Of a stretch of 64,000 nt of DNA, positions 1 to 64,000 are shown piece after piece. The translations under genes and the position numbers were made by a program. Source of the stretch: an uncultured Acidobacteriaceae bacterium (GTDB lineage Bacteria; Acidobacteriota; Terriglobia; Terriglobales; Acidobacteriaceae); assembly GCA_963757515.1 (NCBI GenBank), contig CAVWRV010000005.1, forward strand, positions 39,870-103,869, written 5' to 3'. How positions within the stretch are numbered: the first letter of the stretch is position 1; each line of letters begins with the position of its first letter. Below the pieces are notes generated by a model, which saw only the letters and a list, made by a program, of their open reading frames with translations, had not been told where the DNA came from and made no database searches.

Positions 1-163
1 TCACCTTCAAAAATAGGGCTGGGACTGGCCTCTAAGCCCTTGGCGGGAGCCCAGGCGGGGGACCGCGGAATCGTCAACTGGATCTCAGGCCAGGTCACAA
101 GGCAAGCCGTCTTGAGGGCACGACTTCGCAAGTTACCGAAAATCCGACTTTGCTGGCGCTTCG

Positions 164-1024
164 TCAGAAGCCGTGGGATGTGAGAAAGTTGATGACGATC
201 GAAGCGAAAAGATCGGGCTTTTCAAGGTACAAGAGATGTCCTGTACTGGGCACGACAACCCGAGCAGCTCCGGGGATCAACATGACCAGAGCCCCTGAAA
301 CCGCCTGATTATCAGCAATGTCTGCTGAACCCGTGAGAATCAGCGTGGGGACTCGTATATCGCGCACATATGGAAAGACAGGCTTTTCCGGGAGAGGCAT
401 ATCGTCGTGGTTGTGGTCTTGTGGAAAAGCGTTGAGCAGCTTCCGGAGGTGCTCGCGGGCAGCGTCATTTCCAGGTGCGATGAAGTAGACATTTTTGGCC
501 CTCACTTCCACAGGATCCTTAGCTTCTTGAAACTCCATTTGCGCCATGACGAAATGCTCGGAGTAAGGGAAACCGTCTGCCTCCGGGCCAACAAGTACAA
601 GATCGCCAATTTGTTCTGGGTATCGAAGGGCAACACGTAAGGCGATATTCCCGCCGTGAGAACTTCCGACCAGTGCAGCCTGCGCTATCTTGCGATCTCG
701 GATAATCGCTGCAACATCGTCAGCTTCGTAGTACGGCTTCTTAGTAGCTAGGGAGTGGCCGTACCCACGGCGATCGTACCGTATCACGTGGAATTGTTTG
801 CAGAGGGAGGGCCATACATCATCCCACACGGCTGAATTTACCACCCCATCATGAAGGAGAATCACAGCCTTCGAACCTTTACCGCATTCTTCGTAGTACA
901 AGCGAGATCCTTCTACTTCGACAAATGAACCAGGTGGATTCGCGGACACAGTTGATTGCGCGTAAAGAACTCCGACTCCGATCAGAGTGGAGAACACTAC
1001 AAGCGGCAAGCCGAGAATTTTCAT
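164..1024 (-). CDS. secreted alpha/beta-fold hydrolase
   Basis: 286-aa ORF with N-terminal signal peptide (MKILGLPLVVFSTLIGVGVLYAQ). G-x-S-x-G nucleophile elbow (GSSHGG). Overall layout matches alpha/beta hydrolases. Confidence 0.85.
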   Translation of the reverse strand: MKILGLPLVVFSTLIGVGVLYAQSTVSANPPGSFVEVEGSRLYYEECGKGSKAVILLHDGVVNSAVWDDVWPSLCKQFHVIRYDRRGYGHSLATKKPYYEADDVAAIIRDRKIAQAALVGSSHGGNIALRVALRYPEQIGDLVLVGPEADGFPYSEHFVMAQMEFQEAKDPVEVRAKNVYFIAPGNDAAREHLRKLLNAFPQDHNHDDMPLPEKPVFPYVRDIRVPTLILTGSADIADNQAVSGALVMLIPGAARVVVPSTGHLLYLEKPDLFASIVINFLTSHGF

Positions 1025-1192
1025 AAAGACAGAGTATTCCCAAAATCAATGGCTGCCCGTGAAACGGAATTTTGAGTAACTTCGAACTCTTCCCGGCCGG
1101 AACCACGGGCAATTTACCGATAACGTGACTTTTCTGGCAGCTTCGCGAGTACCGTTTAATCTCAGACCCCAAGTTTTCACTTCGTCTCCTGT

Positions 1193-3856
1193 TCAAGGTC
1201 GATTTGAATGTTCGCCGTGCATGACCATCATAGGGTCCAAGCGTGAGCTTCGATACGCAGGAATTGAGCTGGTAAGTAGTACCATTACGGCGGATATGAG
1301 TGGCCCAGTCAACCATACCCACAGCGGTCGAGCGCCGGTCACTCCGGTGTCTCCTTCCAGACTGTTCAAGAGCCCGAAAGCTATTGACGTACCTGCGAGG
1401 CTGCCCACGAAGGTAAGTCGTAAGCCTGTAGCTAGGACGTTAAGAAAAATCTTCAGGCGCGGGGCACCCAGAGCGATGAGAAGGCCCAGTTCGCGCCTAC
1501 GTTGATACTCAGCAAGATTCTGACTGCTGAATAGACCAAGAATGGTGAGTACGGTGCCGACGAAGGCCAGTGCACTGGCGATCAACTGCACGATTCGCAA
1601 AAGTGCAAGGGCAGACCGAGTGAGTTGGGCACCGAGGGTATCTACAGTCGGCGGGGCTAAATCGCGGCGTGGCACGGCCTCGACTCTATGTCGCAATTCA
1701 GCCAGCATTCGGCCATTCCAATTCGGGGCATTCATGATCAATGTCATGCGCGGGCAGCAATCTTGCTTCATCGGAAAGTACACGGTAGGTTGTGTGGGCC
1801 GCCGGAACGTCCCCAACTCCGGAGATCCAACCACGCCGATGATTTCAGTTCGCACACCACGATCGTCGATGATTTCAGTTCCTAGCGGTTTCTCCCCGAA
1901 GTAAAGGTCAGCGGCTTCTTGGTTAATCACGCCTACCCGATACTGATCGGGCGTCTCAGGAAACCTACGTCCAGCAATCAGAGACAGGTCAAAAGCCGAG
2001 AAATAGTTCGACGAGACGATGTTAACGTCTAGCGGTATACGTAGCATGGGCGAGGCGACAGGCGCACGAAAATGTGCATTCTCGATGCGCGCGGTCGCAT
2101 CGGGGCGACCTACGTTATCGTAGTAGATTGTGGGACGTTGACTCTTCGATGCCACCGTCGCCTTTCTCCTGACTACCCCTATGATCTCGACTGGTGTGCC
2201 AACTGGATCTTGAATGACCCTACCGACTGTGTCCTGACCGAAAAGCTCTGCGGCCGCCTCCTCATTCACGACTCCAACATGGGCCATCTGATCTCCGAAG
2301 GAGAAGAGCCGTCCCGCAACTGGATTGTTGTCCAAGACGTTGAGAGCGTCGGGCGTAAGCCACTCAATATCAATCTTTATTTTGCGGAGTTGTGTCGCAG
2401 GCGGCTGGAGTTTGAAGAATCGCCAACCTGGTTGATTGCCAGGGAGTCGAGCGGCCCACGCAAGTGGAAGGAGACCATCCACCGACTTGACCTGTTGCTC
2501 TACTTCCTTGAAATCTGCCGGTCGAGTCAGTGCCTCTTCAGTTAAGAGAATTAAGCCTCCTCGTCCATCCCGAGCACCGGATTGGAGGGCCGATCGTAGG
2601 CTTTGCTGAAGGAAAGCCACAGAGATGAAAACCAGACAGCACAGCGTAATTTGCCCAATGATTATTCCCGCCCAAAGCTTCCTGTATGCTCTTGATGGCG
2701 TCCCCGTTTCGGATCGAAGAATCTCCCATGGGCGATCCGTTACCGTCACGGCGAGCGGCATCATTCCAAAGAGGACGGTGGTAGCTACACATAGCAACGA
2801 GCCCGTGAAAATAGTTGCCAAGTGTGGCGCAAACACAAAGCGTTCTGCGTCCTCCCGAAATAGAAAGATTGGGACAATATGTGCTGTCCACGCGGCCAGA
2901 AGTGTCCCGAAGGCTCCGCCAGCAAAAGAAATGACGACGCTATCTGACAAAAGCTCGCCTGCCAACTCTCTGCGGGAAGCGCCGAGCGCGACGCGAAGAG
3001 ATGTTTCATGGGAACGTCGCGAAGCTCTCGCCGTCAGCAAGGAACCGATGTTGATGCAAGCGATCACAAACACAGCGGCGGCGGCAAAAGTGACTAGGAC
3101 CCTTACACGCGACAATACGTAGGCTGTCCTGGGAGTCATATCACGGAAGGCTACTATGACTATTCCACCGGTTTTACCGAGACTCTTCTGGGCGGCGGCC
3201 TGCGCCTGACTGATTGAGACATTCGCTTGAAGACGCGCAACGACCCACAAATTCCTGTGCTGTGGCTCGGGACCCTGCGGCGATCGATCTGGCGAGCGTA
3301 TCCAAACATCGACAGGGCGATCGCGATAAAGACCTTCCAGACCACTTGGCGCAATCCCGACTATCGAATAAGTCACGTTATCGACACGAACGTGATCACG
3401 ATGGCTGACTAGCCTTCCACCAAACTCACGTTGCCACATGCGATCACTGATTACTGCCCCATTTCCTATCCGCAGGTTAAGTGCTTCTGCAAGGCTCGGG
3501 GCAACGCTGGCAGTGGTTACCACCTCAGTGTGATCGACGATTAAAGCTTCGCTTGGGGTAATGCGAGCAGCGTCAACCCAAGCGAAAGTATCGTGAAGTT
3601 TGCGTAGCCGTTCATAATCGCTCTGAGAAAATGGCCCTGCCTCGTGTAGAGCGTTCTGGCTGTATATGGAAACGATTCTGTCATCCAGGCCTAACGCAGA
3701 AGTGGGGTGAGTCAGTCCTTCGACGAACCCGTAAACAGCAGCATTACTTCCTACTCCAAACGCAATCGTGAGTATGAGAGCCAGCGACAGCCCCGGAGTT
3801 CGAGCGAACGTTTTCGCGGACCGGAGAAGCTTTAGAGCGGCTCGGGAAAAGGCCAT
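1193..3856 (-). CDS. ABC-transporter permease, MacB/FtsX-like duplicated permease (ADOP family)
   Basis: 887-aa intact ORF. N-terminal TM helix after a basic stretch, then two large periplasmic domains each followed by an FtsX-type 4-TM bundle. Typical of Acidobacterial duplicated orphan permeases. Confidence 0.85.
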   Translation of the reverse strand: MAFSRAALKLLRSAKTFARTPGLSLALILTIAFGVGSNAAVYGFVEGLTHPTSALGLDDRIVSIYSQNALHEAGPFSQSDYERLRKLHDTFAWVDAARITPSEALIVDHTEVVTTASVAPSLAEALNLRIGNGAVISDRMWQREFGGRLVSHRDHVRVDNVTYSIVGIAPSGLEGLYRDRPVDVWIRSPDRSPQGPEPQHRNLWVVARLQANVSISQAQAAAQKSLGKTGGIVIVAFRDMTPRTAYVLSRVRVLVTFAAAAVFVIACINIGSLLTARASRRSHETSLRVALGASRRELAGELLSDSVVISFAGGAFGTLLAAWTAHIVPIFLFREDAERFVFAPHLATIFTGSLLCVATTVLFGMMPLAVTVTDRPWEILRSETGTPSRAYRKLWAGIIIGQITLCCLVFISVAFLQQSLRSALQSGARDGRGGLILLTEEALTRPADFKEVEQQVKSVDGLLPLAWAARLPGNQPGWRFFKLQPPATQLRKIKIDIEWLTPDALNVLDNNPVAGRLFSFGDQMAHVGVVNEEAAAELFGQDTVGRVIQDPVGTPVEIIGVVRRKATVASKSQRPTIYYDNVGRPDATARIENAHFRAPVASPMLRIPLDVNIVSSNYFSAFDLSLIAGRRFPETPDQYRVGVINQEAADLYFGEKPLGTEIIDDRGVRTEIIGVVGSPELGTFRRPTQPTVYFPMKQDCCPRMTLIMNAPNWNGRMLAELRHRVEAVPRRDLAPPTVDTLGAQLTRSALALLRIVQLIASALAFVGTVLTILGLFSSQNLAEYQRRRELGLLIALGAPRLKIFLNVLATGLRLTFVGSLAGTSIAFGLLNSLEGDTGVTGARPLWVWLTGPLISAVMVLLTSSIPAYRSSRLDPMMVMHGEHSNRP

Positions 3857-4730
3857 TCACTCTAACTAGCACGTAGGGGACCACAAATTGGCCACCCAGT
3901 CCACTGAGCTAGAGCGGCGCGGAACACGACAAGCCGTCCAGTTTCGAGGGGCAGTGACCATATTTGGACAACTCGGTAAACTGTCGGAGCAACCAGCCAC
4001 CATTGCTTATTGGTTGTTCCTTGAAAACGTTGGGACACCTTCAGACCGGCGTTTGCTGAAGGAACCTCTGAAACGGGGTTTCAGGTGAATTGCCTGGCCC
4101 AGTGCTCCGGCTGGAGGGGAACTTACCGGAAACGAAACTTTTCAGGCAGCTCGCCAAACCTCATCCTTCGGAAGGTAGAATTAGCATCCCCGGGGGAGTG
4201 TGGTGTGAAGCATATAGTCTTTGGCGGAATTGCAGGATACGCAGGATTGATGGTCTCTTTGGTACTAGTCGTTTTTTTTGCGAGCCGAAATGCAGGGCGG
4301 ATCGGGTGGCGGCACCAATCTTCAGGCGACATTGAAAGCGGAACGCGGCTACTACGGAGACTTTCGGCTAGAATTGATAACTTTTCATTTGACGAACCAC
4401 TCGAACCGCGTTCTGAGCACGGCGGAGAGTTCATGGCAGTTGGTGATCGATGGAGAGCCATTACGTGACCGCGGTGGCCAACTTTGGACGGGCCCTCGAC
4501 CGGCAGAGGGCTATGGTTCATTGCCTCCGGGTAGAGATTTTCAATTCGGTAAAGCGCTCCCGTTGAAGGAATACTTTCCCGAACATCGCCAATACGAAGT
4601 TTTCAGGAGAGCGGCTGGCTTTAAGAGCAACACTGTAGTTGTTAATGGGGGCACAGCACCTTAGTTGTTATGGCTGGTTTGTAAAACGGGGTTTTCGGTA
4701 CTTGCCCACCCCGACCGATCGCCTGGGAGT

Positions 4731-5867
4731 TTACCGATACCCGAGCAACCCCTTCTCCAAAGCTGCAGCTTCCGCGTCGGTATCAGTAAACGGGAGCTGT
4801 AGTGCCAGCTTCATCCGCTTCATCACCTTGTCGTCGACCTTCTCAATCTTGTACTCCGCAATGATTGCGGTAAGGATCATCATGTAGAACTCTCCGGCGA
4901 GCTGGAAGTGGCTACCAGCGAGAAGCTCGAACGATGATGCCTTCAAGGTGAAGCCGCTTACACCGGCTGAATGCGAATACCAACTCAGTTGCGGGTAACG
5001 CACCTCATAGATTTCTTCATACGGCATCTTCAACAGAGCGGCCCGCTGTTTCAGGTTCAACCCAGACCAGTGCTCTACCTTCTTCACACCTGGCCAGAGC
5101 TTCGCCTGCTCAGCCGCTACACGGCTTTCGTTGTTCTTGATGAAGTCCTGATGCACGGTCACGTCCGTTTTCGACGTGGGGTTGGCGGCCTTGTACGCCA
5201 CAATCTTCCGCGCTGCACGAATCTTCTCCACGTCAGTGAATGCGCCCACTTTTTCGATGGCATCAGAAACTACGTCTATGAGCTTCATGTCGATAGCCAG
5301 CTCAAACAATGAGCGCGTCACCATAGCGATTGCTTGAAAGTCGCGTACTGTGCGGAGGTTCAACAGGCTTTCCACGTTCATCCTGACTCGCTGATAGATC
5401 GTGGAGACGAGGGTGTCGCGGTTCGTCTTCAACACGATGGTGGACACGACCGGCCCCACGCTCTCTTTATCGAAGACGTTGAGCCCTTTCAGAGAGGTGT
5501 AGTACCGCTCCGTTGCCGTCATCACATCCGGGCCGATCTTCAGTTGCAGCTTACGAAACACACGCATGGCGTCATGCGAGGTGAACTGTCCACGCGGCAT
5601 GCCGGTCACATGCGCGAACGCCTGTTTGATGGGGAACTGCACACCATCCACTTCGACATAAAGCTCACGAATGGATTCCGGCTCTACGTCCTGCAAGCGG
5701 GAGCGAACGTCAGCAGCACCCAGGGAGAACTCGTTTCCGGCTACTGTAAAGGTCATGTTTTTTTCCATCACTATCGCATCACCACCTAATAATATACCAT
5801 CTTTAAGAAAACCTACTATAAAACTGACTTTCGTTCTGTTTACGTCAATCGACTCAAAATGAACCAT
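4731..5867 (-). CDS. hypothetical protein (orphan, low-GC), no recognisable domain
   Basis: 378-aa uninterrupted ORF in a clearly lower-GC stretch (AT-rich 5' end at 5760-5867). Protein-like composition. No motif I can assign. One weak R-x5-H (RGQFTSH). Confidence 0.6.
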   Translation of the reverse strand: MVHFESIDVNRTKVSFIVGFLKDGILLGGDAIVMEKNMTFTVAGNEFSLGAADVRSRLQDVEPESIRELYVEVDGVQFPIKQAFAHVTGMPRGQFTSHDAMRVFRKLQLKIGPDVMTATERYYTSLKGLNVFDKESVGPVVSTIVLKTNRDTLVSTIYQRVRMNVESLLNLRTVRDFQAIAMVTRSLFELAIDMKLIDVVSDAIEKVGAFTDVEKIRAARKIVAYKAANPTSKTDVTVHQDFIKNNESRVAAEQAKLWPGVKKVEHWSGLNLKQRAALLKMPYEEIYEVRYPQLSWYSHSAGVSGFTLKASSFELLAGSHFQLAGEFYMMILTAIIAEYKIEKVDDKVMKRMKLALQLPFTDTDAEAAALEKGLLGYR

Positions 5868-6207
5868 TTATCGGCACGGCAAGCGTACGGGAGACAGTCG
5901 CTAAATCGTATTTTTAAGCCAACGTTTCCTTTTTATCCGTGCTCGCTCTCCTGCATGGGTTGGGAGCAGGCAATCACGGGTGCGGCGGAGGATTACCCCC
6001 TGGACTATTTATTGTGGAAACCTCGGCCCCAATCTTTCCGGTCAAAGCTAGTGACCAAACGACGGTGCCCTTTGAGTCCCTGCGCCGGTATATTCGACTC
6101 ATCCGCGAAGAAGAGGAAATTAAACAAGCACCCAGGAGACTTGGCAGGATCTGGACCGAACCCATATCAGGGGAATACCCAAACGTCAGGGAATCTCGGC
6201 TCTGAAG

Positions 6208-6663
6208 ATGGTTGCCTCTAGGAGAGAGATGGACAGGGAAGAAGTAGCCGAAATCTACGAATCATACTTTCAATTGCAGGACCTACGTAGCTTCGAGGAG
6301 AGGCTATCGCTCCCTTTCGTGCTGGGCAGCGTGGCTCTCGATCCCGCTAACGCCTCGAAACTTGCTGCCGAATTGAATCGTCGCGGCTTGGACGCCGGCT
6401 TGGACGGCCCCTTGTTGCAGGAACGGGTCGCAAAACGGGTAAGCAACCTCCAAAAACTTAAAACAGTTGATGCTCCCGCTCCGAAAACGACGGCAAAGGC
6501 AAGGAACAGGCAAACCGGGCGCGCACAGAATCCATTCCACGATTTCGTTACCAATGAGATTCGGAACTTGGGCGACAAGATAAAGATCGTTCCTTCCAGC
6601 ATCGAAAAGTCACGGTGTGCCTTGAAAGCACTACTCACAACCCGCGGAAATGCGGCGACATGA
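6208..6663 (+). CDS. hypothetical small protein (possibly 3' part of a frameshifted gene with ORF 5939..6205)
   Basis: 151-aa ORF with charged, helical-looking sequence. Its start lies 2 nt after the TGA of the protein-like ORF 5939..6205, which is in another frame. Confidence 0.3.
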   Translation: MVASRREMDREEVAEIYESYFQLQDLRSFEERLSLPFVLGSVALDPANASKLAAELNRRGLDAGLDGPLLQERVAKRVSNLQKLKTVDAPAPKTTAKARNRQTGRAQNPFHDFVTNEIRNLGDKIKIVPSSIEKSRCALKALLTTRGNAAT

Positions 6664-7408
6664 TACCTTTTTCCTACATCTTCTGCGTGCGCACTCCTGG
6701 GCCAAATTCGAAACTGAGCCGCATGTACGAGGCCCGCAACACACGTCTAAGCGTGTACGCCAAGCAACGTATCCCTGCCGCCCTGATGACAAGCAACAGA
6801 GCACTACCCTGGTTACCAAAGAAATCTTCTAACCCTCTCGACGAAGCCCAAAAACCGTACTACTGTGAGAGTAGCCACCCCCATCAGCGCCGTCTTACTT
6901 GACGGTCCTGCCTGGCTTTGCACCGGCCCACTCTGCCCCTGCATCCGCCGCCAACAGCCGGGAAAGCATCAGCGCCTGCCGGCATGATGACGGGTGTAGC
7001 AAACGCGAATGTGACATCGAAAGCGACGGATTCACGCCTGTCGGCAGCGTTTCTGTGTCCCGTGGGGGGAGTCTGCGGAGAGCACAAATCACCGTGCCGC
7101 AACCAGGGTACGCTCAGTGCGTCCTCTTGATTAAGCAGTTTTGACAACCTGGAAACCACCATCGGAGGCCGGTGCGGCGCCGGACTACACGGGCGCACAG
7201 ACGAGCAGGCGGGACGTTTGCCAATACGCAGTGTGGGCAGAGAGATCGTCCCGCTTGCCACCGGACTGACTAGGGGAAAGTCGGACCAGCCGCCTGCGGC
7301 AAGGCAACGTTCTGCCGTCCAAGTTTTGGAGTCGAGCGTTCCCCGGTCGGCATATGATCGCCAAAACATCGGTACGGAGCGGCAAGCCCCCACCTCAGAA
7401 GGGGACTT

Positions 7409-7435
7409 ATAGCGCTTATAGCGCTTTTAGCGCAC
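7409..7435. repeat. tandem 9-mer array TATAGCGCT-TATAGCGCT-TTTAGCGCA followed by T-run
   Basis: Read directly: three 9-bp units containing palindromic AGCGCT. Followed by CTTTTCTTTTTT. Related array at 8742-8791. Confidence 0.8.
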
Positions 7436-7560
7436 TTTTCTTTTTTGCCGGGGCTAAAACGTTTGCGTGAGAACCCCGGTTCAGAATGGAGTCTCAGCGG
7501 GACAGGGCGTAGGGTATTACCACGTTCGTAAGAGGGCATCTGTTCCTTCATTTACGAAGG

Positions 7561-7674
7561 TGCTCAAATCAATTAGTTTGAGCATCTTGATCATCTTCGT
7601 TAAACAAAGGACTTAGCCGCCAACCTTGATCACCTTCAGGTAGCATTTGAGCACCTTCGTTGAACAAAGGACTT
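7561..7674. promoter_or_regulatory. palindrome plus three iteron-like direct repeats upstream of, and overlapping, ORF 7647
   Basis: TGCTCAAAtcaattagTTTGAGCA perfect 8-bp-stem palindrome at 7561-7584. CTTGATCAYCTTC-type repeats at 7586, 7625 and 7648. ~34-bp imperfect direct repeat (gagcatcttgatcatcttcgttaaacaaaggactt / tagcatttgagcaccttcgttgaacaaaggactt). Confidence 0.4.
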
Positions 7675-8744
7675 TCCAGCTCCGGGGACATGGGGACAAA
7701 CAGGGCGACCTGATACCTATTGCGGCATTTCCTCGCGGAGCCAACAAAATTAGGGAGCTAGCAAGGCACGGAGAAGCTCGGGGAACGTCTGAGGCAAGAC
7801 TGACTTTGGAGCTTGCTATCGAGCAGGGTCGGGGCGGATTCGCCATGATCTCCGAGTTCCGGGCAATGCTGGAGCGCTTCGATTCGGAACACGACCGCTC
7901 CCTTCTGGCGCGGATATTACTTCTTCGCTTGCACGTCGAAGTCGGAGACCGGCCAGATCGATATTGCAGGCTCTACAGCAAGATGATCAAAAACGCCCAA
8001 TTATGGGATGCGCATTCTGAGGACAACGTCACTCCCAACACTTTAAAGCGAACATTGTCTATCACTGTTAGTCGTCTAGCTGGCTCTCGGGAGCAACAAT
8101 TCAAATGTCCAGCTTCCGCGGAGTTTGTTTCCTGATTCGCCGCCGGCACCAATTATGGAGGACGACATCCGGTCGCCCGCGAACTCCGCCGCGCCCGCGA
8201 CTGGGCTACCGCGACTCCCGAAATCCTTTTTAGCCGTAATGCCGCTGCCCGCGAGCTCTGGCAGGACCGCTATCCCGCCTTGAGCCAGCTCCGGCCAGGC
8301 CTGCGGGGCGCCGCGACCAGCCGCGCCGAGGCCCATGTCCTGCGTCTCAGCGCCATCTACGCCGCCCTGGACTCCACCTCCGTCATCGGCCTGCCCCATC
8401 TCCAGGCTGCCCTTGCCGTATGGGATTACTGCTACGCCAGCGCCGCCCTCCTCTTCGGCATGTCTACCGGGGACCCGATCGCCGACCGTATCCGCGAAGC
8501 CATCGAGGCCTCCGGCGACGGACTGTCGAAGTATCAGATCAGGCGTCTCTTTCACGGCCACGTCGAGGGCAACCTTATCGACGCTGCCCTCGAAAAACTC
8601 GTGGCCCTGGGCGGCGCAATCCACGCTCGAAGTGAGCCCACCGCAGGTCGACCCTCTACCCGCTGGTCGGTCATCGCAGAGGACGAACACGAAGAAAATG
8701 AGGAATTGGTAGCGGAGGACGAGGCACCGGCAGAAGATCAGTAG
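7647..8744 (+). pseudogene. ORF interrupted by a single in-frame TGA (8133-8135); 5' part low-GC, 3' part high-GC with strong GC3 bias
   Basis: ORFs 7647..8135 and 8280..8744 are in the same frame. Reading continues through the TGA (…AEFVS*FAAGTNYGG…RELWQDRYPALSQLRPG…). Only a TTG start is available after the stop. The 3' part ends …EDEHEENEELVAEDEAPAEDQ. No family assignable. Confidence 0.35.
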
Positions 8745-8791
8745 GGCTTTTAGCGCTTATAGCGCTTATAGCGCTTTTAGCGCATTTTTTT
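8742..8791. repeat. tandem 9-mer array TAGGGCTTT-(TAGCGCTTA)x2-TAGCGCTTT-TAGCGCA followed by T7
   Basis: Read directly. The first TAG is the stop codon of ORF 8280..8744. Same unit as the array at 7409-7435. Confidence 0.8.
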
Positions 8792-8835
8792 AGACGCTCC
8801 GAGAAGCCGGAGCGTCTCCCTTTGCGGTATTTTGG
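8792..8835 (+). terminator. candidate intrinsic terminator
   Basis: Perfect 10-bp stem AGACGCTCCG-agaagc-CGGAGCGTCT (8792-8817) followed by ccctttgcggtatttt. Confidence 0.45.
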
Positions 8836-9267
8836 CGTTGCGATGAGCGCACGCGCTTCGCTAATCTTCACCCAGGTCGGAAAACAGCTTCGACAGGTTC
8901 ACCCAGATGGGCGTGCCGGAAACCTCCAGGGTTTCAGCGGCAATCCAGGCATCTCCAATACCCTCGCGTCCAGTTCGCGAAGCGGGGTCGACGATCCATG
9001 CGGCGCGGAAGCCCATCTGCAGATAGGGGATGTTCCGGGGCCAGCTCGGGCTGTTGGTAGGCTTGGCGGGCTTCAGCCTCCGGTGAGTCTCGCCCGCAGC
9101 CACATGCTATCTCCAGACCGTTGCCGAGTTGGGTCCCCCTCAACCGAAGCGTTATTTGGCTTCCGCCGATATGCCTGTAACGTCAGGAATAGGTGGCTGC
9201 CGAAAGAAGATTAGCCCAGGTTCGGTTGCAGTAGGCAGCGAGTCCACATAAAACGGAGGCACCGAGT

Positions 9268-9534
9268 ATGAACCCCGGCGCCGATGAGCTGAACCGATCG
9301 GTAAAGCGATTGGAGGAACTGTGGCTCGTGTCGAACAAATACGATGCCGCGGGCTGCTGCACGATATGTAATGGCGTGGTTCGTCACGAACCGTGGTGCG
9401 TCATGGTTAACAAGGAAATGGAGTATGTCTTCCTGCTCACCGTAAACCCCACGATCATCACCGAAGGTGACACGATCGAGCTACATTCTCTGGGCGTGCT
9501 ATGGCATTCCTGTGCCTCGAAACACCCTCATTGA
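9268..9534 (+). CDS. small hypothetical protein with Cys pairs (CCTIC…HEPWC)
   Basis: 88-aa ORF preceded by GGAGG 9 nt upstream of the ATG. Confidence 0.4.
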   Translation: MNPGADELNRSVKRLEELWLVSNKYDAAGCCTICNGVVRHEPWCVMVNKEMEYVFLLTVNPTIITEGDTIELHSLGVLWHSCASKHPH

Positions 9535-9564
9535 TGCGGCCAAGACTCTTCACTTCAGAACATT

Positions 9565-9921
9565 TCATTTCGAAATCAGTCTGCCAACCTGGTTGAGCAA
9601 TTCGAGCACAGGTATTCCCTTGGTAATGACCAGGTCCGCATGCTCGGTCCCCGGGGGCGCTTCCACCAACCCGCTGAAAAGAACCACCGGAATTTCCGGT
9701 TTTAGCCGTTTCATTTCGGCAGCCACCTGTGCTCCAGTAATGCCGGGCAGGCAATAGTCCGTAACGACCAAGTCGACCTGGTTACACCTGAAGAGTTCCA
9801 AAGCAGCCGCACCGTCTGAAGCGGTCAGGACTTTATAGCCAGCACTTGATAGAACCATACAACGCAGCGCCAGCGCAGCCGCTTGATCATCAACACACAA
9901 AATGACACGGGTATTCGACAA
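9565..9921 (-). CDS. stand-alone response-regulator receiver (CheY-like) domain protein
   Basis: 118 aa. Residue pattern: acidic residues near the N-terminus, phosphoacceptor-like D in LVVTD, conserved K in ITKG. Confidence 0.85.
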   Translation of the reverse strand: MSNTRVILCVDDQAAALALRCMVLSSAGYKVLTASDGAAALELFRCNQVDLVVTDYCLPGITGAQVAAEMKRLKPEIPVVLFSGLVEAPPGTEHADLVITKGIPVLELLNQVGRLISK

Positions 9922-10488
9922 GCACTTCCTCTTTGGGTAGGGATATTCCGCGAAAAACTGTCGATTGCGCGTCGGCTAACGAGAGCACGGAGAGAACAGA
10001 TATAACTCAGGGACAGCCAAAGTTCTTTGCGCCAGAGCAATGATGATGGCGGGCGTGCGGAGTTGATGAGCCTGAATGCTCCGCCATGCACCCGCCGGCG
10101 CAGCCGAAACCAGTATCTTTTCGGGCTAAGCGGTGGTGCTTCCCAGAGGCGACGCTAAGGAGAATCTGGCACAGGATCAGTCCCTGTAACGATGGCGACG
10201 GCGTCACATGGCGGAGTTTGCGATGTCTAACCAAGCTGCCAACCCGGCCGGATTACTCCCACTGCGCTCGGGCATGGTCACGCGGCGAGCCAGAACCTAT
10301 CAACGGGCAACGACAACGTTCGGGCGCCACTCTTCATGCGGGTTCCAGCCTCCGCTACGATATGGGTAACAACGCAAAGGGGAGCTACCCCGACGGTTCC
10401 GGACGTTGGGCTGCAACAGCTGATGGAGGGAATCGCGGCTGCAGATCGTTAGCCAGGCCGCTTTGATTCGCGCGATCAGAACCCGCGA

Positions 10489-11154
10489 ATGGATGAAGGA
10501 GATACCAGAATGACTACTTTGGATTTGCTCGATCAAATGCAGACGCACCTCGGTGTGCCATGGCAAAGTCAGCGTGCCGGCGGCTACTCTGACGGCGTAT
10601 TGACCGGTGACCCCTACGCTCAAGTGACCGGTATACTAACCTGCTTCACTCCTACGGTCGATGTCCTTCGACACGCAATCAGCTCCGGCCACAACACTGT
10701 GATTTGCAGAGAATCCCCTTTCTACAGCAGAGGAGAAAAACAGCCGATTGCGTACCGGTCGGGAGCAATGACCGCAAAAGAGTTTTTGGAGAGCGATCCC
10801 GTCTACCAGGCAAAATTGGCACTGATCAGCACCAATTCGCTCATTATTGTCAGATTTGTCGATAACTGGGATGCGCGGAAGACCGATGGGCAGCTCGAAG
10901 GCCTGGTAAAGGCGCTGAAGTGGGATGGATATCATCTTTCCGTGAAAGGCGATGTGAAGTTTTATCGCCCGGGTAACAACTTCTTCAGTATCCCTCCGAT
11001 CTCGATGGCGGCCTTGGCTTCGGGCTTGGGGCGTTCCTCCATCGGCGTAAGGCATATGGGGCACTCCGGGTTCGTGGCAGGTCAATCGCAGGACGCTTTG
11101 TGTGTGACACACTACACTAGTGGGGCGCATCAAAAGCCGCGATTCCCCATCTAA
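10489..11154 (+). CDS. hypothetical protein (weak resemblance to the N-terminal half of Nif3/DUF34, but lacking the HH metal ligands)
   Basis: 221-aa ORF. The last ~30 codons are encoded by an R1-family repeat end (11057-11125). Confidence 0.5.
   Translation: MDEGDTRMTTLDLLDQMQTHLGVPWQSQRAGGYSDGVLTGDPYAQVTGILTCFTPTVDVLRHAISSGHNTVICRESPFYSRGEKQPIAYRSGAMTAKEFLESDPVYQAKLALISTNSLIIVRFVDNWDARKTDGQLEGLVKALKWDGYHLSVKGDVKFYRPGNNFFSIPPISMAALASGLGRSSIGVRHMGHSGFVAGQSQDALCVTHYTSGAHQKPRFPI
11057..11125. repeat. R1-family solo end (ccgggttcgtggcaggtcaatcgcaggacgctttgt…cactacactag)
   Basis: Near-identical to the right flank of the R1 copy at 59435-59502 and inverted relative to the left flank at 12888-12905. 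Confidence 0.6.
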
Positions 11155-11172
11155 TCACTGAACGGAGGATTT

Positions 11173-11643
11173 ATGGAGACAGCAACATTTGGCGCAGGAT
11201 GCTTCTGGGGGGTCGAGGCTCGCTTTCAGCAGGTTCCAGGAGTGATCGAGACCGCTGTAGGGTACGAGGGCGGCAAGCTCGACAACCCAACGTATCAAGA
11301 CGTCTGCACCGACCGCACAGGACACGCGGAGGTGGTGGAGGTGAAATTCGATCCGGCGAAGGTAAGCTATCAAAGCCTGCTGGATTTGTTTTTTGAGCTG
11401 CACGATCCCACCCAGCTCAACCGCCAGGGTCCGGACTGGGGAGCCCAATATCGCAGCGCGGTATTTTTTCATTCCCCGGAGCAGGAGGCCGCGGCCAAGG
11501 CGACCATCGCCCGGCTCACAGGGCAGAAGACCTTCAGAAAGCCGATCGTCACCCAGGTAGTGCCGGCGCAGAGCTTCTGGCGCGCGGAGGAATACCACCA
11601 GAAGTACCTGGAGAAGCGCGGCGCGCTCTCCTGTCATATCTGA
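11173..11643 (+). CDS. msrA: peptide-methionine (S)-S-oxide reductase
   Basis: 156 aa. GCFWG active-site motif ([13 protein letters not shown]). Full-length match to the MsrA pattern. Confidence 0.95.
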
Positions 11644-11683
11644 TCGCAGCACCGGCCCCCACCGTGGCGGTTCGTCTTATGAC

Positions 11684-12841
11684 GTGCTCATCGTGGGGGC
11701 CGGCGCCGCGGGCCTGCTCTGCGCGATCGAGGCAGGCCGTGGCGGCCGCCGCGTTTTATTGCTGGATCACGCCAACCGCATTGGCAAAAAGATCCTGATC
11801 TCCGGTGGGGGACGCTGTAACTTCACCAACCTCCATACCACAGCAGACAACTTTCTTTCGGCGAATCCTCACTTTGCCAAGTCTGCGCTGGCTCGCTACA
11901 GCCCGGTTGATTTCCTGCAACTGGTCGAGCGGCACCAGATCCCCTGGCACGAAAAGAAGCTGGGACAGCTGTTTTGCGACCGCGCATCGAGTGACATCGT
12001 TAACATGCTGGAGCAGGAGTGCGCGGCAGCGGGTGTAACCATCCAGATTGCCAATCCGGTCCGAGAAATTAGCCACCGTGATGGTTTCCATCTAAACACT
12101 GAACACGGGATGGTCCGCGGGCGATCACTGGTTATCGCTAGCGGGGGGCTGTCGATCCCGAAGATGGGCGCCACTCCGTTTGGGTATCAAGTCGCGCGGC
12201 AGTTTGGCTTGAGCATCCAACCATGCCGGCCGGCACTGGTGCCGCTTACTTTTTCTACGGACGACCTCGACCGCTACACCGGCCTGGCTGGAGTTTCGAC
12301 TGAGGTGTTCGCCGCTGCCGGGTCCGGGCGCTTTCGGGAGAAGCTGCTTTTTACTCACCGCGGCCTCAGCGGGCCGGCGATGCTGCAGATCTCGTCTTAT
12401 TGGCGGCCCGGCCAAGCTGTTCTGATCGACCTTGCGCCGGAGCGTTTCTGGACCAGCGACCTTCGAGCCCAGATTTCCGAGCGCGATCTCGTGAGCGCGC
12501 GGATCGCGCTGCGCAGCGTTCTTCCCCATCGCCTGGCGGACCGCTGGCTGGCACTCCAACCACCTTCCGCGTGGACCAACCGGGGTTTGGACGAGGCCGA
12601 GAGCGCTCTCCACCACTGGACCTTCTTTCCTGCGGGGACCGAAGGCTACGAAAAGGCGGAAGTCACGGCAGGCGGAGTGGACACGGCGGAGTTGAGCGCC
12701 CGGACTATGGAAAGCCGCAAGGTACCGGGGCTCTATTTTATTGGGGAAGTGGTCGATGTAACCGGACATCTTGGCGGGTTCAATTTCCAGTGGGCGTGGG
12801 CTTCGGGCGCGGCCGCGGGCCGCTCCCTGGCGGGCAGTTAG
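11684..12841 (+). CDS. BaiN/YhiN(HI0933)-family NAD(P)/FAD-dependent oxidoreductase
   Basis: N-terminal dinucleotide-binding motif YDVLIVGAGAAGL. Family-typical C-terminal GG…FQWAW region. True start probably a few codons upstream, overlapping the msrA end. Confidence 0.85.
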   Translation: MLIVGAGAAGLLCAIEAGRGGRRVLLLDHANRIGKKILISGGGRCNFTNLHTTADNFLSANPHFAKSALARYSPVDFLQLVERHQIPWHEKKLGQLFCDRASSDIVNMLEQECAAAGVTIQIANPVREISHRDGFHLNTEHGMVRGRSLVIASGGLSIPKMGATPFGYQVARQFGLSIQPCRPALVPLTFSTDDLDRYTGLAGVSTEVFAAAGSGRFREKLLFTHRGLSGPAMLQISSYWRPGQAVLIDLAPERFWTSDLRAQISERDLVSARIALRSVLPHRLADRWLALQPPSAWTNRGLDEAESALHHWTFFPAGTEGYEKAEVTAGGVDTAELSARTMESRKVPGLYFIGEVVDVTGHLGGFNFQWAWASGAAAGRSLAGS

Positions 12842-12882
12842 CCAGCTGGAGGGTCACATAACATCGTGATCACGCAAATGCG

Positions 12883-13150
12883 TTAAGAATCTTGACCTGC
12901 CACGAACCCGGGTGCCCCATACCCCCGATTTCCTGTAGAGCTTGTTGGGTTCCGCGGACTTCATGCGCCTTTCGCATATGCAGCCCTTGCCAGCGCCGCG
13001 TGCAGGAAATTCGGGGTATCTCGCTCGTTTTCGCGAGATGTGGGGGGCGAACGTTGGTCGCCCCTTTACAACCTGGACGGATACCAGTCGCAGTGCAGTG
13101 GAATCCCACATCTCGCGAAAACGAGCGAGATCTGGGGCACCCGGGGTTCT
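12883..13150. repeat. R1-family composite palindromic element, module order L-Y-X-R
   Basis: Outer inverted ends …cttgacctgccacgaacccgggtgccccat / …ggggcacccgggg. Module Y is bounded by acccccgatttcctg…caggaaattcggggt. Module X is bounded by atctcgctcgttttcgcgagatgtgggg…cccacatctcgcgaaaacgagcgagat. Compare 59148-59502. Confidence 0.8.
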
Positions 13151-13183
13151 TCCGCACGGACCAAAAAAAATACCTGCACCCTT

Positions 13184-13918
13184 CTACGATTTCCTGGTCG
13201 CCGGCTCCGCGAGCCAGAGGCTGATCGACCACCACAGCAGGATCAGCAGATAGACAGAGATCCGGAAGAACGAAAAGAAGACGTAATCGCTCATTTCGCG
13301 CCCGGTGGTGAAATATCCGCCGCCCGCCAGCAGGGCCGCGGAATAGATACCGAATCCGAAGCTGAGAGCGGCGACATTGCTGCGCCAGGTTAGCCGCAGG
13401 GGGCGTAGTAGAAACAAGAGCATAATTGCCCACTCCACCATCAACACCGACAACAGGAAGTGGATGACAACCAGGACCACGCGGAACGAGGAGTGGCCGG
13501 ACGGAGCCACGCGCAGTACGATCAGTGCGCCGCTCGCAACCAACAGCAATGGTAAAGTGAAGCGGCGAAAACCAGTGAGCGGCCGCAGTGCGATCCAGAT
13601 GAGTTCCGCCAGCACAGCACACTGCAACAGGATGTCTGTGAGGTCGACGATCATGGTTGCAACGAGGTGCGCAGGATGACCGGAGAAGCGCACCGAGGCG
13701 GCGAGCCCTACGGACCGTATGAGATAAAAGACAATCAGCAGCGTAAACCAGGGGAACCGGGCGATCCGCCTGCGCATGATAAGCACGATCAGAAGTAACA
13801 AATGTCCGAGGAGCCCAGCGGCCCAGATGAGTTGGTTTGTCATCAATCCCGTTTTAGTTTGAAGGCCGCTCAGTTGAACAATCGGTACATCCGGAACCCA
13901 GGGCAGCGAACAGGTCAC
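13184..13918 (-). CDS. hypothetical polytopic membrane protein
   Basis: 244-aa ORF with ~6 hydrophobic helices. Alternative start at MTNQ. Confidence 0.6.
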   Translation of the reverse strand: MTCSLPWVPDVPIVQLSGLQTKTGLMTNQLIWAAGLLGHLLLLIVLIMRRRIARFPWFTLLIVFYLIRSVGLAASVRFSGHPAHLVATMIVDLTDILLQCAVLAELIWIALRPLTGFRRFTLPLLLVASGALIVLRVAPSGHSSFRVVLVVIHFLLSVLMVEWAIMLLFLLRPLRLTWRSNVAALSFGFGIYSAALLAGGGYFTTGREMSDYVFFSFFRISVYLLILLWWSISLWLAEPATRKS

Positions 13919-13955
13919 GCCCCCAGTCTAAACTTGTTTTCGGCAAAGCTTTCTG

Positions 13956-15368
13956 ATGCAAACAGGGACAAGATCCGGCCCCACCCCGACTCTTTGGCAA
14001 TCGGTTCGAGAAGCCATGCGCGGCAGCCACCAGGACTACACCGCCGGCAGCCTGAACCGGTCGATCCTGCTGCTCGCCATTCCTATGGTGCTGGAGATGG
14101 TGCTCGAATCGCTGTTCGCCGTGGTCGACGTGTTTTGGGTCAGCCGCCTCGGTGCAGACGCCATTGCCACCGTCGGCCTGACCGAGTCCGTCCTCACCCT
14201 GGTGTTCGCAGTGGGCATAGGACTTGGCATGTCGACAACAGCCATGGTTGCGCGCCGTGTAGGCGAGAAGGACCCGGATGGGGCAGCCATTGCCGCCGTC
14301 CAAGCCGTGTTCCTCGGGGTCATCGCCTCGTTCGTGCTCGGCCTTCCATTTTTCTTCCTCGCGCCTCGGCTGCTGGGGCTGATGGGCGCTTCGCCGGCGA
14401 TCGTCGCCACCGGCGCGAATTACACCCGCATTGCTCTTGGCGGCTCGGGCGTGGTTCTGCTGCTGTTTCTGAACAATGCCATCTTCCGCGGAGCCGGGGA
14501 TGCCGCCATCGCCATGCGGCTGCTCTGGGTTTCGAATATCCTCAACCTGATCCTCGATCCCTGTCTGATCTTTGGCCTCGGTCCATTCCCGAAACTCGGA
14601 GTCACCGGCGCGGCGCTGGCCACTTTCTCCGGGCGCGGCATTGGTGTCCTCTATCAGTTCTATCGTCTGGGCAAGGGGACGGAGCGCATTCGCATTCTCC
14701 GCTGCCACATGCGCATCCAGGGCACGGTTCTCTGGCGGCTGGTGCGCGTATCCTTTATCGGGATTCTGCAGTTCCTGATCGGCCAGGCGAGCTGGATCGG
14801 CCTGGTCCGCATCGTCAGCCTTTTCGGTGCGCCCGCCCTGGCAGCCTACACCATTGCGATTCGTATTGTTATCTTCGCCATATTGCCTTCCTGGGGATTG
14901 AGCAATGCAGCCGCAACCCTGGTGGGCCAGAACCTCGGCGCGGGCCATCCTGACAGGGCGCGCAATGCCGTATGGCGGACCGGCCTGTGGAACATGGTCT
15001 TCCTAGGCTCGGTCGGGATTCTCTTTATCGTGTTCGCACCAGGTATCATCGGGTTGTTCACCAAGGATCCCGCGGTGATTCCGGTGGCCATCCATTGTCT
15101 TCGCATCTTCAGCTGTGGCAATGTGGCTTACGCATACGGTATGGTGCTGCTGCAAGCGTTCAATGGGGCCGGCGATACGCTTACCCCAACCTACGTCAAT
15201 CTATTCGGCTTCTGGATCCTGGAGATTCCGCTGGCCTGGTGGCTGGCCATGCACTCGTTTATGCATGTCAACGGGGTTTTCGTATCAGTCGTTGTTGCCC
15301 AGTCCGTCATTGTGCTCATCACCCTCGTACTCTTCCGCCAGGGCCGCTGGGCAAAGCAGCGCATTTAG
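13956..15368 (+). CDS. MATE-family multidrug/oligosaccharidyl-lipid exporter
   Basis: 470-aa 12-TM protein with typical MATE repeats. Alternative start at 14016 (MRGSHQ). Confidence 0.9.
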   Translation: MQTGTRSGPTPTLWQSVREAMRGSHQDYTAGSLNRSILLLAIPMVLEMVLESLFAVVDVFWVSRLGADAIATVGLTESVLTLVFAVGIGLGMSTTAMVARRVGEKDPDGAAIAAVQAVFLGVIASFVLGLPFFFLAPRLLGLMGASPAIVATGANYTRIALGGSGVVLLLFLNNAIFRGAGDAAIAMRLLWVSNILNLILDPCLIFGLGPFPKLGVTGAALATFSGRGIGVLYQFYRLGKGTERIRILRCHMRIQGTVLWRLVRVSFIGILQFLIGQASWIGLVRIVSLFGAPALAAYTIAIRIVIFAILPSWGLSNAAATLVGQNLGAGHPDRARNAVWRTGLWNMVFLGSVGILFIVFAPGIIGLFTKDPAVIPVAIHCLRIFSCGNVAYAYGMVLLQAFNGAGDTLTPTYVNLFGFWILEIPLAWWLAMHSFMHVNGVFVSVVVAQSVIVLITLVLFRQGRWAKQRI

Positions 15369-15372
15369 TCCA

Positions 15373-16776
15373 CTAGTAGATGCGGCTGGCGATGATTTGC
15401 GTGTTGGCGGCGTTCGATTCAATGCTGGTGGACTGCAACAGCACTTCGAACGAGCGCAGCTTGCCGCCGGGCAAGAGGGCTTTCTTTAATACTGGTGCGA
15501 TGGCGTCCCCGCGGAAGAGTGTTTCTGCCGCGGCTTGGGTGCCCGCCACGTCGAGCCCCTGGATCACCAGCATATGGCCAGTGCCGGCAAGATTGGGGAC
15601 GAAGGTGATCAAGGCATAAGTCTGGTGAGCCGGCTCATTCCAGTGGCTGGCGTAGGACGTGGACTCTCCCGGCTGCGGATTTGCGTTGGAGATCCACGCC
15701 CCCTGCATCTCGTTGCGATAAACAACGCGAAAGTTGGCATTCTTCTGGACCACTTCCGTCCAGGGATTACTGCCAATCGAGCCAATAAGAATGACATTCG
15801 CGTTCTTGAGGTCTGCCACACGCAGGTCGCGGGGAAAGCGGAGAATGAGATGTTGCGGATTGATCTCCGGAAGGCGCGAGAGCGATGACACAATTTCGAG
15901 GTCGACGAAGCTGGTGAACTCCTGGCTGCGCAGGTCGCTGGCGCTGTGCGCGTCCATCGCCGGCAGGCGGAGGGTCAGATAGTCACCCCTAAGGTAATCA
16001 GCCAATCCGACCTTCTGCTGAGCCAAATCCTCCACGATGTTGAAACCGCAGTCCGCGGGAACAACAAAAGTGTTCAAGGAAGAATGGAAGAGTGCGGCCC
16101 ATAACGGGTGCGATGGATCGACGGGTTGGCGCCCCCCGGCCACCCATCGGGATGCCCCCACGCTGAGGCCGACCAAAGCAACACTGTAAGCGACCAGCCA
16201 CGCCAGGGGGCGAAGCGGTTTCCGTAACGGCCGCCCTTCAGAGAGAGCCGATAGCGGTCTCGCATGCGGGGCCATCACGGCGACGGCCTGCACGGATTTC
16301 GCGGCCGTCTGTACCTCCCGGGTTACGAATACCGGAACGTATCCACCCAGGGGAATTTCTATTTGCACAGACTCCGCTAGCCCCTCATCCGCAAAGTACT
16401 CTGCCAGGCGCTTGCGAAGTTGGCGTGCATAATTTCGGACGATGTTGTCCTCAACCGTCCGGTAACCATGGGGCCGGTCGAAGACCTGGATCCCGATCTG
16501 ATATTCGCTGATCTCACCCTGGCGGCCGCTGAGCAGCTCGCCACAAATATGAAGTAGAAACTTGGAGAGTAGCGGGGCTTTGCTGAAGTGCCGGCTAGCG
16601 ACGATCCTTGCTACCAGCAGCCAACGGGGATCATCCTTCTGGCTGGGAAACCTCTCGGGAGAAAAGTACGCTTGCGTAGTCTTCACGTCGGGAGCCGCCT
16701 TGCCAAAGGCTATCGTTCGCAAATAAACATGCGATGAATTTGAGCGAGCGCCGGGGCGCAGAACGGCCCTGTTCAT
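15373..16776 (-). CDS. membrane-anchored transcriptional regulator-like protein (CadC/OmpR-type winged-helix N-terminus + TM + periplasmic domain)
   Basis: N-terminal …LLHICGELLSGRQGEISEYQIGIQVFDRPHGYRTVEDNIVRNYARQLRKRL… fits the trans_reg_C pattern. Single TM (LAWLVAYSVALVGLSV). ~270-aa extracytoplasmic domain. Divergent from the TonB-dependent receptor. Confidence 0.6.
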   Translation of the reverse strand: MNRAVLRPGARSNSSHVYLRTIAFGKAAPDVKTTQAYFSPERFPSQKDDPRWLLVARIVASRHFSKAPLLSKFLLHICGELLSGRQGEISEYQIGIQVFDRPHGYRTVEDNIVRNYARQLRKRLAEYFADEGLAESVQIEIPLGGYVPVFVTREVQTAAKSVQAVAVMAPHARPLSALSEGRPLRKPLRPLAWLVAYSVALVGLSVGASRWVAGGRQPVDPSHPLWAALFHSSLNTFVVPADCGFNIVEDLAQQKVGLADYLRGDYLTLRLPAMDAHSASDLRSQEFTSFVDLEIVSSLSRLPEINPQHLILRFPRDLRVADLKNANVILIGSIGSNPWTEVVQKNANFRVVYRNEMQGAWISNANPQPGESTSYASHWNEPAHQTYALITFVPNLAGTGHMLVIQGLDVAGTQAAAETLFRGDAIAPVLKKALLPGGKLRSFEVLLQSTSIESNAANTQIIASRIY

Positions 16777-16947
16777 GGAGAATTTACATCCCGTCTAACT
16801 GATGTCCCAGGTACCGTTTAGCGGCCCTGTTTACAGGGGTATACACCTCCCTCGCAGGGGGTAAACACTTTCGATGCAAGCCCAGCGCACCTAGCCTGAC
16901 GCCAGCGAAGTGTCAGCGAAAAGACATTCCGCAGGAGCGCCTGGAAT

Positions 16948-19900
16948 ATGACATTTATGACGATCCAGAAATATATCGCCTCTCTGCGCGACGTCCGGAG
17001 AGACGTCTGCAGAATTTGCGTAACACGAATTCTACCCAGCCTGTTGATGTGCTCGTTGTTTGCCATTGCTTCCCGCGCGCAGGTGACCACGGGAAACCTG
17101 AGCGGGCAGGTAATGGATTCCTCCGGAGCGATCGTGAGCGATGCTGGTGTCACCGCGACCGCGGCCGATACGGGCTACGAGCGGACGACCAAAAGCGGGT
17201 CTGACGGCAGTTACATTCTTGCCGATCTCCCCATTGGCAATTACACCTTAAGCGTCACGGCGCCGGGCTTCACGAATATCAAGCAGGGGGTGGCGTTGGG
17301 GGTCGGCGAGCGGGTTCGGCTGGACTTCCATCTTACGGTCGGTGCAGACAATCAGACGGTGCAGGTAAGTGCGCAGGCGGTGAACCTCTCCCGCGATGAC
17401 GCGTCCATCAGCACGCTGGTTACCTCAGATACCATTGCCAGCACCCCGCTCTATTTGCGCAACTGGGACGACCTGCTACGCACGGTGCCCGGGGTGCAGA
17501 TCAACCGCTACACCAATCAGAGCGGAGCCACGTCGTCAGGCCGTACGGGAAGTTTCAACGTCAATGGTATTCATTCGTTGCAAAACAACTTTCTTTTGGA
17601 TGGCATCGACAACAACACGTTTTCTGAGAATGTGCAGGAGCTTAGTACGGAGTCCGCACACCCTTCGGTGGATGTGATCTCAGAGTTCAATGTGATTACA
17701 AATCCTTATTCGGCGGAATATGGCCGGGGGCCGGGCGCGGTCGTGTCTGTGAGCACACACAGCGGATCGAACCAGCTGCACGGCACTGTCTATGAGTTTG
17801 TGCGCAACCAATATTTCGACTCTTTCGACTATTTCACCAAGCGCAGCACCAACCGGAAAGCAGAGGACAACCAGAACCAGTTTGGCGCCAGCCTGGGTGG
17901 TCCGATTAAGCGCGACCGTCTCTTCGGCTTTTTCAATTACGAGGGCACGCGCATCAAGCAGGGCCTCTCGCGCATCTCAACCGTGCCTCTGGATAACGAA
18001 CGTATTGGCGATTTTAGCAATGCGGCTGCCGCCGCGGCAGGGGTTGCAAAGTACCCGACGGTGTACGACCCGACCACTTGCCCTACGCCATACACCCTCA
18101 ACAAAGCCTGCCAGGCATTCCCCAATAACCAGGTCCCGGCGGCACGGATCGACACCTCGGTCGCCGCCCTGATCGCTCTCTTCCCCGAGCCCAACTACAA
18201 GCCGGGCTCGGCGACGTTCCCCGAGCTGAACAACTACACCCGCACCGGAGCAGCCACCGACTTTAACAACAGCTACGACGGCCGGGGCGACTGGACGCCT
18301 TCTTCCGCGGATACGGTTTTCGTCAGATACAACTATTTCAACCGCACTCGGTCCATCCCAGGGTACTTTGGCGGCTTGGCTGACGGCACCTCGACCTCGG
18401 CCTGGGGTAACCAGGCTCTGAAAGGTCATAGTGTGGTGTTGGGTTGGACGCACGTGATGAACCCGCGCATGGTCAACGAATTCCGCTTTGGCTGGGTGCG
18501 AAACGTCTCCTACGCCCAGCAACAACCGTTCTCTCTCCCCCAGCAGGCGGGCAGCTTTGTGCCTGGCATCCCTAGCAACCCGGCGATCGGTGGGGGCGTA
18601 CCGTTGACCACTTTCACCAATAAGACCTTTCTGGGCTCTCCGGATTTTCTGCCCAAGCGGCAGATTCCAATGCTCTATCAATACAACGACACCCTCGGCT
18701 GGCAGCTGGGCAAGCACAATCTCAAGTTCGGCACCACCGTCTACCTGCCCATGCGCAACATCTTTCAGGATGAGCCGGGCACGCGCGGCGACCTGACCTT
18801 TACTGGAGTGTTTACCGGCCTTTCGTACGCGGACGGTTTGCTGGGCGCAACCCAATACACGCAATTGACGAATGTGTTTTTCGTCGATCAACGTATCTGG
18901 ATGGCTTCAGGCTTTGTGGAAGATGATTGGAAAGTGACGCCCCGGCTCACCCTGAATTTGGGCTTGCGTTACGATTTTGCGACTCCGGCGCTCGAAGGAC
19001 AGAACCGGATGGCCAACTTCGATCCTGGCGGAACCGGGTCGCTGGTCTTCGCCAAATCGGGTTCGTTGAGCAGCCGGGCGCTGGTGAACACCAACAACAG
19101 GAACTTTGGCCCGCGCTTCGGTGTCTCGTACGGACTGGACGCGAAGACCGTGGTGCGTGGAGGGTACGGACTCTATTACACGCTGTTCGAGCGCTTCGGC
19201 AGCGAAGATCAACTGGCGCTGAACCCTCCTAATCTGGTCAATAAGACGCCGGCCAGCAACACCTACCCGGTCCTGAAGCCGTCGGTTGGATTTCCGTCGA
19301 ACTTCCTCGATCCCTCGACCATCAACTTCAACGCACTGCAAAATTTCCACATTCGCGCGCTCGATCCCACGGCGCACTCGCCGAGTGTGCAGCAGTGGAG
19401 TTTCGGCTTCCAACGGGAGGTGAGCAGCTGGCTGGCGGAGGTCGACTATGTGGGGACCAAATCGACCCACCTCGACGTGATTTACGACTATAACCAACCC
19501 CTCATCGCGGGTGGGGTAAGCACCAAGATCCAGCCATACACCAATTTCGGACAGATCGAATATACGACTCCGATCGGCTTTGGCAACTACAACGGATTGC
19601 AGGCCAGCCTGACGCACCCGCAGGCGAAGGGGTTCAGCGTGCGCGTGGCCTACACCTACTCCCGCAGCCTCGATAACACGCCGGAAGAGTTGGAGACCAA
19701 CTCGGGCGATCCGCCGAACGGTCGCAACTATAGTTCCTGGTATGGTCCCAGCGACTTTAATATCCCACAACGCATTTCGGGCACGTATATCTACGAGCTT
19801 CCCTTCGGGCATGGCAAGCAGATGCTGAATTCCGGTCCGCTGGCCTGGGTCTTCGGCAACTGGCGCACGTCTGGGGTGTACACGTTCTATAGCGGCCATC

Positions 19901-20340
19901 CAATTACGGCCAACTGGGGTAGCGAAAGCAGCCTGCTTGACGCGTACGGGTATGCGACGGCCGTGCCCAACGTAGTCGCGCCGGTGCACTACCCGAAGCA
20001 GCAAAGCTGCTTCTTCTACACCGCACAGAACAGCGCGTGCTCGGCCTTCGGCTCCGGCTTGACGAGTCCTTTTGCCGACCCCGGTAAGTACGTAGTTGGC
20101 AACGGCAGCAGGAATACCCTGCACGGCCCAAATACCCAGGTCTTCGATGCGGCGCTGATCAAGAACATACCCATCCACGAGAGCTGGAATGCGGAAGCGC
20201 GGTGGGAGGTCTTCAACGTCGCCAACCACGCTTTGTTCGGCCAGCCAAACGGGAATGTGAGCAGTGGAAGCGCGGCCTCCATCACCTCGCTTTCGGGGGA
20301 TCCACGTGTCATGCAGTTTGCGATACGCATCAGCTGGTAA
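16948..20340 (+). CDS. TonB-dependent outer-membrane receptor with N-terminal carboxypeptidase-regulatory-like domain
   Basis: 1130 aa. CarbopepD_reg-like N-terminus (GQVMDSSGAIVSDAGVTAT…GNYTLSV). Plug/barrel features. C-terminal aromatic residue. Confidence 0.9.
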   Translation: MTFMTIQKYIASLRDVRRDVCRICVTRILPSLLMCSLFAIASRAQVTTGNLSGQVMDSSGAIVSDAGVTATAADTGYERTTKSGSDGSYILADLPIGNYTLSVTAPGFTNIKQGVALGVGERVRLDFHLTVGADNQTVQVSAQAVNLSRDDASISTLVTSDTIASTPLYLRNWDDLLRTVPGVQINRYTNQSGATSSGRTGSFNVNGIHSLQNNFLLDGIDNNTFSENVQELSTESAHPSVDVISEFNVITNPYSAEYGRGPGAVVSVSTHSGSNQLHGTVYEFVRNQYFDSFDYFTKRSTNRKAEDNQNQFGASLGGPIKRDRLFGFFNYEGTRIKQGLSRISTVPLDNERIGDFSNAAAAAAGVAKYPTVYDPTTCPTPYTLNKACQAFPNNQVPAARIDTSVAALIALFPEPNYKPGSATFPELNNYTRTGAATDFNNSYDGRGDWTPSSADTVFVRYNYFNRTRSIPGYFGGLADGTSTSAWGNQALKGHSVVLGWTHVMNPRMVNEFRFGWVRNVSYAQQQPFSLPQQAGSFVPGIPSNPAIGGGVPLTTFTNKTFLGSPDFLPKRQIPMLYQYNDTLGWQLGKHNLKFGTTVYLPMRNIFQDEPGTRGDLTFTGVFTGLSYADGLLGATQYTQLTNVFFVDQRIWMASGFVEDDWKVTPRLTLNLGLRYDFATPALEGQNRMANFDPGGTGSLVFAKSGSLSSRALVNTNNRNFGPRFGVSYGLDAKTVVRGGYGLYYTLFERFGSEDQLALNPPNLVNKTPASNTYPVLKPSVGFPSNFLDPSTINFNALQNFHIRALDPTAHSPSVQQWSFGFQREVSSWLAEVDYVGTKSTHLDVIYDYNQPLIAGGVSTKIQPYTNFGQIEYTTPIGFGNYNGLQASLTHPQAKGFSVRVAYTYSRSLDNTPEELETNSGDPPNGRNYSSWYGPSDFNIPQRISGTYIYELPFGHGKQMLNSGPLAWVFGNWRTSGVYTFYSGHPITANWGSESSLLDAYGYATAVPNVVAPVHYPKQQSCFFYTAQNSACSAFGSGLTSPFADPGKYVVGNGSRNTLHGPNTQVFDAALIKNIPIHESWNAEARWEVFNVANHALFGQPNGNVSSGSAASITSLSGDPRVMQFAIRISW

Positions 20341-20443
20341 GTGAAGAGAGGGGCCACGAAAGGCAGGTTGTTGCCAGATCGTTCCGGGTTGTTCTGTCGT
20401 CCAGGCGATCGCTGGCGGTGGTGCGAGAGCGGAGTCATACTGC

Positions 20444-20760
20444 TTGAAGGGTACGGGCTTCAGGCCGTACATCCTCACCGAACGTCAATGGGCTTTCCAG
20501 GCTGCGGAAAAACCCAATGTTTTTGAAGGGTACGACCTTTAGGTCGTACGTAAACTATTGCAAACAGGTGCGGCTTTAGCCGCTGAGGGAACAACTCTCG
20601 CCCCTCCAGGACTTTTTCCGCAGCCTGTTTAGCCCCTGAGGTTGCGAACCAGCTAGCTCATCGAAAAAAAGGCTGGCTAGCCCCTGAAGAACACTCCCTC
20701 AGCGGCTAAAGCCGCTCACCGAGGCAAAGTTTGGCAGGGCTGAAGCCCCGCCCCTTCAAA
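20444..20760. repeat. R2-family composite palindromic element (copy 1)
   Basis: Hairpin GTACGACCtttaGGTCGTAC. Interleaved inverted pairs caggctgcggaaaaa/tttttccgcagcctg and gcggctttagccgctgaggg/ccctcagcggctaaagccgc. Repeated tagcccctgagg. Confidence 0.75.
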
Positions 20761-20851
20761 GATCACAATAAGAGTTTCAGAAACCTGATTTCGACAGGTC
20801 TGCTGGGCAACCCGCTTTACATAAGTTTCGGGGGCTCGCTGAGGGCAAGGG

Positions 20852-21874
20852 ATGCGTCGAAAGTATTTCCAGCTTGGTCATTTTCTGCTGGCCGCGACTC
20901 TTGGTTTTTCGTCTTGGTCCGGCGGCCTGATGGCTCAGAAGGTACCCGATCCAGGATCGCGTACGGTCATGGATGCGCATAACTGCTACCCCTACTTTGA
21001 GTGGTGGGGCAACCGCATTGACCGGGCTCTTTCTACCGGAACGCCGCTGGCGATCGAGCAGGATCTCGGCTGGTATAGCGACCCCAAGACGGGTCGAAGC
21101 TGGTCCGTCGTAACCCATGGAGCGCCCATGACCGGGCAGGAGCCGACCATGGATAAGTATTTCTTCGAGCGCGTGCGCCCCATCGTGGAACAAGCGATGA
21201 AGGAAGGGAACCATGGGAACTGGCCGCTGATCACCCTCAATCTGGATTTCAAAGATAACAAGCCGGAACATCTGGCCGCGGTTCTTGAACTCCTGCGCGC
21301 GCATCAGGACTGGATCAGCAGCGCTCCCAGAAATCGAGATCCTTCGCTGGTTGAGCCCCTGCGGGTGAAGCCGATCCTGGTGCTGACGGGTGAAGCCGAT
21401 GCCCAGCAGCGGGTCTTCTACGACCAGCTTGCAGAGGGTGATGCCGTGTTGGCATTTGGCGCGGTTCACTCCGAAGGTAAGGACTACCAGGCAACGCCCA
21501 AACTAATCGGCACTGAGAAGGCGACGAATTACCGCCGCTGGTGGAACAATCCCTGGCGGGTGGTTGAATCTGGCGGACAGGCTCACGCCGGCCCGTGGAC
21601 CGCAGAGAAAATGGTGCGGCTGCAAGCGCTGGTAAACCTCGCGCACGCTAATGGCCTGTGGATCCGCTTCTACACCTTGGATGGAGCCACCAGCGACGAA
21701 TTGAGCAGTTTTGGATGGTTCAAGAGCTACAACTTCGGCGCGCTGGAGGCGGCGCGGGTGCGGTGGCAAGCCGCGATTGCTGCGGGTGTCGACTATCTGG
21801 CCTCAGACCAGTACGAGCAAGTGGCAGAGGAGATCCGTAGCGGTCCACGCGCGGGGCGGCCAACCAAGCCCTAA
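20852..21874 (+). CDS. secreted PLC-like phosphodiesterase-fold protein (PI-PLC X-box-like AHNCYP motif)
   Basis: 340 aa. N-terminal signal peptide. The AHNCYPYFEWW segment resembles the catalytic His region of PI-PLC X / GDPD-type TIM-barrel phosphodiesterases. Tentative. Confidence 0.55.
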   Translation: MRRKYFQLGHFLLAATLGFSSWSGGLMAQKVPDPGSRTVMDAHNCYPYFEWWGNRIDRALSTGTPLAIEQDLGWYSDPKTGRSWSVVTHGAPMTGQEPTMDKYFFERVRPIVEQAMKEGNHGNWPLITLNLDFKDNKPEHLAAVLELLRAHQDWISSAPRNRDPSLVEPLRVKPILVLTGEADAQQRVFYDQLAEGDAVLAFGAVHSEGKDYQATPKLIGTEKATNYRRWWNNPWRVVESGGQAHAGPWTAEKMVRLQALVNLAHANGLWIRFYTLDGATSDELSSFGWFKSYNFGALEAARVRWQAAIAAGVDYLASDQYEQVAEEIRSGPRAGRPTKP

Positions 21875-21880
21875 GACTCA

Positions 21881-23083
21881 TCATTGCCATGCCTGGCGGT
21901 AGATCTCCTCGATCTCTTCCGCGGTTGGGATACGAGGATTGTTCTGGGGCGAGCCGGAGGCAAGCGCCTGTGCCGCCATGGCGGGGAGCAGCGCGATGTA
22001 TCGTTCCTGCGGGATGCCGAACTGCTTAGGTGAGGGCACCTGCAATTCGGCGTTGCGACTGTACAAATTGCGAATCAGTTGATCGACCGCTAACGGATCG
22101 GTATCGTGCGCCTGGGCCACGCCCATGGTGCGCGCACATTCTGCATAACGGTCCAGGGCAGCTTCTGCCGAGAAGGCCGTCACCGCCGGCAGCAGCATGG
22201 CATTCGAGAGTCCGTGCGGAATATGGAAATGCGCTCCCAGGGGACGGCTCATTCCATGCACCAGGGCTACGCTGGCGTTGGAGAAGGCAATGCCCGCTTG
22301 CGTTGCCGCCAGCATCATGGCCTCACGTGCCTTGCGGTTGCCAGGCTCCCGGAAGCTGGTTGGAAGCTCTCTCCAGATAGTCTTCATGGCGGCCAGCGCG
22401 AGCGCGTCGGTAAACGGGTTCGCCTTGCGGCTGACGAAGGCCTCAATCGCGTGGGTCAGGGAATCGGTGCCGGTGTCCGCAGTCAGCCGGGGCGGCATGG
22501 TCAGCGTCAGTTCGTAGTCCACCACCGCGGCCGCCGGCAACAGGCTGTGCCCGGCGAGCAGCATTTTCTCTCCGCTTTCCGCATCTGTGATCACCGTAAA
22601 GCGTGTGACCTCCGATCCGGTACCGGCGGTGGTCGGAATCGCCACATGCACCGGACCGGCGGCCGGAATTGGGCGCGGAACCCGGTAGTCCCGGACTTTT
22701 CCCCCATTGGCTGCCAGCATGCCGATGGCCTTCGCGGTATCGATGGAGCTACCGCCTCCCAGGCTGACCAGGCTGTCGTGCCCGCCCTCCACGAACACCC
22801 GAACGCCCGCATCCACCACCACCGTGGTGGGATCCGACACTGTCTCATGGAAGATCTCACAGCTTAGACCCGCATCTCGTATCTGCGTGCGCAAACTCTC
22901 GGCCAGTTGAGTCTTCATCAGAAAGGGATCTGTCACAATCAAAGGCCGTCTGCACTGGAGGCGTTGCAGCAGCGCGGACGCTTCTGCGAACGAACCTCCC
23001 CCGAGCTTGAGAATGGCCGGAATCTGGATCTCAGTTTTCATCAGTATCTCCGCTGGGCCTAACGCAACCTGGAGCAATGACAC
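21881..23083 (-). CDS. iron-containing (group III) alcohol dehydrogenase family protein
   Basis: 400 aa. GGGSSIDTAKAIG motif and metal-binding His cluster. Confidence 0.9.
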   Translation of the reverse strand: MSLLQVALGPAEILMKTEIQIPAILKLGGGSFAEASALLQRLQCRRPLIVTDPFLMKTQLAESLRTQIRDAGLSCEIFHETVSDPTTVVVDAGVRVFVEGGHDSLVSLGGGSSIDTAKAIGMLAANGGKVRDYRVPRPIPAAGPVHVAIPTTAGTGSEVTRFTVITDAESGEKMLLAGHSLLPAAAVVDYELTLTMPPRLTADTGTDSLTHAIEAFVSRKANPFTDALALAAMKTIWRELPTSFREPGNRKAREAMMLAATQAGIAFSNASVALVHGMSRPLGAHFHIPHGLSNAMLLPAVTAFSAEAALDRYAECARTMGVAQAHDTDPLAVDQLIRNLYSRNAELQVPSPKQFGIPQERYIALLPAMAAQALASGSPQNNPRIPTAEEIEEIYRQAWQ

Positions 23084-23208
23084 AGTTGGTGTATTGTTCC
23101 AGATGGGTTTGGCCTGCCTAATTACTGTAGTACCTTACTGGTCACTGGCGAAACTCAAGCACATCGGGATAGTTCAGGCGCGATTTCCGGGGTGTACGGA
23201 AGGACAGG

Positions 23209-24000
23209 ATGGCTTCTTCTCTGACGGAGTTAGGGACCCGCCCCTTGGGCGCCACGGGAACAACTCCGTGTCCAGTGAACCTGACCAAGCTACCGGGTGT
23301 GGATCTAAGCGCCCGTTACCACTCTGACCGTTGCGGCGGCGACTTCTTCGATGGGCAAGCCATCGGCTTCCGGCTGGTGTTCCTGTTGACGGATATTGCC
23401 GGCCCGCGAGGGGAAGCCCACACCATTGCGGCTGAAGCGCAATTTGCTTTCCGGCAAAGAGCGTGGGATCTGTTTAGTGCGCCGGGAGCAAACGAACCGG
23501 ACGCGATCGCCACACTCGCGCATGACGTCAACCGATCCCTGATGGAGGCGGCCAACGGCGTGCGCTTTGCTCCTACCTTTTTAGGTTGTTTCAACGTGAA
23601 CCTGGGCATTTTGACGTACTGCAACGCAGGCCGGGTTCTGGCTGTGTTTCGCGATGCGAAGAGCGCGCAGGTTCTCGAGCGTGGTGGAGTTCCCTTGGGG
23701 CTTTTCACTCACGTTACGTATGAACCGGCTGTTTTGGCTTTCGAACCCCATGACAAACTGCTGCTGGTTACCAAGGGGGTCACCGAGAGCCGGCGGGGAG
23801 CAGCCGAATTTGGAGCCAAGCGTATAGAGCGCCTGTTGGTACATTCCAAGGGAGATTCTGCCTCGGCAATCTGCGACACGGTGCTGCGCGAGGCTTATGA
23901 GTTCGGCAATCATCCCTGGTCGCGGGTGTACGACTTTCTGCATCCACGCAGGCAACGCAGCAATGAGGACCTGACCGCGGTTGCACTGGTGCGGAGATAA
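23209..24000 (+). CDS. PP2C/SpoIIE-type serine phosphatase domain protein
   Basis: CGGDFFDG and LTDIAG… motifs of the SpoIIE/PP2C family. Start probably upstream of the listed M. Confidence 0.6.
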   Translation: MASSLTELGTRPLGATGTTPCPVNLTKLPGVDLSARYHSDRCGGDFFDGQAIGFRLVFLLTDIAGPRGEAHTIAAEAQFAFRQRAWDLFSAPGANEPDAIATLAHDVNRSLMEAANGVRFAPTFLGCFNVNLGILTYCNAGRVLAVFRDAKSAQVLERGGVPLGLFTHVTYEPAVLAFEPHDKLLLVTKGVTESRRGAAEFGAKRIERLLVHSKGDSASAICDTVLREAYEFGNHPWSRVYDFLHPRRQRSNEDLTAVALVRR

Positions 24001-24087
24001 CTAACGGAAAACAGAGTGGTCAATGGAGTCGGGGCCAAAAAACGGACGCTCCCGAAGGAGCGTCCGTTAACCAGGCTTGCGGGCAGC

Positions 24088-25797
24088 TTACTTCAGGTAC
24101 AAGCCGGGAAGAACGGGAGTCCCTTCGACCCGAACCGCATACAGTTCCGAGGGACTGATGTCGAGTGCTTTCAGGATCGTTGGCGCCACCTGGGCGGTCC
24201 CAACCTCGGCACGGACCGTCTTGGCGCTGGAAAGACGGGTTGGACAGCAGCAGCATGACATTGGTGTCGTCATGAGCGAAGCCGCCATGTTCCGCCAGCT
24301 TTGCGCTGCTGCCGGAGTAGGTGACGCCGACATTCGGGGTTACGATGATGTCCGGCGTGCGCGGGTCCACGGTCGGATCGTTATAGTTAATGGAAAGCGT
24401 GTTCCCGTAGTAAATCTGCCCCAGGGCGATTCCGCTGGCAGAGGCATTGTCTTCGAGGATTTTGACGCTGGCGTCAGTATCGGCGGAGCTCTTCAGCCAG
24501 AGCAGGGAAACATCATCCTCCGTCGGTCCAATGCCGCTGGGGTTGTTGGTGGATTCGGAGTCGGGAATGTATCCCGCGTTGGAGAGCAGGGTGGCCGGCG
24601 AAGTGCCGTTCTTGAGCTGGGAAACATAGCGGCTTGAGTCGATGGGCGACTGGCCGTGCTTGGCGGTGATTACGATCAGGGTCGAACTGTACAGACCCTT
24701 CGACTTCAACTCGCTCACCCATGCGCCGATCGAGGCGTCGACGAACTTGATTTCGCCCAGAAGCGCCTCAGTGGGTGTACCGGCGGCATCCAGATATCCG
24801 CCAGTCTTGTTGTTGCTCTTCTCAACCAACTTCTGTCCCACGCTGACGGCCTGGAAGTTCATGCCGAAGATGTTGGGAACTTTGGTTTGTCTTGAGCCGA
24901 GGTGGTCCTTGCCGTCGATCTCATTCAGGATGGCGTTGACCTTCAAGCTGGTCGTAGCACTGGATGTTCTGGAAGCTGTTGGTCCAGGCGGTGATGTCGG
25001 AGCCCGGATCGGGGACGGTGGAGCAGGAGAGGCCGGTCGGTGTCTTGACACCGGGCAGGGCGATTACGTTGGAGTTGATTTCGGGTGCGTAGAAGTCGTC
25101 AAGGGCGATTGGGCCAAGGCCGCTGGCGACGGAGGAGTAAGCCGGATGCTTGTCAGACCATGCCGCGTATCCGCCGGCCCCGTGGATGACGCTGAAGATG
25201 CTGTTGGTGCGGACGAAATTCCAGGGGTAAACAGGATTGCAGCCATTGTTGGGATCGCGGGGCAGTTTCTGTGGGATCGATGGAGTTGAGGCCTCCGTCG
25301 GTCAGCGCTGCGCCGGGAGCGCCGCCATTCACTTTGGTCTGGTCGATGTCAATGCCCTCCTCATACTCAGTGGTGGTGCCGGTCGGGCTGGCGAACGGGG
25401 TGCAGGGGCCTGCAGCGAGGCCATTGCCGGTAGTTTTTGCCGGGGCGTCATAGTTTCGGGAATAGGCGACATCGTAATAGACGCCGGTGAGGGCTGGGCT
25501 TCCGCCAGTGATGATTGCTGTCAGGCCGGGGAAGGAGTCCGAGGGTTTTGAGGTGCTGGCGGCGACGTAGTTGACGCCGGTCTTGCCCAGGGCGGCGAGC
25601 GCCGGGCAGTAGGGATCGCCATTGTTGACGGTGCTGATGCCGTTGGCGCAGTTCGCGAAATCGGCGGCATGCATGCCGTCGATGCTGATCAAAAGAACCC
25701 GCTTAATGGGACCCTGGCCCCAAGCTACTGTCTTGAGCGACCGCGGAAGCCGCCGAACAGCGGCCACGAGGGAAAGTACTGCAATTGCTTTTTTCAT
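24088..25797 (-). CDS. secreted alkaline-phosphatase-superfamily protein, apparently frameshifted at least twice
   Basis: Signal peptide MKKAIAVLSLVAAV, VLLISIDGMH metal-site motif (25153..25797 frame). Body in ORF 24020..25051. Family-typical C-terminus …APTILKALDISPSELYAVRVEGTPV in ORF 24088..24333. Confidence 0.6.
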
Positions 25798-25936
25798 TTC
25801 ATACCTCCGGGAACAATGGTTAATAGACCCGGAGGAGTTTTGCATTGCGGGGACGTAAAAATCCGTGAATGAATCTTAAAGTGGTAAGACATTTGATGCG
25901 CTCGAGCGTCTAGGCTTCCGTGATGTCGGATCGCGG

Positions 25937-26389
25937 TTATTTTGAAGCTTTCGGCCGTGCTCGTACCCGGTCACGCCGCGCTGCCCACTCTGCGGTTGAG
26001 AACAGCCCCGGGCCTATTTCGATCAGCCGGGGAATCATCTTGAAGACCGAAACCTGGCTCCACAGTTTTCCTTCGCGGGTTCGAAATCCCTTCTCGTTCA
26101 GATCGCTGGCTATGCTGGAGAAGGGGAAGTCCTGAACCACCAGGTCCATCATCTGGGTAAGCACCATGCGCTCGCGAGGATCGAACTCCAGCCGCTGGCA
26201 ATCGTCAGAGATGCGTAGGCCATAGGGGATCTCCTCGTTAAAAGCGCCCTCACTCGGCGCTTCATCCCCTGGGAGCTCCGCCGCCACTCGATGCGACACC
26301 AATTGCCACCCGGCGGCCATACGCTGCTGTATCAGGGATGGGCTAAATGGCCCGGAAACTACATCTCGTATCCGTTCAAAGTGCGCCAT
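25937..26389 (-). pseudogene. serine-recombinase 'Recombinase'-domain fragment lacking the catalytic resolvase domain
   Basis: …LNEKGFRTREGKLWSQVSVFKMIPRLIEIG… matches the Recombinase (PF07508-like) pattern of large serine recombinases. No N-terminal Ser catalytic domain present. Confidence 0.45.
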
Positions 26390-26593
26390 GGGTATCCTCC
26401 TCGGATGACAGGACTATAATCGCTTCCGTTAGTCAGCAATCGAAGGACCAAGCCTCGCAGCCAGCGCACTTGAAAGCAGATTGCTTTCAGCGACTTATGC
26501 AGAACGAGTTAGAGCGGAAGGAGTCAATGTTCGAAATCGTAAATCGGTGTTCGCCCGCGGACACGGACTGTCGCGTGACATTGCGGAACGAGT

Positions 26594-27429
26594 TTGCTGT
26601 GTACCGTTACGGTGCGCATGGTATTTTCGGATCTCGATCTTTCACGACGACTCGAACGCGCCGAAGGGCAGGCGTGCCTGGAGTTTGCTCAAGCCCGCTC
26701 TCGCCTCTATCCGGACAGCGGTGCCTCCTGGATAGAGTGCGCGGGCGCATACGCCGTCTTTGACGGAGTTGACTCCCCCGTCACGCAAAGCTTCGGTTTG
26801 GGCTCTTTGAGCCGTTAAGCCCGGCCGCGTTGGACAGGATCGAGGGCTTTTTTCTCGACCGCGGAGCGGTCGTGGTGCATGAGGTGAGTCCACTGGCGGG
26901 CATCGCGACCCTCGACTTGCTTTGCGCTCGGGGATACCGGCCGATTGAACTGAGCAGCGTGCTGCACCGGCCCGTCGACAGGCCCGCGAGTGAAAGCCAG
27001 AGTGCGGTTAACGGTGCGCGTGGCCGGTCGGGCAAGAAGCGGCGCTGTGGGCGGACGTCAGCGCGCGGGGATGGGCGCACGAACATCCTGAGTTGGTGGA
27101 TTTTCTCCAACAGTTTGGCGCCCTTGCATTTGCCCGTGAGCATAGCGTGAATTTTATTGCCGAGCTGGATGGTCAAGCCTGGAGCGGCGGGCACGCTGTG
27201 TCTCCATGACGGGGTCGCCCTTTTCGGCGGGGCGTCGACCATTCCGGAGATGCGCCGGCGCGGACTTCAGGCGGCCCTGCTCGAAGCCCGGATGCGCTAC
27301 GCGTTTGAGCATGGCTACCCTCTAGCCATGATGGTGACGGAGGCGGGCAGCCAGTCTCAACGCAATGCCGAACGCCAAGGCTTTCGCATTGCGTACACAC
27401 GCACCAAATGGCGGCTGTACAGCCAGTGA
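26594..27429 (+). CDS. GNAT-family N-acetyltransferase, split over three frames
   Basis: C-terminal motif-A region RRRGLQAALLEA…SQRNAERQGFR in 27157..27429. N-terminal parts are in 26594..26818 and 26830..27150. Confidence 0.5.
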
Positions 27430-27526
27430 AAAGCCGCAACCTCACGGACCCTTAACGAGCACCGGCTGAACAGGTTGCTGATGTGGTCTGGCGGATCAGC
27501 CTTAGGCCGACGTAATCAATTGAGAA

Positions 27527-28850
27527 TCACTCGGCTTCAGTGGCGAGGGCCATCGCGCGCGATACAATTCGAGCCTCTGTAGTCGGGGCGCCGCTACACT
27601 CGCTCAAATCGTTCTTAGGGCCAGTCCCTAACTTACTCGGATCTGCCATGCGGCCCATAAACAAGATACTGTCTGAGCGATTGTCGCGAATCAGGAAGAC
27701 GAACGGATGGTCGGCGCGGAAAACAGGCGGCGCCTGCTCCGGGGCGCGCATCGCCAGGGCGCGCATCGTCACCGCTGTTGCCGCCGCTGCTTCGGTTCCT
27801 TCCTCATTGACGTCGACATACGCCTTATGAATAACCGCTGAGACAGCGAAATCGTGATGGCCGGTCATGCCGGAAAAATCCGCGCTGGCAGGCAAAAGCC
27901 TGCGGCATCCCCATCGCGGCAAGCGTGGTGCCCAGTTCGAATTGTTGCGTCATCTTGAACTTAGGCAGGGTCACGACAACTTTGGAAACCGGCGCTAACT
28001 GTTGCAGCCATTGCTGCATGTTGGAAGCAGTCAGCGATTGTTCCAGGGCAGACAAACCGCTTCGATCCTTGGGCAGGAAGATGATCATGGACAGCTCCTT
28101 GCTCTTATAAGGAATGTCCAGTGCCTGAAAGGTTCCGCCGTCGAAGTAGTTGAAACCGCCTTCGCGATGCATCAGAGGCGCGGTCGTGGTCTGCGCCTGG
28201 GATAGATAGAAATCCTCATTCTTGGTCTGCGCCTTGTCGAATTGCGCCTGCCAGTCACCCTTGAAATAGATTGCGTTGGTCAGAACCAACCGTGTGTCAG
28301 CCCGGAGTGCGCCCGGTTGGAGCAGGTCCTTGATCTTATCTTGTGTTTTCTGCTCCACCCAGCGGTTGATGGTCAACCGCGCTTCCTCGGTCGCGCCTTT
28401 GAAATCTACCTGGTTCAGGCCGGCGCCATAATCGGTCTTGAGCAGAGCCAGGAAGGTATCGAGAAAGGTGTAGCCCTGTTGCGCCCAGAGTGCATTGGCC
28501 ACGCTAAGCTGATAGCCGTCGTGCGCGGCATTGAGGTCACTCAGCAGCGCGCCCATCGCCGGGTGCAGTTGCTCCGGCGGCAGCGTGAAATGCAGCGTTT
28601 TCGCCATCTGGGAGGCGGTATCGCCGCGGGCCCCGGCATAGGCCATGGCCAGGGCGGTGGAAATGCTCTCGGGCGAGAAGAAGAGATTGCCGTTCTGCTT
28701 GCGCAACTGGCCGTACAGCGCAAGTGCAAACGTGTTGTTGTCCGCGGCTGCCGCCGTTCGATCAGCGGCGGCCAAGGGCTTTGTCTCCGTCCCCTGTGCG
28801 CGCAGCAGCAGGACCAGGCAGGGAATGAGTGTCAGTAACAGGAGTTTCAT
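27527..28850 (-). CDS. secreted serpin (serine protease inhibitor), one apparent frameshift near 27925
   Basis: Signal peptide. Serpin core motifs FSPESISTALAMAYAGA, NAIYFKGDWQ, ADFSGM. Hinge/RCL EEGTEAAAATAV. C-terminal HPFVFLIRDNRSDSILFMGR. Confidence 0.8.
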
Positions 28851-28990
28851 AAAGATCTCCCTCAGAGGGTGGGACCATTGCCGGCTCCGCGTACCACTTC
28901 CATTGGTTGATCATAGTCACCGCGTGCCCAACAGTTATACGATATCGCTGCTTGGCAGGGAAAACCACGGGCCACCAGAGAGCAGGGCAG

Positions 28991-29401
28991 ATGAATCCTG
29001 AATCGGCGAAATTACGCGATTTTGCAATTCGCTACACCGCTGCGTGGTGCAGTCAGAACGCGCTGAGCGTGGCGGCTCTTTACGCACCCGAAGGCGGGCT
29101 TAGCGTGAATGAAGGCAGTCCCGCCGTAGGCCGGAAAGCCATTACCGAGCTGGTTCAGGGATTCATGACGGCGTTTCCAGATTTACAGGTGCTTCTGGAT
29201 GACGTTTCCCTGGAGCGCAATGGAGCTGTATACAGCTGGACCCTGATCGGCACCAACACCGGGCCGGGTGGGACCGGACGGCCGGTTCGCATCAGCGGCT
29301 ACGAGGTGTGGAGAATCGGAGAGGATGGATTGATTGCCGAGTCTCACGGCCATTTCGATAGCGCCGCCTACCGGCGCCAGCTCAGCACGCAGCAAACTTG
29401 A
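28991..29401 (+). CDS. SnoaL-like / NTF2-fold protein (ester-cyclase-like)
   Basis: 136 aa from ATG 28991. LRDFAIRYTAAWCSQN…VNEG…ITELVQGFMTAFPDLQ pattern of SnoaL-like cyclases. Confidence 0.6.
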   Translation: MNPESAKLRDFAIRYTAAWCSQNALSVAALYAPEGGLSVNEGSPAVGRKAITELVQGFMTAFPDLQVLLDDVSLERNGAVYSWTLIGTNTGPGGTGRPVRISGYEVWRIGEDGLIAESHGHFDSAAYRRQLSTQQT

Positions 29402-29514
29402 TTTTCACAGCACAAAAAAATCTTTGCCGGCCGATTCACGCCGTTCTCATCGCGGATTGATATAGTTCGGCCCGTTGGGGTAGACGTCCGCTACCACTGC
29501 TGAGGAGACTATCG

Positions 29515-31179
29515 ATGCAAACCATATCCCGAAAATTCGCCTGCACTTTGCTGACGGGTGTAGCGGCGCTTTCGCCTGCGCTGGCGGCTGCACAAAACGG
29601 AACAGACAAAGGTACAAATAGGCTCTATCCAAACAATCTTGTCGTCAGCCGCAGCGTCTACGACAACAATCCGGGCAATGTGACGGTGGGGGAAATTCTT
29701 CCGCCGAACTGCGCCCAGACCACCGGTGGCTGTTCCGCCGCGACGGGCGCTCCTTATGACGGAACCTACCCCACGGTTTTCAACAATAATCTCTACGATG
29801 GCAGCTTCGGCGTCACCTCAAGAATTTATCTCGACCAGTTAACCCTGAGCGGCTGGAAGATCAGCTCTATTGAAGTGCCAAATAGCGACCAGGGGATTCC
29901 CGCGTCAGCCAATCATCTGGTAACCAGCTTCAGTTCCAAATCTGAGCTCGCGCTCAATCTTTCTACCGACGGCAAGTTCCTCACCTTCATGGGCTACGTC
30001 GCGCCCCTCAACATTCTCGACGTTTCCAACTCCAACACGCCGCTGGTTGTCGATCCCACGAGCCCCGTCGGCCAGACGCCGACATACCGCGCGGTTGCCA
30101 GGGTCGGCCGGGACGGAAAGTTCCGCTTCACGGAGACCAATGCTTACAGCGGAAACAACGGCCGGGCAGCCATCTTCAACGACAACGCAGATGTCTATTA
30201 CACCGCGGGAAACGCCGGCAACGGCAGCAATCCGCAGCCGGCCGGCGTCATTCTTGGTGCAGGCGCCCAGCTCATTCCGTTCCAGCACGAAAGCGAAAAG
30301 AACCAGGATCCCGGTCTTCCTACACCGGTGGCCAGCTTCTCCGTGACCCAGCTCGGCGACCCAGCGGATAAGATCGGCAAAGACGATAACTTCCGCGGGA
30401 TGACGATCTTTAACAACGTCCTCTACTACACCAAAGGCAGCGGAGGCAACGGGGTCAACACGGTTTACTTTGTCGACACAACCGGCACCGCCTGCCCCAA
30501 AGGAGTTGGCCTTCCGGTTTCAGGGGCCCAGCTCCCGGCCACTCCGCTCTCCTACGATCCGGGTACGCTGCCGACCGCTGGTCTGCCTAGCAACATGTGC
30601 ATCCTTGCCGGCTTCCCAACGACGCTGGCGAAGAATGCGACCATGTTTCCCTTCGGCCTATGGTTTGCGGATGCAAACACGTTGTATGTAGCGGACGAAG
30701 GAGACGGCTACGCGGGAGGCGCCGATCTCTACACGCATGCCGCGGCGCAGACGACAGCGGGGCTGCAGAAGTGGGTCTTCGATGCAACCGCGAAGACCTG
30801 GAAGATGGCGTATGTCCTCACCAACGGACTCGGCATCGGTACACCCTATTCGGTGGCCAACTATCCCACGGGCATCAACGCGGCCACCAAACTGCCGTGG
30901 GCGCCTGCAACCGACGGCCTGCGGAACATTACGGGATTGGTGGGTCCCGATGGCCTGGTCGGGATCTGGGCAGTCAGCTCGACCGTGAGCGGGAATGGTG
31001 ACCAGGGGGCGGATCCCAATCGACTGTTCGTGGTCGTGGACCTCCTGAAGAATACGGATCCCACCGTTGCCTCATATCTTCCCTTCTTCGACGTGCGCGA
31101 CGCTCAGTCCGGTGAGGTCCTTCGTGGAGTGTCGTTTACTCCAGGAACGGATTTTTCCGCTTTCCTTGGGCTTTTCTAG
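29515..31179 (+). CDS. secreted hypothetical protein (Gly/Asn/Thr-rich, probable beta-rich fold)
   Basis: 554 aa. GAGGAG SD. Signal peptide …ALSPALAAAQ. Confidence 0.7.
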   Translation: MQTISRKFACTLLTGVAALSPALAAAQNGTDKGTNRLYPNNLVVSRSVYDNNPGNVTVGEILPPNCAQTTGGCSAATGAPYDGTYPTVFNNNLYDGSFGVTSRIYLDQLTLSGWKISSIEVPNSDQGIPASANHLVTSFSSKSELALNLSTDGKFLTFMGYVAPLNILDVSNSNTPLVVDPTSPVGQTPTYRAVARVGRDGKFRFTETNAYSGNNGRAAIFNDNADVYYTAGNAGNGSNPQPAGVILGAGAQLIPFQHESEKNQDPGLPTPVASFSVTQLGDPADKIGKDDNFRGMTIFNNVLYYTKGSGGNGVNTVYFVDTTGTACPKGVGLPVSGAQLPATPLSYDPGTLPTAGLPSNMCILAGFPTTLAKNATMFPFGLWFADANTLYVADEGDGYAGGADLYTHAAAQTTAGLQKWVFDATAKTWKMAYVLTNGLGIGTPYSVANYPTGINAATKLPWAPATDGLRNITGLVGPDGLVGIWAVSSTVSGNGDQGADPNRLFVVVDLLKNTDPTVASYLPFFDVRDAQSGEVLRGVSFTPGTDFSAFLGLF

Positions 31180-31342
31180 ATACCTTATCGCCCAGCAACC
31201 GATCCCCCGGGGATTGGTTGCTGGGCCAGCCTGAGATTTGTTGCCCTGCCCGTCAACGCGCCCAATCCTACCCGGCAGCATTCGCTGAGGGCTGCATTTT
31301 TCGCTTGACATGTACTAGTACACTAGTACAACATTCATCTGG

Positions 31343-31788
31343 ATGAAGCCTCCCGTTCCAGTCCGGCGCCCGTTTACCTTCCGCCTCGACATGCGTAGCG
31401 GTGTCCCTCTCTACCGCCAACTCATCGATCAGGTCCAGGCCGCCATTGCTACAGCATTGCTGGTCCCTGGTGACCAGCTACCCACGGTCCGTCAGGTTGC
31501 CGTTGACCTCGAGATCAATCCCAACACCGTGATGCGTGCTTATCGGGAAATGGAAATCCGCGGCATCGTCGACACGCAACAGGGTACGGGGACCTTTGTT
31601 GCGCAGCAGAACACGGAGCGCGATGCAGTCGAGCATTCCCGCGGCCTGGAGCAGCTGGTGGAAGAGTTTGCCGCCCGGGCAGGAGCGGGCGGCTTCAACC
31701 TCGAAGAACTGATGATGGCCCTCCGCGACCGCCTGGCAGAAGGCAAACAGGCAAGCGGCCCCGAGACCAAAAGGAGAAAAACGATGAG
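31343..31788 (+). CDS. GntR-family (YtrA-like) winged-helix transcriptional regulator
   Basis: HTH VPLYRQLIDQVQAAIATALLVPGDQLPTVRQVAVDLEINPNTVMRAYREMEIRGIV. In the given sequence it reads through into the SPFH gene; an ATGA stop/start overlap exists in the +1 frame. Confidence 0.7.
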
Positions 31789-32659
31789 CTACACGGGCAA
31801 AACCTTAGATGTCGATATAAGTGGACCGGGGATCCTAGCCTTTATTGTGTTCACGGCTGCCGGCTTTGGAGCCGCTCGTTTGGTTCACTCGCCGGTTGCT
31901 CTTATTGCCGGCATCGCCATTGGCATCTACCTCATGTTCTCGATCAAGGTGGTGCAGCAGTGGCAACGGGTCGCGATCCTTCGTTTTGGGCGATACCGTG
32001 GCCTGCGTGGTCCCGGTATGTTCCTCATCGTGCCGGTTATGGACACGCTCAGCCGATTTGTCGATCAGCGGGTTCGGGTCGCGACCGTTACCGCCGAATC
32101 CACGCTCACCCGTGACACGGTCCCGGTCAACGTGGACGCGATTGTCTTCTGGCTGGTGTGGAACGCCGAGAAATCCATTCTCGAAGTGGAGAACTTCACG
32201 GATGCGGTGAACATGAGCGCGCAGACTGCCTTGCGTGAATCCATTGGCCGCCACGAACTGGCGCAGATGATCACCGAGCGCGAAAGCATGGGCCAGCAGT
32301 TACAGCTGATCCTCGATGCCAAGACCAATCCCTGGGGCATCACCATTCAATCGGTTGAGATTCGCGACGTCCGCATTCCCCAGGCGCTCGAGAACGCGAT
32401 GTCGCAGCAGGCGCAGGCGGAACGCGAACGCCAGGCTCGTCTGATCCTCGGCGATGCCGAAACCCAGGTCGCCGTCAAGTTCGCCGAAGCTGCCCGGACC
32501 TATGGTGACAACCCGGGAGCACTCCACTTACGGGCGATGAACATGCTCTACGAAGCCATGAAAGAGAAGGGAGCGATGGTCATCGTTCCCTCGACCGCTG
32601 TTGAAACCATGGGTTTGGGCGGAACTCTCGCTACCGCGGCGATTGGCCGCGAGCGATAG
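31786..32659 (+). CDS. SPFH/band-7 (stomatin/prohibitin-like) membrane protein
   Basis: AAGGAG 7 nt upstream of ATG 31786. N-terminal TM segments. SPFH core (AILRFGRYRGLRGPGMFLIVP…) and C-terminal coiled-coil AQAERERQARL. Confidence 0.8.
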
Positions 32660-32692
32660 TCAGTCTATTTTTCGGAAAAGGAGCGATTCACC

Positions 32693-33100
32693 ATGCGAAA
32701 CATCAACCAATGCATCGTCGTATCATTCCTGCTGGCCGGCTCAATTGCCGGCTACGGACAGAGTTCCCTTAGCGGCGAATGGCGCGGCACGGAAAACAAC
32801 CTTCCTTTGATGGATCTGACCATCGAACAGAACGCCAGCCACGCCCCTGGAAGCGCTATCTTCTACCTCATAAAACGTAACACTGACGGTAGCAACCCGC
32901 ACGTCGACGGCCAGGCCGGCGGCCCGATGGAAAACGTGAGGTACGAACCAGAAAAGCTGAGCTTCGATATGCACCGCCCGGACGGGTCGTTGGTCAGCTT
33001 TCGGGTGGAGCTGGCCGACGCCAACCACGCGAGGTTGTTTCGCACCAGCGACCATGCCCCGGAAGGCTCGGGCTTTCCCCTCGTCCGCGTAAAACCATAA
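32693..33100 (+). CDS. small secreted hypothetical protein
   Basis: 135 aa. AAGGAG SD. Signal peptide. Immediately downstream of the SPFH gene. Confidence 0.65.
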   Translation: MRNINQCIVVSFLLAGSIAGYGQSSLSGEWRGTENNLPLMDLTIEQNASHAPGSAIFYLIKRNTDGSNPHVDGQAGGPMENVRYEPEKLSFDMHRPDGSLVSFRVELADANHARLFRTSDHAPEGSGFPLVRVKP

Positions 33101-33269
33101 TTGCTTTGCTGAGGCAGCCGGCTTTGCCGTCCCGCCGGTACTGTTGAGCGTCGGTTTGCTTTTTATCAGACCGATCCCTGGGTTACACTCGGCCGTCCCT
33201 CCGGGACTAAATCGGTGAACAGCGAGTTCTCAAACACGCGGCTATTCCAAAGCTCTGATGCGAAAGCAA

Positions 33270-33328
33270 GTCACTTGACAAGCCTGCCTATACGCTGTAT
33301 ACCATTCACCTATACGGTGTATAGGTAA
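33270..33328 (+). promoter_or_regulatory. sigma70-like promoter with two tandem palindromic operators upstream of the TetR gene
   Basis: TTGACA (33273-33278), 17-nt spacer, TATACC. CTATACgctGTATAc and CTATACggtGTATAG palindromes overlap the -10 region and the leader. Confidence 0.5.
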
Positions 33329-33907
33329 ATGGATCAGGCGACACAGGAACGGATTTCGGAAGCGGCTCTCAGGCTTTTTGAGACCGATGGAGAGGGCGGC
33401 GTAAGCATGCGGCGGGTTGCCAACGCTGTGGGCATAACGCCTATGGCGATCTATCACCACTTCGCCGACCGGAGAGCGCTGCTGAACTTCGTCGTGGACC
33501 GCGAGTTTGCCAAGTACCTGGAATCTTTTCAGGCGGTCCCCCAGCGGGGCTCCTATGAATCCCGGCTTTTGACCTGCATGGACGCTTACATCGACTATGC
33601 GTTCGCCCGTCCGCGCATCTTTGATTACGTCTTCGCCGAGCCCCGGCCGGGCGCGCGGCGGTATCCGGAGGATTTTCGGGCGCGGCGTTCGCCCACCCTG
33701 AATCCAGTGGCTGATCTGTTGCAGAGTGCGATGGAAGCCGGCTTTTTAAGACAAGACGATGTGTGGGAGGTTGCCATGGAGCTGTGGGCTCATACGCATG
33801 GTTATGTTTCGCTCTACCGCGGCGGCCGTTTCGACCTGCCGGAGAAGGAGTTTCGCGCTCTAGTACGCCGTTCGCTCAGGAGGTTGATCCATGGCCTTAA
33901 AGCCTAG
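33329..33907 (+). CDS. TetR/AcrR-family transcriptional regulator
   Basis: N-terminal HTH RISEAALRLFETDGEGGVSMRRVANAVGITPMAIYHHF. Confidence 0.9.
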   Translation: MDQATQERISEAALRLFETDGEGGVSMRRVANAVGITPMAIYHHFADRRALLNFVVDREFAKYLESFQAVPQRGSYESRLLTCMDAYIDYAFARPRIFDYVFAEPRPGARRYPEDFRARRSPTLNPVADLLQSAMEAGFLRQDDVWEVAMELWAHTHGYVSLYRGGRFDLPEKEFRALVRRSLRRLIHGLKA

Positions 33908-35306
33908 TATGACTGTCCTCGTTGCATTGTGCCTCACCGTATCGGCGGCCCTGCTCTTCTTCGGGACTGGCCTTACTCCCGTGTGGATGCTGTTATGGCT
34001 GGCGCCGATTCCCGTCTTGTGGCTCGCACCGCGTGTCTCTGCCGGGCAGGCCTTTTTCTTTGCCGTTGCGGCCTATGTGATGGGGGCATTCAATCTCTGG
34101 TTTTATTTGACGATCGTGACCCCGGTATGGATTACGCTGCTGTTAACGTTTGCCCCGGCCTGCTTATTTGCCACAGCAGTAGTACTCTTTCGTAATCGCA
34201 TGCTGCGCGGGCGGTTGTGGCAAGCGGCGCTGATCGTGCCGGCGTTCTGGGTGACCTATGAGTACCTGACCTCGTTGCTGTCGATCCATGGGACGATTGG
34301 CAATATCAGCTACAGCCAGATGAACTTCCTGCCCATTCTGCAGCTTGCGGCCGTGACCGGGATCTGGGGCATCAGCTTCTCCCTCCTGTTCTTCGCGGCC
34401 ACGGTTGCGGGGCTTCTGAGTCCAGCTCCGGCCAGGGAAAAGTGGGTCCTTTCGGTCACGGCAGCGGCCTTCTTCCTCTGCGTCTTCGGTTATGGATTCT
34501 TGCGCCTGGCGAGATCGCCGAAAAACGCGCCCATGGTCAAGGTCGGGCTGGTCGCTTCCGACGATTCAGAGATGATGCTGGCGCCTACCCCGGGGCAGGC
34601 GCTGGGGATGTATGACCGGTTCGGTAAGGAGATCCGGACCCTGCAAGGGCGGGGAATCCAGATGTTCGTGCTGCCCGAAAACAGCGGTTCGGTGACCGAC
34701 GCGTCGGTCGCCGCAACGGATGAGAAGCTGGGGGCGGTGGCGAGGGAAGCGCACGCTTTCGTCGCCATTGGAGTGGCCCGCATCGGGCCGACAGTCTCAC
34801 GGAACGAGGAGAGGCTTTATGCCCCCGATGGCACGCTGGCCGCGACCTATGACAAGCATCACCTGCTGCCGCCCTTTGAGAACCAGTTCACGCCGGCAAC
34901 CACACGCACCACGCTAAAAGAGCCTTCCGGCACATGGGGACTCCAGATCTGCAAGGACATGGATTTCCCACTGTTGAGCAGGCAGTATGCGAAAGACGGA
35001 GTCGGCCTGATGATCGTTCCGGCGTGGGACTTCACGCTGGATGGATGGTCACACGGCCGCATCGCCATCATGCGCGGTGTGGAAGGCGGATTCAGCATCG
35101 CCCGATCGGCGAAGCGGAGCATTCTTTATGTCACGGACGATCGCGGACGTGTACTTGCTGAGCAGAACACCATGTTACTTCCCTTCGCGACCGTCGTGAC
35201 ATCGGTTCCCGTGCATCATGACGTGACTCTTTATTCGAGATGGGGTGACTGGTTTGCCTGGCTAAACATTGCTTTGCTGGCCGGCTTGTTGTTGTTGAAA
35301 ATCTGA
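33891..35306 (+). CDS. Lnt-like membrane protein with C-terminal carbon-nitrogen hydrolase (nitrilase-superfamily) domain
   Basis: ~6 N-terminal TM helices, then a CN-hydrolase-like domain (…VGLVASDDSEMM…FVLPENSG…ICKDMDFP…). Confidence 0.65.
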   Translation: MALKPSMTVLVALCLTVSAALLFFGTGLTPVWMLLWLAPIPVLWLAPRVSAGQAFFFAVAAYVMGAFNLWFYLTIVTPVWITLLLTFAPACLFATAVVLFRNRMLRGRLWQAALIVPAFWVTYEYLTSLLSIHGTIGNISYSQMNFLPILQLAAVTGIWGISFSLLFFAATVAGLLSPAPAREKWVLSVTAAAFFLCVFGYGFLRLARSPKNAPMVKVGLVASDDSEMMLAPTPGQALGMYDRFGKEIRTLQGRGIQMFVLPENSGSVTDASVAATDEKLGAVAREAHAFVAIGVARIGPTVSRNEERLYAPDGTLAATYDKHHLLPPFENQFTPATTRTTLKEPSGTWGLQICKDMDFPLLSRQYAKDGVGLMIVPAWDFTLDGWSHGRIAIMRGVEGGFSIARSAKRSILYVTDDRGRVLAEQNTMLLPFATVVTSVPVHHDVTLYSRWGDWFAWLNIALLAGLLLLKI

Positions 35307-35752
35307 GCGAGTGCTGCCGCGGCCGTTGTTCCCTACGATGGACTAGAGCGACATGCTGAGCGACAAGGGTTGATCGATGGGTTTGGGCAGGAGCGCCACG
35401 GGCGACTTGCAATCCGCTATGGGGCAGGCCGTTGCGGCGTCGAGACATGCAGGCTCTACGCAGACTTGAAGGGAATGGCCTCGGAGGCAAATTGCATTGC
35501 GCAGCTTCTCTGCATGTTCGGTGGGATGGCGGCAAATGAGCATTGGCTGTTTCCTCTGTTGATTCGTATCGACTCCATTTTGGAAACATTCGACCCTGGA
35601 GCAAAACAAAACAATCAGTGGATGGGCGGTGTTTCCGATCGGAAAAATTGGCGGGCGAAGCGGCCGCGTCGCTTCGCCAACAGATTGCCGCGAATTCCAC
35701 TACCCCGGAATACCTGGTCTTAAGGGTCCACGGGAAGTGGCCACCGCTAAAT

Positions 35753-36337
35753 TTACCTTTGTTGCCTCACGCTTTGAACTACGCCCGGCAGAGCCGGGGA
35801 TCCAAAATGCTTGGAACCCGGGGACTCAAAGGTCAGCGTGATATTGGAAAATTCAACGTCGCTGCCGCCGGTAATTTCTATCACCACAGGGGATGGTTCA
35901 ACGGTGGCGGGGGCGGGGCCTCCGTTGACTGTGAACCTGGCCGTACCGGTTACCTTGAATCCATTCGTAATCGGGGTGACGTCGCCATCGACCAGCGTGA
36001 TGTGGTGCGTATGGGCGCCCCGGCCGGCCGGATCAAAATTCCCGTTCCCACCGGTCTTTGTCAGGACCCAACCATCGGAGAATTCCATGTTCAGGGCAGC
36101 GGAAAAATCCGCCTTGGTTCCGTCTTCCGCTAACGTCAGGGACCATGGGCCGAGAACCTCATACGGACCAGTTGCAGTGGTCGTTGTACCCATCGTCGCC
36201 ATGGTTTGAGGCGTATAGGCGTTCATTACCCCCCTGAATTCCTTATGGGTTGATGTTTGAGCCAAGGCGCCAGTACCTACCGCCAGCGTCAGGACTGCGA
36301 GGATGGGTGCTGACCACGGGGAAGCTTTGCTTTTCAT
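35753..36337 (-). CDS. secreted hypothetical protein (Thr/Gly-rich)
   Basis: GGAGG 8 nt upstream of ATG (36337). Signal peptide MKSKASPWSAPILAVLTLAVGTGALAQT. Confidence 0.6.
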   Translation of the reverse strand: MKSKASPWSAPILAVLTLAVGTGALAQTSTHKEFRGVMNAYTPQTMATMGTTTTATGPYEVLGPWSLTLAEDGTKADFSAALNMEFSDGWVLTKTGGNGNFDPAGRGAHTHHITLVDGDVTPITNGFKVTGTARFTVNGGPAPATVEPSPVVIEITGGSDVEFSNITLTFESPGSKHFGSPALPGVVQSVRQQR

Positions 36338-36549
36338 GAAATTCCTCCAAATTTGAGAGTCACGCCTTTGCGACGTGGGGACACCATCGGGCAGGTGCGT
36401 GCTCCGGGTCAAAAGGCAATGCGCGGAATCGCGGCCGTTCCGCTACTTGCCGTCGAATGCTGTGCTTTGCCGTGCCTTCGACGGCAGAGCACGCTACAAT
36501 TCCGGTGCAAAGGGTTCGTCAAGACAGGGGACCGAGCAGGAGATCCGCG

Positions 36550-38601
36550 ATGGGCGAACTATCCCCTGGCACCGTGCCAACCGCCAAAGCCACCGAAGAC
36601 CGCCTGGATTCGTGGAAAGAAATCGCGGCCTACCTCAGCCGCGACGTGACCACCGTCCAGCGCTGGGAGAAGCGGGAGGGGATGCCCGTACACCGGCACC
36701 TGCACGACAGGATGGGCTCGGTCTATGCTTCCCGGGCGGAGTTGGACGCCTGGGCACGGGGCCGAAATCTTCGCGCAGCGCAGGAGAACGGGAACAATGC
36801 CACCGCTCCTAATCCCCCGGCTTCGCTGCCGGAACCGGCGAAGACGATCGCCCGGCCCAGATGGAAGTTTGTTTTGCCCCTGGCCGCGGCGGCAGCCGTG
36901 CTGGCGATCGGTGCAAGCCTCTGGTTGCAACGGACGGAGCCTTTTTGGCGAAACCCCATCGCGGACGCGAGATTTCAGACGGTTACGGACTTCGAAGGGA
37001 TTCAGCAGGCGGCTGCGGTATCACGCGACGGTCATCTGGTAGCGTTTCTGTCGGACCGGGACGGGCAGATGGACGTTTGGGTTACCCAGGCTGGCTCGGG
37101 ACAATTCCACAACTTGACCCGGGGCAGCATGCCGGACCTGGGCAATCCATCGATCCGCGCTCTCGGGTTCTCACCCGATGGTTCTGTGGTCACGTTTTGG
37201 GTTCGCAAGCCAGACAGCTCGAGTGGCGGCGACATCAGTATCTGGGCGGTGCCGACCCTGGGAGGACAGCCGAGGCTGTACCTCGAAGGCGTGGCCGAGT
37301 ACGATTGGTCGCCCGACGGCGCCCGCCTCGCCTACCACACACCCGGACCAGGAGACCCGCTGTTTGTGTCCGAGGGCGCGCCGCAGCCGGGAGGCCGGCC
37401 CATCTTCCATGCGCCCGCCGGGCTCCACTCTCATTTTCCCTCGTGGTCGCCCGACGCGGCTTTCCTCTATTTCGTCCAGGGTGAGCTCCCGGACAAATTA
37501 GACATCTGGCGTATCCCTTCGGGCGGGGGAACTCCGGAACAGATCACGTCACACCATGCAGCTGTAACCTACCCTGTTCTGGTGGATCGGCGCACGCTGT
37601 TGTATCTGGCCAGCGATTCCGACGGGTCGGGACCGTGGCTTCATAGCATTGACGTCGAGCGTCGCATTCCCCACCGGCTGACCACAGGTCTTGACCGTTA
37701 CACGTCGCTGGCGGCCAGCGCCGACGGTCGCCGCCTGGTGGCCACCCTGGCCAGCACCAAGACAACACTGTGGCGAATGCCGATCGCTGATTCACCAACG
37801 ACGGTATCGGCAGCGGCTCCGATTCCTCTCACCACCGGCACGGGGTTGTCGCCACGATTAGCCGCCGATAGCCTGCTGTATGTGTCTGCCACCGGCACGG
37901 GAGAGAGTATCTGGAAGTTTGCCCAGGGAACCAGCACCGAGTTGTGGAGTGGCGTGGAAGCGCGTGTTTTTGGGGGTCCGGCCATCTCCCCCGATGGACA
38001 CTCTTTCGCCTTCTCGGTCAGCCAACACGGGCAAACGTTGCTGTACGTGATGCAGGCCGACGGCACCCACGCCCGGGTCGTGGCCGATTCGCTCAACCTG
38101 CAGGGTGCCCCAGCATGGGCGCCCGACGGGCAATCGATCACGACGGCGGCGGACGATCACGGCTTCCCGCACCTGTTTCGCGTACCGCTCGACGGCCGCT
38201 CTCCCACGGTGTTTGTCCGGGAGTATTCGGTCGATCCCGCGTGGTCGCCCGACGGGCGCTTCGGTGTCTATTCAGGACCCGATATCGGCACCACGCTGGC
38301 GGTGAAAGCCGTCACTCCCGAGGGCGCACCGCGTCCCCTGCCACCCTTGAAACTGACTCGCGGGGCTCGGCACATAGCTTTCCTTCCGGGAGGAGGGTCA
38401 CTGGTGGTCTTGCGGGGAGCGATTCAACACAAGAATCTCTGGCTTATCGACGTGGAGACGGGCGCCGAGCGGCAGTTGACCAACCTCCCTGAAGACTTTA
38501 ACATTCGCGACTTCGACATTTCCCCGGACGGCCGTGAAGTTGTTCTCGAACGAGCGCAGGAAAGTTCCAATGTGGTGATGCTGGATCTTCCCCGACGATA
38601 A
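36550..38601 (+). CDS. N-terminal HTH-like domain + TM + periplasmic TolB-like (PD40/WD40-like) beta-propeller protein
   Basis: Motif LDSWKEIAAYLSRDVTTVQRWEKREGMPVHR. TM (FVLPLAAAAAVLAIGASLWL). Repeated S/W-SPDG PD40-like repeats (AFLSDRDG, GFSPDGS, WSPDGAR, WSPDAAF, ISPDGH, WAPDGQ, WSPDGR, ISPDGR). Confidence 0.8.
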   Translation: MGELSPGTVPTAKATEDRLDSWKEIAAYLSRDVTTVQRWEKREGMPVHRHLHDRMGSVYASRAELDAWARGRNLRAAQENGNNATAPNPPASLPEPAKTIARPRWKFVLPLAAAAAVLAIGASLWLQRTEPFWRNPIADARFQTVTDFEGIQQAAAVSRDGHLVAFLSDRDGQMDVWVTQAGSGQFHNLTRGSMPDLGNPSIRALGFSPDGSVVTFWVRKPDSSSGGDISIWAVPTLGGQPRLYLEGVAEYDWSPDGARLAYHTPGPGDPLFVSEGAPQPGGRPIFHAPAGLHSHFPSWSPDAAFLYFVQGELPDKLDIWRIPSGGGTPEQITSHHAAVTYPVLVDRRTLLYLASDSDGSGPWLHSIDVERRIPHRLTTGLDRYTSLAASADGRRLVATLASTKTTLWRMPIADSPTTVSAAAPIPLTTGTGLSPRLAADSLLYVSATGTGESIWKFAQGTSTELWSGVEARVFGGPAISPDGHSFAFSVSQHGQTLLYVMQADGTHARVVADSLNLQGAPAWAPDGQSITTAADDHGFPHLFRVPLDGRSPTVFVREYSVDPAWSPDGRFGVYSGPDIGTTLAVKAVTPEGAPRPLPPLKLTRGARHIAFLPGGGSLVVLRGAIQHKNLWLIDVETGAERQLTNLPEDFNIRDFDISPDGREVVLERAQESSNVVMLDLPRR

Positions 38602-38603
38602 CG

Positions 38604-38797
38604 GGGGTTCTCAGGCTGCGAAAAAGTCGCTCTCTGGGGAATTGTGGGTGCCCCATATCTCGCGCTTTTTGCGAGATGTGGGAAAGAAACTCAACTAAAA
38701 ACAGAACCCGTCGGTAACCGGCCGCTTTTCCCACATCTCGCAAAAAGCGCGAGATAAGGGGTACCCACAATTCCCCAGAGAGCGACTTTTTCGCAGC
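38604..38797. repeat. R1-related element: ~40-bp terminal inverted repeats enclosing an X-type palindromic module
   Basis: gctgcgaaaaagtcgctctctggggaattgtgggtgcccc (38604-38643) and its inverted partner ggggtacccacaattccccagagagcgactttttcgcagc (38758-38797). Inner module atctcgcgctttttgcgagatgtggg…cccacatctcgcaaaaagcgcgagat. Confidence 0.75.
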
Positions 38798-38874
38798 TGT
38801 TCAGGAGGGCGCCAGGTCAAGAGCACTACAATGATCCTCGGTCTTCGAGAACCACCACCAACTGGAGGCCGCGC

Positions 38875-39861
38875 ATGTCCGCGCCCCGTTCTCATGGACT
38901 CCCCAGCCCGACGGTCTGTGCGTGGATTGTGATTGCCATGCTGGCCATGGTCGTTATTCCGGCGGCCATCACTCTCGAAACCATACACCAACCCGCTCCG
39001 CTCATGCCTGTCAACCAGAACTCAACACCGCATGGGTACACCTTTAGTCTTCTGCTGTTTATTATTCCCAGCGCGTTGATCGCCGGATGGTTTCTACCAA
39101 GCGAGGGATTGCACATCCCTCGGCGCGCGTTCTATTGGACCCTCGGCATTCTTGTCCCGCTGGGTTGCTTGCTCGATTTTGTTTTCGCGCAGTGGTTCTT
39201 CGACTATCCCAACCGTGGCGCAACCCTGGGTATTTATGCCCCGGCGCTGGGTAGGCCCGTTCCGGTGGAAGAGTACGTTTTCTATTTCACCGGCTTTCTC
39301 ATCGTTCTTCTTTTATATGTTTGGCTGGGAGAGTTCTGGCTGGCGGCTTACAACGTGATCGACTATCCTGGCGAAGCTAACAAGGTGCGCCGGCTGTTAC
39401 AGTTTCATCCCAGGTCGCTGCTTCTGGCGGCAGTGCTGATTGGTGCTGCGTGGTTTTTCAAGAAAAATTTTGCCGTGCCGGACGACCGGCCTGGCTTTCC
39501 CGGCTACTTCACCTTCCTCGTCGCCGGGGCTCTGCTTCCGGCAGCGAGTTTCTTCCCGGTGGCCCGGCGCTTCATCAACTGGCGTGCCCTCAGCCTCACA
39601 CTGTTCTTTATGCTACTTGTCAGCCTGCTTTGGGAAGCGACTCTGGCTGTCCCCTACAACTGGTGGAACTTCCAGCATCGTCAGATGACTGGTATTTTTA
39701 TCGGCGCCTGGTCGGGCCTACCCATCGAAGAAGTTTTCGTTTGGGTTGCGGTTACCTACGCCACGGCAATTGTCTTTGAAGTGGTTAAGGTGTGGCTGGC
39801 GTCAGAACGCTCCGTGCGCGACGCTATGCTGGGCACGAAACGAAGGGCCAAGGATCAGTAA
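38875..39861 (+). CDS. hypothetical polytopic membrane protein
   Basis: 328 aa with ~8 TM helices. No assignable motif. Confidence 0.7.
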   Translation: MSAPRSHGLPSPTVCAWIVIAMLAMVVIPAAITLETIHQPAPLMPVNQNSTPHGYTFSLLLFIIPSALIAGWFLPSEGLHIPRRAFYWTLGILVPLGCLLDFVFAQWFFDYPNRGATLGIYAPALGRPVPVEEYVFYFTGFLIVLLLYVWLGEFWLAAYNVIDYPGEANKVRRLLQFHPRSLLLAAVLIGAAWFFKKNFAVPDDRPGFPGYFTFLVAGALLPAASFFPVARRFINWRALSLTLFFMLLVSLLWEATLAVPYNWWNFQHRQMTGIFIGAWSGLPIEEVFVWVAVTYATAIVFEVVKVWLASERSVRDAMLGTKRRAKDQ

Positions 39862-39901
39862 CTTCCGCAAGCAGCTAGGTCATCGGGCGGAGGAGGAAAA
39901 T

Positions 39902-40501
39902 ATGTTTCAAACCGATGAATCCCTTTCGACAGTCACTACAATTAGAACCATGAGCTCTCCCATTCAAACGATTCCCGTGCGCCGCATCACCGGCGAAGAA
40001 ACGAACCTCGGCGAGTATAGCGGCAAGGTTCTCCTGGTCGTCAACGTTGCTTCCAAGTGCGGACTTACCAAGCAGTATGAATCTCTGGAAAGGCTTTATC
40101 GTGATTACCGCGATCGCGGCCTCGTGGTCGTCGGTTTTCCGGCGAACGATTTCAAAGGCCAGGAGCCTGGCAGCAACGCTGAAATCGCGAATTTTTGCAG
40201 CGGCAACTTTGGCGTCGACTTTCCCCTGTTTGAAAAGATCACCGTGGTTGGGGAAGGGAAGCACCCGCTCTACAAGGAGCTGATCGCAGCCCAGCCGAAG
40301 TCCACCAGCACCTCCGAGGTCCCGTTCAGCGAGGACTTGAAGCGCTACGGGATCCAGCCGAATCCGGAGCCGGAAATACTCTGGAATTTCGAGAAGTTTC
40401 TGGTCGGCCGGCACGGCCAGGTAACCGCCCGCTTTTCTCCCAACACCACACCCGACGATCCGGCGCTGGTGAGGGCGATCGAAGCGGAACTAGCCAATTG
40501 A
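39902..40501 (+). CDS. glutathione peroxidase
   Basis: GGAGGAGGA SD before ATG 39902. GPx motifs VLLVVNVASKCGLT (Cys-type), FPANDF, W…NFEKFLV. Confidence 0.9.
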   Translation: MFQTDESLSTVTTIRTMSSPIQTIPVRRITGEETNLGEYSGKVLLVVNVASKCGLTKQYESLERLYRDYRDRGLVVVGFPANDFKGQEPGSNAEIANFCSGNFGVDFPLFEKITVVGEGKHPLYKELIAAQPKSTSTSEVPFSEDLKRYGIQPNPEPEILWNFEKFLVGRHGQVTARFSPNTTPDDPALVRAIEAELAN

Positions 40502-40511
40502 GGAAGACACG

Positions 40512-40691
40512 ATGCACCCCGAAGAGGTCTTCATGTTGTTCGTGGAGGCGATCAATCGTCACGACGTGCAAGCCTTAACATGGCAGACGCCTGCTGCCTG
40601 GAAGGCCGTGATTCGTGAGAGCAAGATGATGGAATGGCGCGTGTTCGCAGACAACAAGCCGGTGTACGAGATTCTGGCGAAGCGGAACTAG
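40512..40691 (+). CDS. 59-aa ORF resembling only the N-terminus of an NTF2/SnoaL-like protein (possible remnant)
   Basis: GAGGAAG SD. EVFMLFVEAINRHDVQAL is a typical NTF2-like N-terminal helix. Ends 30 nt before the R2 repeat. Confidence 0.3.
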   Translation: MHPEEVFMLFVEAINRHDVQALTWQTPAAWKAVIRESKMMEWRVFADNKPVYEILAKRN

Positions 40692-40721
40692 TGGTGTGTC
40701 TCACGCAGATTATCGCTTATC

Positions 40722-41216
40722 TGCAGTGAAGGGTACGGGCTTTACAGGCTGCGGAAAAACCCAATGTTTTTGAAGGGTACGACCTTTAGGTCGTACGTAA
40801 ACTATTGCAAACAGGTGCGGCTTTAGCCGCTGAGGGAACAACTCTCGCCCTCCAGGACTTTTTCCGCAGCCTGTTCAGCCCGTACATATAAAGGAGGCGA
40901 AAACGATGGGCTTTAGAGTCTGCGTGAGAGCTCTGCACTGAGTCTCGAAGGGGCGGCTGAACTTGGGGCTAAAATTTCAGCCGTCCCTGGCGGGACTAAT
41001 CCAGATTCGTGCCTGCTACCCAGGACTATCGTCCTGGGTTACTTTCAGCCCGTCCCTTCGGGACTCGGTGCAGAGCTCTCACGCAGCTCCTTAGCCCCTG
41101 AGGCAAGCTTTTCGTCTGCGATATGCTGAAAAGCATGCCTCAGCGGCTAAAGCCGATTTCGTTCAAAGCAGTTACGTACGACCTGAAGGCCGTACCCTTT
41201 TTAGCCCCTGAGGGAA
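40722..41216. repeat. R2-family composite palindromic element (copy 2, expanded)
   Basis: Shares the first ~150 bp with 20444-20600. Carries extra nested palindromes (ctgcgtgagagctctgcac…gtgcagagctctcacgcag, ccaggactatcgtcctgg, gtcccttcgggac) and a second cctcagcggctaaagccg copy. Confidence 0.75.
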
Positions 41217-41381
41217 CGCGCGGCCCACCGGAGTTGATTCTGAATGCCCTCAAAATGGACCTGAGTATTGACGCACTACACCAGCCAACTGTGAGCCGAA
41301 TTACTGCCGGATTGCCACCAACAGTTCAAAGAACAGCGGTATATTTTCATGCGATAATCCCAGCCAAGCCATTCTGCGGCG

Positions 41382-41969
41382 ATGAGATTGCATGGAAAGG
41401 GTGTCGGTTTGGCGTTAAAAAGGCGGGAGGTTCTGCATCTTTTAGCCTGTGCGACCGGATCTGCATTCGCCGCTGGCGATCGCTTGGCCGCGCAAGCGAC
41501 ACCAGAGCGCAAGAGCCCGATAGAACCGCAGCCCCAGTCTCAACTTAATCCCGTTCATCCTCAGGCCGTTTCCCATGAAGACATTCAGATGGAGAAGGTA
41601 CTAGGCATCGGCGGACTGTTTTTTAGGGCCCAAGACCCGGCGGCCCTAGGTCATTGGTATCAAGAACACCTGGGCATTTCCTTGACGCCGCAGAACTACC
41701 ATGAGTCTGTCTGGCAAACCGAAGCTGGTCCTACCGTGTTCACCCCATTTCCTCTTAAAAGCAAGTATTTCGGCGATCCGAAACAGACGTGGATGGTCAA
41801 TTTCCGGGTGCGAAATCTGGACAGGATGGTCGCACAGCTACGGGGGGCGGGAATCACCGTTGACGTTGATCCGCAGGAATATCCAAACGGGCGCTTTGCC
41901 CGCCTTCACGATCCAGAGGGAAATCCAATCGAACTGTGGCAACCAGCAGGATCCGGCGCAACAACATAG
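41382..41969 (+). CDS. VOC-family (glyoxalase/bleomycin-resistance fold) protein with Tat-like signal
   Basis: RR-motif leader (KRREVLHLLACATGSAFAAG). VOC core IGGLFFRAQDP…FARLHDPEGNPIELWQP. Confidence 0.7.
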   Translation: MRLHGKGVGLALKRREVLHLLACATGSAFAAGDRLAAQATPERKSPIEPQPQSQLNPVHPQAVSHEDIQMEKVLGIGGLFFRAQDPAALGHWYQEHLGISLTPQNYHESVWQTEAGPTVFTPFPLKSKYFGDPKQTWMVNFRVRNLDRMVAQLRGAGITVDVDPQEYPNGRFARLHDPEGNPIELWQPAGSGATT

Positions 41970-42088
41970 AATTTTGCGAAATGGCGGGGCAGCCTCTCCG
42001 AAGCGTCCTTCCGGATTGACGGCCAGCTGCCCAGAGACATTCAGCCGAGCACACAGCCGCTCGGCCATTTTGTCGGGCGCAGATGCTT

Positions 42089-42631
42089 TCAGTCTGCCCC
42101 CTGAAGTCCTAGCCATTTGCCTTTGCTGAAGTACAAAATTATGGATGCCTTCTCGCATATTCCAACATCGACGCCGTTATGATCCAGCGGTGGGAGAGAC
42201 TTAAGTTCCGCCGGCGCATATGCCTGTGCATGATCGACAATGTATTTCGGTGTTGCAATGCCGACCGTCACTTCACATTTATCCGCCTGGGGTGCAGGAT
42301 CGAATCCACCTCGGAAGATGATCTCTCCCTTCCATGCTCCCTTTGATCTTGAATAAACGAGGACGTTCTGGGTTTTGAGTGAAGGAGTATGGCAAACAAT
42401 GGCGTAGTCAACAGATGTGCGCGACCAGAAATGGCTCATCGTGTAGGCTGCATCCTCATTCTCAGTAGCACCTTTGTATTTCGGAATGAGGCATTGTCGC
42501 TTAGTGAGGTCCTGGCGAACTTCCGTAGGGAGCTGCTGAATGGATTCAGGCGTTCTTTCCTTGGCGACCGGGTCAAAGACCTGTCCTAAAGCAGAACTTG
42601 CTAGCAGACAGAAAATAAAAAGCTTACTCAT
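42089..42631 (-). CDS. secreted hypothetical protein (low-GC)
   Basis: Signal peptide MSKLFIFCLLASSALGQ. ~47% GC. Confidence 0.55.
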   Translation of the reverse strand: MSKLFIFCLLASSALGQVFDPVAKERTPESIQQLPTEVRQDLTKRQCLIPKYKGATENEDAAYTMSHFWSRTSVDYAIVCHTPSLKTQNVLVYSRSKGAWKGEIIFRGGFDPAPQADKCEVTVGIATPKYIVDHAQAYAPAELKSLPPLDHNGVDVGICEKASIILYFSKGKWLGLQGAD

Positions 42632-42895
42632 GCGATCATTGTCGCGCCAGAATTTCCTGACTGGAAAACAATAAAAACCTTCCTGCGCTGTTTGTTGGAC
42701 AGCAATCCCGTACGCCAGCCATTGCCCAATGAACTTAGCCAGTGATTCCTGGCGGTGAGGTCGGCAATTTGGAAGTTTGGCTATGGGCCGCCTTAATGAG
42801 CGCAAAATCTCTAGTGCCGTATCGACAGCGCTCCGCGCGGAGAGATCTTGCGTTTGCTGGAGAGCTTGACGCGGTCCGTGGCTCAGATGTGCGGC

Positions 42896-43363
42896 TCATG
42901 CCGCGCTCGGTTGCGTCACTATGCCATTCCTCGCTTCAATCGCCTTAATGCTGTTTACGAATGCCTTCTCCAGAAGGCTCCTGCCAATGGTTTCGAGGAC
43001 GAAACCGAGCAGGTGCCCTTTGAGGTTTTTGCCCTCGCGTGTGACCGCAACGTCAATGTCGGTGGTGCCGTCGGAATGACGAATAAATGTGTAGTTATGG
43101 CCAGAGGCGCCGCCCCATATGTTGGAGTCTGTGGTGGTGAGGACGACATTGTTCGGTTCGGACCAGTCGTAATGCAGCCGCTCCCACACGCCTCCGGAGC
43201 CTTCGGTGACGTCAGCTTGGGCATGGCCAAGCTGATGCACCTGGAGATATTCGTCGGTGCTGTTTCCGAACAGCGCTGATCGGCCGGGCCCAAAATCAGT
43301 AAGACCAGCGATGTACTGCTCGGGCGTAAGAAATGTGGTCTGGTGAAGGTGGATGGTAGCCAT
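42896..43363 (-). CDS. hypothetical protein, possibly SRPBCC/START-like fold
   Basis: 155 aa. GGAGGA SD. Divergent from the TetR gene. Confidence 0.55.
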   Translation of the reverse strand: MATIHLHQTTFLTPEQYIAGLTDFGPGRSALFGNSTDEYLQVHQLGHAQADVTEGSGGVWERLHYDWSEPNNVVLTTTDSNIWGGASGHNYTFIRHSDGTTDIDVAVTREGKNLKGHLLGFVLETIGRSLLEKAFVNSIKAIEARNGIVTQPSAA

Positions 43364-43408
43364 GTTTCCTCCCTGTGCCCATCTATGACGGGCGTCCTAC
43401 ATTTTGAT

Positions 43409-43422
43409 ATGATGATCATCAT
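43409..43422. promoter_or_regulatory. perfect 14-bp palindrome ATGATGATCATCAT in the divergent intergenic region (candidate TetR operator)
   Basis: Read directly. Ends 2 nt before the TetR ATG (43425). Confidence 0.4.
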
Positions 43423-43424
43423 GA

Positions 43425-43988
43425 ATGGGGGATTCAGAAAAGATGCGTTACCCAGCCAAAGAAACCGCCGCCAGGCATGAACTCATAGTGAAAGAGGCCT
43501 CGCGCCTCTTCCGCGAACGGGGATTCGAAAACGTCACTGTTGGCGAGGTAATGAAGGCCGCAGGCCTTACACATGGCGCGTTCTACGCGCACTTCACCTC
43601 CAAGCAAGAGCTTCAGGAGGCTGCAGTTGCGTACGGCCAGGAAGTCTCGAGAGACCGCGCTCAAAGTGACGGCGCAACAAAAAAAGGTAGACGTGCCTAC
43701 GCTGAACGTTACCTGGCTGTCCGACACCGTGATAATCCCGGTTATGGCTGCACTATGGCTGCACTGGGGCCTGAAGTAGCTCGCTCCACACCTGAACTCA
43801 AGGCAACGTTCGAGAGGGGACTGGAGGAGATTCTCGCCGCAAGAGGCGGAGATCGTGAAGAAGCCATCTTTCAGACAGCCGCATTATTAGGCGGAATCGT
43901 GCTGGCACGCGCGGTAAAAGATCCGCAACTTTCGGATGAGATTCTAGAGAGCGTTCGGCAGAACCTCAATTGCAATGGTTCCCGTTGA
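43425..43988 (+). CDS. TetR-family transcriptional regulator
   Basis: HTH IVKEASRLFRERGFENVTVGEVMKAAGLTHGAFYAHF. Confidence 0.9.
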   Translation: MGDSEKMRYPAKETAARHELIVKEASRLFRERGFENVTVGEVMKAAGLTHGAFYAHFTSKQELQEAAVAYGQEVSRDRAQSDGATKKGRRAYAERYLAVRHRDNPGYGCTMAALGPEVARSTPELKATFERGLEEILAARGGDREEAIFQTAALLGGIVLARAVKDPQLSDEILESVRQNLNCNGSR

Positions 43989-44006
43989 ATCGCGAAACGA
44001 GAAAGC

Positions 44007-45008
44007 TTAATCAGAGAAATCCAGCAAGACCTTTTCCTGTCCTGCCTCACCATCGGCGAGGCTTACTGCCTCTTGGAAGTCTTTAACTGAATACCGCACA
44101 CTCGCCGGCGGCGTAAGTGCTCCCTTCGATAACATGGTGAGAAGATCGCTCGTCGCTGCTCGCACTTCGTCGAGCGGCTGGGAAGGCACCCAACGCGGAA
44201 GCCACCAGCCGCGAACCGTTGCTGTGGAATAAATCAACCGCGGAGCAAAGAGCGGCATGAGGAATTTCGCGGGATCCGTCTGCCGATGACTGGAAAGGGC
44301 TCCATACACAAGCATGGTTCCGGCGGGAGCGAGGTTGCGGGCAATCTCGGCGCCAAGGTCTCCGGCAACGCAGTCAATCGCTCGTTCAACGCCCTTGCCC
44401 GCGGTCAATTCCTGCAGGCGTGACCTGAGATCCTCGTCGGCTGTGCAGATGACCTCATCGCCTCCGAGGTTGCGTATGATTGACTCCTGCTCGCGCCGCC
44501 GGATGACGTTGATTGTCTTGAATCGATACTGCTGCGCCAGTTGAAGCACGAACTTCCCCACGCTGGATGCAGCCGCCGTCTGCAGAAGCCAGTCGCCCTC
44601 CTTGAGCCTGTGAGTTGATATGGTCAATGCCCATGCCGTCAAAGGATTGATGTAGGAAGCGGCGGCGGCCGAATCGTCCAGGCCGTCTGGAACGGGCACG
44701 AGTTTGTCCGCTGGGCACACGATCTGCTCGCGCCAGGTGTTCCATGTGTTAACAAAAACTACGCGCGTTCCAGCCATCGGACCTTGCACGCCCGGACCTA
44801 CGGCCTCCACAATCCCCACCCCTTCAATGCCCGGGCTGGCCGGCAACTCCGGCTGATAGCCATAGCGCCCGCGCACCATGTGCAGGTCGGATGCGTTGAT
44901 CGGGCTGAGCAGCACTCGGACGAGCACTTCGCCGGGGGCTAAAGGCGGAGTAGGGATTTCTGCCAGTTCCAGTACGCTCTTCGGTTCACCGGTCTCGCGA
45001 AAGATCAA
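44007..45008 (-). CDS. zinc-independent MDR-superfamily NAD(P)H quinone oxidoreductase / enoyl reductase-like
   Basis: 333 aa. GroES-like N-terminus. Rossmann AASSVGKFVLQLA. Confidence 0.9.
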   Translation of the reverse strand: MIFRETGEPKSVLELAEIPTPPLAPGEVLVRVLLSPINASDLHMVRGRYGYQPELPASPGIEGVGIVEAVGPGVQGPMAGTRVVFVNTWNTWREQIVCPADKLVPVPDGLDDSAAAASYINPLTAWALTISTHRLKEGDWLLQTAAASSVGKFVLQLAQQYRFKTINVIRRREQESIIRNLGGDEVICTADEDLRSRLQELTAGKGVERAIDCVAGDLGAEIARNLAPAGTMLVYGALSSHRQTDPAKFLMPLFAPRLIYSTATVRGWWLPRWVPSQPLDEVRAATSDLLTMLSKGALTPPASVRYSVKDFQEAVSLADGEAGQEKVLLDFSD

Positions 45009-45247
45009 TGCTCTTCATCTAGTACCTCCTGGCTCTTGGGCGATGGCTGATTCCGGCCGAATGTTCTGGTTCTTCGGGAATAAGAATCGGAGTTGGCGAT
45101 GGAGGAGAACATCTCCGTCAAAGCTGAGAAATGCTGCACCCAAATTGGCTGAACGATACATTCCGCAGCGTCATTTGCCATGTACTCCTTCATCTGCGGG
45201 GAGAATTTTTGTGTACGGAGGAGTCTCATGTCAATGGCTAGCCGGTT

Positions 45248-45790
45248 TTACGACCTGCCGGGCCGAGAAACCAGAAGACGGCCCCCTGAGGCAAGTGTGA
45301 GCCGGGACGGCGGCGAGATCGCACTCAGATTCAACGCATTTAGATGCGCTGCCTCACGGCCACCCAAGACAACAACTGCTTCGTAATCGCCTGACGGGAC
45401 TTCAGAGAATGCGAAGCTGCCGTCCACAGCAGTGCGCGCCACCAGTTCGCCATGTCCGCCGACCAAGTGTATCTCTGCTGAGCGCAGCGGCCGACCGAAC
45501 GCATCGGTCAGAGCTCCCTTCCATGCACTTGCCTCACCAGCCGGCAATTGCGTCTTCAGGTAAACGGACCGTTCATTTGGATTCTGCGTTGGTATGTAAA
45601 CAATGGGGTTTTGTCCGCCAACAACATTCCTGCTCTCGGGTAATATCGCCGGCGCGTGGACTTTGATGGGTTCGCGGCTGCGGCCGGCCAGGGGGGAGGC
45701 TGTCGTTCGCTCGCTCCCACTGAGGTGGACCCGGAAGCCTCCTCGGGCTCTGATCGGGCAAAGAGTAAGGCGCTCTCTTGAATTGAACAA
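45248..45790 (-). pseudogene. partial duplicate (C-terminal CarboxypepD_reg-like domain only) of gene 51589..52545
   Basis: Nucleotide block 45241-45752 is ~90% identical to 51582-52088. The N-terminal 45 codons are unrelated. Confidence 0.5.
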
Positions 45791-45796
45791 AACAGG

Positions 45797-45836
45797 TTGA
45801 CGGGATCACATCGTATCTGTATATACTGTCTATACA
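45797..45836 (+). promoter_or_regulatory. promoter with inverted-repeat operator upstream of the YtrA-like GntR gene
   Basis: TTGACG, 17-nt spacer, TATATA. Imperfect palindrome TGTATATACtgtcTATACACA directly before the ATG (45840). Confidence 0.45.
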
Positions 45837-45839
45837 CAG

Positions 45840-46241
45840 ATGTACGGAACCTTTACACTCTCGCAGTCGGATAAGCGCCCCATGTACTTCCAGATCATGG
45901 AGCAAATCAAGCAACGGATTATGGTCGGTGACTGGGCGGAAGGTCAGCCCATCCCTTCTATCCGCCAACTTGCCGTCGATCTTCAGGTAAGCGTCATCAC
46001 TGTCAAGCGTGCCTATTACGAACTGGAACGCGAAGGCGTCATCGTCACTCAGCATGGCAAGGGTTCACACGTAGCGTCTACTCCGGGCTTGGGTGCTCGC
46101 TTGCGCGAGCAGGAGTTGGAGCAGCATTTAGAGCAGGCTGCTCGCATCGCATCGCAACTGGGCATGCCGCCCAAACGACTGGTAGAACGGTTGCGCGAAG
46201 CCGGAGACCGGGTAGCGGAAAAGGATAAGGAACTCATATGA
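45840..46241 (+). CDS. GntR-family (YtrA subfamily) transcriptional regulator
   Basis: 133 aa. HTH …PSIRQLAVDLQVSVITVKRAYYELEREGVIVT…. Confidence 0.9.
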   Translation: MYGTFTLSQSDKRPMYFQIMEQIKQRIMVGDWAEGQPIPSIRQLAVDLQVSVITVKRAYYELEREGVIVTQHGKGSHVASTPGLGARLREQELEQHLEQAARIASQLGMPPKRLVERLREAGDRVAEKDKELI

Positions 46242-47134
46242 ACGATCTCGCTGTAGAACTGAGCGGAGTCAGCAAGAAGTATCGCTACTTCACGCTCGAA
46301 GATATTCATTTGAAGCTGCCGCGGGGGCAAATCATGGGCCTCATCGGGGCCAATGGCGCGGGCAAGTCCACCACAATCCGCGTCTTGATGGGCCTGGTTC
46401 ATCAGGATTCGGGTGAAGTTCGGGTGCTCGGCCACCGCATGCCCGCCGAACAGGTCGCCGCTAAATGGGACATCGGTTTCGCATCAGAGGACATGCGGCT
46501 ATACGATTCCATGACTCTTGACTGGCACATGAGTTTCATGCGGTCGATTTACCCCAACTGGGACGCCTCTTACGCGCAGCTTCTTCTCAAGCGTTTTGGA
46601 TTGCGCGCGGAGCAGAAGATGAAAGGCCTCTCCCACGGCCAGCGCGTCAAAGCGTCGCTGCTCCTGGTTCTGGCGCGCAAGCCCCAACTGCTGGTGCTGG
46701 ACGAGCCCACGACCGGCCTGGACCCGGTCGCGCGTCACGAGATTCTCCGCGAATTGACCGGCGTCATGGCCGAAGAGGGTCGCAGCATCCTGTTCTCGTC
46801 GCACAACACTCAGGATGTGGAACAGATTTCCGACCAAATCACCTTCATTGATCGCGGCCGCATCATCGACTCCATGGACAAGGAGACCTACCTTGACCGT
46901 TGGCGGCGGCTGCGCCTCGAGGTTCCTTTGGGAATCGAATTGCCGCCGCTGCCCGGAATCGTAGGCGTGCAACGGCAGGGAAGACTGGCAGTCGCCACCT
47001 CCAATGCCTTTGTGCCCGATCTTGCCCATGCCTATGAACACACCGGCGTCCGCGTTCAGAGCATCGAGAGCATGACGCTGGAAGAGATTTTCGTTGCCAA
47101 TGTAGAACACAGCCGCGAGGAGGTGGAAGCGTGA
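46238..47134 (+). CDS. ABC transporter ATP-binding protein
   Basis: Walker A GANGAGKST. Signature LSHGQRVK. Walker B LLVLDEPTTGLD. Start overlaps the GntR stop (ATGA). Confidence 0.95.
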   Translation: MNDLAVELSGVSKKYRYFTLEDIHLKLPRGQIMGLIGANGAGKSTTIRVLMGLVHQDSGEVRVLGHRMPAEQVAAKWDIGFASEDMRLYDSMTLDWHMSFMRSIYPNWDASYAQLLLKRFGLRAEQKMKGLSHGQRVKASLLLVLARKPQLLVLDEPTTGLDPVARHEILRELTGVMAEEGRSILFSSHNTQDVEQISDQITFIDRGRIIDSMDKETYLDRWRRLRLEVPLGIELPPLPGIVGVQRQGRLAVATSNAFVPDLAHAYEHTGVRVQSIESMTLEEIFVANVEHSREEVEA

Positions 47135-47805
47135 GAAGCTCCGTCATCGGTCATCTGATTTTGAAAGATTGGCGCCTCAACCGCCTGCTCATCTCGCTTT
47201 CCATTGGCATCGGCCTGGTCGCGTTGGTGTTGGCGCAATACGCGGGACAAGTCGTTCGTCTTCTGGGCACCGTATGGTTCTTTGTGTCGCTGTGTATTCT
47301 CGGCAGCATGCTGCCAGGCGCAGCCATCCTGAACGAGCGGAAAAAACAGACGTTGGCGTTTGTCATGAGCCTTCCCGTTTCTTCGGTTCAGTACTCGATC
47401 GCGAAAGCTTTGTCGGTTTCGGCCATGTTCCTGGTCCCTTGGCTCACGCTGCTAATCTCAGCGCTGATTTTCATTGAGACGGGTCACGCGATGCCTCACG
47501 GAATCATTCCAATGTTGCTCATTCTCGCCATGCTGCCTTTGATCGGTTTTTGCCTCATCTCTGCCGCCGCGCTGGTAGGAGAATCGGAGGGCTGGCTCAT
47601 GGCGGCCAGCATTCTCTGCAATTCCTCATACTGGCTTGTTTGGTACTTTCTGGCCCGCATCCCATCGCTCACAGCGAATTGGACTGGCCCGGTGGCGGTC
47701 TGGAATTCGGCGGCTCTCACCGTCCTCTCGATGGAGCTTGGATTGATCGCGTCCATCGTCGGTATCGCGTTATTCCTCCAATCCAGGAAGCGCGATTTCA
47801 TTTAG
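47131..47805 (+). CDS. ABC-2-type membrane permease-like protein
   Basis: 224 aa, 6 predicted TM helices. 4-nt overlap with the ATPase gene. Confidence 0.7.
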   Translation: MRSSVIGHLILKDWRLNRLLISLSIGIGLVALVLAQYAGQVVRLLGTVWFFVSLCILGSMLPGAAILNERKKQTLAFVMSLPVSSVQYSIAKALSVSAMFLVPWLTLLISALIFIETGHAMPHGIIPMLLILAMLPLIGFCLISAAALVGESEGWLMAASILCNSSYWLVWYFLARIPSLTANWTGPVAVWNSAALTVLSMELGLIASIVGIALFLQSRKRDFI

Positions 47806-47838
47806 CTGATCTCGATCGAAGACCCGAAAGGAAATGCC

Positions 47839-49676
47839 ATGCGATACGTGTGTCTGTTTGCACTGCTCACCTCGACGCTGTGGGCTCAAGATGGCGCCGC
47901 GATTTATAAGGAGCGTTGCGCGTCCTGCCATGACACGCCCGCGGCGCGTGTTCCATCACTTGAGCACGATAAAAGCCATGAGCGGCGAAGCCATTTACCT
48001 GGCCCTTACGCGCGGCGTCATGAAGACTCAGGCAGAGGGCCTCTCCACCGCTCAAATCTTCGGCCTGCTCGGCTACATCGCGCCCACCGGCGACGCCGCC
48101 GCGGCCGCCCCGCAAGTGACGCCCACGTGCCAAACTCAACCGCCGTTTCCCGTCAGCGCACGAACCCCCGAATGGAACGGCTGGAGCACAAGGATTACTA
48201 ATTCGCGTTTCCAGGACGCCGCTTCCGCCGGTCTTACCGCCGGCGATCTGGGCAGACTCAAGCTCAAGTGGGCGTTCAACCTCGGCGATGTAACGGAAGC
48301 GCGGTCGCAGCCTGCGGTTCTCGGGAGATACGTGTTCATCGGTGCCACGACCGGAGCACTCTACGCACTTGATGCCGATTCCGGCTGCACCATCTGGGGA
48401 TTTCGCGCCGCTTCCGGTATCCGTGGCGGTGTCGCCATCGGTGACGCCGCCGGCACAGCCGCCGTATTCTTCTCCGATAGGGCTGCAAATGTGTATGCGC
48501 TCAATGCGAAAACGGGTAAGTTGATCTGGAAGGTTCGCCCCGTCGATCACTTCGCCACGATGGCCACCGCCACGCCCCGCTATTACAACGGCGTGCTGTA
48601 CCAGGCATTCGCTTCTTTTGAAGAAGCCATCGGCGGCGATCCCAAATACCAGTGCTGCACTTTTCGTGGCAGCGTGGTGGCCCTCAATGCCGCTAACGGC
48701 GATAAGTTGTGGCAAACCTTTACCATTCCCGATCCCGCCGGGCCCACGCGCATGAGTCCCGCGGGCACGCAGCAATACGGCCCCTCGGGAGCCGGCGTCT
48801 GGGCGACTCCGACCATTGATGAGCAACAGGGCGCTCTCTACGTTGCTACCGGGGACAACTATTCCGACCCGCCGACCAACACGAGCGACGCTGTTCTTGC
48901 CATGGATCTCAAAACCGGCAAACTCCTCTGGTCAGCGCAACTCACCAGCAACGACGCCTTCAACAACGCGTGCTGCTATGCCCATACCCGGGAATTGCCC
49001 TGCGACGCACGGTTCTGACTCACGACTTCGGCCAGCCGCCGATCCTCCTCAACTTTAGGCGCAGGCAAACGAGCCTTAGTGATCGCACAGAAGTCCGGCA
49101 TGGCGTATGGCCTCGATCCCGACGCAAAAGGCAAGATGCTCTGGCAGACGCGGGTAGGAAAAGGAGGAACATTCGGAGGCAGCCAGTGGGGTTCGGCGTC
49201 GGATGGGGCAAAGGTCTATGTCGCCATCTCCGATCTTGCAATGGGCGCAGTACCGGATCCGAAATCGGCTAAGGGCTATCGGTTCGTTCTGGATCCTCAC
49301 AAGGGAGGCGGACTCTACGCCCTTGAATCTCGAACCGGCAAGATCGTGTGGAGTGCGCCGGCTACGCCCTGCGACGCCGTCGCGAACTGGCTGTTCGCCT
49401 GCGCAATCTGCCGCTGTTACCGCTATTCCAGGCGTGGTCTTCTCCGGTTCGGTGGACGGCCACCTACGCGCTTATTCATCCTCCACGGGCAGGGTTCTAT
49501 GGGATACGGATACCGCGCGCGACTTTCCCGCGGTAAACGGCAAACCCGCGAATGGGGGCTCGATAGACGGTGCGGGTCCGGCTATCGTCAATGGCATGAT
49601 CTTCGTCAACTCCGGTTACGGCCAATGGGGCGGCATGTCTGGAAATGTGCTCTTGGCTTTTTCCGTGCAGTGAAAG
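47839..49676 (+). CDS. PQQ-dependent quinohemoprotein dehydrogenase (N-terminal cytochrome c + 8-bladed PQQ propeller), split over four frames
   Basis: CASCHD heme c site (47839 frame). PQQ-propeller repeats …GALYALDADSGCTIW…, …NVYALNAKTGKLIW…, …GGLYALESRTGKIVW…, …GHLRAYSSSTGRVLW… distributed over ORFs 47834..49018, 49079..49714 and 49203..49673. Confidence 0.65.
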
Positions 49677-49972
49677 AAGACGGCGGCTCGGGGCTCGATA
49701 TCGATCCCCTGTAGTCTTTGAGCTGTATCTTCTCTGGAGGAGGTCGTTCACGGCGACTGGGGCCACTTGTCTATATAGTCGGCATCTCGTCAACTTGGCC
49801 GGTAACATTCCGCTTTGTCCCCCATCTGGCAGGCACTTCTCCGAGCAGCCGGTTATTCGGCCACTTGCCAAAATTATAGAGCGACCCTGGCAGCGGAATG
49901 TCACAGTCTATGTAGTATGCTATATATTGAGTGCTTGTATAACACTGGCATGGTAGGTGTTGGCGCGGAGGA

Positions 49973-51451
49973 TTGATGCGTATACTCGCCCCCAAGCAGT
50001 TTGCACTCATGGCATTGCTTTGTTCCATAACACCACTTGCGCATGCGCAGAATGCAGTCGTATCTGCACCGGACATCGAGCAGCGAGTTCAACATGTCAT
50101 TACGGGCCTGACTGGCGGCGTGGTGATTAAAGGCAATGAGCACGCGACTCAAACGCTTGCCAATCGAATGACGGAACTCAGGGTTCTTGGCGTGAGCATC
50201 GCAGTCATTCATCAGGGAAAGATCGAATGGGCGCGTGGCTTTGGTGTGCGCAGCCTGGGTGGACCGCCCGTCACCGCCGATACGATGTTTCAGGCCGCCT
50301 CTATCAGTAAGCCGCTTGCGGCCATGGCGGCTTTGCGTATGGTGCAGGAAGGAAAGCTTTCGCTGGATGCTGACGTAAGTACCTACTTAACCAGCTGGAA
50401 GTTTCCTGCCGACCCCGTTGCTATGGGAAAGCCCATAACGCTGCGAGAGTTGTTGACACATACGGCTGGAACTACCGTACACGGATTTCCCGGGTACGCC
50501 ACAGATGAGCCCGTCCCGACGTTGCTACAGGTGCTCAACGGTGAAAAGCCTGCGAATACACCGGCGATCCGCAGCGAAGCGGCGCCTGGGGTTGATTGGA
50601 AGTACTCAGGCGGCGGATACACCATCATGCAGCAGGTTCTAATCGATGCCAGCAAAGAACCCTTCCCCAAACTAATGAGGGCCTCGGTGCTAATACCTAT
50701 CGGTATGACGCACAGCACGTATGAGCAGCCCCTGCCGCAGGCTCTTCAAGATTTCGCCGCTACTCCTTATCGGGCCGACGGCAAACCTGTTGAAGGTGGA
50801 GCGCACACCTACCCCGAAATGGCAGCAGCTGGTTTGTGGACAACCCCGAGCGAACTGGCACGCTACGCACTTGAAGTCGAGCAATCCCTCGAGGGGAAAG
50901 CGAATCACGTTCTGTCGATCGAGATGACACGACAGATGCTAACGCCAGGTATCGGACACTGGGGTCTAGGCCTCGAGATCGGCGGGACAGATTCCAACCC
51001 ATACTTCTCACATGGCGGAGCGAACGCGGGTTTCAGGAATATCTTCGTGGCATACGAGAAGAGTGGCGATGGCGCTGTCGTCATGACCAACAGTGACGCC
51101 GGCGGTGAGTTGGGCGACGAAGTCATGCACAGCATCGCCGACGAATACGGGTGGCCTGACTTTCGTTCTACTATCCGTGTAGCCGTCCGGATCGATCCCA
51201 AGATCCTGGCCCAATACGTCGGAACTTTCGAGCTTCGGAAAGGATTCGACTTGGTTGTTACGTTGGAGGGTAGCCAGTTGATGATTCAGGCGACTGGTGA
51301 GGGAAAAGATCCACTCTACGCCGAAACAGAGACGAAGTTTTTTCCAACCGTTGTCCCAGCGGAAATCGAGTTCGTCCAAGATGGCCAAGGCAAGGTGACC
51401 CATCTCGTTCTGCATCGGAACGGGCACGACATAAAGGCGCCGAAGAAGTAG
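49973..51451 (+). CDS. beta-lactamase-fold serine hydrolase (class C / esterase-like)
   Basis: Signal peptide. S-x-x-K motif ASISKPLAA. Y-x-N-like and downstream motifs. Confidence 0.85.
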   Translation: MMRILAPKQFALMALLCSITPLAHAQNAVVSAPDIEQRVQHVITGLTGGVVIKGNEHATQTLANRMTELRVLGVSIAVIHQGKIEWARGFGVRSLGGPPVTADTMFQAASISKPLAAMAALRMVQEGKLSLDADVSTYLTSWKFPADPVAMGKPITLRELLTHTAGTTVHGFPGYATDEPVPTLLQVLNGEKPANTPAIRSEAAPGVDWKYSGGGYTIMQQVLIDASKEPFPKLMRASVLIPIGMTHSTYEQPLPQALQDFAATPYRADGKPVEGGAHTYPEMAAAGLWTTPSELARYALEVEQSLEGKANHVLSIEMTRQMLTPGIGHWGLGLEIGGTDSNPYFSHGGANAGFRNIFVAYEKSGDGAVVMTNSDAGGELGDEVMHSIADEYGWPDFRSTIRVAVRIDPKILAQYVGTFELRKGFDLVVTLEGSQLMIQATGEGKDPLYAETETKFFPTVVPAEIEFVQDGQGKVTHLVLHRNGHDIKAPKK

Positions 51452-51588
51452 CCGGCCCGGGCATGGAGGCCGCTAGTGGACGAATACCGGACCGTGTACG
51501 AATATTGCTGAAGGGCTGATGAGTCCTGAAAAACGCCCCGTAGCCACTTGGTCCTATAGTCGGCATTTCGGACACTAGCTAGCCGGTT

Positions 51589-52545
51589 TTACGGCAACTT
51601 GCCGGGCCGAGAGACCAGAAGACGGCCGCCAGAGGCAAGTGTGAGCCGGGACGGCGACGAGATCGCACTCAAATGCAGCGCATTTAGATGCGCTACCTCA
51701 CGGCCACCCAAGACAACAACTACTTCGTAATCGCCTGACGGGACTTCAGAGAATGCGAAGCTGCCGTCCCCAGCAGTGCGCGCCACCAGTTCGCCATGTC
51801 CGCCGATCAAGTGTATCTCTGCTGAGCGCACCGGCCGGCCGGACGCATCGGTCAGAGCTCCCCTCCATGCACTTGCCTCACCAGCCGGCAATTGCGTCAG
51901 GTACACGGCCCGTTCATTTGGATTCTGCGTTGGTATGGAGACAATGTGGTTTTGTCCGCCGACAACATTCCTGCTCTCGGGTGATATCGCCGGCGCGTGT
52001 GACTTTGATGGGTTCGCGGCTGCGGCCGGCCAGGGCCGAGGCTGTCGTTCGCTCGCTCCCACTGAGGTGGACCCGGAAGCCTCCTCAGACCCGCTCATGG
52101 GTGTATCTGGGGTCGTCGCTCGATTGAGTCGTTCCACCACCGCTTCAATCGGAGACATCCGTCCATTCGAACCCGGGACGGGCAGGTGAGCGATCGACCG
52201 GCTCAGCAAAAATCCAAAGGCAACGATTGTGGCCAGCGACAGCGTGCCGCCGAGGAGAATCGATCCACGCCCTATCGGTTCCTCGTCCAGAACCTTGAAG
52301 CAGGGAATACCCTCGGCATTGGGTGAAAGCGACGCTGCTTCTGTCGCCGCATAGGAGTTCCGGTAAGCCTGCGGGAGTCCGACTAAAACGTCCGCCACCA
52401 GGTCCCACAAGAGGCGGGCCCTTTTGAAAAAACCTGTCTCGTCGCGGAGACGGTCCCGAATCAATTGGAGCGCCTCACCCTCGTATTCCTTACGGAACCT
52501 CGAAGGATACAGACGAAACAGGCGAGTGTACATCTTCTCAGACAT
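51589..52545 (-). CDS. PadR-associated membrane-anchored protein with C-terminal carboxypeptidase-regulatory-like domain
   Basis: 318 aa. Central TM (ILLGGTLSLATIVAFGFLL). C-terminal AEIHLIGGHGELVARTAGDGSFAFSEVPSGDYEVVV. 8-nt overlap with the PadR gene. Confidence 0.7.
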   Translation of the reverse strand: MSEKMYTRLFRLYPSRFRKEYEGEALQLIRDRLRDETGFFKRARLLWDLVADVLVGLPQAYRNSYAATEAASLSPNAEGIPCFKVLDEEPIGRGSILLGGTLSLATIVAFGFLLSRSIAHLPVPGSNGRMSPIEAVVERLNRATTPDTPMSGSEEASGSTSVGASERQPRPWPAAAANPSKSHAPAISPESRNVVGGQNHIVSIPTQNPNERAVYLTQLPAGEASAWRGALTDASGRPVRSAEIHLIGGHGELVARTAGDGSFAFSEVPSGDYEVVVVLGGREVAHLNALHLSAISSPSRLTLASGGRLLVSRPGKLP

Positions 52546-52888
52546 AATCCCCCCTCAGGATTTTTCGGGCTCGCGCAACACGCAAAACGTCCGCCATCTT
52601 TTCCGCCTCCGATCGCGCCATTTTGCGGCCGGCTACGGTCAACCGGTAATAGCGGCGGCGCTCTGAGCGTACGTCGAGGTTCTCCGGCCGATCAACCTCC
52701 TCGATCAGCTTTCCCTCAAGGAGCGTTTGGATGGAACCATACAGGGTTCCCGGCCCAAGGCGAAGACGCCCGCCAGTCTGCTCCTCAACCTGCCGCATGA
52801 TTGCGTATCCGTGCAGGTCGCCATCGGCCAGGGCAAGCATAATCTGGAACGCAGCGGAGGGTAGAGGATGAAGTTTCCGTTTTGGCAT
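52538..52888 (-). CDS. PadR-family transcriptional regulator
   Basis: …FQIMLALADGDLHGYAIMRQVEEQTGGRLRLGPGTLYGSIQTLLEGKLI…. Confidence 0.9.
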   Translation of the reverse strand: MPKRKLHPLPSAAFQIMLALADGDLHGYAIMRQVEEQTGGRLRLGPGTLYGSIQTLLEGKLIEEVDRPENLDVRSERRRYYRLTVAGRKMARSEAEKMADVLRVARARKILRGDYV

Positions 52889-53261
52889 TGTTCCTCGATA
52901 ATCGATATATCGATGAACGACTGTATATCCGCTCGATGCTACTTGTCAACCGACCTTGAATCGTGCCTGATTGTGGATTTAAGGGGTCGCCGTTCCGAAC
53001 GAGCACACAAGACAGAGGGCTGCGAATGTCGGGTCAACGCGGACTCGACGTTGGCGAGAGCCACCTAAGAACTAGCCAGCCCTCCTCTGCTCGCTTAGTG
53101 TTCGAGATGCCGGTTATACGTCCACATGCCAGAGACATAGACGATTGGACGACTCAGTGACTTTGCCTGAAGTCAACAGTTGAGCCAAGGCGAGAAGCCG
53201 GGTTCAACCAGGCTTCCGCCGCCACCTTTAGCTGTATCTCTCGCATGACCATCTCAAAACG

Positions 53262-53780
53262 TCAAATTCCTATTTCGCCTGTGCTAGCCCCAGCAATAAC
53301 CGCAGCAATTTTATCGAGTATCTGGTTCCAGCCCTCCAATTGCCCGCTATTCTTTGCGCTCTCCATGGGTTCATTTCCAATGTGGGTGAGTTTCGTCTGG
53401 CCGTTCCCAAGATCCTCAAAGATGGTCACGTCGTACGCACCGTCTATGGCCTCATGTTCTATTCCTAATTGCGCAGGCTCAACCTTGTTTCCCTCCGAGT
53501 CCGAAAAGTACATGGAGGAAACGATCTTCTCGTGCAGAACAATCTCGTGGTATTCAACCGCATTCCAGAACTCCTGCCCATCCGGCGCCTTCATGCAGTA
53601 GAGAGATTTTCCCCCAACGCGAAAATCCATCTGACAAACCGGAGCAGTAAAGCCCTTCGGTCCCCACCACTGCATCACGTACTTCGGGTCTGTCCACGCC
53701 TTCCAAACCAACTCGCGTGGGGCATCAAAAACTCTTGTGACAACCATCCGCTCAATTTCGCTAACCGTGTTTTCTGCCAT
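53262..53780 (-). CDS. SRPBCC-superfamily protein, AHSA1 (activator of Hsp90 ATPase)-like
   Basis: RVFDAPRELVWKAWTDPKYVMQWWGP signature of the AHSA1/SRPBCC family. Confidence 0.8.
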   Translation of the reverse strand: MAENTVSEIERMVVTRVFDAPRELVWKAWTDPKYVMQWWGPKGFTAPVCQMDFRVGGKSLYCMKAPDGQEFWNAVEYHEIVLHEKIVSSMYFSDSEGNKVEPAQLGIEHEAIDGAYDVTIFEDLGNGQTKLTHIGNEPMESAKNSGQLEGWNQILDKIAAVIAGASTGEIGI

Positions 53781-54114
53781 CTCTGACCTCCTCTTTCTTC
53801 ATTTGATTTACAACTACATCCAGTTTGTCGAAGCTCTCTTCCCAGAATCGGCGATAGCTAATCGCCCAGTCGCTGACTGTCTTGATCGCCTCTGGCCTAA
53901 GTGTGCACACACTCTCTCGTCCACGCTTCGTCTTGATCACAATCCGCGCCCGCACTAGGTAGGCAATATGTTTTGAAATCATCTGCTGTGAGAGTGCAAA
54001 CGGTTCCGTCAATCCATGCACAGAGGCTGGCCCGTGGGAGAGTCGTTCGATCATTGCCCGGCGGGTTGGATCAGACAAAGCCGCAAATGTTGTACCCAGA
54101 TTATCCACAACCAT
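53761..54114 (-). CDS. ArsR/SmtB-family transcriptional regulator
   Basis: …FAALSDPTRRAMIERLSHGPASVHGL…SQQMISKHIAYL… Overlaps the downstream SRPBCC gene by 20 nt. Confidence 0.8.
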   Translation of the reverse strand: MVVDNLGTTFAALSDPTRRAMIERLSHGPASVHGLTEPFALSQQMISKHIAYLVRARIVIKTKRGRESVCTLRPEAIKTVSDWAISYRRFWEESFDKLDVVVNQMKKEEVRDGRKHG

Positions 54115-54628
54115 ATAGTTGTGGATCGCATGGTCAATGTCAAGTGTGAATTTTGCGATTCTTGATTTCTGTTCCCTGATCTCTGAACCCTGACACCTGC
54201 GCTGATTGATACTCCGCGTAGGAAGGCGAGCCGGCAAGGGTTATGGCGCTGGCATCAGGGGCAGGAGGAATGTGGACTGTCTCTGGAACCTTCTCGGTGT
54301 CTCACCGCCCTGTTCGGCAAGTGATCTTTGCCAGACGACTCGCTAGGACCTACGCGGTGAGTGGTAAATCGCCAACGCCCTCACCGACGACGATGTGCCT
54401 CCACATGGACGAAAAGTCGGCAAATCGGACAGTTGACCGTGAGCCGGGCCCCAACGGTCCGGACAGCTAACGTTCCTCGGACAGGTGGATTTCGGATTCC
54501 CGTTAACTACTGGCGGCGTGAATAGGTCTCTCCTGGTCGCTGGTATTCATTGCTCAAGGCGGCCCGGCCCGGCGTACCGTTGACCGGGAAACAACTTTAA
54601 GAGAAGAGTTTGCCGAACCTCTCCCCGT

Positions 54629-55465
54629 CTATACCTTTGGCATAAAGTGATCGGCCGAATCGAGATCGGTGACCACTCCGCTATGGATCCCAAATAGATC
54701 GGGCGATGCCAGATCGCTGGCCAGTTCTATTTCGGTATCAACCGAGGTCGGCTTTCCTTCGATGGCGGCGTTCTCGCGCATCAGTTCTACCTGGGCCTGG
54801 ATACGTTTGAGGTCGCTCTCATTCTCCCGCAGCAGCCGGTCTCGATTGCGCAGATTCTCCAGCCGCCGTTCCAGGATAGCGACCGTTGCTTGCTGCGAGC
54901 GGACCAGGGCCGCCGATTGGTTTGGAGCTGCACTGCCTTGTTTCAGGTCTGCAATGGAGCGCTCCAGACCTTCCCCGGACTCAAGACCAAGCTCGTTGGT
55001 CAGGTGGTCACGCGCGACCAAAAGCTTGAGGAATATCCATTGCAGCTTTTCCAGGCTTGCCCTGGTGCCGGCCATGAGCTGGGCATCGACGCCGAGCTTT
55101 TGATAGATGGAGAGCACCCGTGCCGAGCTTGCCTGCAGGCCGTTCAATCTTGTTTGCAGGTCGGCAGGCAGGGCTGCGATCAGGGCTGCCCGCCGGGAGG
55201 CCGCATCCTCGAGCGCAGGAGCGGCGGATCGGGAATCAACTACTTTTTGAAATCGCGGATTGAACGCCAGCGCGGAAACAACAATTGTCTCCAGTCCCAG
55301 GGCGGCGAGCCAGATACTGGGCTCAACGAAGCCGAGCACTCCCAGGCCGAACACGCCCATGGCGTTGACCGGCACGCGGCCGAGACCAGGCACGGGCACG
55401 CCGACCAGAAACGCCGCCTTGAGGTAGCGCCACATAGAACCGCTAGGAGCGCGTCCTCTCGCCAT
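54629..55465 (-). CDS. membrane protein with two N-terminal TM helices and long coiled-coil (PspA-operon partner)
   Basis: 278 aa. Hydrophobic N-terminus. Heptad-rich C-terminal half. 23-nt overlap with the pspA-like gene. Confidence 0.6.
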   Translation of the reverse strand: MARGRAPSGSMWRYLKAAFLVGVPVPGLGRVPVNAMGVFGLGVLGFVEPSIWLAALGLETIVVSALAFNPRFQKVVDSRSAAPALEDAASRRAALIAALPADLQTRLNGLQASSARVLSIYQKLGVDAQLMAGTRASLEKLQWIFLKLLVARDHLTNELGLESGEGLERSIADLKQGSAAPNQSAALVRSQQATVAILERRLENLRNRDRLLRENESDLKRIQAQVELMRENAAIEGKPTSVDTEIELASDLASPDLFGIHSGVVTDLDSADHFMPKV

Positions 55466-56189
55466 CGGGCGTGCTCACCGACGGGAGGGTTTCGATGGCG
55501 CCGCTGCCGATCTGCTGCGGTTGTTGTTTCGCTTCAAATTGAGCCAGCGCCTGTTCGGCCAGGGCACTCTGTTCCGCTTCCCGGATGTGGACATCGTGCA
55601 GGTCAAGGCTGTCGACCGCGACCCGCACCCGGCCCGCCGCCTTGTACCGCTCTTCGTTTACCATCTCTTCCAGCCGGTTAAGCGTCTCGCCGCTGCCGCC
55701 CAGCTCGGTGACCATGCCTGAAGCCATTTGCGTAATCTCGGCCATAGCCCGCTTCATCTTCAGATCACTGATGCCCGATTTGAGGGACTCGATCTTCTGC
55801 CGGGCAATCGAAATGGCAACATCGCGGGCCCGCACCAATTCCTTGTAAGTGGTCTCCGCTTGCTCCATCTGCTTGCGGTTCTCGTCCAGTTCCCGCTCGA
55901 CCGTCTGCAATCGGAGGGCATAGCGGCCGGCCGCCGCGCGATCACCCACCTTCAGATTCGCACTGGTCCTGGCGCGAAGATCGTTTTCGTCGCTTTCCAG
56001 CTTGCGCACCTGGGCAATCAGCCTTTCGACCAGGCCCGCATGCGCAGCCAGGCCGCTGTTGAACTTGCCAATCTGCTTGCGCAGGTTTTCCTGTTCGACT
56101 TCCAGAAGCGCCTCAGGATTCTCCCGTTCGAGGCCCGAAATGAACAATCCGAAAAAACCGTAGAACAAGTTCGATATTCGACGGAACAT
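55443..56189 (-). CDS. PspA/IM30 (Vipp1/LiaH) family protein
   Basis: GGAGA SD before ATG (56189). MFRRISNLFYGFF…ENPEALLEQ… N-terminus and continuous coiled-coil characteristic of PspA/IM30. Confidence 0.85.
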   Translation of the reverse strand: MFRRISNLFYGFFGLFISGLERENPEALLEVEQENLRKQIGKFNSGLAAHAGLVERLIAQVRKLESDENDLRARTSANLKVGDRAAAGRYALRLQTVERELDENRKQMEQAETTYKELVRARDVAISIARQKIESLKSGISDLKMKRAMAEITQMASGMVTELGGSGETLNRLEEMVNEERYKAAGRVRVAVDSLDLHDVHIREAEQSALAEQALAQFEAKQQPQQIGSGAIETLPSVSTPDGERTRS

Positions 56190-56199
56190 ATTGGATCTC

Positions 56200-57392
56200 C
56201 TAGTGAGCTTCGCGGCGCTGCCAGCTCGCGAGCAGGTTAGTGACAACTTCGGCCTTGGGCGCGGCGCATATCCTGCCGAGGTCTATCTTAATGCCATTGG
56301 TTTGATAGCGGGTCCAGGGAGAGTCCGGGGTCCTGGTGGGCACGTTCGGGTTGGCCGGCCGAAAGCCGTGGTTGATCGATTCCCGCTGCACCGGTTCGCT
56401 CAGCAGAAAGTCGGAGAAACGCCTGTGCCGCTTGGCGCTGGTCGTCCGAGCTCCAGGACGCGTTCAGTATGTAATACGGGTTTTCATTCCAGATGTTGTA
56501 CTCGGGATAAATCACGTGAATCGGTCCCCACCGGCCTTCTGCGTTCTTGAGGTAGTCGATGGCCACGCTCTCGTAAACCAGCAGGGCGTCGTAGCTGGAT
56601 GGACCCTTCAGCACCATCTCGCGCATCAGGTTGCCGGTGCTGTTGGAGTCGCTGCTGGCGGCCGATTCCAGCTGCGATAACCAGGCTTGAAACTTGATGT
56701 CGGTGACTTCGCCAACGGTAAGGTCGTCGGTCTTCTTGAAGTAGTTGTGGCCTGCCAGCAGCAGTGCAAGAATGCCGGAGTTCGAGTCTCCCGGATTGGT
56801 GTGGCCGAACTTGAACAGCCCCCAGTCCGGCTGTTTGCCGATGGTCTGCCATCCCCCGGGTTCATGCAGCGCACGATTGACGGTGTCGAAGTCGACCGCG
56901 CCGTAATGCTGCTTGAATGCCTGGTAGCGCTCTTCCCACATCACAAAAACCATCGGTGTCAGGGCCAGCGGTTCTTCCTTGAGAATGGGGTTCGGAACCA
57001 TACTTTGCCTGCCAGTCCTCCACGAACGTGTTTTTGTAGACAGCGCTCGCGGGCGACCACACGTCGATGCGCTTATCCCCGGAGAGCGCCGCATGCGCTC
57101 CTTCCAGCGAACCCATGGGAATGAGGTCCACTTGAATGTGCTTTCCCTCGGGAGTCGATTTAAATTCCTCGACCGCCGCTTCCAGCCACTTTTGCTTTTC
57201 CGTTCCATAGGCGATGCCGATTTCGACGTTCTTGCTATCGCCGGTCAGGACGTTGCCGGCATTCAGCGCGGCCGGGAGAACATGGCGCCGTTGAGCCAGC
57301 CAATAGGCGCCGGCGACACAACCGACGACGAACAGGGCAATGACTGTTTTGCCTAACCACGTGAGCGAAGGGCGATCGGTGTTGTTGGCCAT
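56200..57392 (-). pseudogene. membrane-anchored PBP2-like (periplasmic-binding-fold) protein, paralog of the upstream gene, with at least two frame disruptions and no VWA domain
   Basis: Pieces in ORFs 56862..57392, 56288..57208 and 56200..56391 align in order to gene 57396..59085 (…YGTEKQKW…, …FKFGHTNPGDSNSG…, …HGFRPANPNV…). Shift at a G4/C4 run near 56995. Confidence 0.5.
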
Positions 57393-57395
57393 GGA

Positions 57396-59085
57396 TTAGA
57401 AGAAAGTGGAGATGTCGCGAAACACTTCTACGATATTGGTCGGTGTTCCATCGTAGGCTTTGCCCTGGGTGGAGTCGGCGATCTGCTGCAGTACATCCCG
57501 CCGGGCGTCATGCCCGTAGGCGATGGTAAAGATGCGAATAGTATGGGTCTCGGCGTCAGGGTGAATCTTTGCCAGCAGCTGATCAAGGGTTTCCGTACTC
57601 TTGTTATCCTCCCCGTCGGTGAGCACCACGAGGGCGCGGATATGATCGCCAGGCTGCTGCAGCAAATGCGCATAGCCTTGATCTACGGCGTCGTAAAGAG
57701 CAGTCTGGCCGGCGGGAAAGACGGAGTCGATCGCGGTATCGGAGACCTGGCGTCCCTGGGCCGCAGGCTGATCCTGGCTGGCCCAGGCCGCGGTGGTGTT
57801 GAACGGTAGCAGGGAGAAATCGTCCTTGTCGCTGAGCAGCGAAACCAGCTGTTTCGCCCCCGCCTTGGCTGCAGACATTTTGTCCTCTTCCCGCATGCTG
57901 CCGGAGGTGTCGAGCACCAGCACAATGTCTGCTGCCTTCTTCTCGTCGTTGTCCCATTGCTGCTGCAGGGCCGCGATCACCTCGGAAGACGGCACCTCCA
58001 GGGTGGTGGTGGGTTGCTTGGGATCAACCCCGTGCGCGGCATCGATCGGCGGCCCGACGGCAACATCGGGTGAGCCGGGACGAAAGCCGTAGGTCATTGC
58101 CTTCTCCTGCTGCGGACGGCCGAGCAGGTAGCGAATGTAAATCTGCGCCGCTTCCTGCCTTTCCGGGGTCACCCAGGGGCGATTCACAATGCCGACCGGA
58201 TGATCGCTCCAGAACGTGCCTTCGCGAGGATAAATCGCCACCACCGGGAACGGCATGGAGCTGACTTTGGCATACGACTCGACCACCATGCTCTCGTACA
58301 ATACCGCAGCGGATAAATATTCCGGGCCGCTGTCGAATAGTTTTCGGCCAAAGAAGCCGGTAGAACTGCCATAGTGCACAACGGAATTCTCGATGCCGCT
58401 GACAAAAGCGCGCGTCTTGGGATTTTGCACATCGGCGAGCGTGAGCCCGCGTACTTTTCCGGTGGCGGCATAGTTCTCGGCGATGAGGGAAATGATGCCG
58501 CTGTTGCTGTACGCCGGGTGGGTGTGGCCGAACTTGAAGCTGCCCCATTGGGGAAATCCATAGGTGCTCCAGCCTTTCTTGTCTCGTGCCAGGGACAGGA
58601 TGTCCGCCCAGCCGATGGGCTTCTTTCCCCAGCCGATGGCTTCGGCCATCGGCTTCCACATAGCAATCACGACCGGCGAAAGCAGCAGGTTTTGCGTGGC
58701 GCCAATCAAATCCTGGCCCGTGGCGGCGCGAGATTTTGCGTTCCCGAGCTTGATGAACACATTCGAAGCCGGGCTGGTGAGATCGTCCTGTTCCGCGCCG
58801 CTCAGTACATCATCGATGCATTCGCCAGACCCCTTTGGGATGGCTTTCACCAGGATTCGTCTTGCCGCCGGCCGTCCGTGCGCCGCTTTGATTGAAAGCG
58901 GCGGTTACGTCGTCAATCCACTTCTGCTTTTCGGAGCCGTAGGAGAAGAGCAGCTGAATCTCATCTTTTGAAGTTTGTTGCTGGGGGCCGCTTTGGCGGG
59001 CGGTCTCCGTCTTCGACCGGCAGCCAAGCTGGAGCGGGAGTAAGGCGGTAAGGAGGAGCAGCACAGAAACCTTACGACTTGTCAT
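57396..59085 (-). CDS. lipoprotein with PBP2-like (PhnD/SsuA-like binding fold) domain fused to a C-terminal von Willebrand factor A domain; one apparent 1-nt frameshift near 58865
   Basis: Lipobox LQLGC. PBP2-like region (…SYGSEKQKW…, …FKFGHTHPAYSNSG…). VWA MIDAS motif VLVLDTSGSM and …LTDGEDN…. Confidence 0.65.
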
Positions 59086-59147
59086 CTATTTCCCCGCTTC
59101 CAAGGATACTCGATGTGGCGGATCTAGCCTGGATCGCGCAATGGCGC

Positions 59148-59502
59148 TAAGAATCTTGACCTACTACGAACCCGGGGTGCCCCATATCTCGCTCGTTTTT
59201 GGCGAGATGTGGGGGGCGACCGTTGGTCGCCCCTTTACCACCTGGACGGATACCAGTCGCAGTGCAGTGGAATCCCACATCTCGCGAAAAACGAGCGAGA
59301 TACCCCGAATTTCCTGCACGCAGCACCGGACAAGACCACTTGTGCGCCTTTCTTTAAGGAAAGGCGCATGAAGTTTGCGGAACCCACTAAGCTCCTCCGG
59401 AAATCGGGGATATGGGGCACCCGGGTTCGTGGCAGGTTAATCGCAGGACGCTTTGTTACATCGCGGGATAAACGTGCATCTGTGTGACGCACTACACTAG
59501 CA
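59148..59502. repeat. R1-family composite palindromic element, module order L-X-Y(inverted)-R plus shared right tail
   Basis: Same L end, X module and outer R end as 12883-13150. The Y module is present as the reverse complement and on the other side of X. The right tail ggttcgtggcaggttaatcgcaggacgctttgt…cactacactag also occurs at 11057-11125. Confidence 0.8.
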
Positions 59503-59642
59503 CCGACTTCGGAGCCGCATGGAGTCGCGTGGGCGGGACGAGACGCGGGATCCCTCAGGCGCCAGCGGCCACTGGCCAGTAGACAATCGATTGATTATGA
59601 TGGCTGATCGAAAAGTTTGCCGGATGGAACGAGGAAATTCTC

Positions 59643-61049
59643 ATGAAAATGCATGTCGCCTGGCTTTTATTGTGTGCACTCCTAATCACATCTCACCGTG
59701 CATCAACCGCGCAGGAGGCGCCTGATGCCAGGCTGTGGTTGACGACTGCGGATCGCTCCGCGCTGCTCGCCGCGCAGAAGGACCCATTGCGCTTTTCTTC
59801 ACCCGCGAACGGGCTTCCGAACATCGACGTAAATGACATGCAGCAGTTCCAATCCATAGATGGCTTTGGTTTTGCTCTGACCGGAGGCAGCGCGCAGCTT
59901 CTCATGCGCATGGAGCCCGGCGCGAGGGCAGACCTGCTCAAGGAGCTCTTCGCAACCCAGGCCAACGACGTCGGGGTTAGCTACCTCAGGGTAACCATTG
60001 GGTCTTCCGACATGAATGAACGCGTGTATTCGTACGATGATTTGCCACCGGGTGAGACCGATGTGAATCTTGCCCGCTTCAGTCTGGGTCCTGACCGCGC
60101 TGACGTCATTCCGGTACTCAAGCAGATTCTGGGGATCAATCCCGCAATCAAAATCCTCGCCTCGCCATGGTCTGCCCCAGCGTGGATGAAGACGAACGAT
60201 CGGGCGAAAGGCGGCCACCTGAAGCCTGAGTACTACGGGCCGTACGCCGCCTACTTTGTGAAGTACATCGAGCAGATGAAGGCCGAGGGCATCTCCATCG
60301 CAGCCATCACGGTACAGAACGAGCCATTGAACCCCAAGAACACGCCCAGCATGGTGATGTTCGCTGAGGAAGAAGGCACGTTTATCGCCAAGTATCTGGA
60401 ACCGGCTTTTCGCAATGTGGGAACGACCACCAGGATACTCTTGTACGACCACAATCCGGACGTGCTTTCCTACCCTCTGTCGATCCTCGAGGACCCGGCT
60501 GCCGGCAAGTATGTCGATGGAACTGCTTTTCACTTATACGGCGGTGTGCCCTCCGCACTGACAGAAGTGCATAATGCGTACCCAAACAAGAATCTATACA
60601 TGACCGAGCAGGCGATCACCGGCCCTGAGGAGGAACCGCTTCCGATCGCCGCGGCTGTCAGCGGAGTGTTGATTGCCGCCACGCGGAACTGGAGCCGCAA
60701 CGTACTGCTCTGGAATCTCGCCGCCGACCCAAAGAATGGTCCCCACACCAACGACGGAGGATGCACAGGCTGCCAGGGCGCCGTCACTCTGGACGGCAAC
60801 CGCATTTCTCGTAATGTGGCGTACTATGCAGTCGCACACTTTTCCAGGTTTGTGCCACCGGGATCCGTACGCGTGGGGTCCAGTGAGCAGGAGCAGCTTG
60901 CATCGGCCGCGTTTCTCACCCCCGACGGCAAGATCGTGCTGGTGGCATCGAACACGGCCAACTTTCCCAAGAGCTTTAACGTGAAGTATCACGGCGTGTG
61001 GTTCACAACCATGCTGCCTGAGGAATCGGTGGGAACCTATGTGTGGTAG
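59643..61049 (+). CDS. glycoside hydrolase family 30 (glucosylceramidase/beta-1,6-glucanase/xylanase-like)
   Basis: Signal peptide. GH30 features …RVTIGSSDM…, …LASPWSAPAWMKTN…, catalytic-acid-region NEP. Confidence 0.9.
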   Translation: MKMHVAWLLLCALLITSHRASTAQEAPDARLWLTTADRSALLAAQKDPLRFSSPANGLPNIDVNDMQQFQSIDGFGFALTGGSAQLLMRMEPGARADLLKELFATQANDVGVSYLRVTIGSSDMNERVYSYDDLPPGETDVNLARFSLGPDRADVIPVLKQILGINPAIKILASPWSAPAWMKTNDRAKGGHLKPEYYGPYAAYFVKYIEQMKAEGISIAAITVQNEPLNPKNTPSMVMFAEEEGTFIAKYLEPAFRNVGTTTRILLYDHNPDVLSYPLSILEDPAAGKYVDGTAFHLYGGVPSALTEVHNAYPNKNLYMTEQAITGPEEEPLPIAAAVSGVLIAATRNWSRNVLLWNLAADPKNGPHTNDGGCTGCQGAVTLDGNRISRNVAYYAVAHFSRFVPPGSVRVGSSEQEQLASAAFLTPDGKIVLVASNTANFPKSFNVKYHGVWFTTMLPEESVGTYVW

Positions 61050-62778
61050 CAAAACGGGCCAGTGGGTGGCCACAACCGGTCTGATAGCCGCGCTGTTGGC
61101 GCACGCTGCCTCTGCTGCGATGGCCGCAAGCCGCAGAAAAACTGATCTGGGTCCGAATGTTTTTATCTTCGGCCCATCGATGCCGGCATCGGCCATTCAA
61201 CGCCGGATCAATGATGTCTACGCCCGGCAACACGACGAGTTCGGCGCTGAACGCGATGCCCTGATGTTTCTCCCGGGCGAATACAAAGTGGATATCCCGA
61301 TCGGGTTTTACAGCGAAGTGGTGGGCTTAGGAGCTTCTCCGGATGACGTGCGTATCGCAGGCAACGTGCACTCAGATGCGGCCTTACCGAACAACAACGC
61401 CACGACCACCTTCTGGAGAGCGGCCGAGGGTTTCTCTGTAACTCCGGCTGGGGGCACCATGCAATGGGCGGTATCGCAGGCAGCACCCTTTCGGCGCATG
61501 CACATTCGCGGCGATATTGTGCTCCATCAGCACGGTGGCTGGGCGAGCGGCGGTTGGATGTCTGACGACCTGATTGATGGCAACGTCGGTTCCGGTTCGC
61601 AGCAGCAATGGATCTCGAGAAACACCGAATGGGGCAGTTGGCGTGGCGCTAACTGGAACATGGTCTTCGTAGGCATCCCCAATCCGCCCGCGGGGCAGTG
61701 GCCTGTGCCCCCCTATACCGAGGTCTCCGAAACTCCGATTATTCGGGAGAAGCCGTTTTTGCAGGCCGATAAAGCGGGAAATTTGAGCGTCCGCATTCCT
61801 TCCCTGCGCACCCGGAGTGTGGGCATCACGTGGCACGGCGGGAACACGCCCGGGAGATCGATACCGATCAGCCGCTTCTACGTTGCCCGGCCAAATGCCG
61901 ATAGTGCCGTCACCATCAACGCCCATCTGGCCAAAGGGGAGAATCTGCTATTGACTCCCGGCATTTACAAGCTGACAGAAGCGCTCCGCATCTCCCGGCC
62001 CAACACGGTGGTGTTAGGACTTGGCTTCGCTACCCTGCAGCCGACCAACGGTACGGCGGCAATGGCTACCGCCGACGTGGATGGAATTATCGTTGCCGGT
62101 CTGCTGTTCGATGCCGGAGTAAAACAATCGCCGGTCCTTCTGGAAGTGGGCCCGGTGGGAAGCAAGGGTCGGCATCTTCAGAATCCGATTTCTCTTCATG
62201 ACGTCTTCTTCCGCGTCGGCGGCGCCGGCGTGGGCCGCGCGGAAGTCAATCTTCAGATCAACAGCAGCGACGCCATCCTCGATCACACCTGGATCTGGCG
62301 AGCCGATCACGGCTCAGGCGTGGGCTGGCTCAGCAACACCAGCGCCAACGGGCTTATCGTCAATGGAGATAACGTCACCGCTTACGGTCTTTTCGTGGAG
62401 CACCATCAGCAATTTCAAGTGCTTTGGAACGGAAACAACGGGCGAACTTATTTCTATCAATCCGAAATTCCGTACGATCCACCGGATCAGGCCAGTTACG
62501 GGAGCGCACCCGGTACAAACGGCTGGGCTGCTTACAAAGTATCGAATGATGTGACCAGCCACGAGGCTTGGGGCCTTGGGATCTACAGCGTCTTTCTGCA
62601 TCCCGGGGTCACGCTGACCCGTGCCATAGAGGTCCCAAAGACCCCCGATGTGAAGTTCAACCACATGATTACGGTTGCTCTGGGCGATTACGGCGAGATC
62701 AGTCACGTCATCAACGATTTGGGTGAAGCGGCCTCACTTCACCCGCGGGTCACACCTAAGGTCACGATTTATCCATAA
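61039..62778 (+). CDS. secreted right-handed beta-helix (pectate-lyase-fold) protein, putative glycoside hydrolase/lyase
   Basis: 579 aa. Signal peptide. Repetitive G/N/W-rich parallel-beta-helix-like segments. Overlaps the GH30 gene by 11 nt. Confidence 0.55.
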   Translation: MCGSKTGQWVATTGLIAALLAHAASAAMAASRRKTDLGPNVFIFGPSMPASAIQRRINDVYARQHDEFGAERDALMFLPGEYKVDIPIGFYSEVVGLGASPDDVRIAGNVHSDAALPNNNATTTFWRAAEGFSVTPAGGTMQWAVSQAAPFRRMHIRGDIVLHQHGGWASGGWMSDDLIDGNVGSGSQQQWISRNTEWGSWRGANWNMVFVGIPNPPAGQWPVPPYTEVSETPIIREKPFLQADKAGNLSVRIPSLRTRSVGITWHGGNTPGRSIPISRFYVARPNADSAVTINAHLAKGENLLLTPGIYKLTEALRISRPNTVVLGLGFATLQPTNGTAAMATADVDGIIVAGLLFDAGVKQSPVLLEVGPVGSKGRHLQNPISLHDVFFRVGGAGVGRAEVNLQINSSDAILDHTWIWRADHGSGVGWLSNTSANGLIVNGDNVTAYGLFVEHHQQFQVLWNGNNGRTYFYQSEIPYDPPDQASYGSAPGTNGWAAYKVSNDVTSHEAWGLGIYSVFLHPGVTLTRAIEVPKTPDVKFNHMITVALGDYGEISHVINDLGEAASLHPRVTPKVTIYP

Positions 62779-62918
62779 ATGACCCAATTCGCCCGACATG
62801 TTCTGCGGGTTAGATTCACAGATCAATTGAGCGTTCCGCTGGCATCGGCGCGGGGCGAGGCTCTCGCTATAATAGAAGTGGTGTTGTCCGCCTGAAACAG
62901 TGCGGAGCAATCGCAGCC

Positions 62919-64000
62919 ATGCTCAAGACCACCAGGGAAGAAATGACGACAGCGCAGCAACATCCTCTGCAAAAGATCCTCGAAAGTCGAATCGCCATCA
63001 TCGACGGAGCGATGGGTACGACTATCCGCACCTACGGCATGAAGGAAGCCGACATCCGGGGGGAGCGCTTCAAGGACTCGACCAAGGACCTGCTGAACAA
63101 CGGAGACCTCTTCTCCCTCACCCAGCCGGACATGATCTGTGACATCCATCGCCGGTTTTTGGAAGCCGGGGCGGACATCATCGAGACCAACACCTTCGGC
63201 GCGACCAGCATCACCCAGAGCGAATTCTTCGTGGAGGATCCGCGCGAGCACGGCGGCCGCAAGGATCCCGACTTCTACCAAAAGGTCATCGATGATCCGT
63301 TCCTCAACGGCCTGGCCTGGGAGATCAATGAGAAGTCGGCGCAGCAATGCCGTCACGTGGGCCGATCGTGTAGCGAGCGCAACCTCGCGTCAACGTTTCG
63401 TGGCGGGAGCGATCGGGCCGCTGACCGTGTCTCTCTCCAACTCGCCCGATGCCGATGACGCAGGCTTCCGGGTAGTCACCTTCGATCAGGTCAAAGCCGC
63501 CTACAAGCACCAGGTGCGCGCCCTCATCGCCGGCGGTGTAGATCTGCTCCTGGTAGAGACCATCTTCGACTCGCTCAATGCCAAGGCGGCGCTGGTCGCC
63601 ATCCGTGAGGTTTTCGACGAGGACGGCAAGCAACTGCCGGTGATGATCTCCGCGGCGGTAGGGCGTGGCGGCGAGACGCTGATCTCCGCCCAGACCACCG
63701 AGGCCTTCTGGAACGCGGTGAAGCACGTGAAGCCGCTGTCAGTAGGGCTCAACTGCTCTCTCGGCCCCGATCTGATGTATCCCTTCCTGGAAGAGCTTTC
63801 GGAGAAGGCCAACGTAGCGATCTCCTGCTACCCCAACGCCGGTTTGCCGAATCCGCTGTCGGAAACCGGGTTCGATCTGGGGCCGCAGGACATGGCTCGC
63901 TATCTGGGTGAATTTGCCAAGGGAGGCTGATCAATATTGCCGGCGGCTGCTGCGGCAACACCCCGGAGCACATCGCGGCGATCGCCAAAGCGCTCGAAGG
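62919..64000 (+). CDS. metH: methionine synthase (B12-dependent), N-terminal homocysteine-binding region; partial at window end with two apparent frameshifts
   Basis: …IAIIDGAMGT…, …DIIETNTFGA…, …RFVAGAIGP…, …LLLVETIFDSLNAKAA…, …LNCSLGPD…, …EFAKGG|LINIAGGCCGNTPEHIAAIAKAL distributed over three frames. Confidence 0.85.

Follow-up and report, generated by a model that had tools for sequence, protein, structure and literature searches.

Tandem 9-bp arrays beside the remnant of a putative DUF3987-family replication gene in an uncultured Acidobacteriaceae bacterium: candidate iterons of a replication module

Two arrays and a truncated replication gene in the window

The window, a stretch of 64,000 nt from an uncultured Acidobacteriaceae genome analysed at its full length, carries two arrays of a 9-bp unit in direct orientation, 1.3 kb apart, as a preliminary description of this DNA had reported. 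Both arrays were recovered from the sequence itself and by Tandem Repeats Finder, which returned a period of 9 with 3.1 copies for array 1 and 4.7 copies for array 2 (Table 1). Array 1 opens with GGGG-A (7401-7405), continues with three units (CTTATAGCG at 7406-7414 and 7415-7423, and CTTTTAGCG at 7424-7432) and closes with CAC and TTTTCTTTTTT (7433-7446). Array 2 begins at the stop codon of the ORF enclosed by the two arrays, as was also described before: TAG (8742-8744) and GG precede four units, which start at 8747 (CTTTTAGCG), 8756 and 8765 (both CTTATAGCG) and 8774 (CTTTTAGCG), and CA and T7 follow (8783-8791). Positions 7406-7439 and 8756-8789 are 97% identical over 34 nt. The motif TAGCGCTTW occurs five times in the 64-kb window, in all five cases within the two arrays, against an expectation of 0.42; none of 100 shuffles reached this count, and relaxed searches for the unit found nothing in the window beyond the two arrays.

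Table 1 Features around the two arrays (window coordinates)
Feature	Position	Strand	Description
Block A	6790..7165	+	Conserved ~370-nt non-coding block, 241 nt upstream of array 1
Array 1	7401..7446	+	G-run, 3 x 9-bp units, CAC, T-rich run; predicted orphan iteron module
Inverted/direct repeat module	7554..7674		16-nt perfect inverted repeat ACGAAGGTGCTCAAAT / ATTTGAGCACCTTCGT and 28-nt direct repeat
Orphan ORF	7647..8135	+	162 aa, in the lower-GC filler that replaces the 5' part of rep
rep remnant	8157..8744	+	5'-truncated, putative DUF3987-family replication helicase/initiator, by homology to full-length relatives
Winged-helix domain of remnant	8475..8672	+	Residues 113-178 of the 8139-8741 translation; modelled, AlphaFold2 and Foldseek
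Helix LSK-Y-QI-R-RLF	8523..8552	+	Its Y and R vary in step with bases 6 and 7 of the unit (here A and G)
Array 2	8742..8791	+	Stop TAG, GG, 4 x 9-bp units, CA, T7; attached to the rep remnant
Hairpin	8792..8817		Perfect 10-bp hairpin AGACGCTCCG-AGAAGC-CGGAGCGTCT, directly after the array 2 T-run

The ORF that ends at array 2 is the 3' third, or the last ~190 codons, of a gene of ~480 aa (hereafter rep) whose full-length relatives measure ~470-520 aa. Its frame was read from 8139, an in-frame TGA lying at 8133-8135, and homology to the relatives begins at ~8157-8169 with none upstream. The 5' two-thirds of the gene, including the Walker-A region, are replaced by filler with a GC content of 52% vs 63%. 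The one domain left is the predicted winged helix at the C terminus. The orphan ORF within this filler found no relative but itself among 1.84 billion representatives. No intact rep copy was found within the 64-kb window, and the proteins flanking the locus, searched with a view to an empty-site or strain comparison, had no exact matches on record.

Other modules accompany the arrays. Block A reaches ~7290 in some loci and is 70-78% identical to its counterparts, which lie at ~25 other loci, ~70-1000 nt upstream of an AGCGC array, often with arrays of other types in between. Different array types cluster downstream of block A, forming ~950-bp composite units that recur within and between genomes. 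The block has no consistent ORF, no Rfam match and no tRNA, and no tRNA, tmRNA or known RNA that might serve as an integration target was found beside array 1. The inverted/direct repeat module was seen again near arrays at other loci. The left arm of the hairpin that follows array 2 (AGACGCT..CGA.AA) recurs after the T-run in several relatives; its right arm does not.

The AGCGCT cores had been proposed to pair with each other. They can do so, but on neither strand does array 1 give a better fold than its shuffles (z -1.2 and -0.3), and the same holds for two variant-unit arrays (z 0.6 and 0.04). Array 2, folded within 8735-8830 only, gave z of -4.2/-5.2, which is due to the separate 10-bp hairpin beyond its T-run. 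In a consensus scan, GCGCTTTTAGCGC followed by the T-run fits a minimal terminator pattern at both arrays; such a minimal 5-bp stem with a T-run arises in palindromic unit types only. By eye, the sequence upstream of array 1 resembled a rep 3' end, and we considered whether array 1 is the tail of a second decayed rep gene. This candidate was rejected: local alignment did not support the likeness, and the upstream 75-90 nt scored z of -0.3 and 0.2 against rep 3' ends.

Array positions in the gene family and in Acidobacteriaceae genomes

Close homologues of the remnant gave no usable match in Pfam, NCBIfam, a PDB sequence search or PADLOC, and neither the window fragment nor its close full-length relatives match Pfam DUF3987. 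Some close homologues bear a precomputed PF13148 (DUF3987) annotation, and L108 and L110, two homologues at a greater distance, reach 50.5 and 47.8 bits, the PF13148 cut-off being 27; the putative membership of the window protein in DUF3987 rests on such transitive homology. Relatives at 43-48% identity combine DnaB_N and DUF3987 domains. Next to them lies either a VRR-NUC protein or a large serine recombinase accompanied by an HTH_17 protein; elements with a serine recombinase carry the array in their interior. PHROG matches fell in primase and helicase families, and a plasmid search returned weak DnaB_N matches only. The domains, the neighbours and the PHROG matches together suggest that the family comprises replication helicases/initiators of integrative elements and phages. 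It has more than 3000 homologues, mostly full-length and almost all labelled 'hypothetical', and a literature search on DUF3987 with iterons and on acidobacterial repeats found nothing specific.

We fetched 46 metagenome loci encoding relatives of the remnant. Nearly all of them carry 2-3 tandem 9-bp units 0-6 nt past the stop codon, followed by CAC and a T-run. A period-9 score of at least 12 of 18 was obtained for 27/30 distinct 3' flanks of the family vs 9/292 flanks of other ORFs. Flanks with 2-4 tandem 9-bp units and a T-run were found in relatives down to 31% identity, and the array keeps its place at the stop codon across phyla and in proteins as little as 31-43% identical. The unit itself is lineage-specific (TTTTAGCGC, TTATCGCGC, TTTTGACGC, TTTTATCGC, TTATGGCGC, TTTTTGCGC, TTATCTCGC, TTCGCATAC, TGCGCTTTA and TTTCTTCG), and within one population an identical protein is followed by an array of 3 or 4 units. 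One locus (L109) has its array in the opposite orientation to the gene, which points to a double-stranded DNA site. Cultured actinophage DUF3987 homologues have no arrays, so the array trait is that of a subfamily. Pseudogenised rep copies are frequent.

Intact acidobacterial copies form discrete units of ~1.8 kb with unrelated host genes on both sides and without an integrase or recombinase. In gene-relative coordinates, copies at different sites are homologous from ~-290 to +31..+55. The sequence AGTCAC-[9-mer]-GTGAC, in which AGTCAC and GTGAC are inverted repeats, is located ~70 bp upstream of the start codon. In L034 and L071 this 9-mer is TTTTAGCGC and in L116 it is TTTTCGCGC, in each case the unit of the array at that locus; in a second subfamily the 9-mer and the unit differ. 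This upstream site suggests autoregulation.

A viral relative shows a more elaborate arrangement. The pattern TTAGTTCGC in three copies matched two viral contigs. On one of them (L068), an ORF is 31% identical to the family (E 3e-39), and its stop codon TAG falls inside the first of 12 TAGTTCGC units. Six of the units, three spaced and then three in tandem, precede ~155 bp that contain an AT-rich core; six inverted units follow, of which the first three are in tandem and the last three spaced. This layout looks origin-like in that the units stand symmetrically about the AT-rich core. The second match (L069, a GTTCGC array) lacks a rep homologue; it is probably unrelated or due to chance. The AGCGC array itself had no matches in viral contigs.

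For the AGCGC type, the three-unit pattern AGCGCTTWTAGCGCTTWTAGCGC was scanned over a collection of bacteria and archaea in which each species is represented by a single genome. All of its 61 loci belong to 18 genomes of uncultured Acidobacteriaceae, at most 12 in any one of them; by our own estimate from the stated collection size, ~0.07 chance matches are expected. All 61 loci share one layout: a G-rich run, CTTWT-AGCG units, CAC and a T tract of ~10 nt, and the T-run invariably shares the strand of the gene or block that precedes it. The acidobacterial copies have a single direct-repeat set, and AT content is 61% over 20 nt at the T tract and 38% beyond. Sister arrays of identical layout occur at these loci, built from TTAGTTCGC, TTATCTCGC, TTATCACGC, TTATGGCGC and other units, often several in a row and in one shared orientation; the general unit is CTTWT-N6-N7-CG. 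Non-palindromic sister units (CTCGC, GTTCGC, GACGC and ATCGC) keep the layout, although a hairpin is impossible in them.

Many orphan arrays are located in host intergenic regions, and rep 3' remnants lie upstream of just 8 of ~55. The flanking genes show all four combinations of orientation (14, 14, 13 and 8 loci); at one locus (L015) the array is squeezed between convergent genes. Segments equivalent to the one in the window are bounded by arrays of differing unit types at other loci. Within 3.5 kb of the arrays at the 61 loci, no integrase, transposase or other recurrent protein was found, and the only recurrent items were the rep gene and spurious ORFs over block A. The GTTCGC-type orphan arrays were also considered as tails of the L096/L103 rep subfamily; their upstream sequences showed no significant similarity, and the candidate was dropped.

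Winged-helix domain and residue-base covariation

The full-length AlphaFold2 model was poor (mean pLDDT 50), the C terminus excepted. For the window remnant, AlphaFold2 gave pLDDT values of 87-96 over residues 113-178, with the domain order helix, short strand, helix, helix and beta-hairpin. The top Foldseek matches in the PDB were all winged-helix DNA binders (MarR, ArsR, PadR, TFE and DNA-bound ORC1), with modest E-values of 0.015-0.1. The C-terminal domain of the remnant is confidently modelled as a winged helix.

We tabulated a helix of this domain, LSK-X-QI-Z-RLF, against the downstream unit in ~33 sequences. Tyrosine at X accompanies A at N6 in 12/12 cases (AGCGC and ATCGC units), asparagine or aspartate accompanies C in 7/8 and histidine accompanies G in 3/4, while serine or methionine goes with T (TGCGC and TTCGC types). 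At Z, arginine goes with G at N7 (AGCGC, CGCGC, GGCGC and the TGCGC of L100), and valine, serine, alanine or threonine goes with T or A (ATCGC, CTCGC, GACGC and TTCGC). Exceptions are L035, L041 and L081, as well as Z in the TGCGC group. The pairings of His/Arg with G and of Asn/Asp with C are, in our judgement, chemically sensible.

The residue classes are not monophyletic in a tree of 115 residues taken from beyond the helix. H/G pairs turn up at three separate places (L083, L077 and L087), and L077 is nested in an S/T clade whose other members have mixed units. The R/G rule is repeated in a distant subfamily by the pair L100/L103. The nearest pair of different types, L073 (S; TGCGC) and L078 (Y; ATCGC), is 88.5% identical at the DNA level. 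It is the second helix of the modelled domain that covaries and not the third, which is the canonical recognition helix, and the covariation could stem in part from linkage, as the helix is encoded ~200 bp from the array, and from shared ancestry. The helix LSK-X-QI-Z-RLF probably reads unit bases 6 and 7; the evidence for cognate specificity between initiator and iteron is correlative, with repeated independent switches.

Interpretation and relation to known systems

We favour the reading that the arrays are iterons of a rep-ori module, bound by the C-terminal winged helix of a DUF3987 protein, and that both arrays in the window are relics (probability about 0.6). The tandem 9-bp sites CTTWT-N6-N7-CG would be bound by the C-terminal winged-helix domain of the DUF3987 helicase/initiator, and the rep gene with its adjoining array would constitute a SaPI-like module of the rep-ori type. 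As the remnant is without the ATPase part, array 2 would be the cis site of a dead gene, and array 1 an orphan copy of an array-2-type site beside block A. An intact paralogue elsewhere in the genome with the same specificity could bind either array in trans. That the arrays are cognate binding sites for the winged-helix domain appears quite likely; that they act or acted as a replication origin is a more tentative proposition, with somewhat less than an even chance of being right. We infer both the binding and the replication-origin activity. Protein-binding iterons were among the functions suggested in the preliminary description, and the position past the stop codon, the predicted winged-helix C terminus and the residue-base covariation now argue for them. 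Several observations speak against the iteron reading. Cultured actinophage homologues have no arrays, the covarying helix is not the canonical recognition helix, and the covariation has exceptions and could owe something to linkage and ancestry. The acidobacterial arrays are one-sided with a T tract of ~10 nt and are without the opposed sets and long AT-rich region of SaPI origins or L068; most orphan arrays, array 1 included, are without an upstream rep remnant; and lone 1.8-kb units between host genes, lacking an integrase, are odd for a replicon.

The same features could be read as winged-helix sites that act as operators or a dispersed regulon, with the protein domesticated or serving as an autoregulated DNA-binding ATPase. 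One-sided arrays with a short T tract, many orphan arrays in host intergenic regions and acidobacterial copies that are lone genes among host genes would suit this, as would the single unit in an inverted-repeat site upstream of the start codon, and the abundance of mostly full-length homologues suggests selection on the protein. We nevertheless regard this as unlikely, since relatives are located in replication modules, the L068 layout is origin-like, a site past the stop codon is unusual for an operator and pseudogenised copies are frequent. A location directly past stop codons, with a T-run that in every case shares the strand of the preceding gene or block, would also be compatible with intrinsic terminators or 3'-end modules of the rep mRNA or of a block A RNA, in which an inter-unit hairpin is followed by a U-run, and the match of GCGCTTTTAGCGC with the T-run to the minimal pattern at both arrays agrees with it. 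We consider this improbable, because array 1 folds no better than shuffles, non-palindromic arrays keep the layout without a stem, and changes of unit type are not compensatory for pairing, yet track protein residues. In addition, flanking host genes are randomly oriented, the L109 array is inverted and the L068 sets are opposed. On the grounds of array 1 folding, the non-palindromic sisters and the mixed gene orientations, the bidirectional terminators put forward earlier find no support as a general function.

The arrays had further been proposed as attL/attR-like boundaries, that is, att sites or terminal repeats bounding a 1.3-kb insert. Two direct repeats of such similarity at this distance fit the proposal, homology between copies of the 1.8-kb rep unit stops just past the array, and array clustering could reflect repeated insertion at one spot. 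There is no integrase or transposase near any of the 61 loci, the array is internal in elements with a recombinase, and what the two arrays enclose is part of a gene joined to unrelated filler, a segment that is not recurrent elsewhere. Moreover, equivalent segments at other loci have flanking arrays of different unit types, a finding that att cores would not allow. The two arrays of the window also have different partners, array 2 the truncated gene and array 1 a separate block upstream, so the att reading is left unsupported, and we hold it to be extremely improbable. Self-spreading modules of a lineage-specific mosaic repeat (BIME/BOX/MITE-like), beside rep by chance, would explain the 61 loci in 18 genomes with up to 12 in one genome, the mosaic clusters with other short modules, arrays squeezed between convergent genes such as L015 and the unit number that differs between strains. 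The stop-codon position, conserved to 31-43% identity and across phyla, argues against a chance association, and the residue-base covariation argues for functional coupling with the protein; this reading strikes us as very improbable.

The iteron reading can be extended to a selfish replicon without an integrase, consisting of the 1.8-kb rep gene plus array, in which orphan arrays, many of them coupled to block A, would be non-coding satellites or in-situ origins or operators driven in trans by a resident Rep helicase. A two-residue/two-base code (X-N6 and Z-N7) would let orthogonal pairs evolve by single substitutions and array homogenisation. We offer this extension as speculation and think it rather unlikely as a whole. 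If the iteron reading is correct, a cis site and a likely reading helix are defined for a very large unannotated soil protein family. Orthogonal replication modules could then be predicted or designed from a residue-to-base rule that links a winged helix to its iteron. The iteron reading would also mean that an array can persist after its gene is gone and turn into a dispersed repeat family of Acidobacteriaceae genomes, a group for which replicons and other genetic tools are scarce. For the window, the arrays would be relics and not cargo borders.

Among known systems, SaPIs offer a close comparison: the SaPI ori lies immediately downstream of rep, its iterons flank an AT-rich region and are bound by the C-terminal winged-helix domain of Rep, and specificity differs between elements (PMC9371898). 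The present system would share with SaPIs a self-loading helicase/initiator, a C-terminal winged helix and short iterons directly past the rep ORF, and the L068 arrangement mirrors the published SaPI ori. It differs in its strict-tandem 9-bp units in 2-4 copies vs SaPI units of 5-6 bp, and in acidobacterial units that are one-sided with a ~10-nt T tract vs opposed sets around an AT-rich region. It further differs in having a putative DUF3987-family helicase, no primase or integrase nearby and many orphan arrays.

Iteron plasmids (RepA of pPS10, RepE of F and pi of R6K) combine direct-repeat iterons with an inverted-repeat operator at the rep promoter; their iterons are 17-22 bp long and lie upstream of rep, and their initiators are not helicases. 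Direct repeats with a winged-helix initiator, and a related unit in an inverted repeat upstream of rep, are points of likeness, whereas the 9-bp units here lie past rep, the predicted initiator is a helicase and no autonomous plasmid form was seen. The alpha protein of phage P4 is a primase-helicase whose C-terminal domain binds short repeated octamers (type I iterons of ori/crr), P4 being integrative and satellite-like. Compared by description, it resembles the present system in pairing a helicase that has a C-terminal DNA-binding domain with short repeats; it differs in that the P4 repeats are not at the stop codon and the alpha protein bears a primase domain. The BIME/REP elements of E. coli and pneumococcal BOX elements, which are palindromic or RNA-structured, have no link to the 3' end of a particular gene. 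Like them, the arrays are short modules with many intergenic copies, mosaic clusters and variable unit number; unlike them, the module described here goes with a replication protein gene, rep, with which it covaries. What sets this system apart is the strict 9-bp tandem from the stop codon, the apparent two-residue/two-base code and the dispersed orphan arrays.

A conserved non-coding block upstream of the arrays

About 25 loci in other Acidobacteriaceae genomes carried block A, the conserved non-coding block, at 70-78% identity, and relative to the putative iteron arrays it was always found on the upstream side and in the same orientation. Block A is predicted to fold into several hairpins, closed over a long range by a stem (GGTTACCAAAG / CTTTTGACAACC), and 95.6% of the pair cells form pairs. 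Compensatory changes were found at 6 pairs, compared with 1.6 in shuffles and 4-5 in slid controls. Several of the pairs were G-U-dominant, which fits the plus strand, yet the reverse strand folded at least as well. A comparison of block A with Rfam returned no match. Block A may represent either a novel RNA or an element acting in cis.

Features in the window and in related loci
Feature	Sequence	Coordinates	Strand	Description
DUF5677 gene	window	4731-5867	minus	inside low-GC stretch 1-7000
Unannotated ORF	window	6208-6663		151 aa; inside low-GC stretch 1-7000
Block A	window	6790-7165		~370 nt, non-coding, conserved; reaches ~7290 in some copies
Perfect inverted repeat, ACGAAGGTGCTCAAAT / ATTTGAGCACCTTCGT	window	within 7554-7674		16 nt; arms 75 nt apart
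Direct repeat, TTGATCATCTTCGTTAAACAAAGGACTT	window	within 7554-7674		28 nt; two copies, spacing 60 bp
Orphan ORF	window	7647-8135		162 aa; in lower-GC filler
Perfect hairpin	window	8792-8817		10 bp; directly 3' of array 2 T-run
Acido-Lenti-1 RNA (RF01687)	window	41019-41065		38.6 bits, narrowly over gathering score 37
TAGTTCGC units	L068 (IMGVR_UViG_3300044815_000078)	4104-4493		twelve units, symmetric: 3+3 / AT-rich core / 3+3
Operator-like site, AGTCAC-[9-mer]-GTGAC	L034; also L071, L116, L041	5201-5219 (L034)		~70 bp 5' of start codon

Repeats, ORFs and surroundings of the arrays

Modules related to the repeat-bearing segment between the two arrays (GATCAAATCAATTGCTTGATCATCTTG) were found again between arrays at nine other loci (L008, L014, L018, L023, L024, L033, L038, L039 and L056). 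The orphan ORF shares its frame with the truncated replication helicase gene, a single TGA (8133-8135) separating the two, and among 1.84 billion representatives it had no homologue except a 96-aa self-match starting at 7845. The left arm of the hairpin (AGACGCT..CGA.AA) also lies behind the T-run in several relatives, its right arm is confined to the window, and no T-run follows the hairpin on either strand. The first 7,000 nt have a GC content of 51-55%, below the 58-64% further right, and may be a portion of a larger island surrounding the relics. The Acido-Lenti-1 RNA, the only Rfam match in the whole window, is consistent with an acidobacterial origin.

Array variation and unit-bearing sites in relatives

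L116-L125 represent one metagenome locus from 10 samples, in which the 483-aa protein is identical and the number of units in the array is either 3 or 4, showing slippage-type copy-number variation inside one population. The gene stands alone there, with a transglycosylase gene on one side and an encapsulin-DyP operon on the other. At another locus, L057, GTTCGC-type arrays are themselves repeated in tandem, with three of them making up a higher-order repeat of 41 bp (array plus ACATTTCTACAG; 4626-4742 in array-oriented coordinates). At the operator-like site, the enclosed 9-mer agrees with the type of the downstream array; a second subfamily carries CTTTTNCCGG at this position. In the viral contig L068, the unit cluster sits directly behind a homologous helicase gene and is a candidate phage replication origin, and the 9-mer of its units is common to the acidobacterial GTTCGC arrays.

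Follow-up and report, generated by a model that had tools for sequence, protein, structure and literature searches.

The DNA analysed here (the window) is a 64-kb stretch from an uncultured Acidobacteriaceae bacterium, in which four members of a palindromic repeat family, R1, are found, all of them (4/4) in intergenic positions. The genes that border these members include one encoding an HI0933-like flavoprotein together with an unknown, convergent ORF, and a VWA/SBP protein gene with a divergent GH30 gene (59643); the remaining contexts are upstream of msrA (MsrA; 11173) and after a gene for a PD40 propeller protein, and members are found between convergent, divergent and co-directional genes alike. 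An earlier note, made from the sequence alone, had described two full copies at 12883-13150 and 59148-59502, each with left and right outer ends (L and R) around two internal modules (X and Y), and had given the order L-Y-X-R for copy 1 and L-X-Y'-R for copy 2, Y' being the reverse complement of Y. The module orders and the nested palindromes are confirmed at both loci by the sequence itself and by a whole-window repeat finder, and the characterization of the loci as nested, non-coding, palindromic repeats of mobile type is supported. Both copies are real. The Y of copy 1 is without 13 nt of its central hairpin, and two further members, a solo right end and a doublet, had been missed.

Copy 1 (plus strand throughout) opens with a left outer arm at 12868-12909, a 5' extension running into ...TTGACCTGCCACGAACCC, followed by the conserved left foot GGGTGCCCCA at 12910-12919; this left end is 87% identical over 45 nt to the left end of copy 2 (59132-59176). 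The Y element occupies 12923-13016, between the flanking trinucleotides TAC (12920-12922) and TAT (13017-13019), with CCCCGATTTCCTG and CAGGAAATTCGGGG as its terminal inverted repeats (TIRs), and its alignment with the Y-bearing arms of six other genomes indicates that the 13-nt deletion takes out half of the central hairpin. The X palindrome (13018-13131) spans 114 nt and has 27-nt arms that are 100% complementary. It comprises the left hairpin unit of a doublet (13018-13044; ATCTCGC-loop-GCGAGATGTGGG), a spacer or core (13045-13104) that contains the small hairpin GGGGCGAACGTTGGTCGCCCC and is 97% identical to that of copy 2, and the right hairpin unit (13105-13131), which pairs with the left one. 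The right foot CTGGGGCACCC (13132-13142) carries one change relative to the conserved foot and is followed by a decayed outer arm to about 13150. Of the outer ends that the two copies had been said to share, the left ones do correspond, whereas the right end of copy 1 is degenerate.

The same parts recur on the plus strand in copy 2, where the left outer arm (59132-59174) leads to a left foot at 59175-59184 and then directly to X, the doublet proper (59185-59302; 29-nt arms, 97% complementary), made up of a left hairpin unit (59185-59213), a core (59214-59273) and a right hairpin unit (59274-59302). Y lies on the minus strand at 59303-59409 (107 nt), the reverse complement of its orientation in copy 1, and is flanked by a perfect 3-bp direct repeat, ATA...ATA (59300-59302 and 59410-59412); copy 2 minus Y and one ATA gives the canonical GCGAGATATGGGGCAC. 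The right foot TGGGGCACCC (59413-59422) is followed by a right outer arm to 59440 and by an outer extension (to 59500) with the terminal motif GTGTGACGCACTACACTAG. Every module junction had been placed at an AT dinucleotide, a feature that is better described as a 3-bp YAT duplication.

The similarity that extends past copy 2 to 59500 is held in common with the third member, a half-length solo right end on the plus strand at 11054-11125, which consists of foot, outer arm and extension. This member starts at the ATAT junction itself (ATATGGGGCAC...), without hairpin unit, core or left half, and its comparison with 59421-59456 gives 97% identity; the end motif GTGTGACGCACTACACTAG recurs in it at 11102 and also in three loci fetched from other genomes (L012, L079 and L086). 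The fourth member is a doublet on the plus strand at 38615-38797, with 71-nt arms that are 97% complementary and a predicted fold at z = -20.8. It has the same foot and hairpin stem, with the loops GCTTTTT and AAAAAGC and a 41-nt spacer, and its outer arms (30 nt, CTGCGAAAAAGTCGCTCTCTGGGGAATTGT) differ from those of copies 1 and 2.

In the whole-window repeat finder the X cores of copies 1 and 2 share 97% identity over 94 nt, and their Y elements 81-89% identity in inverted orientation. The X-arm motif has six matches in the window against 0.17 expected from shuffles, and the outer-arm motif four against 0.00, counts that exclude a chance origin of these repeats. The fold prediction that had been proposed as a check was run and gives strongly structured single strands at both loci (z = -11.2 and -13.8 relative to shuffles, the latter for the copy 2 doublet). 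The window-type core found no match in any fetched locus, the matches in other genomes spanning the arms and Y only; judged against these loci, the core at 13045-13104 would be specific to the source genome.

L, X and R are not separate modules but a single element, in which two hairpin units face each other in inverted orientation as a REPIN-like doublet. Each of the two consists of the foot GGGTGCCCCA, a CCCAYATCTCGC/GCGAGATGTGGG stem and an outer extension of ~20 nt, and the spacer between the two units is variable. The basic unit measures ~70 nt, with a variable 5' extension of ~20 nt, the foot GGGTGC, the hairpin and a short inner tail; the hairpin stem begins with CCCA and ends with TGGG, here as CCCAYATCTCGC-N8-GCGAGATGTGGG. 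Two such units, inverted around a spacer of 40-60 nt that is little conserved, produce the long palindrome that had earlier been split into L, X and R, and the resulting doublets measure 180-200 nt, or 300 nt with Y.

Relatives of the element occur in other genomes. A scan of species-representative genomes with the X-arm pattern returned at least 112 stretches, and the 80 stretches listed derive from ~32 metagenome-assembled genomes (MAGs), all of them labelled Acidobacteriaceae or Sulfotelmatobacter with the exception of two contigs of one MAG labelled Acetobacteraceae; a single MAG (CAWCCT01) contributes at least 11 loci in 10 stretches. Foot-to-foot elements extracted from related sequence (n = 43) are mostly 130-150 nt and have one architecture, in canonical form GGGTGCCCCAYATCTCGCTCGTTTTTCGCGAGATGTGGGATACCAC, ~50 variable nt and GTGGTATCCCACATCTCGCGAAAAACGAGCGAGATRTGGGGCACCC. 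Every arm folds as its own hairpin, and single arms and compact one-hairpin forms also occur. The flanks outside the foot are inverted repeats again, which vary by locus yet fall into recognizable types, and by inspection of the 43 elements these outer-arm types accompany particular core types as subfamilies. Because outer arms and cores co-vary in this manner and the complementarity of outer arms is higher within elements (0.66) than between elements (0.54; p = 1.5e-11), L, X and R are best regarded as one element with subfamilies. In 1.6 Mb of related sequence, 216 of 503 occurrences of GGGTGCC are directly followed by a hairpin, and all of the fetched DNA together holds 107 distinct foot-plus-hairpin units that share the foot GGGTGC and the CCCA...TGGG stem. 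Paired changes in the stem preserve the hairpin (for example CG/TA/GC/AT at position 5 and AT/GC/TA/CG at position 6), and at position 5 a T stands opposite G in 35 of the 107 units and the reverse in none. Elements persist at orthologous positions, where doublets differ by fuzzy indels that lack clean ends (flank identity 77-92%); neither clean ends nor target duplications of whole doublets were found at the orthologous sites compared.

Y, by comparison, has the properties of a MITE, and a MITE-like insertion is indeed how one alternative in the earlier note had described it; solo copies, an independent sample of 101 copies and three orthologous filled/empty pairs all bear this out. It is 105-108 nt long, with TIRs of 13-15 nt (CCCGGATTTCCTG and CAGGAAATCCGGG), a central hairpin (GCGCCTTTC...GAAAGGCGC) and no coding capacity, and solo copies away from X are present among the genome loci. 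A separate metagenome scan anchored on the central hairpin yielded at least 120 stretches, from which 101 copies with both ends and flanks were analysed. Of these, 99 are 105-109 nt long; the hosts of the 101 copies are a repeat that we call V (31), other foot-type units (32), X arms (10) and other sites (28). A 3-nt repeat flanks 29 of the 101 exactly, against 1.6 expected; 23 of the 29 are TAC, a dominance which implies that few independent events lie behind the count. On these comparisons Y is a separate MITE-like element that has dispersed independently.

The consequences of insertion can be read from three orthologous pairs of filled and empty sites (L241/L238 twice and L240/L241), in which the gap produced by Y measures 106-111 nt. 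The empty site CCCCA-TAT-CTCGC corresponds to CCCCA-TAC-[Y]-TAT-CTCGC, a second X-arm site, CCCC-TTAT-CTCGC (L238, empty), to CCCCA-CAC-[Y]-TAT-CTCGC (L241, filled), and CACG-TAC-GCTG to CACG-TAC-[Y]-TAT-GCTG. These pairs confirm that insertion of Y brings a 3-bp target duplication, the flanking repeat being imperfect in each of them (TAC/TAT, TAC/TAT and CAC/TAT). A scan of viral contigs (seven contigs, four of them mutually related) served such filled/empty comparisons only. Paralogous hosts without an interruption by Y are also present, the V repeat for instance in L005, and in another host, the W unit, one TAC site holds Y in both orientations. Y prefers palindromic repeats as landing sites, among them the foot/hairpin junction CCCCA|YAT|CTCGC. 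Within X arms, Y has a single polarity in 10 of 10 scored copies and, by inspection, in every listed copy of the genome loci, and most of its duplications there are imperfect (YAC...YAT), so that many composite arms may stem from one old insertion and not from repeated targeting. The Y of copy 1 is flanked by TAC...TAT, the same imperfect pair as in other genomes.

Elements that target REPs and other palindromes are known in bacteria, such as IS1397 and ISKpn1 in the loops of BIMEs, and ERIC elements with internal insertions. Such insertions take a fixed position inside a palindromic repeat, bring a 3-bp duplication and form multi-copy composites, in all of which Y is alike. Unlike IS1397 and ISKpn1, Y enters the stem/foot junction or TAC/TTC sites of several unrelated repeats and not loops alone, and a search of 1.6 Mb for pairs of Y ends 0.6-4 kb apart revealed no autonomous parent, in a sample far too small to exclude such an element.

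The permuted and inverted module order follows from the symmetry of the doublet. Because the doublet is two-fold symmetric, the foot/hairpin junction, and with it the insertion site, recurs on opposite strands in its two arms, and a Y in the left arm (copy 1) or in the right arm (copy 2) is enough to give L-Y-X-R and L-X-Y'-R, with Y inverted. When the Y-bearing arm of copy 2 is reverse-complemented, it aligns collinearly over its whole length with that of copy 1 and with the Y-bearing arms of six other genomes. The proposal that X and Y are invertible or shuffling segments, flipped by site-specific or homologous recombination between inverted arms so that the two loci represent alternative states, fares poorly against these data and has very little probability in our judgement. 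Long inverted repeats can in principle invert the DNA between them, and in closely related genomes (L055 and L063, flank identity 95-97%) a single outer repeat at a single site encloses inner modules that differ. However, both the X core and the asymmetric left flank point the same way in copies 1 and 2, so one inversion cannot interconvert the copies; one and the same composite arm is found fixed across many genomes; and no recombinase domain is encoded in the flanking genes, two flanking ORFs being without any Pfam match. Moreover, the two Y copies (81-89% identical) differ 4-6 times more than do the X cores (97%), which makes separate acquisition, or an exchange of arms with other copies, more likely than inversion.

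The origin of the hairpin units is indicated by the genes beside which they are found in related genomes. Strict HUH/Y motif patterns gave no match in the ORFs of the fetched loci; they were too strict and were replaced by tblastn searches of all fetched DNA, for which the TIRYT proteins given in PMC3733652 served as queries. These searches detected a truncated aca645-like gene in L012, with a foot-type unit 45 nt upstream, and an aba1552-like gene in L076. With aca645 as the query, a database search retrieved homologues in the thousands (P0001 being aca645 itself, at 100% identity), of which four representatives exceed the equivalog cut-off of NCBIfam NF047646, REP-associated tyrosine transposase (92-100 bits against 80), and the only PDB match of the homologues is Escherichia coli TnpA-REP (4ER8). 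We examined six full-length transposase loci: that of A. capsulatum aca645 (L113) and L115, L116, L244, L245 and L246. In all six (6/6) a hairpin unit with the GGGTGCCCCA foot accompanies the 5' end of a RAYT-type Y1 (HUH) gene: five loci have it 10-80 nt upstream of the start codon, and in L116 it overlaps the start as annotated. A hairpin comes directly after the foot in every one of these loci, with the stems CCCACATCTC, CCCACGTCTCG, CCCAGGTCTCG, CCCGGGTCTCG and CCCATGTCTCG, each with its complement, and the L245 unit, GGGTGCCCCACATCTCGCGTTTGAGATGTGGGATAC, equals the window arm in its foot, its stem and its tail. In L244, L245 and L246 an inverted hairpin unit that ends in TGGGGCACC, and in L244 and L246 in TGGGGCACCC, lies at the 3' end of the gene or covers it, and L116 has an inverted foot there without an evident hairpin, bringing inverted closure to 3-4 of the six loci. 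The arrangement is not uniform: upstream of its gene A. capsulatum has a tandem of three to four units, the units around the L115 gene are in direct and not inverted orientation, and in L246 three RAYT genes follow one another in tandem, a more IS-like state than that of a domesticated RAYT in single copy.

These loci establish the association of the foot-plus-hairpin unit with a RAYT-type gene in related genomes, which is the REPtron/TIRtron arrangement. Since the units bracket a RAYT-class Y1/HUH gene there, the doublets are best read as gene-less derivatives of TIRtrons, leftovers in which a short spacer would have replaced the gene, and the RAYT enzyme presumably copies or moves them in trans via hairpins in single-stranded DNA. 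The tblastn searches with TIRYT queries found no RAYT gene in the 64-kb window, and a cognate transposase elsewhere in the source organism is therefore assumed. The only Rfam match anywhere in the window is Acido-Lenti-1, a motif that points to Acidobacteria and that seems to be the REP that goes with a second RAYT in the same genomes.

R1 can be placed among several characterized systems. With the REPINs and RAYTs of Pseudomonas fluorescens SBW25 and the REP/BIME elements and TnpA-REP of E. coli (PMC3116915; PMC3337134; 4ER8) it shares a short hairpin unit whose foot is conserved and which, paired with an inverted second unit around a less conserved spacer, gives one long hairpin (folds at z = -11 to -21); elements likewise persist at orthologous positions, and the Y1/HUH transposase encoded between its units in related genomes scores as a REP-associated tyrosine transposase. 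Four intergenic members in 64 kb and at least 11 loci in one MAG suggest that R1 may also be extragenic and multi-copy genome-wide, as REPINs are. It differs from REPINs in having the foot GGGTGC(CCCA) and not GTAG/GTGG, in the length of its units (~70 nt with the outer extension) and of its doublets (180-200 nt, and 300 nt with Y), and in at least one locus, L246, in having three tandem RAYT genes. The GTAG (GT[AG]G) tag of classical REPs is absent, the conserved end being GGGTGC and then CCCA, and GTGG is present in units solely within the stem or tail; this places the family with the "TIR" type of PMC3733652 and not with its GTAG REPs.

The TIRYT genes of Acidobacteria have been described as RAYT-like genes with long inverted-repeat flanks, together termed TIRtrons, with tsa392, aca645, gma794 and aba3477 as examples (Di Nocera, De Gregorio & Rocco 2013, PMC3733652). 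R1 resembles TIRtrons in its transposase group and in a gene bracketed by long TIRs instead of GTAG REPs, and we find both an aca645-group gene with bracketing inverted repeats and the dispersal of these repeats outside it. On these sequence features the family belongs to the TIRtron class of aca645, tsa392, gma794 and aba3477. The text of that paper calls the TIR families only "moderately abundant" and reports that in Koribacter only the aba1552 TIRs are repeated; an abundant doublet family, hairpin variants and a nested Y are absent from that text. In Solibacter usitatus, a class 3 TnpA-Y1 is accompanied by ~600 atypical hairpins and considered intermediate between an IS and a REPtron (Quentin et al. 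2018, PMC6006769). R1 is similar to this system in combining an Acidobacterial Y1 transposase with unusual flanking hairpins that are highly repeated in the genome, and differs from it in the reported foot (CnGA) and protein signature (Y----Q).

Taken together, R1 is very probably a lineage-specific REP/REPIN-type repeat of the Acidobacteriaceae with a nested MITE, and its loci are real but essentially an ordinary kind of bacterial junk-like repeat. One competing account, which follows the suggestion that X and Y share a single palindromic target (...gtgccccAT|ATggggcac...), takes the loci for classical nested MITEs, in which L and R form a short palindromic target (...GTGCCCCAT|ATGGGGCAC...) and the unrelated, DDE-type X and Y each inserted at its central AT. 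Y does behave as a DDE-type MITE; a metagenomic locus (L224) has Y alone, centred in a foot-to-foot palindrome with no X, and the ATAT junction is itself the start of the solo right end at 11054. Against this, the predicted empty target GTGCCCCATATGGGGCAC is absent from 1.6 Mb of related sequence, where a search for GTGCCCCA and TGGGGCAC separated by 0-45 nt retrieved only compact single-hairpin forms (L023, L087 and L157); X is without a target duplication; and in the 43 elements inspected the type of outer arm varies along with that of the core, by subfamily. The foot beside RAYT genes is, in addition, always followed by a hairpin, so that it belongs to the unit and not to a target. We find the shared palindromic target unsupported and consider nested MITEs of this kind unlikely.

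The palindromes might alternatively be conserved for an RNA function, as structured small RNAs or as cis-acting elements (stabilizers, terminators or processing sites), and REPs of other bacteria are known to act on mRNA (PMC3733652). This reading, which we judge quite improbable, would be in keeping with the very stable predicted folds, the compensatory stem changes and the bias at stem position 5 (T opposite G in 35 of 107 units, the reverse in none). The T:G bias, however, is accounted for by perfect long-range pairing between the two arms, whose symmetry leaves no preferred strand; members occur in all gene-orientation contexts; and a scan of 58900-59700 for promoters and terminators produced nothing convincing and nothing above shuffle background that accounts for the element. 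The covariance models of Rfam 15 gave no match to either locus at gathering score, and only chance-level matches (E 0.9-9) at a permissive threshold. The association with a transposase gene, furthermore, accounts for the conservation without any RNA role. An artefact of assembly or duplication, for which the similarity of the two loci and nothing further speaks, is refuted by the divergence of the copies and by independent assemblies, and its probability is close to nil: the flanking genes, the arrangement of the modules and many bases differ between the two loci, two more diverged members lie in the same window, and hundreds of relatives are found in assemblies made independently.

A more speculative extension of the preferred REP/REPIN-type reading concerns the foot/hairpin junction itself. 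It is conceivable, though doubtful, that CCCCA|YAT|CTCGC is a RAYT-type cleavage site and cassette-exchange point at which palindromic modules are swapped on single-stranded DNA; that the modules so cut out and pasted in comprise Y, alternative cores and other REP types is likewise a conjecture to which we give little weight. Both the start of the solo end at 11054 and the entry of Y fall exactly at this junction, and different modules do occupy one site in two pairs of loci, namely L055 and L063, with their different inner modules, and L078 and L177 (flanks 86-90% identical), which have different REP types. Should this be correct, the family would represent natural "palindrome-in-palindrome" shuffling by a domesticated HUH transposase and not a passive pile-up of insertions.

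The doublets in their abundance, the hairpin variants with their co-variation and the MITE at the foot/hairpin junction extend known kinds and do not overturn current views of bacterial repeats. What the R1 family does provide is a concrete, sequence-level account of an abundant REPIN-like family in the Acidobacteriaceae, a dominant yet poorly studied soil group, tied to a specific RAYT/TIRYT clade that had earlier been described only via a few gene-flanking repeats, in a system that includes a MITE homing to palindromic repeats. In practical terms, such elements give rise to assembly breaks, to spuriously extended ORFs and to false "sRNA" calls in Acidobacterial MAGs, and their natural hairpin variants, together with the matching transposase loci, are useful for studies of substrate recognition by RAYTs.

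Related loci at which the flanking DNA can be matched carry different palindromic modules at the same position. At one such locus (L055 4440-4730 vs L063 2470-2735), the flanks are 95-97% identical and an outer inverted repeat is common to both, whereas the inner palindromic modules within it differ; in L063, Y-type terminal repeats (those of the separate, MITE-like element Y) stand on both sides of an X doublet, the REP-like pair of inverted foot-plus-hairpin units. A second intergenic site, with flanks 86-90% identical, holds an X doublet in one sequence and a W doublet (another repeat that hosts Y) with Y in the other (L078 990-1320 vs L177 5045-5475). X-type, W-type, and Y elements are also present on four putative viral contigs from IMG/VR (L238-L241), which are related to one another (82-96% identical over kilobases); Y and a single hairpin unit are each cleanly present in some of these contigs and missing from others. 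In the metagenome sample, Y is hosted most often by V (containing CAGATCCCTCCACTGCGCTACGCTCCGGTCGGGATGACAAAGG), another abundant Acidobacterial repeat found at L005 5640-5720, at L089 1560-2025, and at many metagenome loci (such as L118, L134, and L144), which accounts for 31 of 101 Y copies among the matches listed.

The half element at window 11054 begins right at the ATAT junction (ATATGGGGCAC), the point at which Y is inserted in other copies, and this junction could be a preferred breakpoint or cleavage site. An ORF without a Pfam match (10489-11154) crosses the half element and may be a spurious extension.

Some elements of the doublet family carry a conserved motif, GTGTGACRCACTACACTAG, 40-85 nt beyond the right foot (the conserved GGGTGC sequence of the hairpin unit). 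It occurs in the window at 11102-11120 and 59482-59500, in L012 at 1912 (with an inverted copy at ~1624), in L079 at 1094, and in L086 at 3061 and 3596. Both window copies lie 50-140 nt upstream of plus-strand gene starts (msrA and GH30), and the motif may form the outer edge of a longer subfamily, or it may be an element-borne promoter or operator. Repeats of other kinds in the window are a 9-nt unit (CTTATAGCG / CTTTTAGCG) in two arrays (7397-7448 and 8738-8798) with 1.3 kb between them, and a direct repeat of ~490 nt (45253-45744 and 51597-52086), the copies of which are 93-98% identical and 6.3 kb apart.

RAYTs (REP-associated tyrosine transposases) have been described as single-copy in habit; unlike these, L246 (1-3415) encodes three RAYT-type genes within 3.5 kb, each with foot-plus-hairpin units of its own. 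A second type of REP-like hairpin forms clusters of short hairpins (GGTACGACCTTTAGGTCGTACG, GCGGCTTTAGCCGC, CCCAGGACTATCGTCCTGGG, CAGCCGTCCC..GGGAC) in the window (20444-20715 and 40726-41213, with an Rfam hit at 41019-41065) and in L076 (5235-5280, 5492-5879, and 6205-6250). Two of these match Acido-Lenti-1, a candidate sRNA in Rfam. L076 contains a Y1 transposase gene resembling aba1552 of Koribacter, and strong matches to Acido-Lenti-1 (two, of 53 bits) bracket this gene in inverted orientation. Acido-Lenti-1 therefore appears to be a REP, belonging to a second RAYT system, and not the gene of an sRNA.

Follow-up and report, generated by a model that had tools for sequence, protein, structure and literature searches.

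The two intergenic repeat loci in the 64,000-nt stretch of acidobacterial DNA analysed here (the window) are very probably nested mosaics of non-coding mobile DNA, in which copies of a MITE that we call MITE1 lie inside older resident palindromic elements. The older layer at each locus would be a resident element with two hairpin units per arm, in the order Y-X-loop-X'-Y', into which MITE1 (130 nt, carrying one Y-X unit) would have inserted, each insertion duplicating a 4-nt loop: that of the X hairpin at locus 1 and that of the Y hairpin at locus 2. The outer stem A/A' would then be the inverted repeat of MITE1 and presumably the binding site of a transposase, while stem B would be MITE1's own X unit and stem B' the X' unit in the opposite arm of the resident element. 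The A-B-A'-B' order of the stems would arise by itself when an X-bearing MITE lands in the left arm of a Y-X-loop-X'-Y' palindrome.

The initial annotation had described two copies of a repeat family with shared modules, a perfect hairpin, two interleaved stems and a directly repeated motif, and at the level of the letters this description stands. The block common to the two loci is ~131 nt long, with 99% identity and one 1-nt indel difference; outside it the loci have only short modules in common, and their flanks differ. Stem A pairs CAGGCTGCGGAAAAA at 20498-20512 with TTTTTCCGCAGCCTG at 20613-20627 in locus 1, and CAGGCTGCGGAAAAA and TTTTTCCGCAGCCTG pair again in locus 2 (40745-40759 / 40859-40873); all four sites are exact, and there is no further exact match within the 64 kb window. 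The perfect hairpin GTACGACCTTTAGGTCGTAC is present at 20530-20549 and at 40777-40796. Stem B is 100% complementary over 21 nt in locus 1, as called by a repeat finder (20570-20590 / 20695-20715), and over 18 nt in locus 2 (40818-40835 / 41138-41155), and the order A, B, A', B' is found at both loci. The directly repeated motif is also real: units of the TTAGCCCCTGAGG type give 10 matches (up to two mismatches) where 1.3 are expected, 0 of 100 shuffles reach 10, and eight of the ten lie inside the two loci.

Both loci are intergenic and lie just downstream of genes, as had been claimed, but the claim of convergent surroundings does not hold, since the neighbouring genes are co-directional (+,+). 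Locus 1 is preceded by a TonB-dependent receptor gene (16948-20340, + strand) and followed by a conserved 340-aa gene (20852-21874, + strand) with 3649 homologues, the best of them 83% identical and the named ones from Terracidiphilus. Locus 2 is preceded by gpx (39746-40501, + strand) plus a 59-aa ORF and followed by a glyoxalase-family gene (41382-41969, + strand). A scan for tRNA and tmRNA genes found none.

A genome-wide copy census, which the initial annotation had proposed as a check, places the element far beyond these two loci. In a single scan of a species-representative genome collection (one genome per species) for both inverted repeats lying 82-112 nt apart, MITE1 was found at at least 119 loci. 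Among the matches listed, the hosts are nearly all Acidobacteriaceae, Terriglobia, Terracidiphilus, Granulicella, Korobacteraceae and Bryobacterales MAGs; IMG/VR holds two more copies. One of the complete genomes with MITE1 is OZ255702.1 (Granulicella sp.). The length between the bounds of the search pattern is 111-136 nt among the matches listed, from which we estimate whole elements to be ~115-140 nt. The terminal inverted repeat (TIR) is the 15-nt CAGGCTGCGGAAAAA, perfect in both window copies; note that its positions 3-14 were set by the search pattern, and their invariance in the alignment reflects ascertainment. As for coding capacity, only spurious ORFs of up to 50 aa cross the window copies. 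The fetched loci, designated by L numbers below, all come from genomes other than that of the window, and matching is confined to the elements themselves, the flanks being unrelated. The copy closest to the window MITE1 among the matches listed, L067, is 93-94% identical to it, and the near-identity of the two window copies with one another would point to recent MITE1 activity. In a syntenic relative, a Terracidiphilus MAG (L131/L132), the spacer between the TonB-receptor gene and a 344-aa gene is 224 nt long and lacks every one of the modules, though its divergence is too great for an empty site to be placed to the base; the other homologues examined are non-syntenic.

A perfect 4-bp direct duplication flanks 72 of 121 MITE1 copies (those with usable flanks among the matches listed, the two window copies included), and a further 28 of the 121 have a duplication with one mismatch. 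At random positions in the same loci, used as a control, perfect duplications occur in 13 of 2420 cases, or 0.5%. The window copies have one mismatch each, TTTC/TTTA at locus 1 and TTTA/TTCA at locus 2. The duplicated tetranucleotides vary: among the matches listed TTTA occurs 19 times, TAAA 14, TTCA 11 and TGAA 9, besides CTAG, CTAA and others. Most of the flanking tetranucleotides are not self-complementary, which makes them direct duplications rather than extensions of the inverted repeat. Two other readings of the flanks were tried and rejected: a TA duplication of the IS630/Tc1-like kind leaves the element with asymmetric ends, and extended TIRs are incompatible with tetranucleotides that are repeated directly, not inverted.

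Short, non-coding, bounded by TIRs, flanked by a duplication of fixed length and dispersed as copies at unrelated loci, the A...A' block has the properties of a MITE, and we assign it as one, widely spread in Acidobacteriota, from these sequence features. Of the three possibilities that the initial annotation had named for the repeats (a structured RNA, a recombination site or a MITE), the MITE is the right one for the A...A' block, while the selected pseudoknot is not supported. The two near-identical copies visible in the window, both with imperfect flanking repeats, would suit a simple duplication of the segment, or gene conversion, involving two intergenic regions of this genome, with no transposition. 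For a bounded unit at at least 119 loci in many species, with precise ends and duplications, the probability of such an origin is negligible.

The rebuilt empty sites give a target consensus of GGC|TNNA|GCC. In the 8 nt outside the duplication, at least five of the eight positions are complementary in 70 of 121 copies (among the matches listed), compared with 2.9% in the control. Again among the matches listed, 42 of 72 such sites have a stem of at least 4 bp whose closing pair abuts the duplicated 4 nt, so that it is the loop itself that is duplicated; ten CTAG/CTAA sites are without such stems. The target of MITE1 thus appears to be the loop of short GC-rich hairpins, which may be recognised either as sequence (GGCTNNAGCC) or as an extruded hairpin.

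Such hairpins are what the resident elements consist of. Intact resident elements, as seen in short-pattern IMG/VR scans and in related contigs, have the form Y-X-loop-X'-Y', where Y is (T)GAAGGG plus a hairpin GTACGGGC-TTNA-GCCCGTAC, for example GTACGGGC-TTCA-GCCCGTAC, and X is GGGGC-TTTA-GCCCC plus TGAGG. Four of them, all with flanking Y/Y', stand without MITE1 in the fetched loci (L001 7338-7479, L003 1056-1194 and two in L074).

At locus 1 the resident element begins with a left-arm Y unit, TTGAAGGGTACGGGCTTCAGGCCGTAC (20444..20470, + strand), which pairs with 20737-20759 over 23 nt with 83% complementarity and whose type is also found in the intact elements of L001 and L003. Next comes GGGC, the left half of this element's X hairpin, together with TTTC, the left copy of the target duplication (20490..20497, + strand). 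MITE1 copy 1 occupies 130 nt (20498..20627, + strand), its TIRs being stem A/A' at 20498-20512 and 20613-20627; its interior holds a Y hairpin (20523-20549) and an X unit, which is stem B (20570-20590), and as DNA it folds with -34.1 kcal/mol (z -5.8). Directly behind it lies the right copy of the duplication, TTTA, after which GCCCCTGAGG completes the resident X hairpin (20628..20641, + strand). Joining 20490-20497 to 20628-20641 rebuilds a canonical X unit, GGGC-TTTA-GCCCCTGAGG. The right arm consists of an X' unit in reverse orientation, TCCCTCAGCGGCTAAAGCCGC (20695..20715, - strand), which is stem B', and a degenerate Y' unit, GGGCTGAAGCCCCGCCCCTTCAA (20737..20759, - strand). The first MITE1 copy thus sits in the resident X loop.

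At locus 2 the interrupted hairpin is that of the resident Y unit. The left half of the left-arm Y unit, GTGAAGGGTACGGGC, is joined to TTTA, the duplication's left copy (40726..40744, + strand; inverted-repeat match 27 nt, 93%), and is followed by MITE1 copy 2 (40745..40873, + strand), which is 129 nt long, 99% identical to copy 1, and has its TIRs at 40745-40759 and 40859-40873, its Y at 40770-40796 and its X (stem B) at 40817-40837. TTCA, the right copy of the duplication (one mismatch), then leads into GCCCGTAC, which completes the resident Y hairpin (40874..40885, + strand). In L098, too, MITE1 has entered a Y loop, and there the TTCA/TTCA duplication is perfect. The resident X hairpin of locus 2 is itself split: its left half, GGGCTTTAG (40908..40916, + strand), forms a junction also seen in L067, L136 and L137, and its right half, TTAGCCCCTGAGG, lies at 41091..41103 (+ strand). 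The right arm has an X' unit, CCTCAGCGGCTAAAGCCG (41138..41155, - strand), which is stem B' of this locus, and a Y' unit, TTACGTACGACCTGAAGGCCGTACCCTT (41172..41199, - strand), and an additional solitary X unit, TTTAGCCCCTGAGGGAAC (41200..41217, + strand), adjoins the element. A third, longer relative in the window, 186 nt, is located at 38612..38797, with ends CAGGCTGCGAAAAAG...CTTTTTCGCAGC-TG, arms of 71 nt that are 97% complementary, and flanks TTCT/TTCA.

The same arrangement recurs at non-orthologous loci elsewhere, with MITE1 in a resident X loop in L087 and in a Y loop in L067 and L074, and L051 as well as three Y[MITE1]-X[MITE2] composites show nesting of the Russian-doll kind. By automatic classification MITE1 is co-oriented with the interrupted Y-X unit in 23 cases versus 12, which is not significant alone; a co-orientation bias of this kind would favour the A-B-A'-B' order, and we regard it as suggestive.

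What splits the resident X hairpin of locus 2 is a second nested, TIR-bounded element of ~174 nt, MITE2 (40917..41090), sitting in the X loop between flanks TTAG...TTAG, with arms of 37 nt (40920-40956 / 41050-41086) that are 92% complementary. The Rfam family RF01687, Acido-Lenti-1, matches within it at 41019-41065 over model positions 1-46 of 46, scoring 38.6 bits where the gathering score is 37. This family was described by Weinberg et al. (2010, PMC2864571), and the match concerns only the second insert of locus 2, not MITE1. The MITE2 homologue of L067 exceeds it by 68 nt and contains the Acido-Lenti-1 motif in each of its arms. In these genomes the motif comes in inverted pairs, one member in either arm of a TIR-bounded palindrome, an arrangement more in keeping with mobile DNA than with an sRNA gene standing by itself. 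Censuses of MITE2 gave 0 matches in a viral scan and 2 in a metagenome scan, so that its mobility rests on a handful of copies.

The initial annotation took the interleaved order and the long-range perfect complementarity as signs of selection on structure, and its preferred reading was a structured ncRNA or cis-regulatory element requiring both A/A' and B/B' pairing in a pseudoknot. The complementarity is indeed long and perfect, the local hairpins covary (see below), locus 2 contains a curated Rfam RNA motif, and the RNA fold of 20440-20765, at -144.7 kcal/mol, is far more stable than shuffled sequences (z -7.0). However, such a z-score is expected from stacked palindromes, and extreme values arise by construction in palindromic mobile DNA. 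The fold itself does not use the interleaved stems together: the nested minimum-free-energy structure takes B/B' and Y/Y' and gives up A/A', leaving only one of the two stems usable. Nor does B' travel with the element. Of 52 MITE1 copies whose internal X unit gives their orientation (from the matches listed and the window), only six are followed by an inverted X' within 300 nt, and two of these six are the window copies, which means that B' is not part of the repeated unit. B and B' are opposite-orientation copies of a very common 17-20-nt unit: among the matches listed, the X variant most often found within MITE1 is the exact 17-mer of B (22 of 64), and outside MITE1 this 17-mer accounts for 7 of 74 units exactly and 43 of 74 within one mismatch. 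The perfect B/B' complementarity would thus exist because two family-consensus X units face each other in opposite orientation.

The genomic setting also speaks against a pseudoknot RNA. The copies lie in unrelated gene contexts, and their orientation to the neighbouring genes is random (++ 11, -- 8, -+ 6, +- 5 in a crude longest-ORF test of 30 copies). Promoter scans gave counts at chance level, and a search for intrinsic terminators gave counts at shuffle level, with no + strand site inside either element, so there is neither a promoter-like nor a terminator-like excess. No Rfam family matches the 130-nt block, whether the window is searched at gathering thresholds or both loci at E values up to 10, and the one match obtained is that of Acido-Lenti-1 inside MITE2. 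Finally, the target-site duplications are the marks of insertion events. We consider a pseudoknot-forming RNA very improbable.

The local hairpins of MITE1 are a different matter. The conserved interior of the element comprises a Y-type hairpin (offset ~31) and an X unit (offset ~77), and in an alignment of 36 oriented MITE1 copies the Y hairpin has changes on both sides in six of its eight pairs, with 96% of cells paired. Its paired variants include GTACGACC/GGTCGTAC, GGACGGCC/GGCCGTCC and CACGAC/GTCGTG, and the X hairpin has a switch from C-G to G-C (23 versus 12). The covariation is clearly above shuffle and slide controls; the shuffle control ignores relatedness, and because the copies form subfamilies part of the signal is relatedness. 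The initial annotation had made its structural reading depend on compensatory changes in the stems of other copies and on the presence of the element beyond the two loci. The element is present at at least 119 loci, and compensatory changes do exist, in the local Y and X hairpins and not in the long-range interleaved pairing, of which helix A was set by the search pattern and helix B/B' is absent from most copies.

The small Y and X hairpins appear, in short, to be maintained, which a purely selfish-DNA account alone does not seem to explain. Candidate causes are a function at the protein or DNA level, co-option by the host and repair inside the palindrome. In the second case, which is compatible with a mobile origin, the host would have co-opted the elements, as REP-like mRNA stabilisers, as terminators or as sites for nucleoid proteins or topoisomerase. 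The compensatory changes in both hairpins and the position of both window copies just downstream of genes would agree with it. On the other hand, the coding strand has no U-tract terminator, the orientation to genes is random, and the element is absent from the syntenic locus of the relative described above; paired changes could also be a product of subfamily structure or of repair that uses the palindrome itself as template. Host co-option seems improbable to us.

Under the nested-insertion reading, MITE1 would be mobilised in trans, probably by a DDE-type transposase making 4-bp staggered cuts. The 4-base duplications and Y...R ends presumably recall the IS5 and IS701 groups. The search for an autonomous partner covered relaxed inverted-repeat pairs with a spacing of 0.6-3.5 kb, whether or not a duplication matched, as well as solo repeats beside long ORFs; neither ~1 Mb of acidobacterial loci nor IMG/VR nor plasmids yielded an autonomous IS with MITE1 TIRs or a transposase. 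A plasmid BLAST gave no match, and what a scan of IMG/VR with the 15-mer inverted repeat brought up was mostly chance matches. Two candidates were discarded: L031 is a truncated MITE beside a spurious ORF, and a 2.4-kb inverted-repeat pair in L211 and L195 is coding sequence of an unrelated virus.

The A...A' block could instead have been moved by an HUH/Y1 tyrosine transposase acting on single-stranded hairpins (REPIN/RAYT-like, 'TIRYT', or class 3 TnpA(Y1)). In favour of this, MITE1 contains many hairpins and inserts into hairpin loops. To our knowledge, however, IS200/IS605-type elements and REPINs have no target-site duplications and cut beside a fixed tetra- or pentanucleotide, whereas MITE1 has a variable 4-bp direct duplication on both sides in 100 of 121 copies (up to one mismatch; among the matches listed). 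Y1 transposases with inverted repeats or high-copy hairpins on their flanks do occur in Acidobacteria (PMC3733652, PMC6006769). We regard movement of the block by such an enzyme as distinctly improbable.

A bolder reading joins the target to the maintained hairpins. MITE1 might be a self-seeding palindrome-centre transposon, whose transposase cuts at the stem-loop junctions of GGC-NNNN-GCC and whose Y and X hairpins, in view of their compensatory changes, are kept by selection, possibly as substrates for a second, HUH/Y1-type enzyme. Each insertion would destroy one target and deliver two, the Y and X hairpins of MITE1, and Russian-doll nesting would follow. We put this forward tentatively, as possible though unlikely.

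Bacterial MITEs, including the Correia elements of Neisseria and Nezha of cyanobacteria, have been surveyed (PMC3184786, PMC11602168), and the large survey among these mentions, without detail, many MITEs in phages of Acidobacteriae (PMC11602168). MITE1 resembles them in its size of 115-140 nt, lack of coding capacity, TIRs, short duplication, dispersed intergenic copies and long-hairpin fold. It differs in that no parent IS or transposase was found in the ~1 Mb of loci, IMG/VR and plasmids searched, in having an interior with two conserved small hairpins of its own target types, and in its target, the centre of a GC-rich palindrome, GGC|TNNA|GCC. We found no account of this acidobacterial family in the searchable literature.

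IS1397 and ISKpn1 also insert into REP/BIME palindromic units. Further ISs specific for such units are ISPpu9, ISPpu10, ISPsy8, ISPa11 and ISRm22 (Tobes and Pareja, 2006, PMC1525189). MITE1 is like the REP-targeting ISs in that extragenic palindromes are its hot spots and split halves flank the mobile element; those ISs are autonomous and belong to several families, whereas MITE1 is a 130-nt non-autonomous element of Acidobacteriota that duplicates the whole 4-nt loop. To judge from the sequences, then, MITE1 would have everything that defines a MITE except an identified parent element, and insertion into extragenic palindromes is a behaviour already known from several ISs.

The resident elements, for their part, recall REPINs, which are inverted REP doublets mobilised by RAYT (Bertels and Rainey, 2011, PMC3116915). 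Like REPINs and BIMEs they are inverted doublets of hairpin units that form a long hairpin and are extragenic, repeated and mosaic-building, and the resident Y-X-loop-X'-Y' element has its inverted hairpin units around a short spacer as a REPIN does; they differ in having two different hairpins per arm. The GTAG/CGTC tags of the REP superfamilies (PMC3733652) are absent from the resident units GTACGGGC...GCCCGTAC and GGGGCTTTAGCCCC, and for this reason we do not file the resident elements as REPINs or BIMEs, the comparison being one of sequence units alone.

For annotation, the nested reading would explain strikingly structured intergenic DNA of soil Acidobacteriota as mobile DNA within mobile DNA, and it guards against calling pseudoknotted RNAs or spurious short ORFs across these repeats. 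At least some Rfam matches to Acido-Lenti-1 lie inside TIR-bounded palindromic elements, and both MITE1 and the resident elements probably lead to broken assemblies and to recombination in acidobacterial MAGs. For the biology of mobile DNA, there are now more than 100 insertions with target duplications, in which a MITE appears to hit the centres of GC-rich palindromes at single-nucleotide precision. If the transposase were found, MITE1 would offer a tractable system for studying the choice between sequence and extruded hairpin as target. Should the self-seeding reading be true, two interacting mobile or host repeat systems would extend across the phylum, with Acido-Lenti-1 as one component. 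The main interest lies in the very clean targeting of palindrome centres and, as a side observation, in Acido-Lenti-1.

A composite in which the loop of the small hairpin unit Y holds MITE1, the 130-nt non-coding element bounded by terminal inverted repeats (TIRs), and the X loop, in the same arm, holds the second TIR-bounded element, MITE2, occurs three times: at 40726-41103 in the window, and in two loci fetched from scans of other genomes and contigs, L067 (127-560, in reverse orientation) and L136 (about 1090-1400). The three loci are non-orthologous, and both their Y variants and their spacers differ. The recurrence may reflect two site-specific elements hitting the palindrome independently, or the composite itself may be spreading.

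MITE2 elements are palindromic, approximately 170-250 nt in size, and split a GGGGCTNNAGCCCC hairpin. Within them lie inverted pairs of matches to the Rfam family Acido-Lenti-1 (RF01687), one per arm, at 151-197(-) and 299-345(+) in L067, 5204-5249(-) and 5361-5406(+) in L069, 1907-1952(-) and 2060-2105(+) in L064, and 1173-1217(-) and 1316-1360(+) in L136. The window copy has a single motif (41019-41065), the other having been lost with a 68-nt deletion. Because the motifs form inverted pairs in the arms of TIR-bounded palindromes, our results suggest that the curated 'sRNA' Acido-Lenti-1 is, at least in these elements, a component of mobile DNA.

In locus L051 (4339-4654) the Y hairpin of one MITE1 holds a second MITE1 in reverse orientation, together with a small X-like palindrome, and MITE1's own hairpins therefore act as insertion targets. 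A different arrangement is seen in L104, where positions 2911-3058 are an array of tandem units that recur every 44 nt, the right TIRs ending at 2926, 2970, 3014 and 3058. Each unit contains three pieces: the right inverted repeat of MITE1, the duplicated 4 nt and the Y hairpin's right half. The array probably arose by slippage between the internal Y of MITE1 and the identical Y of the target. Doubled inverted repeats resembling this array, with a spacing of 41-44 nt, are present in L062, L113 and L073.

The window also carries a relative of MITE1, a 186-nt palindromic element at 38612-38797 with 71-nt arms (97% complementary) that contain the module GGGTGCCCCATATCTCGCGCTTTTTGCGAGATGTGGGA. The inverted repeat of MITE1 recurs at its ends in a variant form (CAGGCTGCGAAAAAG), and the change at one end is matched at the other. 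The interior of this element is related to a further repeat family, at 12868-13149 and 59132-59456, of palindromes built on ATCTCGC(T/G)CGTTTT(T)(G)CGAGATGTGGG; the two places, partly inverted relative to each other, share a 94-nt block (97% identical) and inverted matches of 82 nt and 59 nt. Other window repeats are a 9-nt unit (CTTATAGCG / CTTTTAGCG) that forms short arrays at two places ~1.3 kb apart, 7397-7448 and 8738-8798, and a direct duplication of ~490 nt (45253-45744 and 51597-52086; 93-98% identity), 6.3 kb apart.

MITE1-type copies flanked by CTAG/CTAA duplications were found in L011, L025, L032 and L041, from metagenome-assembled genomes labelled Saccharimonadales and Deltaproteobacteria, which could be due to horizontal spread or to binning error.

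Directly upstream of locus 2 (40722-41216), a 59-aa ORF (40512-40691) gave no Pfam match and may be a gene remnant. Spurious ORFs run across the repeats themselves, at 40710-40841(-) and 41123-41548(+), with peptides such as ...RLKP...VRPKGRT... and ...QRLKPISFKAVTYDLKAVPFLAPEG..., and acidobacterial annotations are likely to be polluted by repeat-derived 'hypothetical proteins' of this kind.

Follow-up and report, generated by a model that had tools for sequence, protein, structure and literature searches.

Between a TolB-like gene and a membrane-protein gene of an uncultured Acidobacteriaceae bacterium lies a long, nearly perfect palindrome, which raises the question of what kind of element it is and how it came to occupy this site. 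A preliminary description of the window, that is the whole stretch of 64 kb that was analysed, had taken it for the third copy of an "R1" element belonging to a MITE-type mobile family. The features needed to answer this question are the following.

36457-38601, + strand: PD40/TolB-like beta-propeller gene (Pfam PD40; 683-aa homologues with 84% identity)
38615-38645, no strand assigned: left outer arm, 31 nt, GCTGCGAAAAAGTCGCTCTCTGGGGAATTGT, perfect complement of 38767-38797, found only in this copy
38646-38682, + strand: left REP-like hairpin module, 37 nt, 36/37 bases as in the left terminal inverted repeat (TIR) of the RAYT gene in locus L176
38683-38729, no strand assigned: centre or spacer, 47 nt, no relative found among 1.85 Mb of related loci or elsewhere in the window
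38730-38766, + strand: right REP-like hairpin module, 37 nt, 32/37 bases as in the right TIR in L176
38767-38797, no strand assigned: right outer arm, 31 nt, ACAATTCCCCAGAGAGCGACTTTTTCGCAGC, an R2-type right end of native appearance
38875-39861, + strand: multi-pass membrane ORF, 328 aa, about seven hydrophobic segments
12910-13142, no strand assigned: second family copy (part of "R1") with a 95-nt Y MITE at 12922-13016 in its left module
59175-59422, no strand assigned: third family copy (part of "R1") with a 107-nt Y MITE at 59303-59409 in its right module

Genomic context and architecture of the palindrome

The location between a TolB-like and a membrane-protein gene, as originally described, is confirmed by the PD40 domain of the upstream gene product and the hydrophobic segments of the downstream ORF. 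Both genes are encoded on the + strand with an intergenic gap of 273 nt, and the stop codon of the TolB-like gene (38601) is located 13 nt before the palindrome. The start given for this gene is probably some 30 codons too early. An exact-protein look-up of the 714-aa ORF returned no record. The 328-aa downstream ORF has no Pfam match and is missing from the corresponding position in the closest relatives. On sequence grounds, the window is assigned to the Acidobacteria by a match to Acido-Lenti-1 and by neighbouring genes sharing 92-94% DNA identity with metagenome-assembled genome (MAG) contigs from ENA. Acido-Lenti-1 is the sole Rfam match in the window.

The palindrome spans 183 nt (38615-38797) and consists of two inverted-repeat arms of 71 nt each (38615-38685 and 38727-38797), which are 97% complementary and separated by 41 nt. 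One of the two arm mismatches reads as a G-T on the + strand. The inverted ends of about 40 bp that had been noted before are real, with the partner at 38758-38797 and one mismatch, and such a 40-mer is far beyond chance (0 matches expected, none in 100 shuffles); its left copy, however, lies at 38615-38654 and not at 38604-38643, a displacement of 11 bases. The predicted RNA fold of the intergenic region has a free energy of -173.7 kcal/mol (z -17) and the DNA fold one of -92.7 kcal/mol (z -20.8); as single-stranded DNA or RNA, the doublet can thus adopt the shape of a long hairpin. Alternative folds are this single long hairpin and a "clover" of local hairpins.

The palindrome is composed of three layers: an outer arm of 31 nt at either end, next a pair of inverted hairpin modules of 37 nt each and, innermost, the 47-nt centre. 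The module sequence is GGGTGCCCCATATCTCGC-GCTTTTT-GCGAGATGTGGG at 38646-38682, with the inverted copy at 38730-38766. The left module has a free 5' foot, GGGTGC, followed by a 13-bp stem (CCCATATCTCGCG/TGCGAGATGTGGG) with a 5-nt loop, and reaches -11.5 kcal/mol (z -5.7) when folded on its own. The right module differs from an exact inverted copy at two positions and likewise folds on its own, at -8.2 kcal/mol, into a 13-bp hairpin that leaves the GGGTGC foot free. Two REP-like palindromes are thus present in inverted orientation around a 47-nt spacer, the arrangement that defines REPINs. Apart from a small CCGTCGGTAACCGGCCG hairpin, the centre is non-palindromic, and the suggestion of a different centre of about 50 bp has held, because it is unrelated to the centres of the other two copies in the window.

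A dispersed family of hairpin modules

The window contains three module copies (six ends) and one fragment. The inner hairpin ends occur again at 13018-13044/13105-13131 and 59185-59213/59274-59302; their recurrence in the copies assigned to 12883 and 59148 is therefore real, these two positions being only approximate starts of composites. The loop is GCTTTTT in the palindrome vs. TCGTTTTC or TCGTTTTTG in the other two copies. In a collection of genome contigs, more than 112 loci match the hairpin pattern, nearly all of them from MAGs of uncultured Acidobacteriaceae, and the exact GCTTTTT-loop variant was found in at least 120 metagenome stretches. A scan of viral contigs gave nine stretches. 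An alignment of 35 doublets revealed conserved 46-nt inverted ends (GGGTGCCCCAYATCTCGC-TCGTTTTTC-GCGAGATGTGGGATACCAC) around a freely variable centre of about 50 nt, and the GGGTGC(CCC) foot is present in all copies. These numbers bear out the earlier view in that the inner module belongs to a real family, which is widespread, looks mobile and has inverted ends enclosing a centre that varies.

As in REPIN populations, the MAG and metagenome relatives comprise many extragenic copies, both doublets and decayed singlets. Singlets are produced by deletion between 12-nt direct repeats, and the module is found in varying states of decay at orthologous loci of other MAGs. The copies occur in convergent, divergent and co-directional gene contexts beside unrelated housekeeping genes, and the only recurring ORFs adjoining them are housekeeping paralogues (Iso_dh, SDR, GFO/IDH, MR_MLE and others). 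An integron attC-like site was considered and rejected, as the R'/R'' boxes misfit and the copies are dispersed rather than arrayed.

Membership of the palindrome in an R1 family could not be upheld. The R1 outer sequence (GATCACGCAAATGCG...TTGACCTGCCACGAACCC), which reads GATCRCGCAA..AAGAATCTTGACCTRCYACGAACCC at 12868-12912 and 59132-59176, is absent at 38615-38797, and the sole stretch that is shared outside the hairpin, GGGTGCCCCATA, belongs to the module. Both R1 copies have standard outer arms (TTGACCTGCCACGAACCC) and are interrupted by Y, an insertion of about 95-108 nt with the inverted ends CCCCGRATTTCCTG...CAGGAAATYCGGGG, whose site is the TA of CCCCA-TA-TCTCGC. The orthologous pair of an empty site (L095, GCGAGATGTGGGGCACCC) and a filled site (L108, GCGAGATG-[Y]-TGTGGGGCACCC) reveals a 2-bp duplication. 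The Y MITE (108 nt) inserts at TA/TG and is also found outside modules. On the basis of these sequences, R1 is better read as a composite, in which the module family is interrupted by a separate Y MITE. The reverse order, an X module inserted into R1, was discarded, since the intact hairpin GGGTGCCCC...GGGGCACCC is common elsewhere and the L095/L108 pair shows Y entering the hairpin.

The same hairpins flank a RAYT gene

A search by tblastn with the TIRYT proteins of Di Nocera et al. 2013 (Additional file 5) against the related loci led to an intact gene-bearing unit on the metagenome contig Ga0302324_100011483 (L176).

2709-2745: left end, GGGTGGCCCATATCTCGCGCTTTTTGCGAGATGTGGG, 36/37 bases as in the window module
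2766-3236: ORF of 156 aa
3256-3292: right end, CCCACATCTCGCAGAAAACGCGAGATATGGGCCACCC, 32/37 bases as in the window module

The arms of this unit are 37 nt long, 95% complementary and 510 nt apart. The encoded protein scores 97 bits with the NCBIfam model NF047646 ("REP-associated tyrosine transposase", cutoff 80 bits), and the corresponding proteins of two further loci reach 96.3 bits (L131) and 99.3 bits (L130). Each of the three also matches Pfam Y1_Tnp, and the solved structure closest to the L176 protein is TnpArep of E. coli (PDB 4er8). The score with the NCBIfam IS200 model (41.9) is under the cutoff of 55. The autonomous partner for which a search had been proposed is thus present among the relatives, with module-type ends around an intact RAYT gene.

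REP sequences also flank the RAYT gene in other related genomes. In L131, the gene lies between 33-nt arms that are 100% complementary, with degenerate GGGTGCCCC hairpins clustered both upstream and downstream, and the hairpins flanking the genes of L130 and L129 have a variant stem, GGTCTC, with an unchanged foot. In L012, a variant hairpin, GGGTGCCCCATCCTTCGC...GCGAAGGGTGGGAGACCAC, precedes the ATG of a decayed gene by 39 nt. RAYT-type proteins encoded in the related loci share 62-76% identity with aca645 of Di Nocera et al.; for the aba1552 protein of K. versatilis, a look-up gave no record, so that a possible association of Acido-Lenti-1 (Rfam RF01687) with an aba1552-type RAYT gene is limited to one locus. 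Many gene-less metagenome copies keep GTCAGCCATGCCCCTCGGnTTGAAACG, which corresponds to the 5' leader/UTR and the first codons (MPLGLKR) of the gene, indicating that the family, or at least a portion of it, originated from the gene-bearing unit through internal deletion.

Because the same two inverted hairpins flank a RAYT gene, the segment 38646-38766 is very probably a REPIN-like, gene-less and non-autonomous partner, or deletion derivative, of a RAYT/"TIRYT" unit, its centre occupying the place that is held by the transposase gene in the autonomous unit. No RAYT gene was found within the 64-kb window, and the cognate enzyme for this copy would, judging from the relatives, be of the same type.

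Origin of the outer arms

The outer 31 nt of the palindrome behave differently from the module. Searches with 20-mers of the outer arm gave no matches in the genome-contig and metagenome-contig collections, from which it follows that the genome to which the window belongs is either missing from both or masked there. Allowing up to four mismatches, the outer arm was found nowhere in 1.85 Mb of related loci. In the window, it is present only as the two arms themselves. Accordingly, the terminal repeats of about 40 bp do not represent the conserved ends that they had been taken for, since their outer part is limited to this copy. The impression that the outer motif echoes the R2 family proved well founded, however, as GCTGCGAAAAA matches the R2-family end GCTGCGGAAAAA.

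R2 elements are located in the window at 20498-20627 and 40745-40873, with further copies in other MAGs. They terminate in GCTGCGGAAAAA/TTTTTCCGCAGC, and the interior of their ends is asymmetric. A "type L" end reads inward ...AAAAACCCAATG or AATCATG, whereas a "type R" end reads inward ...AAAAAGTCCTGG, GTCGCTG or TCGCTCTC. Both arms of the palindrome read inward as type R (GTCGCTCTCTGGGG...), and both share a one-base deletion relative to GCTGCGGAAAAA. The left outer arm consists of an R2-type terminus and a mirrored R2 right-end interior that matches type-R ends such as those of L017 and L113. The right outer arm resembles R2 right ends in general and CTACCCGAGAGCGATTTTTCCGCAGCCTG at the corresponding spot in L113/L114 in particular. 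With type R on either side and an identical single-base deletion in both arms, it follows that an R2 end has been mirrored across the module.

In L113/L114, the protein corresponding to the TolB-like gene product is 84% identical, and there is no module at the corresponding site; the stop codon is directly followed by GCTGCGGAA-CTACCCGAGAGCGATTTTTCCGCAGCCTG, an R2-type hairpin. In L115, only an R2-type left end is present. The neighbouring genes of the closest relatives share 92-94% DNA identity with those of the window, and the downstream region is rearranged: the relatives have a GH106 gene in place of the 328-aa ORF. Gene order relative to the close relatives breaks exactly at the palindrome. 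Parsimony favours a gain of the module in the window's lineage, but the downstream rearrangement blurs the comparison with L113-L115, which therefore do not provide a clean empty site. For the account of the arms as a whole, i.e. a module that entered an R2-type hairpin whose right end was then mirrored onto the left side, the chances would seem about even. As its outer arms and centre are unique, this copy may represent a dead end that is unable to move.

Mirrored flanks across the family

Mirrored flanks are not confined to this locus. In 40 doublets, complementarity runs a median of 18.5 nt past GGGTGCCCC, compared with 1 nt for left and right flanks taken from different copies, and at positions -6 to -1, the two arms of one copy have an identity of 0.70, vs. 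0.35 for the left arms of different copies. Covariation in an ungapped alignment of 34 copies amounts to 0.399 vs. 0.156 for shuffled flanks (0/500) and at most 0.156 for slid ones; in the same copies, 283 cells are changed on both sides, while 128.5 are expected from shuffles. At the Y/R position in CCCCAYA, 17 copies have a CG pair and 11 a UA pair. The two-sided, compensatory variation that is characteristic of REPINs is thus present. Some outer arms are common to subfamilies and always adjoin the module, e.g., CTGGTTCCCAGACGAAGG and TCCCTGCCACGAAYYC; others are private to one copy. In the orthologous pair L055/L063, the arms diverge independently, from which it follows that homogenisation is not continuous.

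Paired changes in REPINs have been ascribed to selection for the stem (Bertels & Rainey 2011, PMC3116915). Copy-specific mirrored flanks, which are perfect here and are seen in most members of the family, might instead be a by-product of the copying of RAYT-associated doublets, arising neither from selection for the stem nor from inheritance within subfamilies, with a hairpin-primed or strand-switching step copying one flank to the opposite side. This proposal is tentative and on balance rather doubtful. If it were true, each insertion would "palindromise" its neighbourhood, and resident sequence, here the R2 end, would become new arm sequence.

Alternative explanations

The reading as a classical MITE, i.e. 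a derivative of a DDE insertion sequence moved by cut-and-paste, with the outer repeats of about 40 bp as transposase-binding ends, was suggested by the inverted ends, the small size, the many copies and the intergenic position, and a genuine MITE is present in these genomes in the form of Y (108 nt, with its 2-bp TA/TG duplication in L108 vs. L095). A MITE has conserved repeats at its extreme ends, however, and here conservation resides in the internal hairpin, the outer 31 nt being limited to one copy and hence not the conserved ends of any family. Target-site duplications, proposed as a check, were not seen: the module flanks of 40 copies are inverted and not direct repeats, and no direct repeats were observed at the outer boundaries of clear cases. 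The conserved hairpin flanks the gene of a Y1/HUH REP-associated tyrosine transposase rather than a DDE enzyme, and no DDE transposase recurs beside the copies. The assignment to a MITE-type family is therefore abandoned as highly improbable. An arrival of the entire 183-nt palindrome including its R2-type arms (GTCGCTCTCTGGGGAATTGT) as one mobile unit of a rare subfamily would be in line with flanks that are complementary within a copy and partly shared by subfamilies (CTGGTTCCCAGACGAAGG, TCCCTGCCACGAAYYC), evidence that outer arms are able to move together with the module. This is unlikely in the present case, since the arm is found nowhere else in both contig collections and the related loci, relatives already have an R2-type hairpin exactly there after the stop codon, and the interior of one and the same R2 end is found in both arms, in contrast to the architecture of R2.

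A functional or cis-acting RNA, such as a 3' stabiliser of the TolB-like transcript, an RNase III site, a terminator or a small RNA gene, could account for the extreme predicted stability of the hairpin, its start only 13 nt past a stop codon between two same-strand genes, the G-T on the + strand among the arm mismatches and the covarying flank pairing across copies. Against such a role, no Rfam family matches the element at gathering score, and permissive matches are spurious microRNA precursors that arise as artefacts of long hairpins. There is neither a T-run nor a terminator-like site, copies occur in every gene orientation, and the symmetric element favours neither strand. Moreover, it is absent at the corresponding site in close relatives, deletions erode the copies freely, and a transposase gene is bounded by the same ends, all of which makes an RNA function very unlikely. 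A side effect on mRNA stability is possible and compatible with the REPIN-like reading.

Proposed mechanism

For the REPIN-like reading, the following route would be conceivable. When DNA becomes single-stranded, e.g., at a replication fork, each module would fold into its 13-bp hairpin with a free GGGTGC foot. A RAYT acting in trans would recognise hairpin and foot and cut beside them, by analogy with enzymes of the IS200/IS605 type; it would then move or copy the doublet, with no duplication of the target site. Strand switching on a hairpin during replication is known as quasipalindrome correction. After insertion of the module, the R2 right end would have been mirrored to the left, which led to the 71-bp arms. 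Hairpin-templated strand switching of this kind would be the simplest route; the R2 terminal repeat may have served as the homology for the return to the template. Once present, the element is probably without a dedicated function, although its co-transcription with the TolB-like gene, if it takes place, would give the transcript a very stable hairpin at the 3' end.

Significance and comparison with known systems

With this assignment, an abundant, formerly unnamed intergenic repeat of soil Acidobacteriaceae is placed in the REPIN/RAYT class, which accounts for three puzzling palindromes of the window, and the family scheme is corrected: "R1" is a module with a Y MITE, and 38615-38797 is a module inside R2. 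For annotation, it is relevant that palindromes with 70-bp stems break assemblies, seed false ORFs and RNA matches and mark rearrangement-prone spots. As a second REPIN population, far removed in phylogeny and clearly derived by internal deletion, the family could also serve in tests of long-term REPIN-RAYT co-evolution. No new kind of biology is revealed, as RAYT/REPIN systems are already known and tyrosine transposases flanked by TIRs were reported from cultured Acidobacteria in 2013.

Like the present family, IS200/IS605 elements and their PATE derivatives have a Y1/HUH transposase, sub-terminal hairpins acting on single-stranded DNA and no target-site duplication; their ends, however, are two different hairpins, unlike the inverted copies of one hairpin found here. 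Correia/NEMIS, ERIC and RUP MITEs share the small size, the intergenic location, the inverted ends and the formation of long hairpins when transcribed. Their TA duplication and DDE origin, however, fit the 108-nt Y of the window and not 38615-38797.

Counterparts within the Acidobacteria are the "TIRtrons" of T. saanensis, A. capsulatum, G. mallensis and K. versatilis, described as tyrosine transposases flanked by long TIRs, some of which are self-complementary and recur in the genome singly, as dimers or in groups (Di Nocera, De Gregorio & Rocco 2013, PMC3733652). These TIRs may correspond to the GGGTGCCCC...ATCTCGC hairpin; the TIRtron motif, GGGGWSAS, misfits GGGGCACC. Nesting in other repeats and copy-specific mirrored flanks are not described for TIRtrons in that paper. 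No paper on the topic was found to contain the hairpin sequence, the TIR-sequence figure of PMC3733652 lying outside this comparison.

REPINs have been described as inverted doublets of REP sequences that form a long hairpin and show compensatory changes, with singlets representing decayed doublets (Bertels & Rainey 2011, PMC3116915). The family described here shares with REPIN/RAYT systems the inverted short palindromes with a variable spacer, the fold into a long hairpin or "clover", the many extragenic copies, the compensatory changes, the singlets as decayed doublets and a single-domain Y1/HUH transposase flanked by the repeat units. It differs in its host, which belongs to the Acidobacteriaceae and not to the Gammaproteobacteria, and in its 37-nt units with a GGGTGC(CCC) foot; the GTAG foot on a palindrome of 20-40 nt, by which classical REPs of Enterobacteria and Pseudomonas are recognised, is not present. 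The doublet is also longer than those of known REPINs, with about 120-150 nt or, including the outer arms, about 190 nt. Unlike known REPINs, many copies keep the first codons of the transposase, suggesting an origin by internal deletion like that of MITEs, and the copy at 38615-38797 is nested in another repeat, whose mirrored end provides it with foreign arms.

Synteny break at the element

The window was compared with its closest relatives at the locus following the TolB-like gene (L113-L115), for which these segments were used:

Window 38626-39895
L113 7073-10278
L115 7063-10166

Gene order breaks exactly at the palindromic element (38615-38797). At this break, the relatives encode a GH106 glycoside hydrolase on the opposite strand, whereas the window contains the element followed by a membrane ORF of 328 aa, for which there was no Pfam match. 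Synteny with the relatives returns at the glutathione peroxidase gene. In L114, the same gap harbors an inserted group II intron-type reverse transcriptase.

The Y MITE and possible insertion hot spots at palindrome centers

The Y element, a MITE, is about 108 nt long and has the ends CCCCGRATTTCCTG/CAGGAAATYCGGGG and an internal hairpin GCGCCTTTC...GAAAGGCGC. It was found in the window and at related loci:

Window 12922-13016, Y copy
Window 59303-59409, Y copy
L108 5700-5807, Y copy
L008, L068, L092, L101 and L124, further Y loci

The preferred target of Y is the stem of the RAYT-type hairpin, the module that the palindromic element contains in two inverted copies, at the site CCCCAYA|TCTCGC, and its insertion leads to a 2-bp duplication (TA/TG). 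Both insertion and duplication are shown by comparison of the Y-filled site in L108 with the empty orthologous site in L095 (about 4459-4476). No transposase was found for the Y MITE.

A further palindrome is common to two MAGs that are about 96% identical:

L055 4440-4700
L063 2490-2700, reverse strand

Its arms of about 49 nt meet at a central TA (...CCACTACGC-TA-GCGTAGTGG...), and the cargo at this TA differs between the two MAGs, one being a roughly 190-nt element whose ends are CCCCGCTTTTGCTTTGTATCAGGGCCCGAC and the other a Y-type end pair around a RAYT-type doublet. Palindrome centers seem to be insertion hot spots.

R2 and other repeats

The R2 hairpin repeat family is contained in several Acidobacteriaceae MAGs, and its copies are located as follows:

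Window 20498-20627, R2 copy, reverse-complement end at 20624
Window 40745-40873, R2 copy, reverse-complement end at 40870
L049, L060 and L113-L115, R2 loci elsewhere

R2 elements span about 125 nt with the boundaries (C/G)AGGCTGCGGAAAAA...TTTTTCCGCAGCCT(G/C), and their asymmetric interiors are composed of smaller hairpin modules, GAAGGGTACGRCCTTTAGGYCGTAC and GCGGCTTTAGCCGCTGAGGGA among them.

In nine metagenome loci (L139, L145, L148, L156, L158, L159, L170, L180, and L191), the 21-nt RAYT-type hairpin ATCTCGCGCTTTTTGCGAGAT occurs in two further, unrelated recurring contexts, ...GTGGGAATGTGGGA-hairpin-TTCCAAGGGRCGGTGGAAAG... and ...CGCGCCGCGCGAWCA-hairpin-TGCRAAAYCGCGCG..., which suggest that further conserved elements share this stem-loop as a building block.

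Other repeats in the window are:

11054-11101, solo fragment from the right end of a RAYT-type doublet (ATATGGGGCACTCCGGGTTCGTGGCAGGTCAATCGCAGGACGCTTTGT), matching 59405-59456 and lying directly upstream of the gene for a methionine sulfoxide reductase
45253-45744 and 51597-52086, two copies of a direct repeat (about 490 nt) with 93-98% identity, spacing 6.3 kb
7397-7448 and 8738-8798, a 9-nt unit (CTTATAGCG/CTTTTAGCG) repeated in two short arrays, 1.3 kb apart

The Acido-Lenti-1 motif

The Acido-Lenti-1 RNA (Rfam RF01687) is matched in the window and in L076:

Window 41019-41065, within the inverted repeat 40920-40956/41050-41086
L076 5235-5280, minus strand, 53.7 bits
L076 6205-6250, plus strand, 53.2 bits

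The two matches in L076 pair as a 47-nt inverted repeat (98% complementary), which encloses a gene for an aba1552-like Y1 transposase (5474-5987) carrying a frameshift in the MAG. Aba1552 is annotated by NCBI as a REP-associated tyrosine transposase (RAYT). The motif, listed only as a probable RNA by Weinberg 2010, may represent the REP/TIR of a second RAYT clade and not a small RNA.
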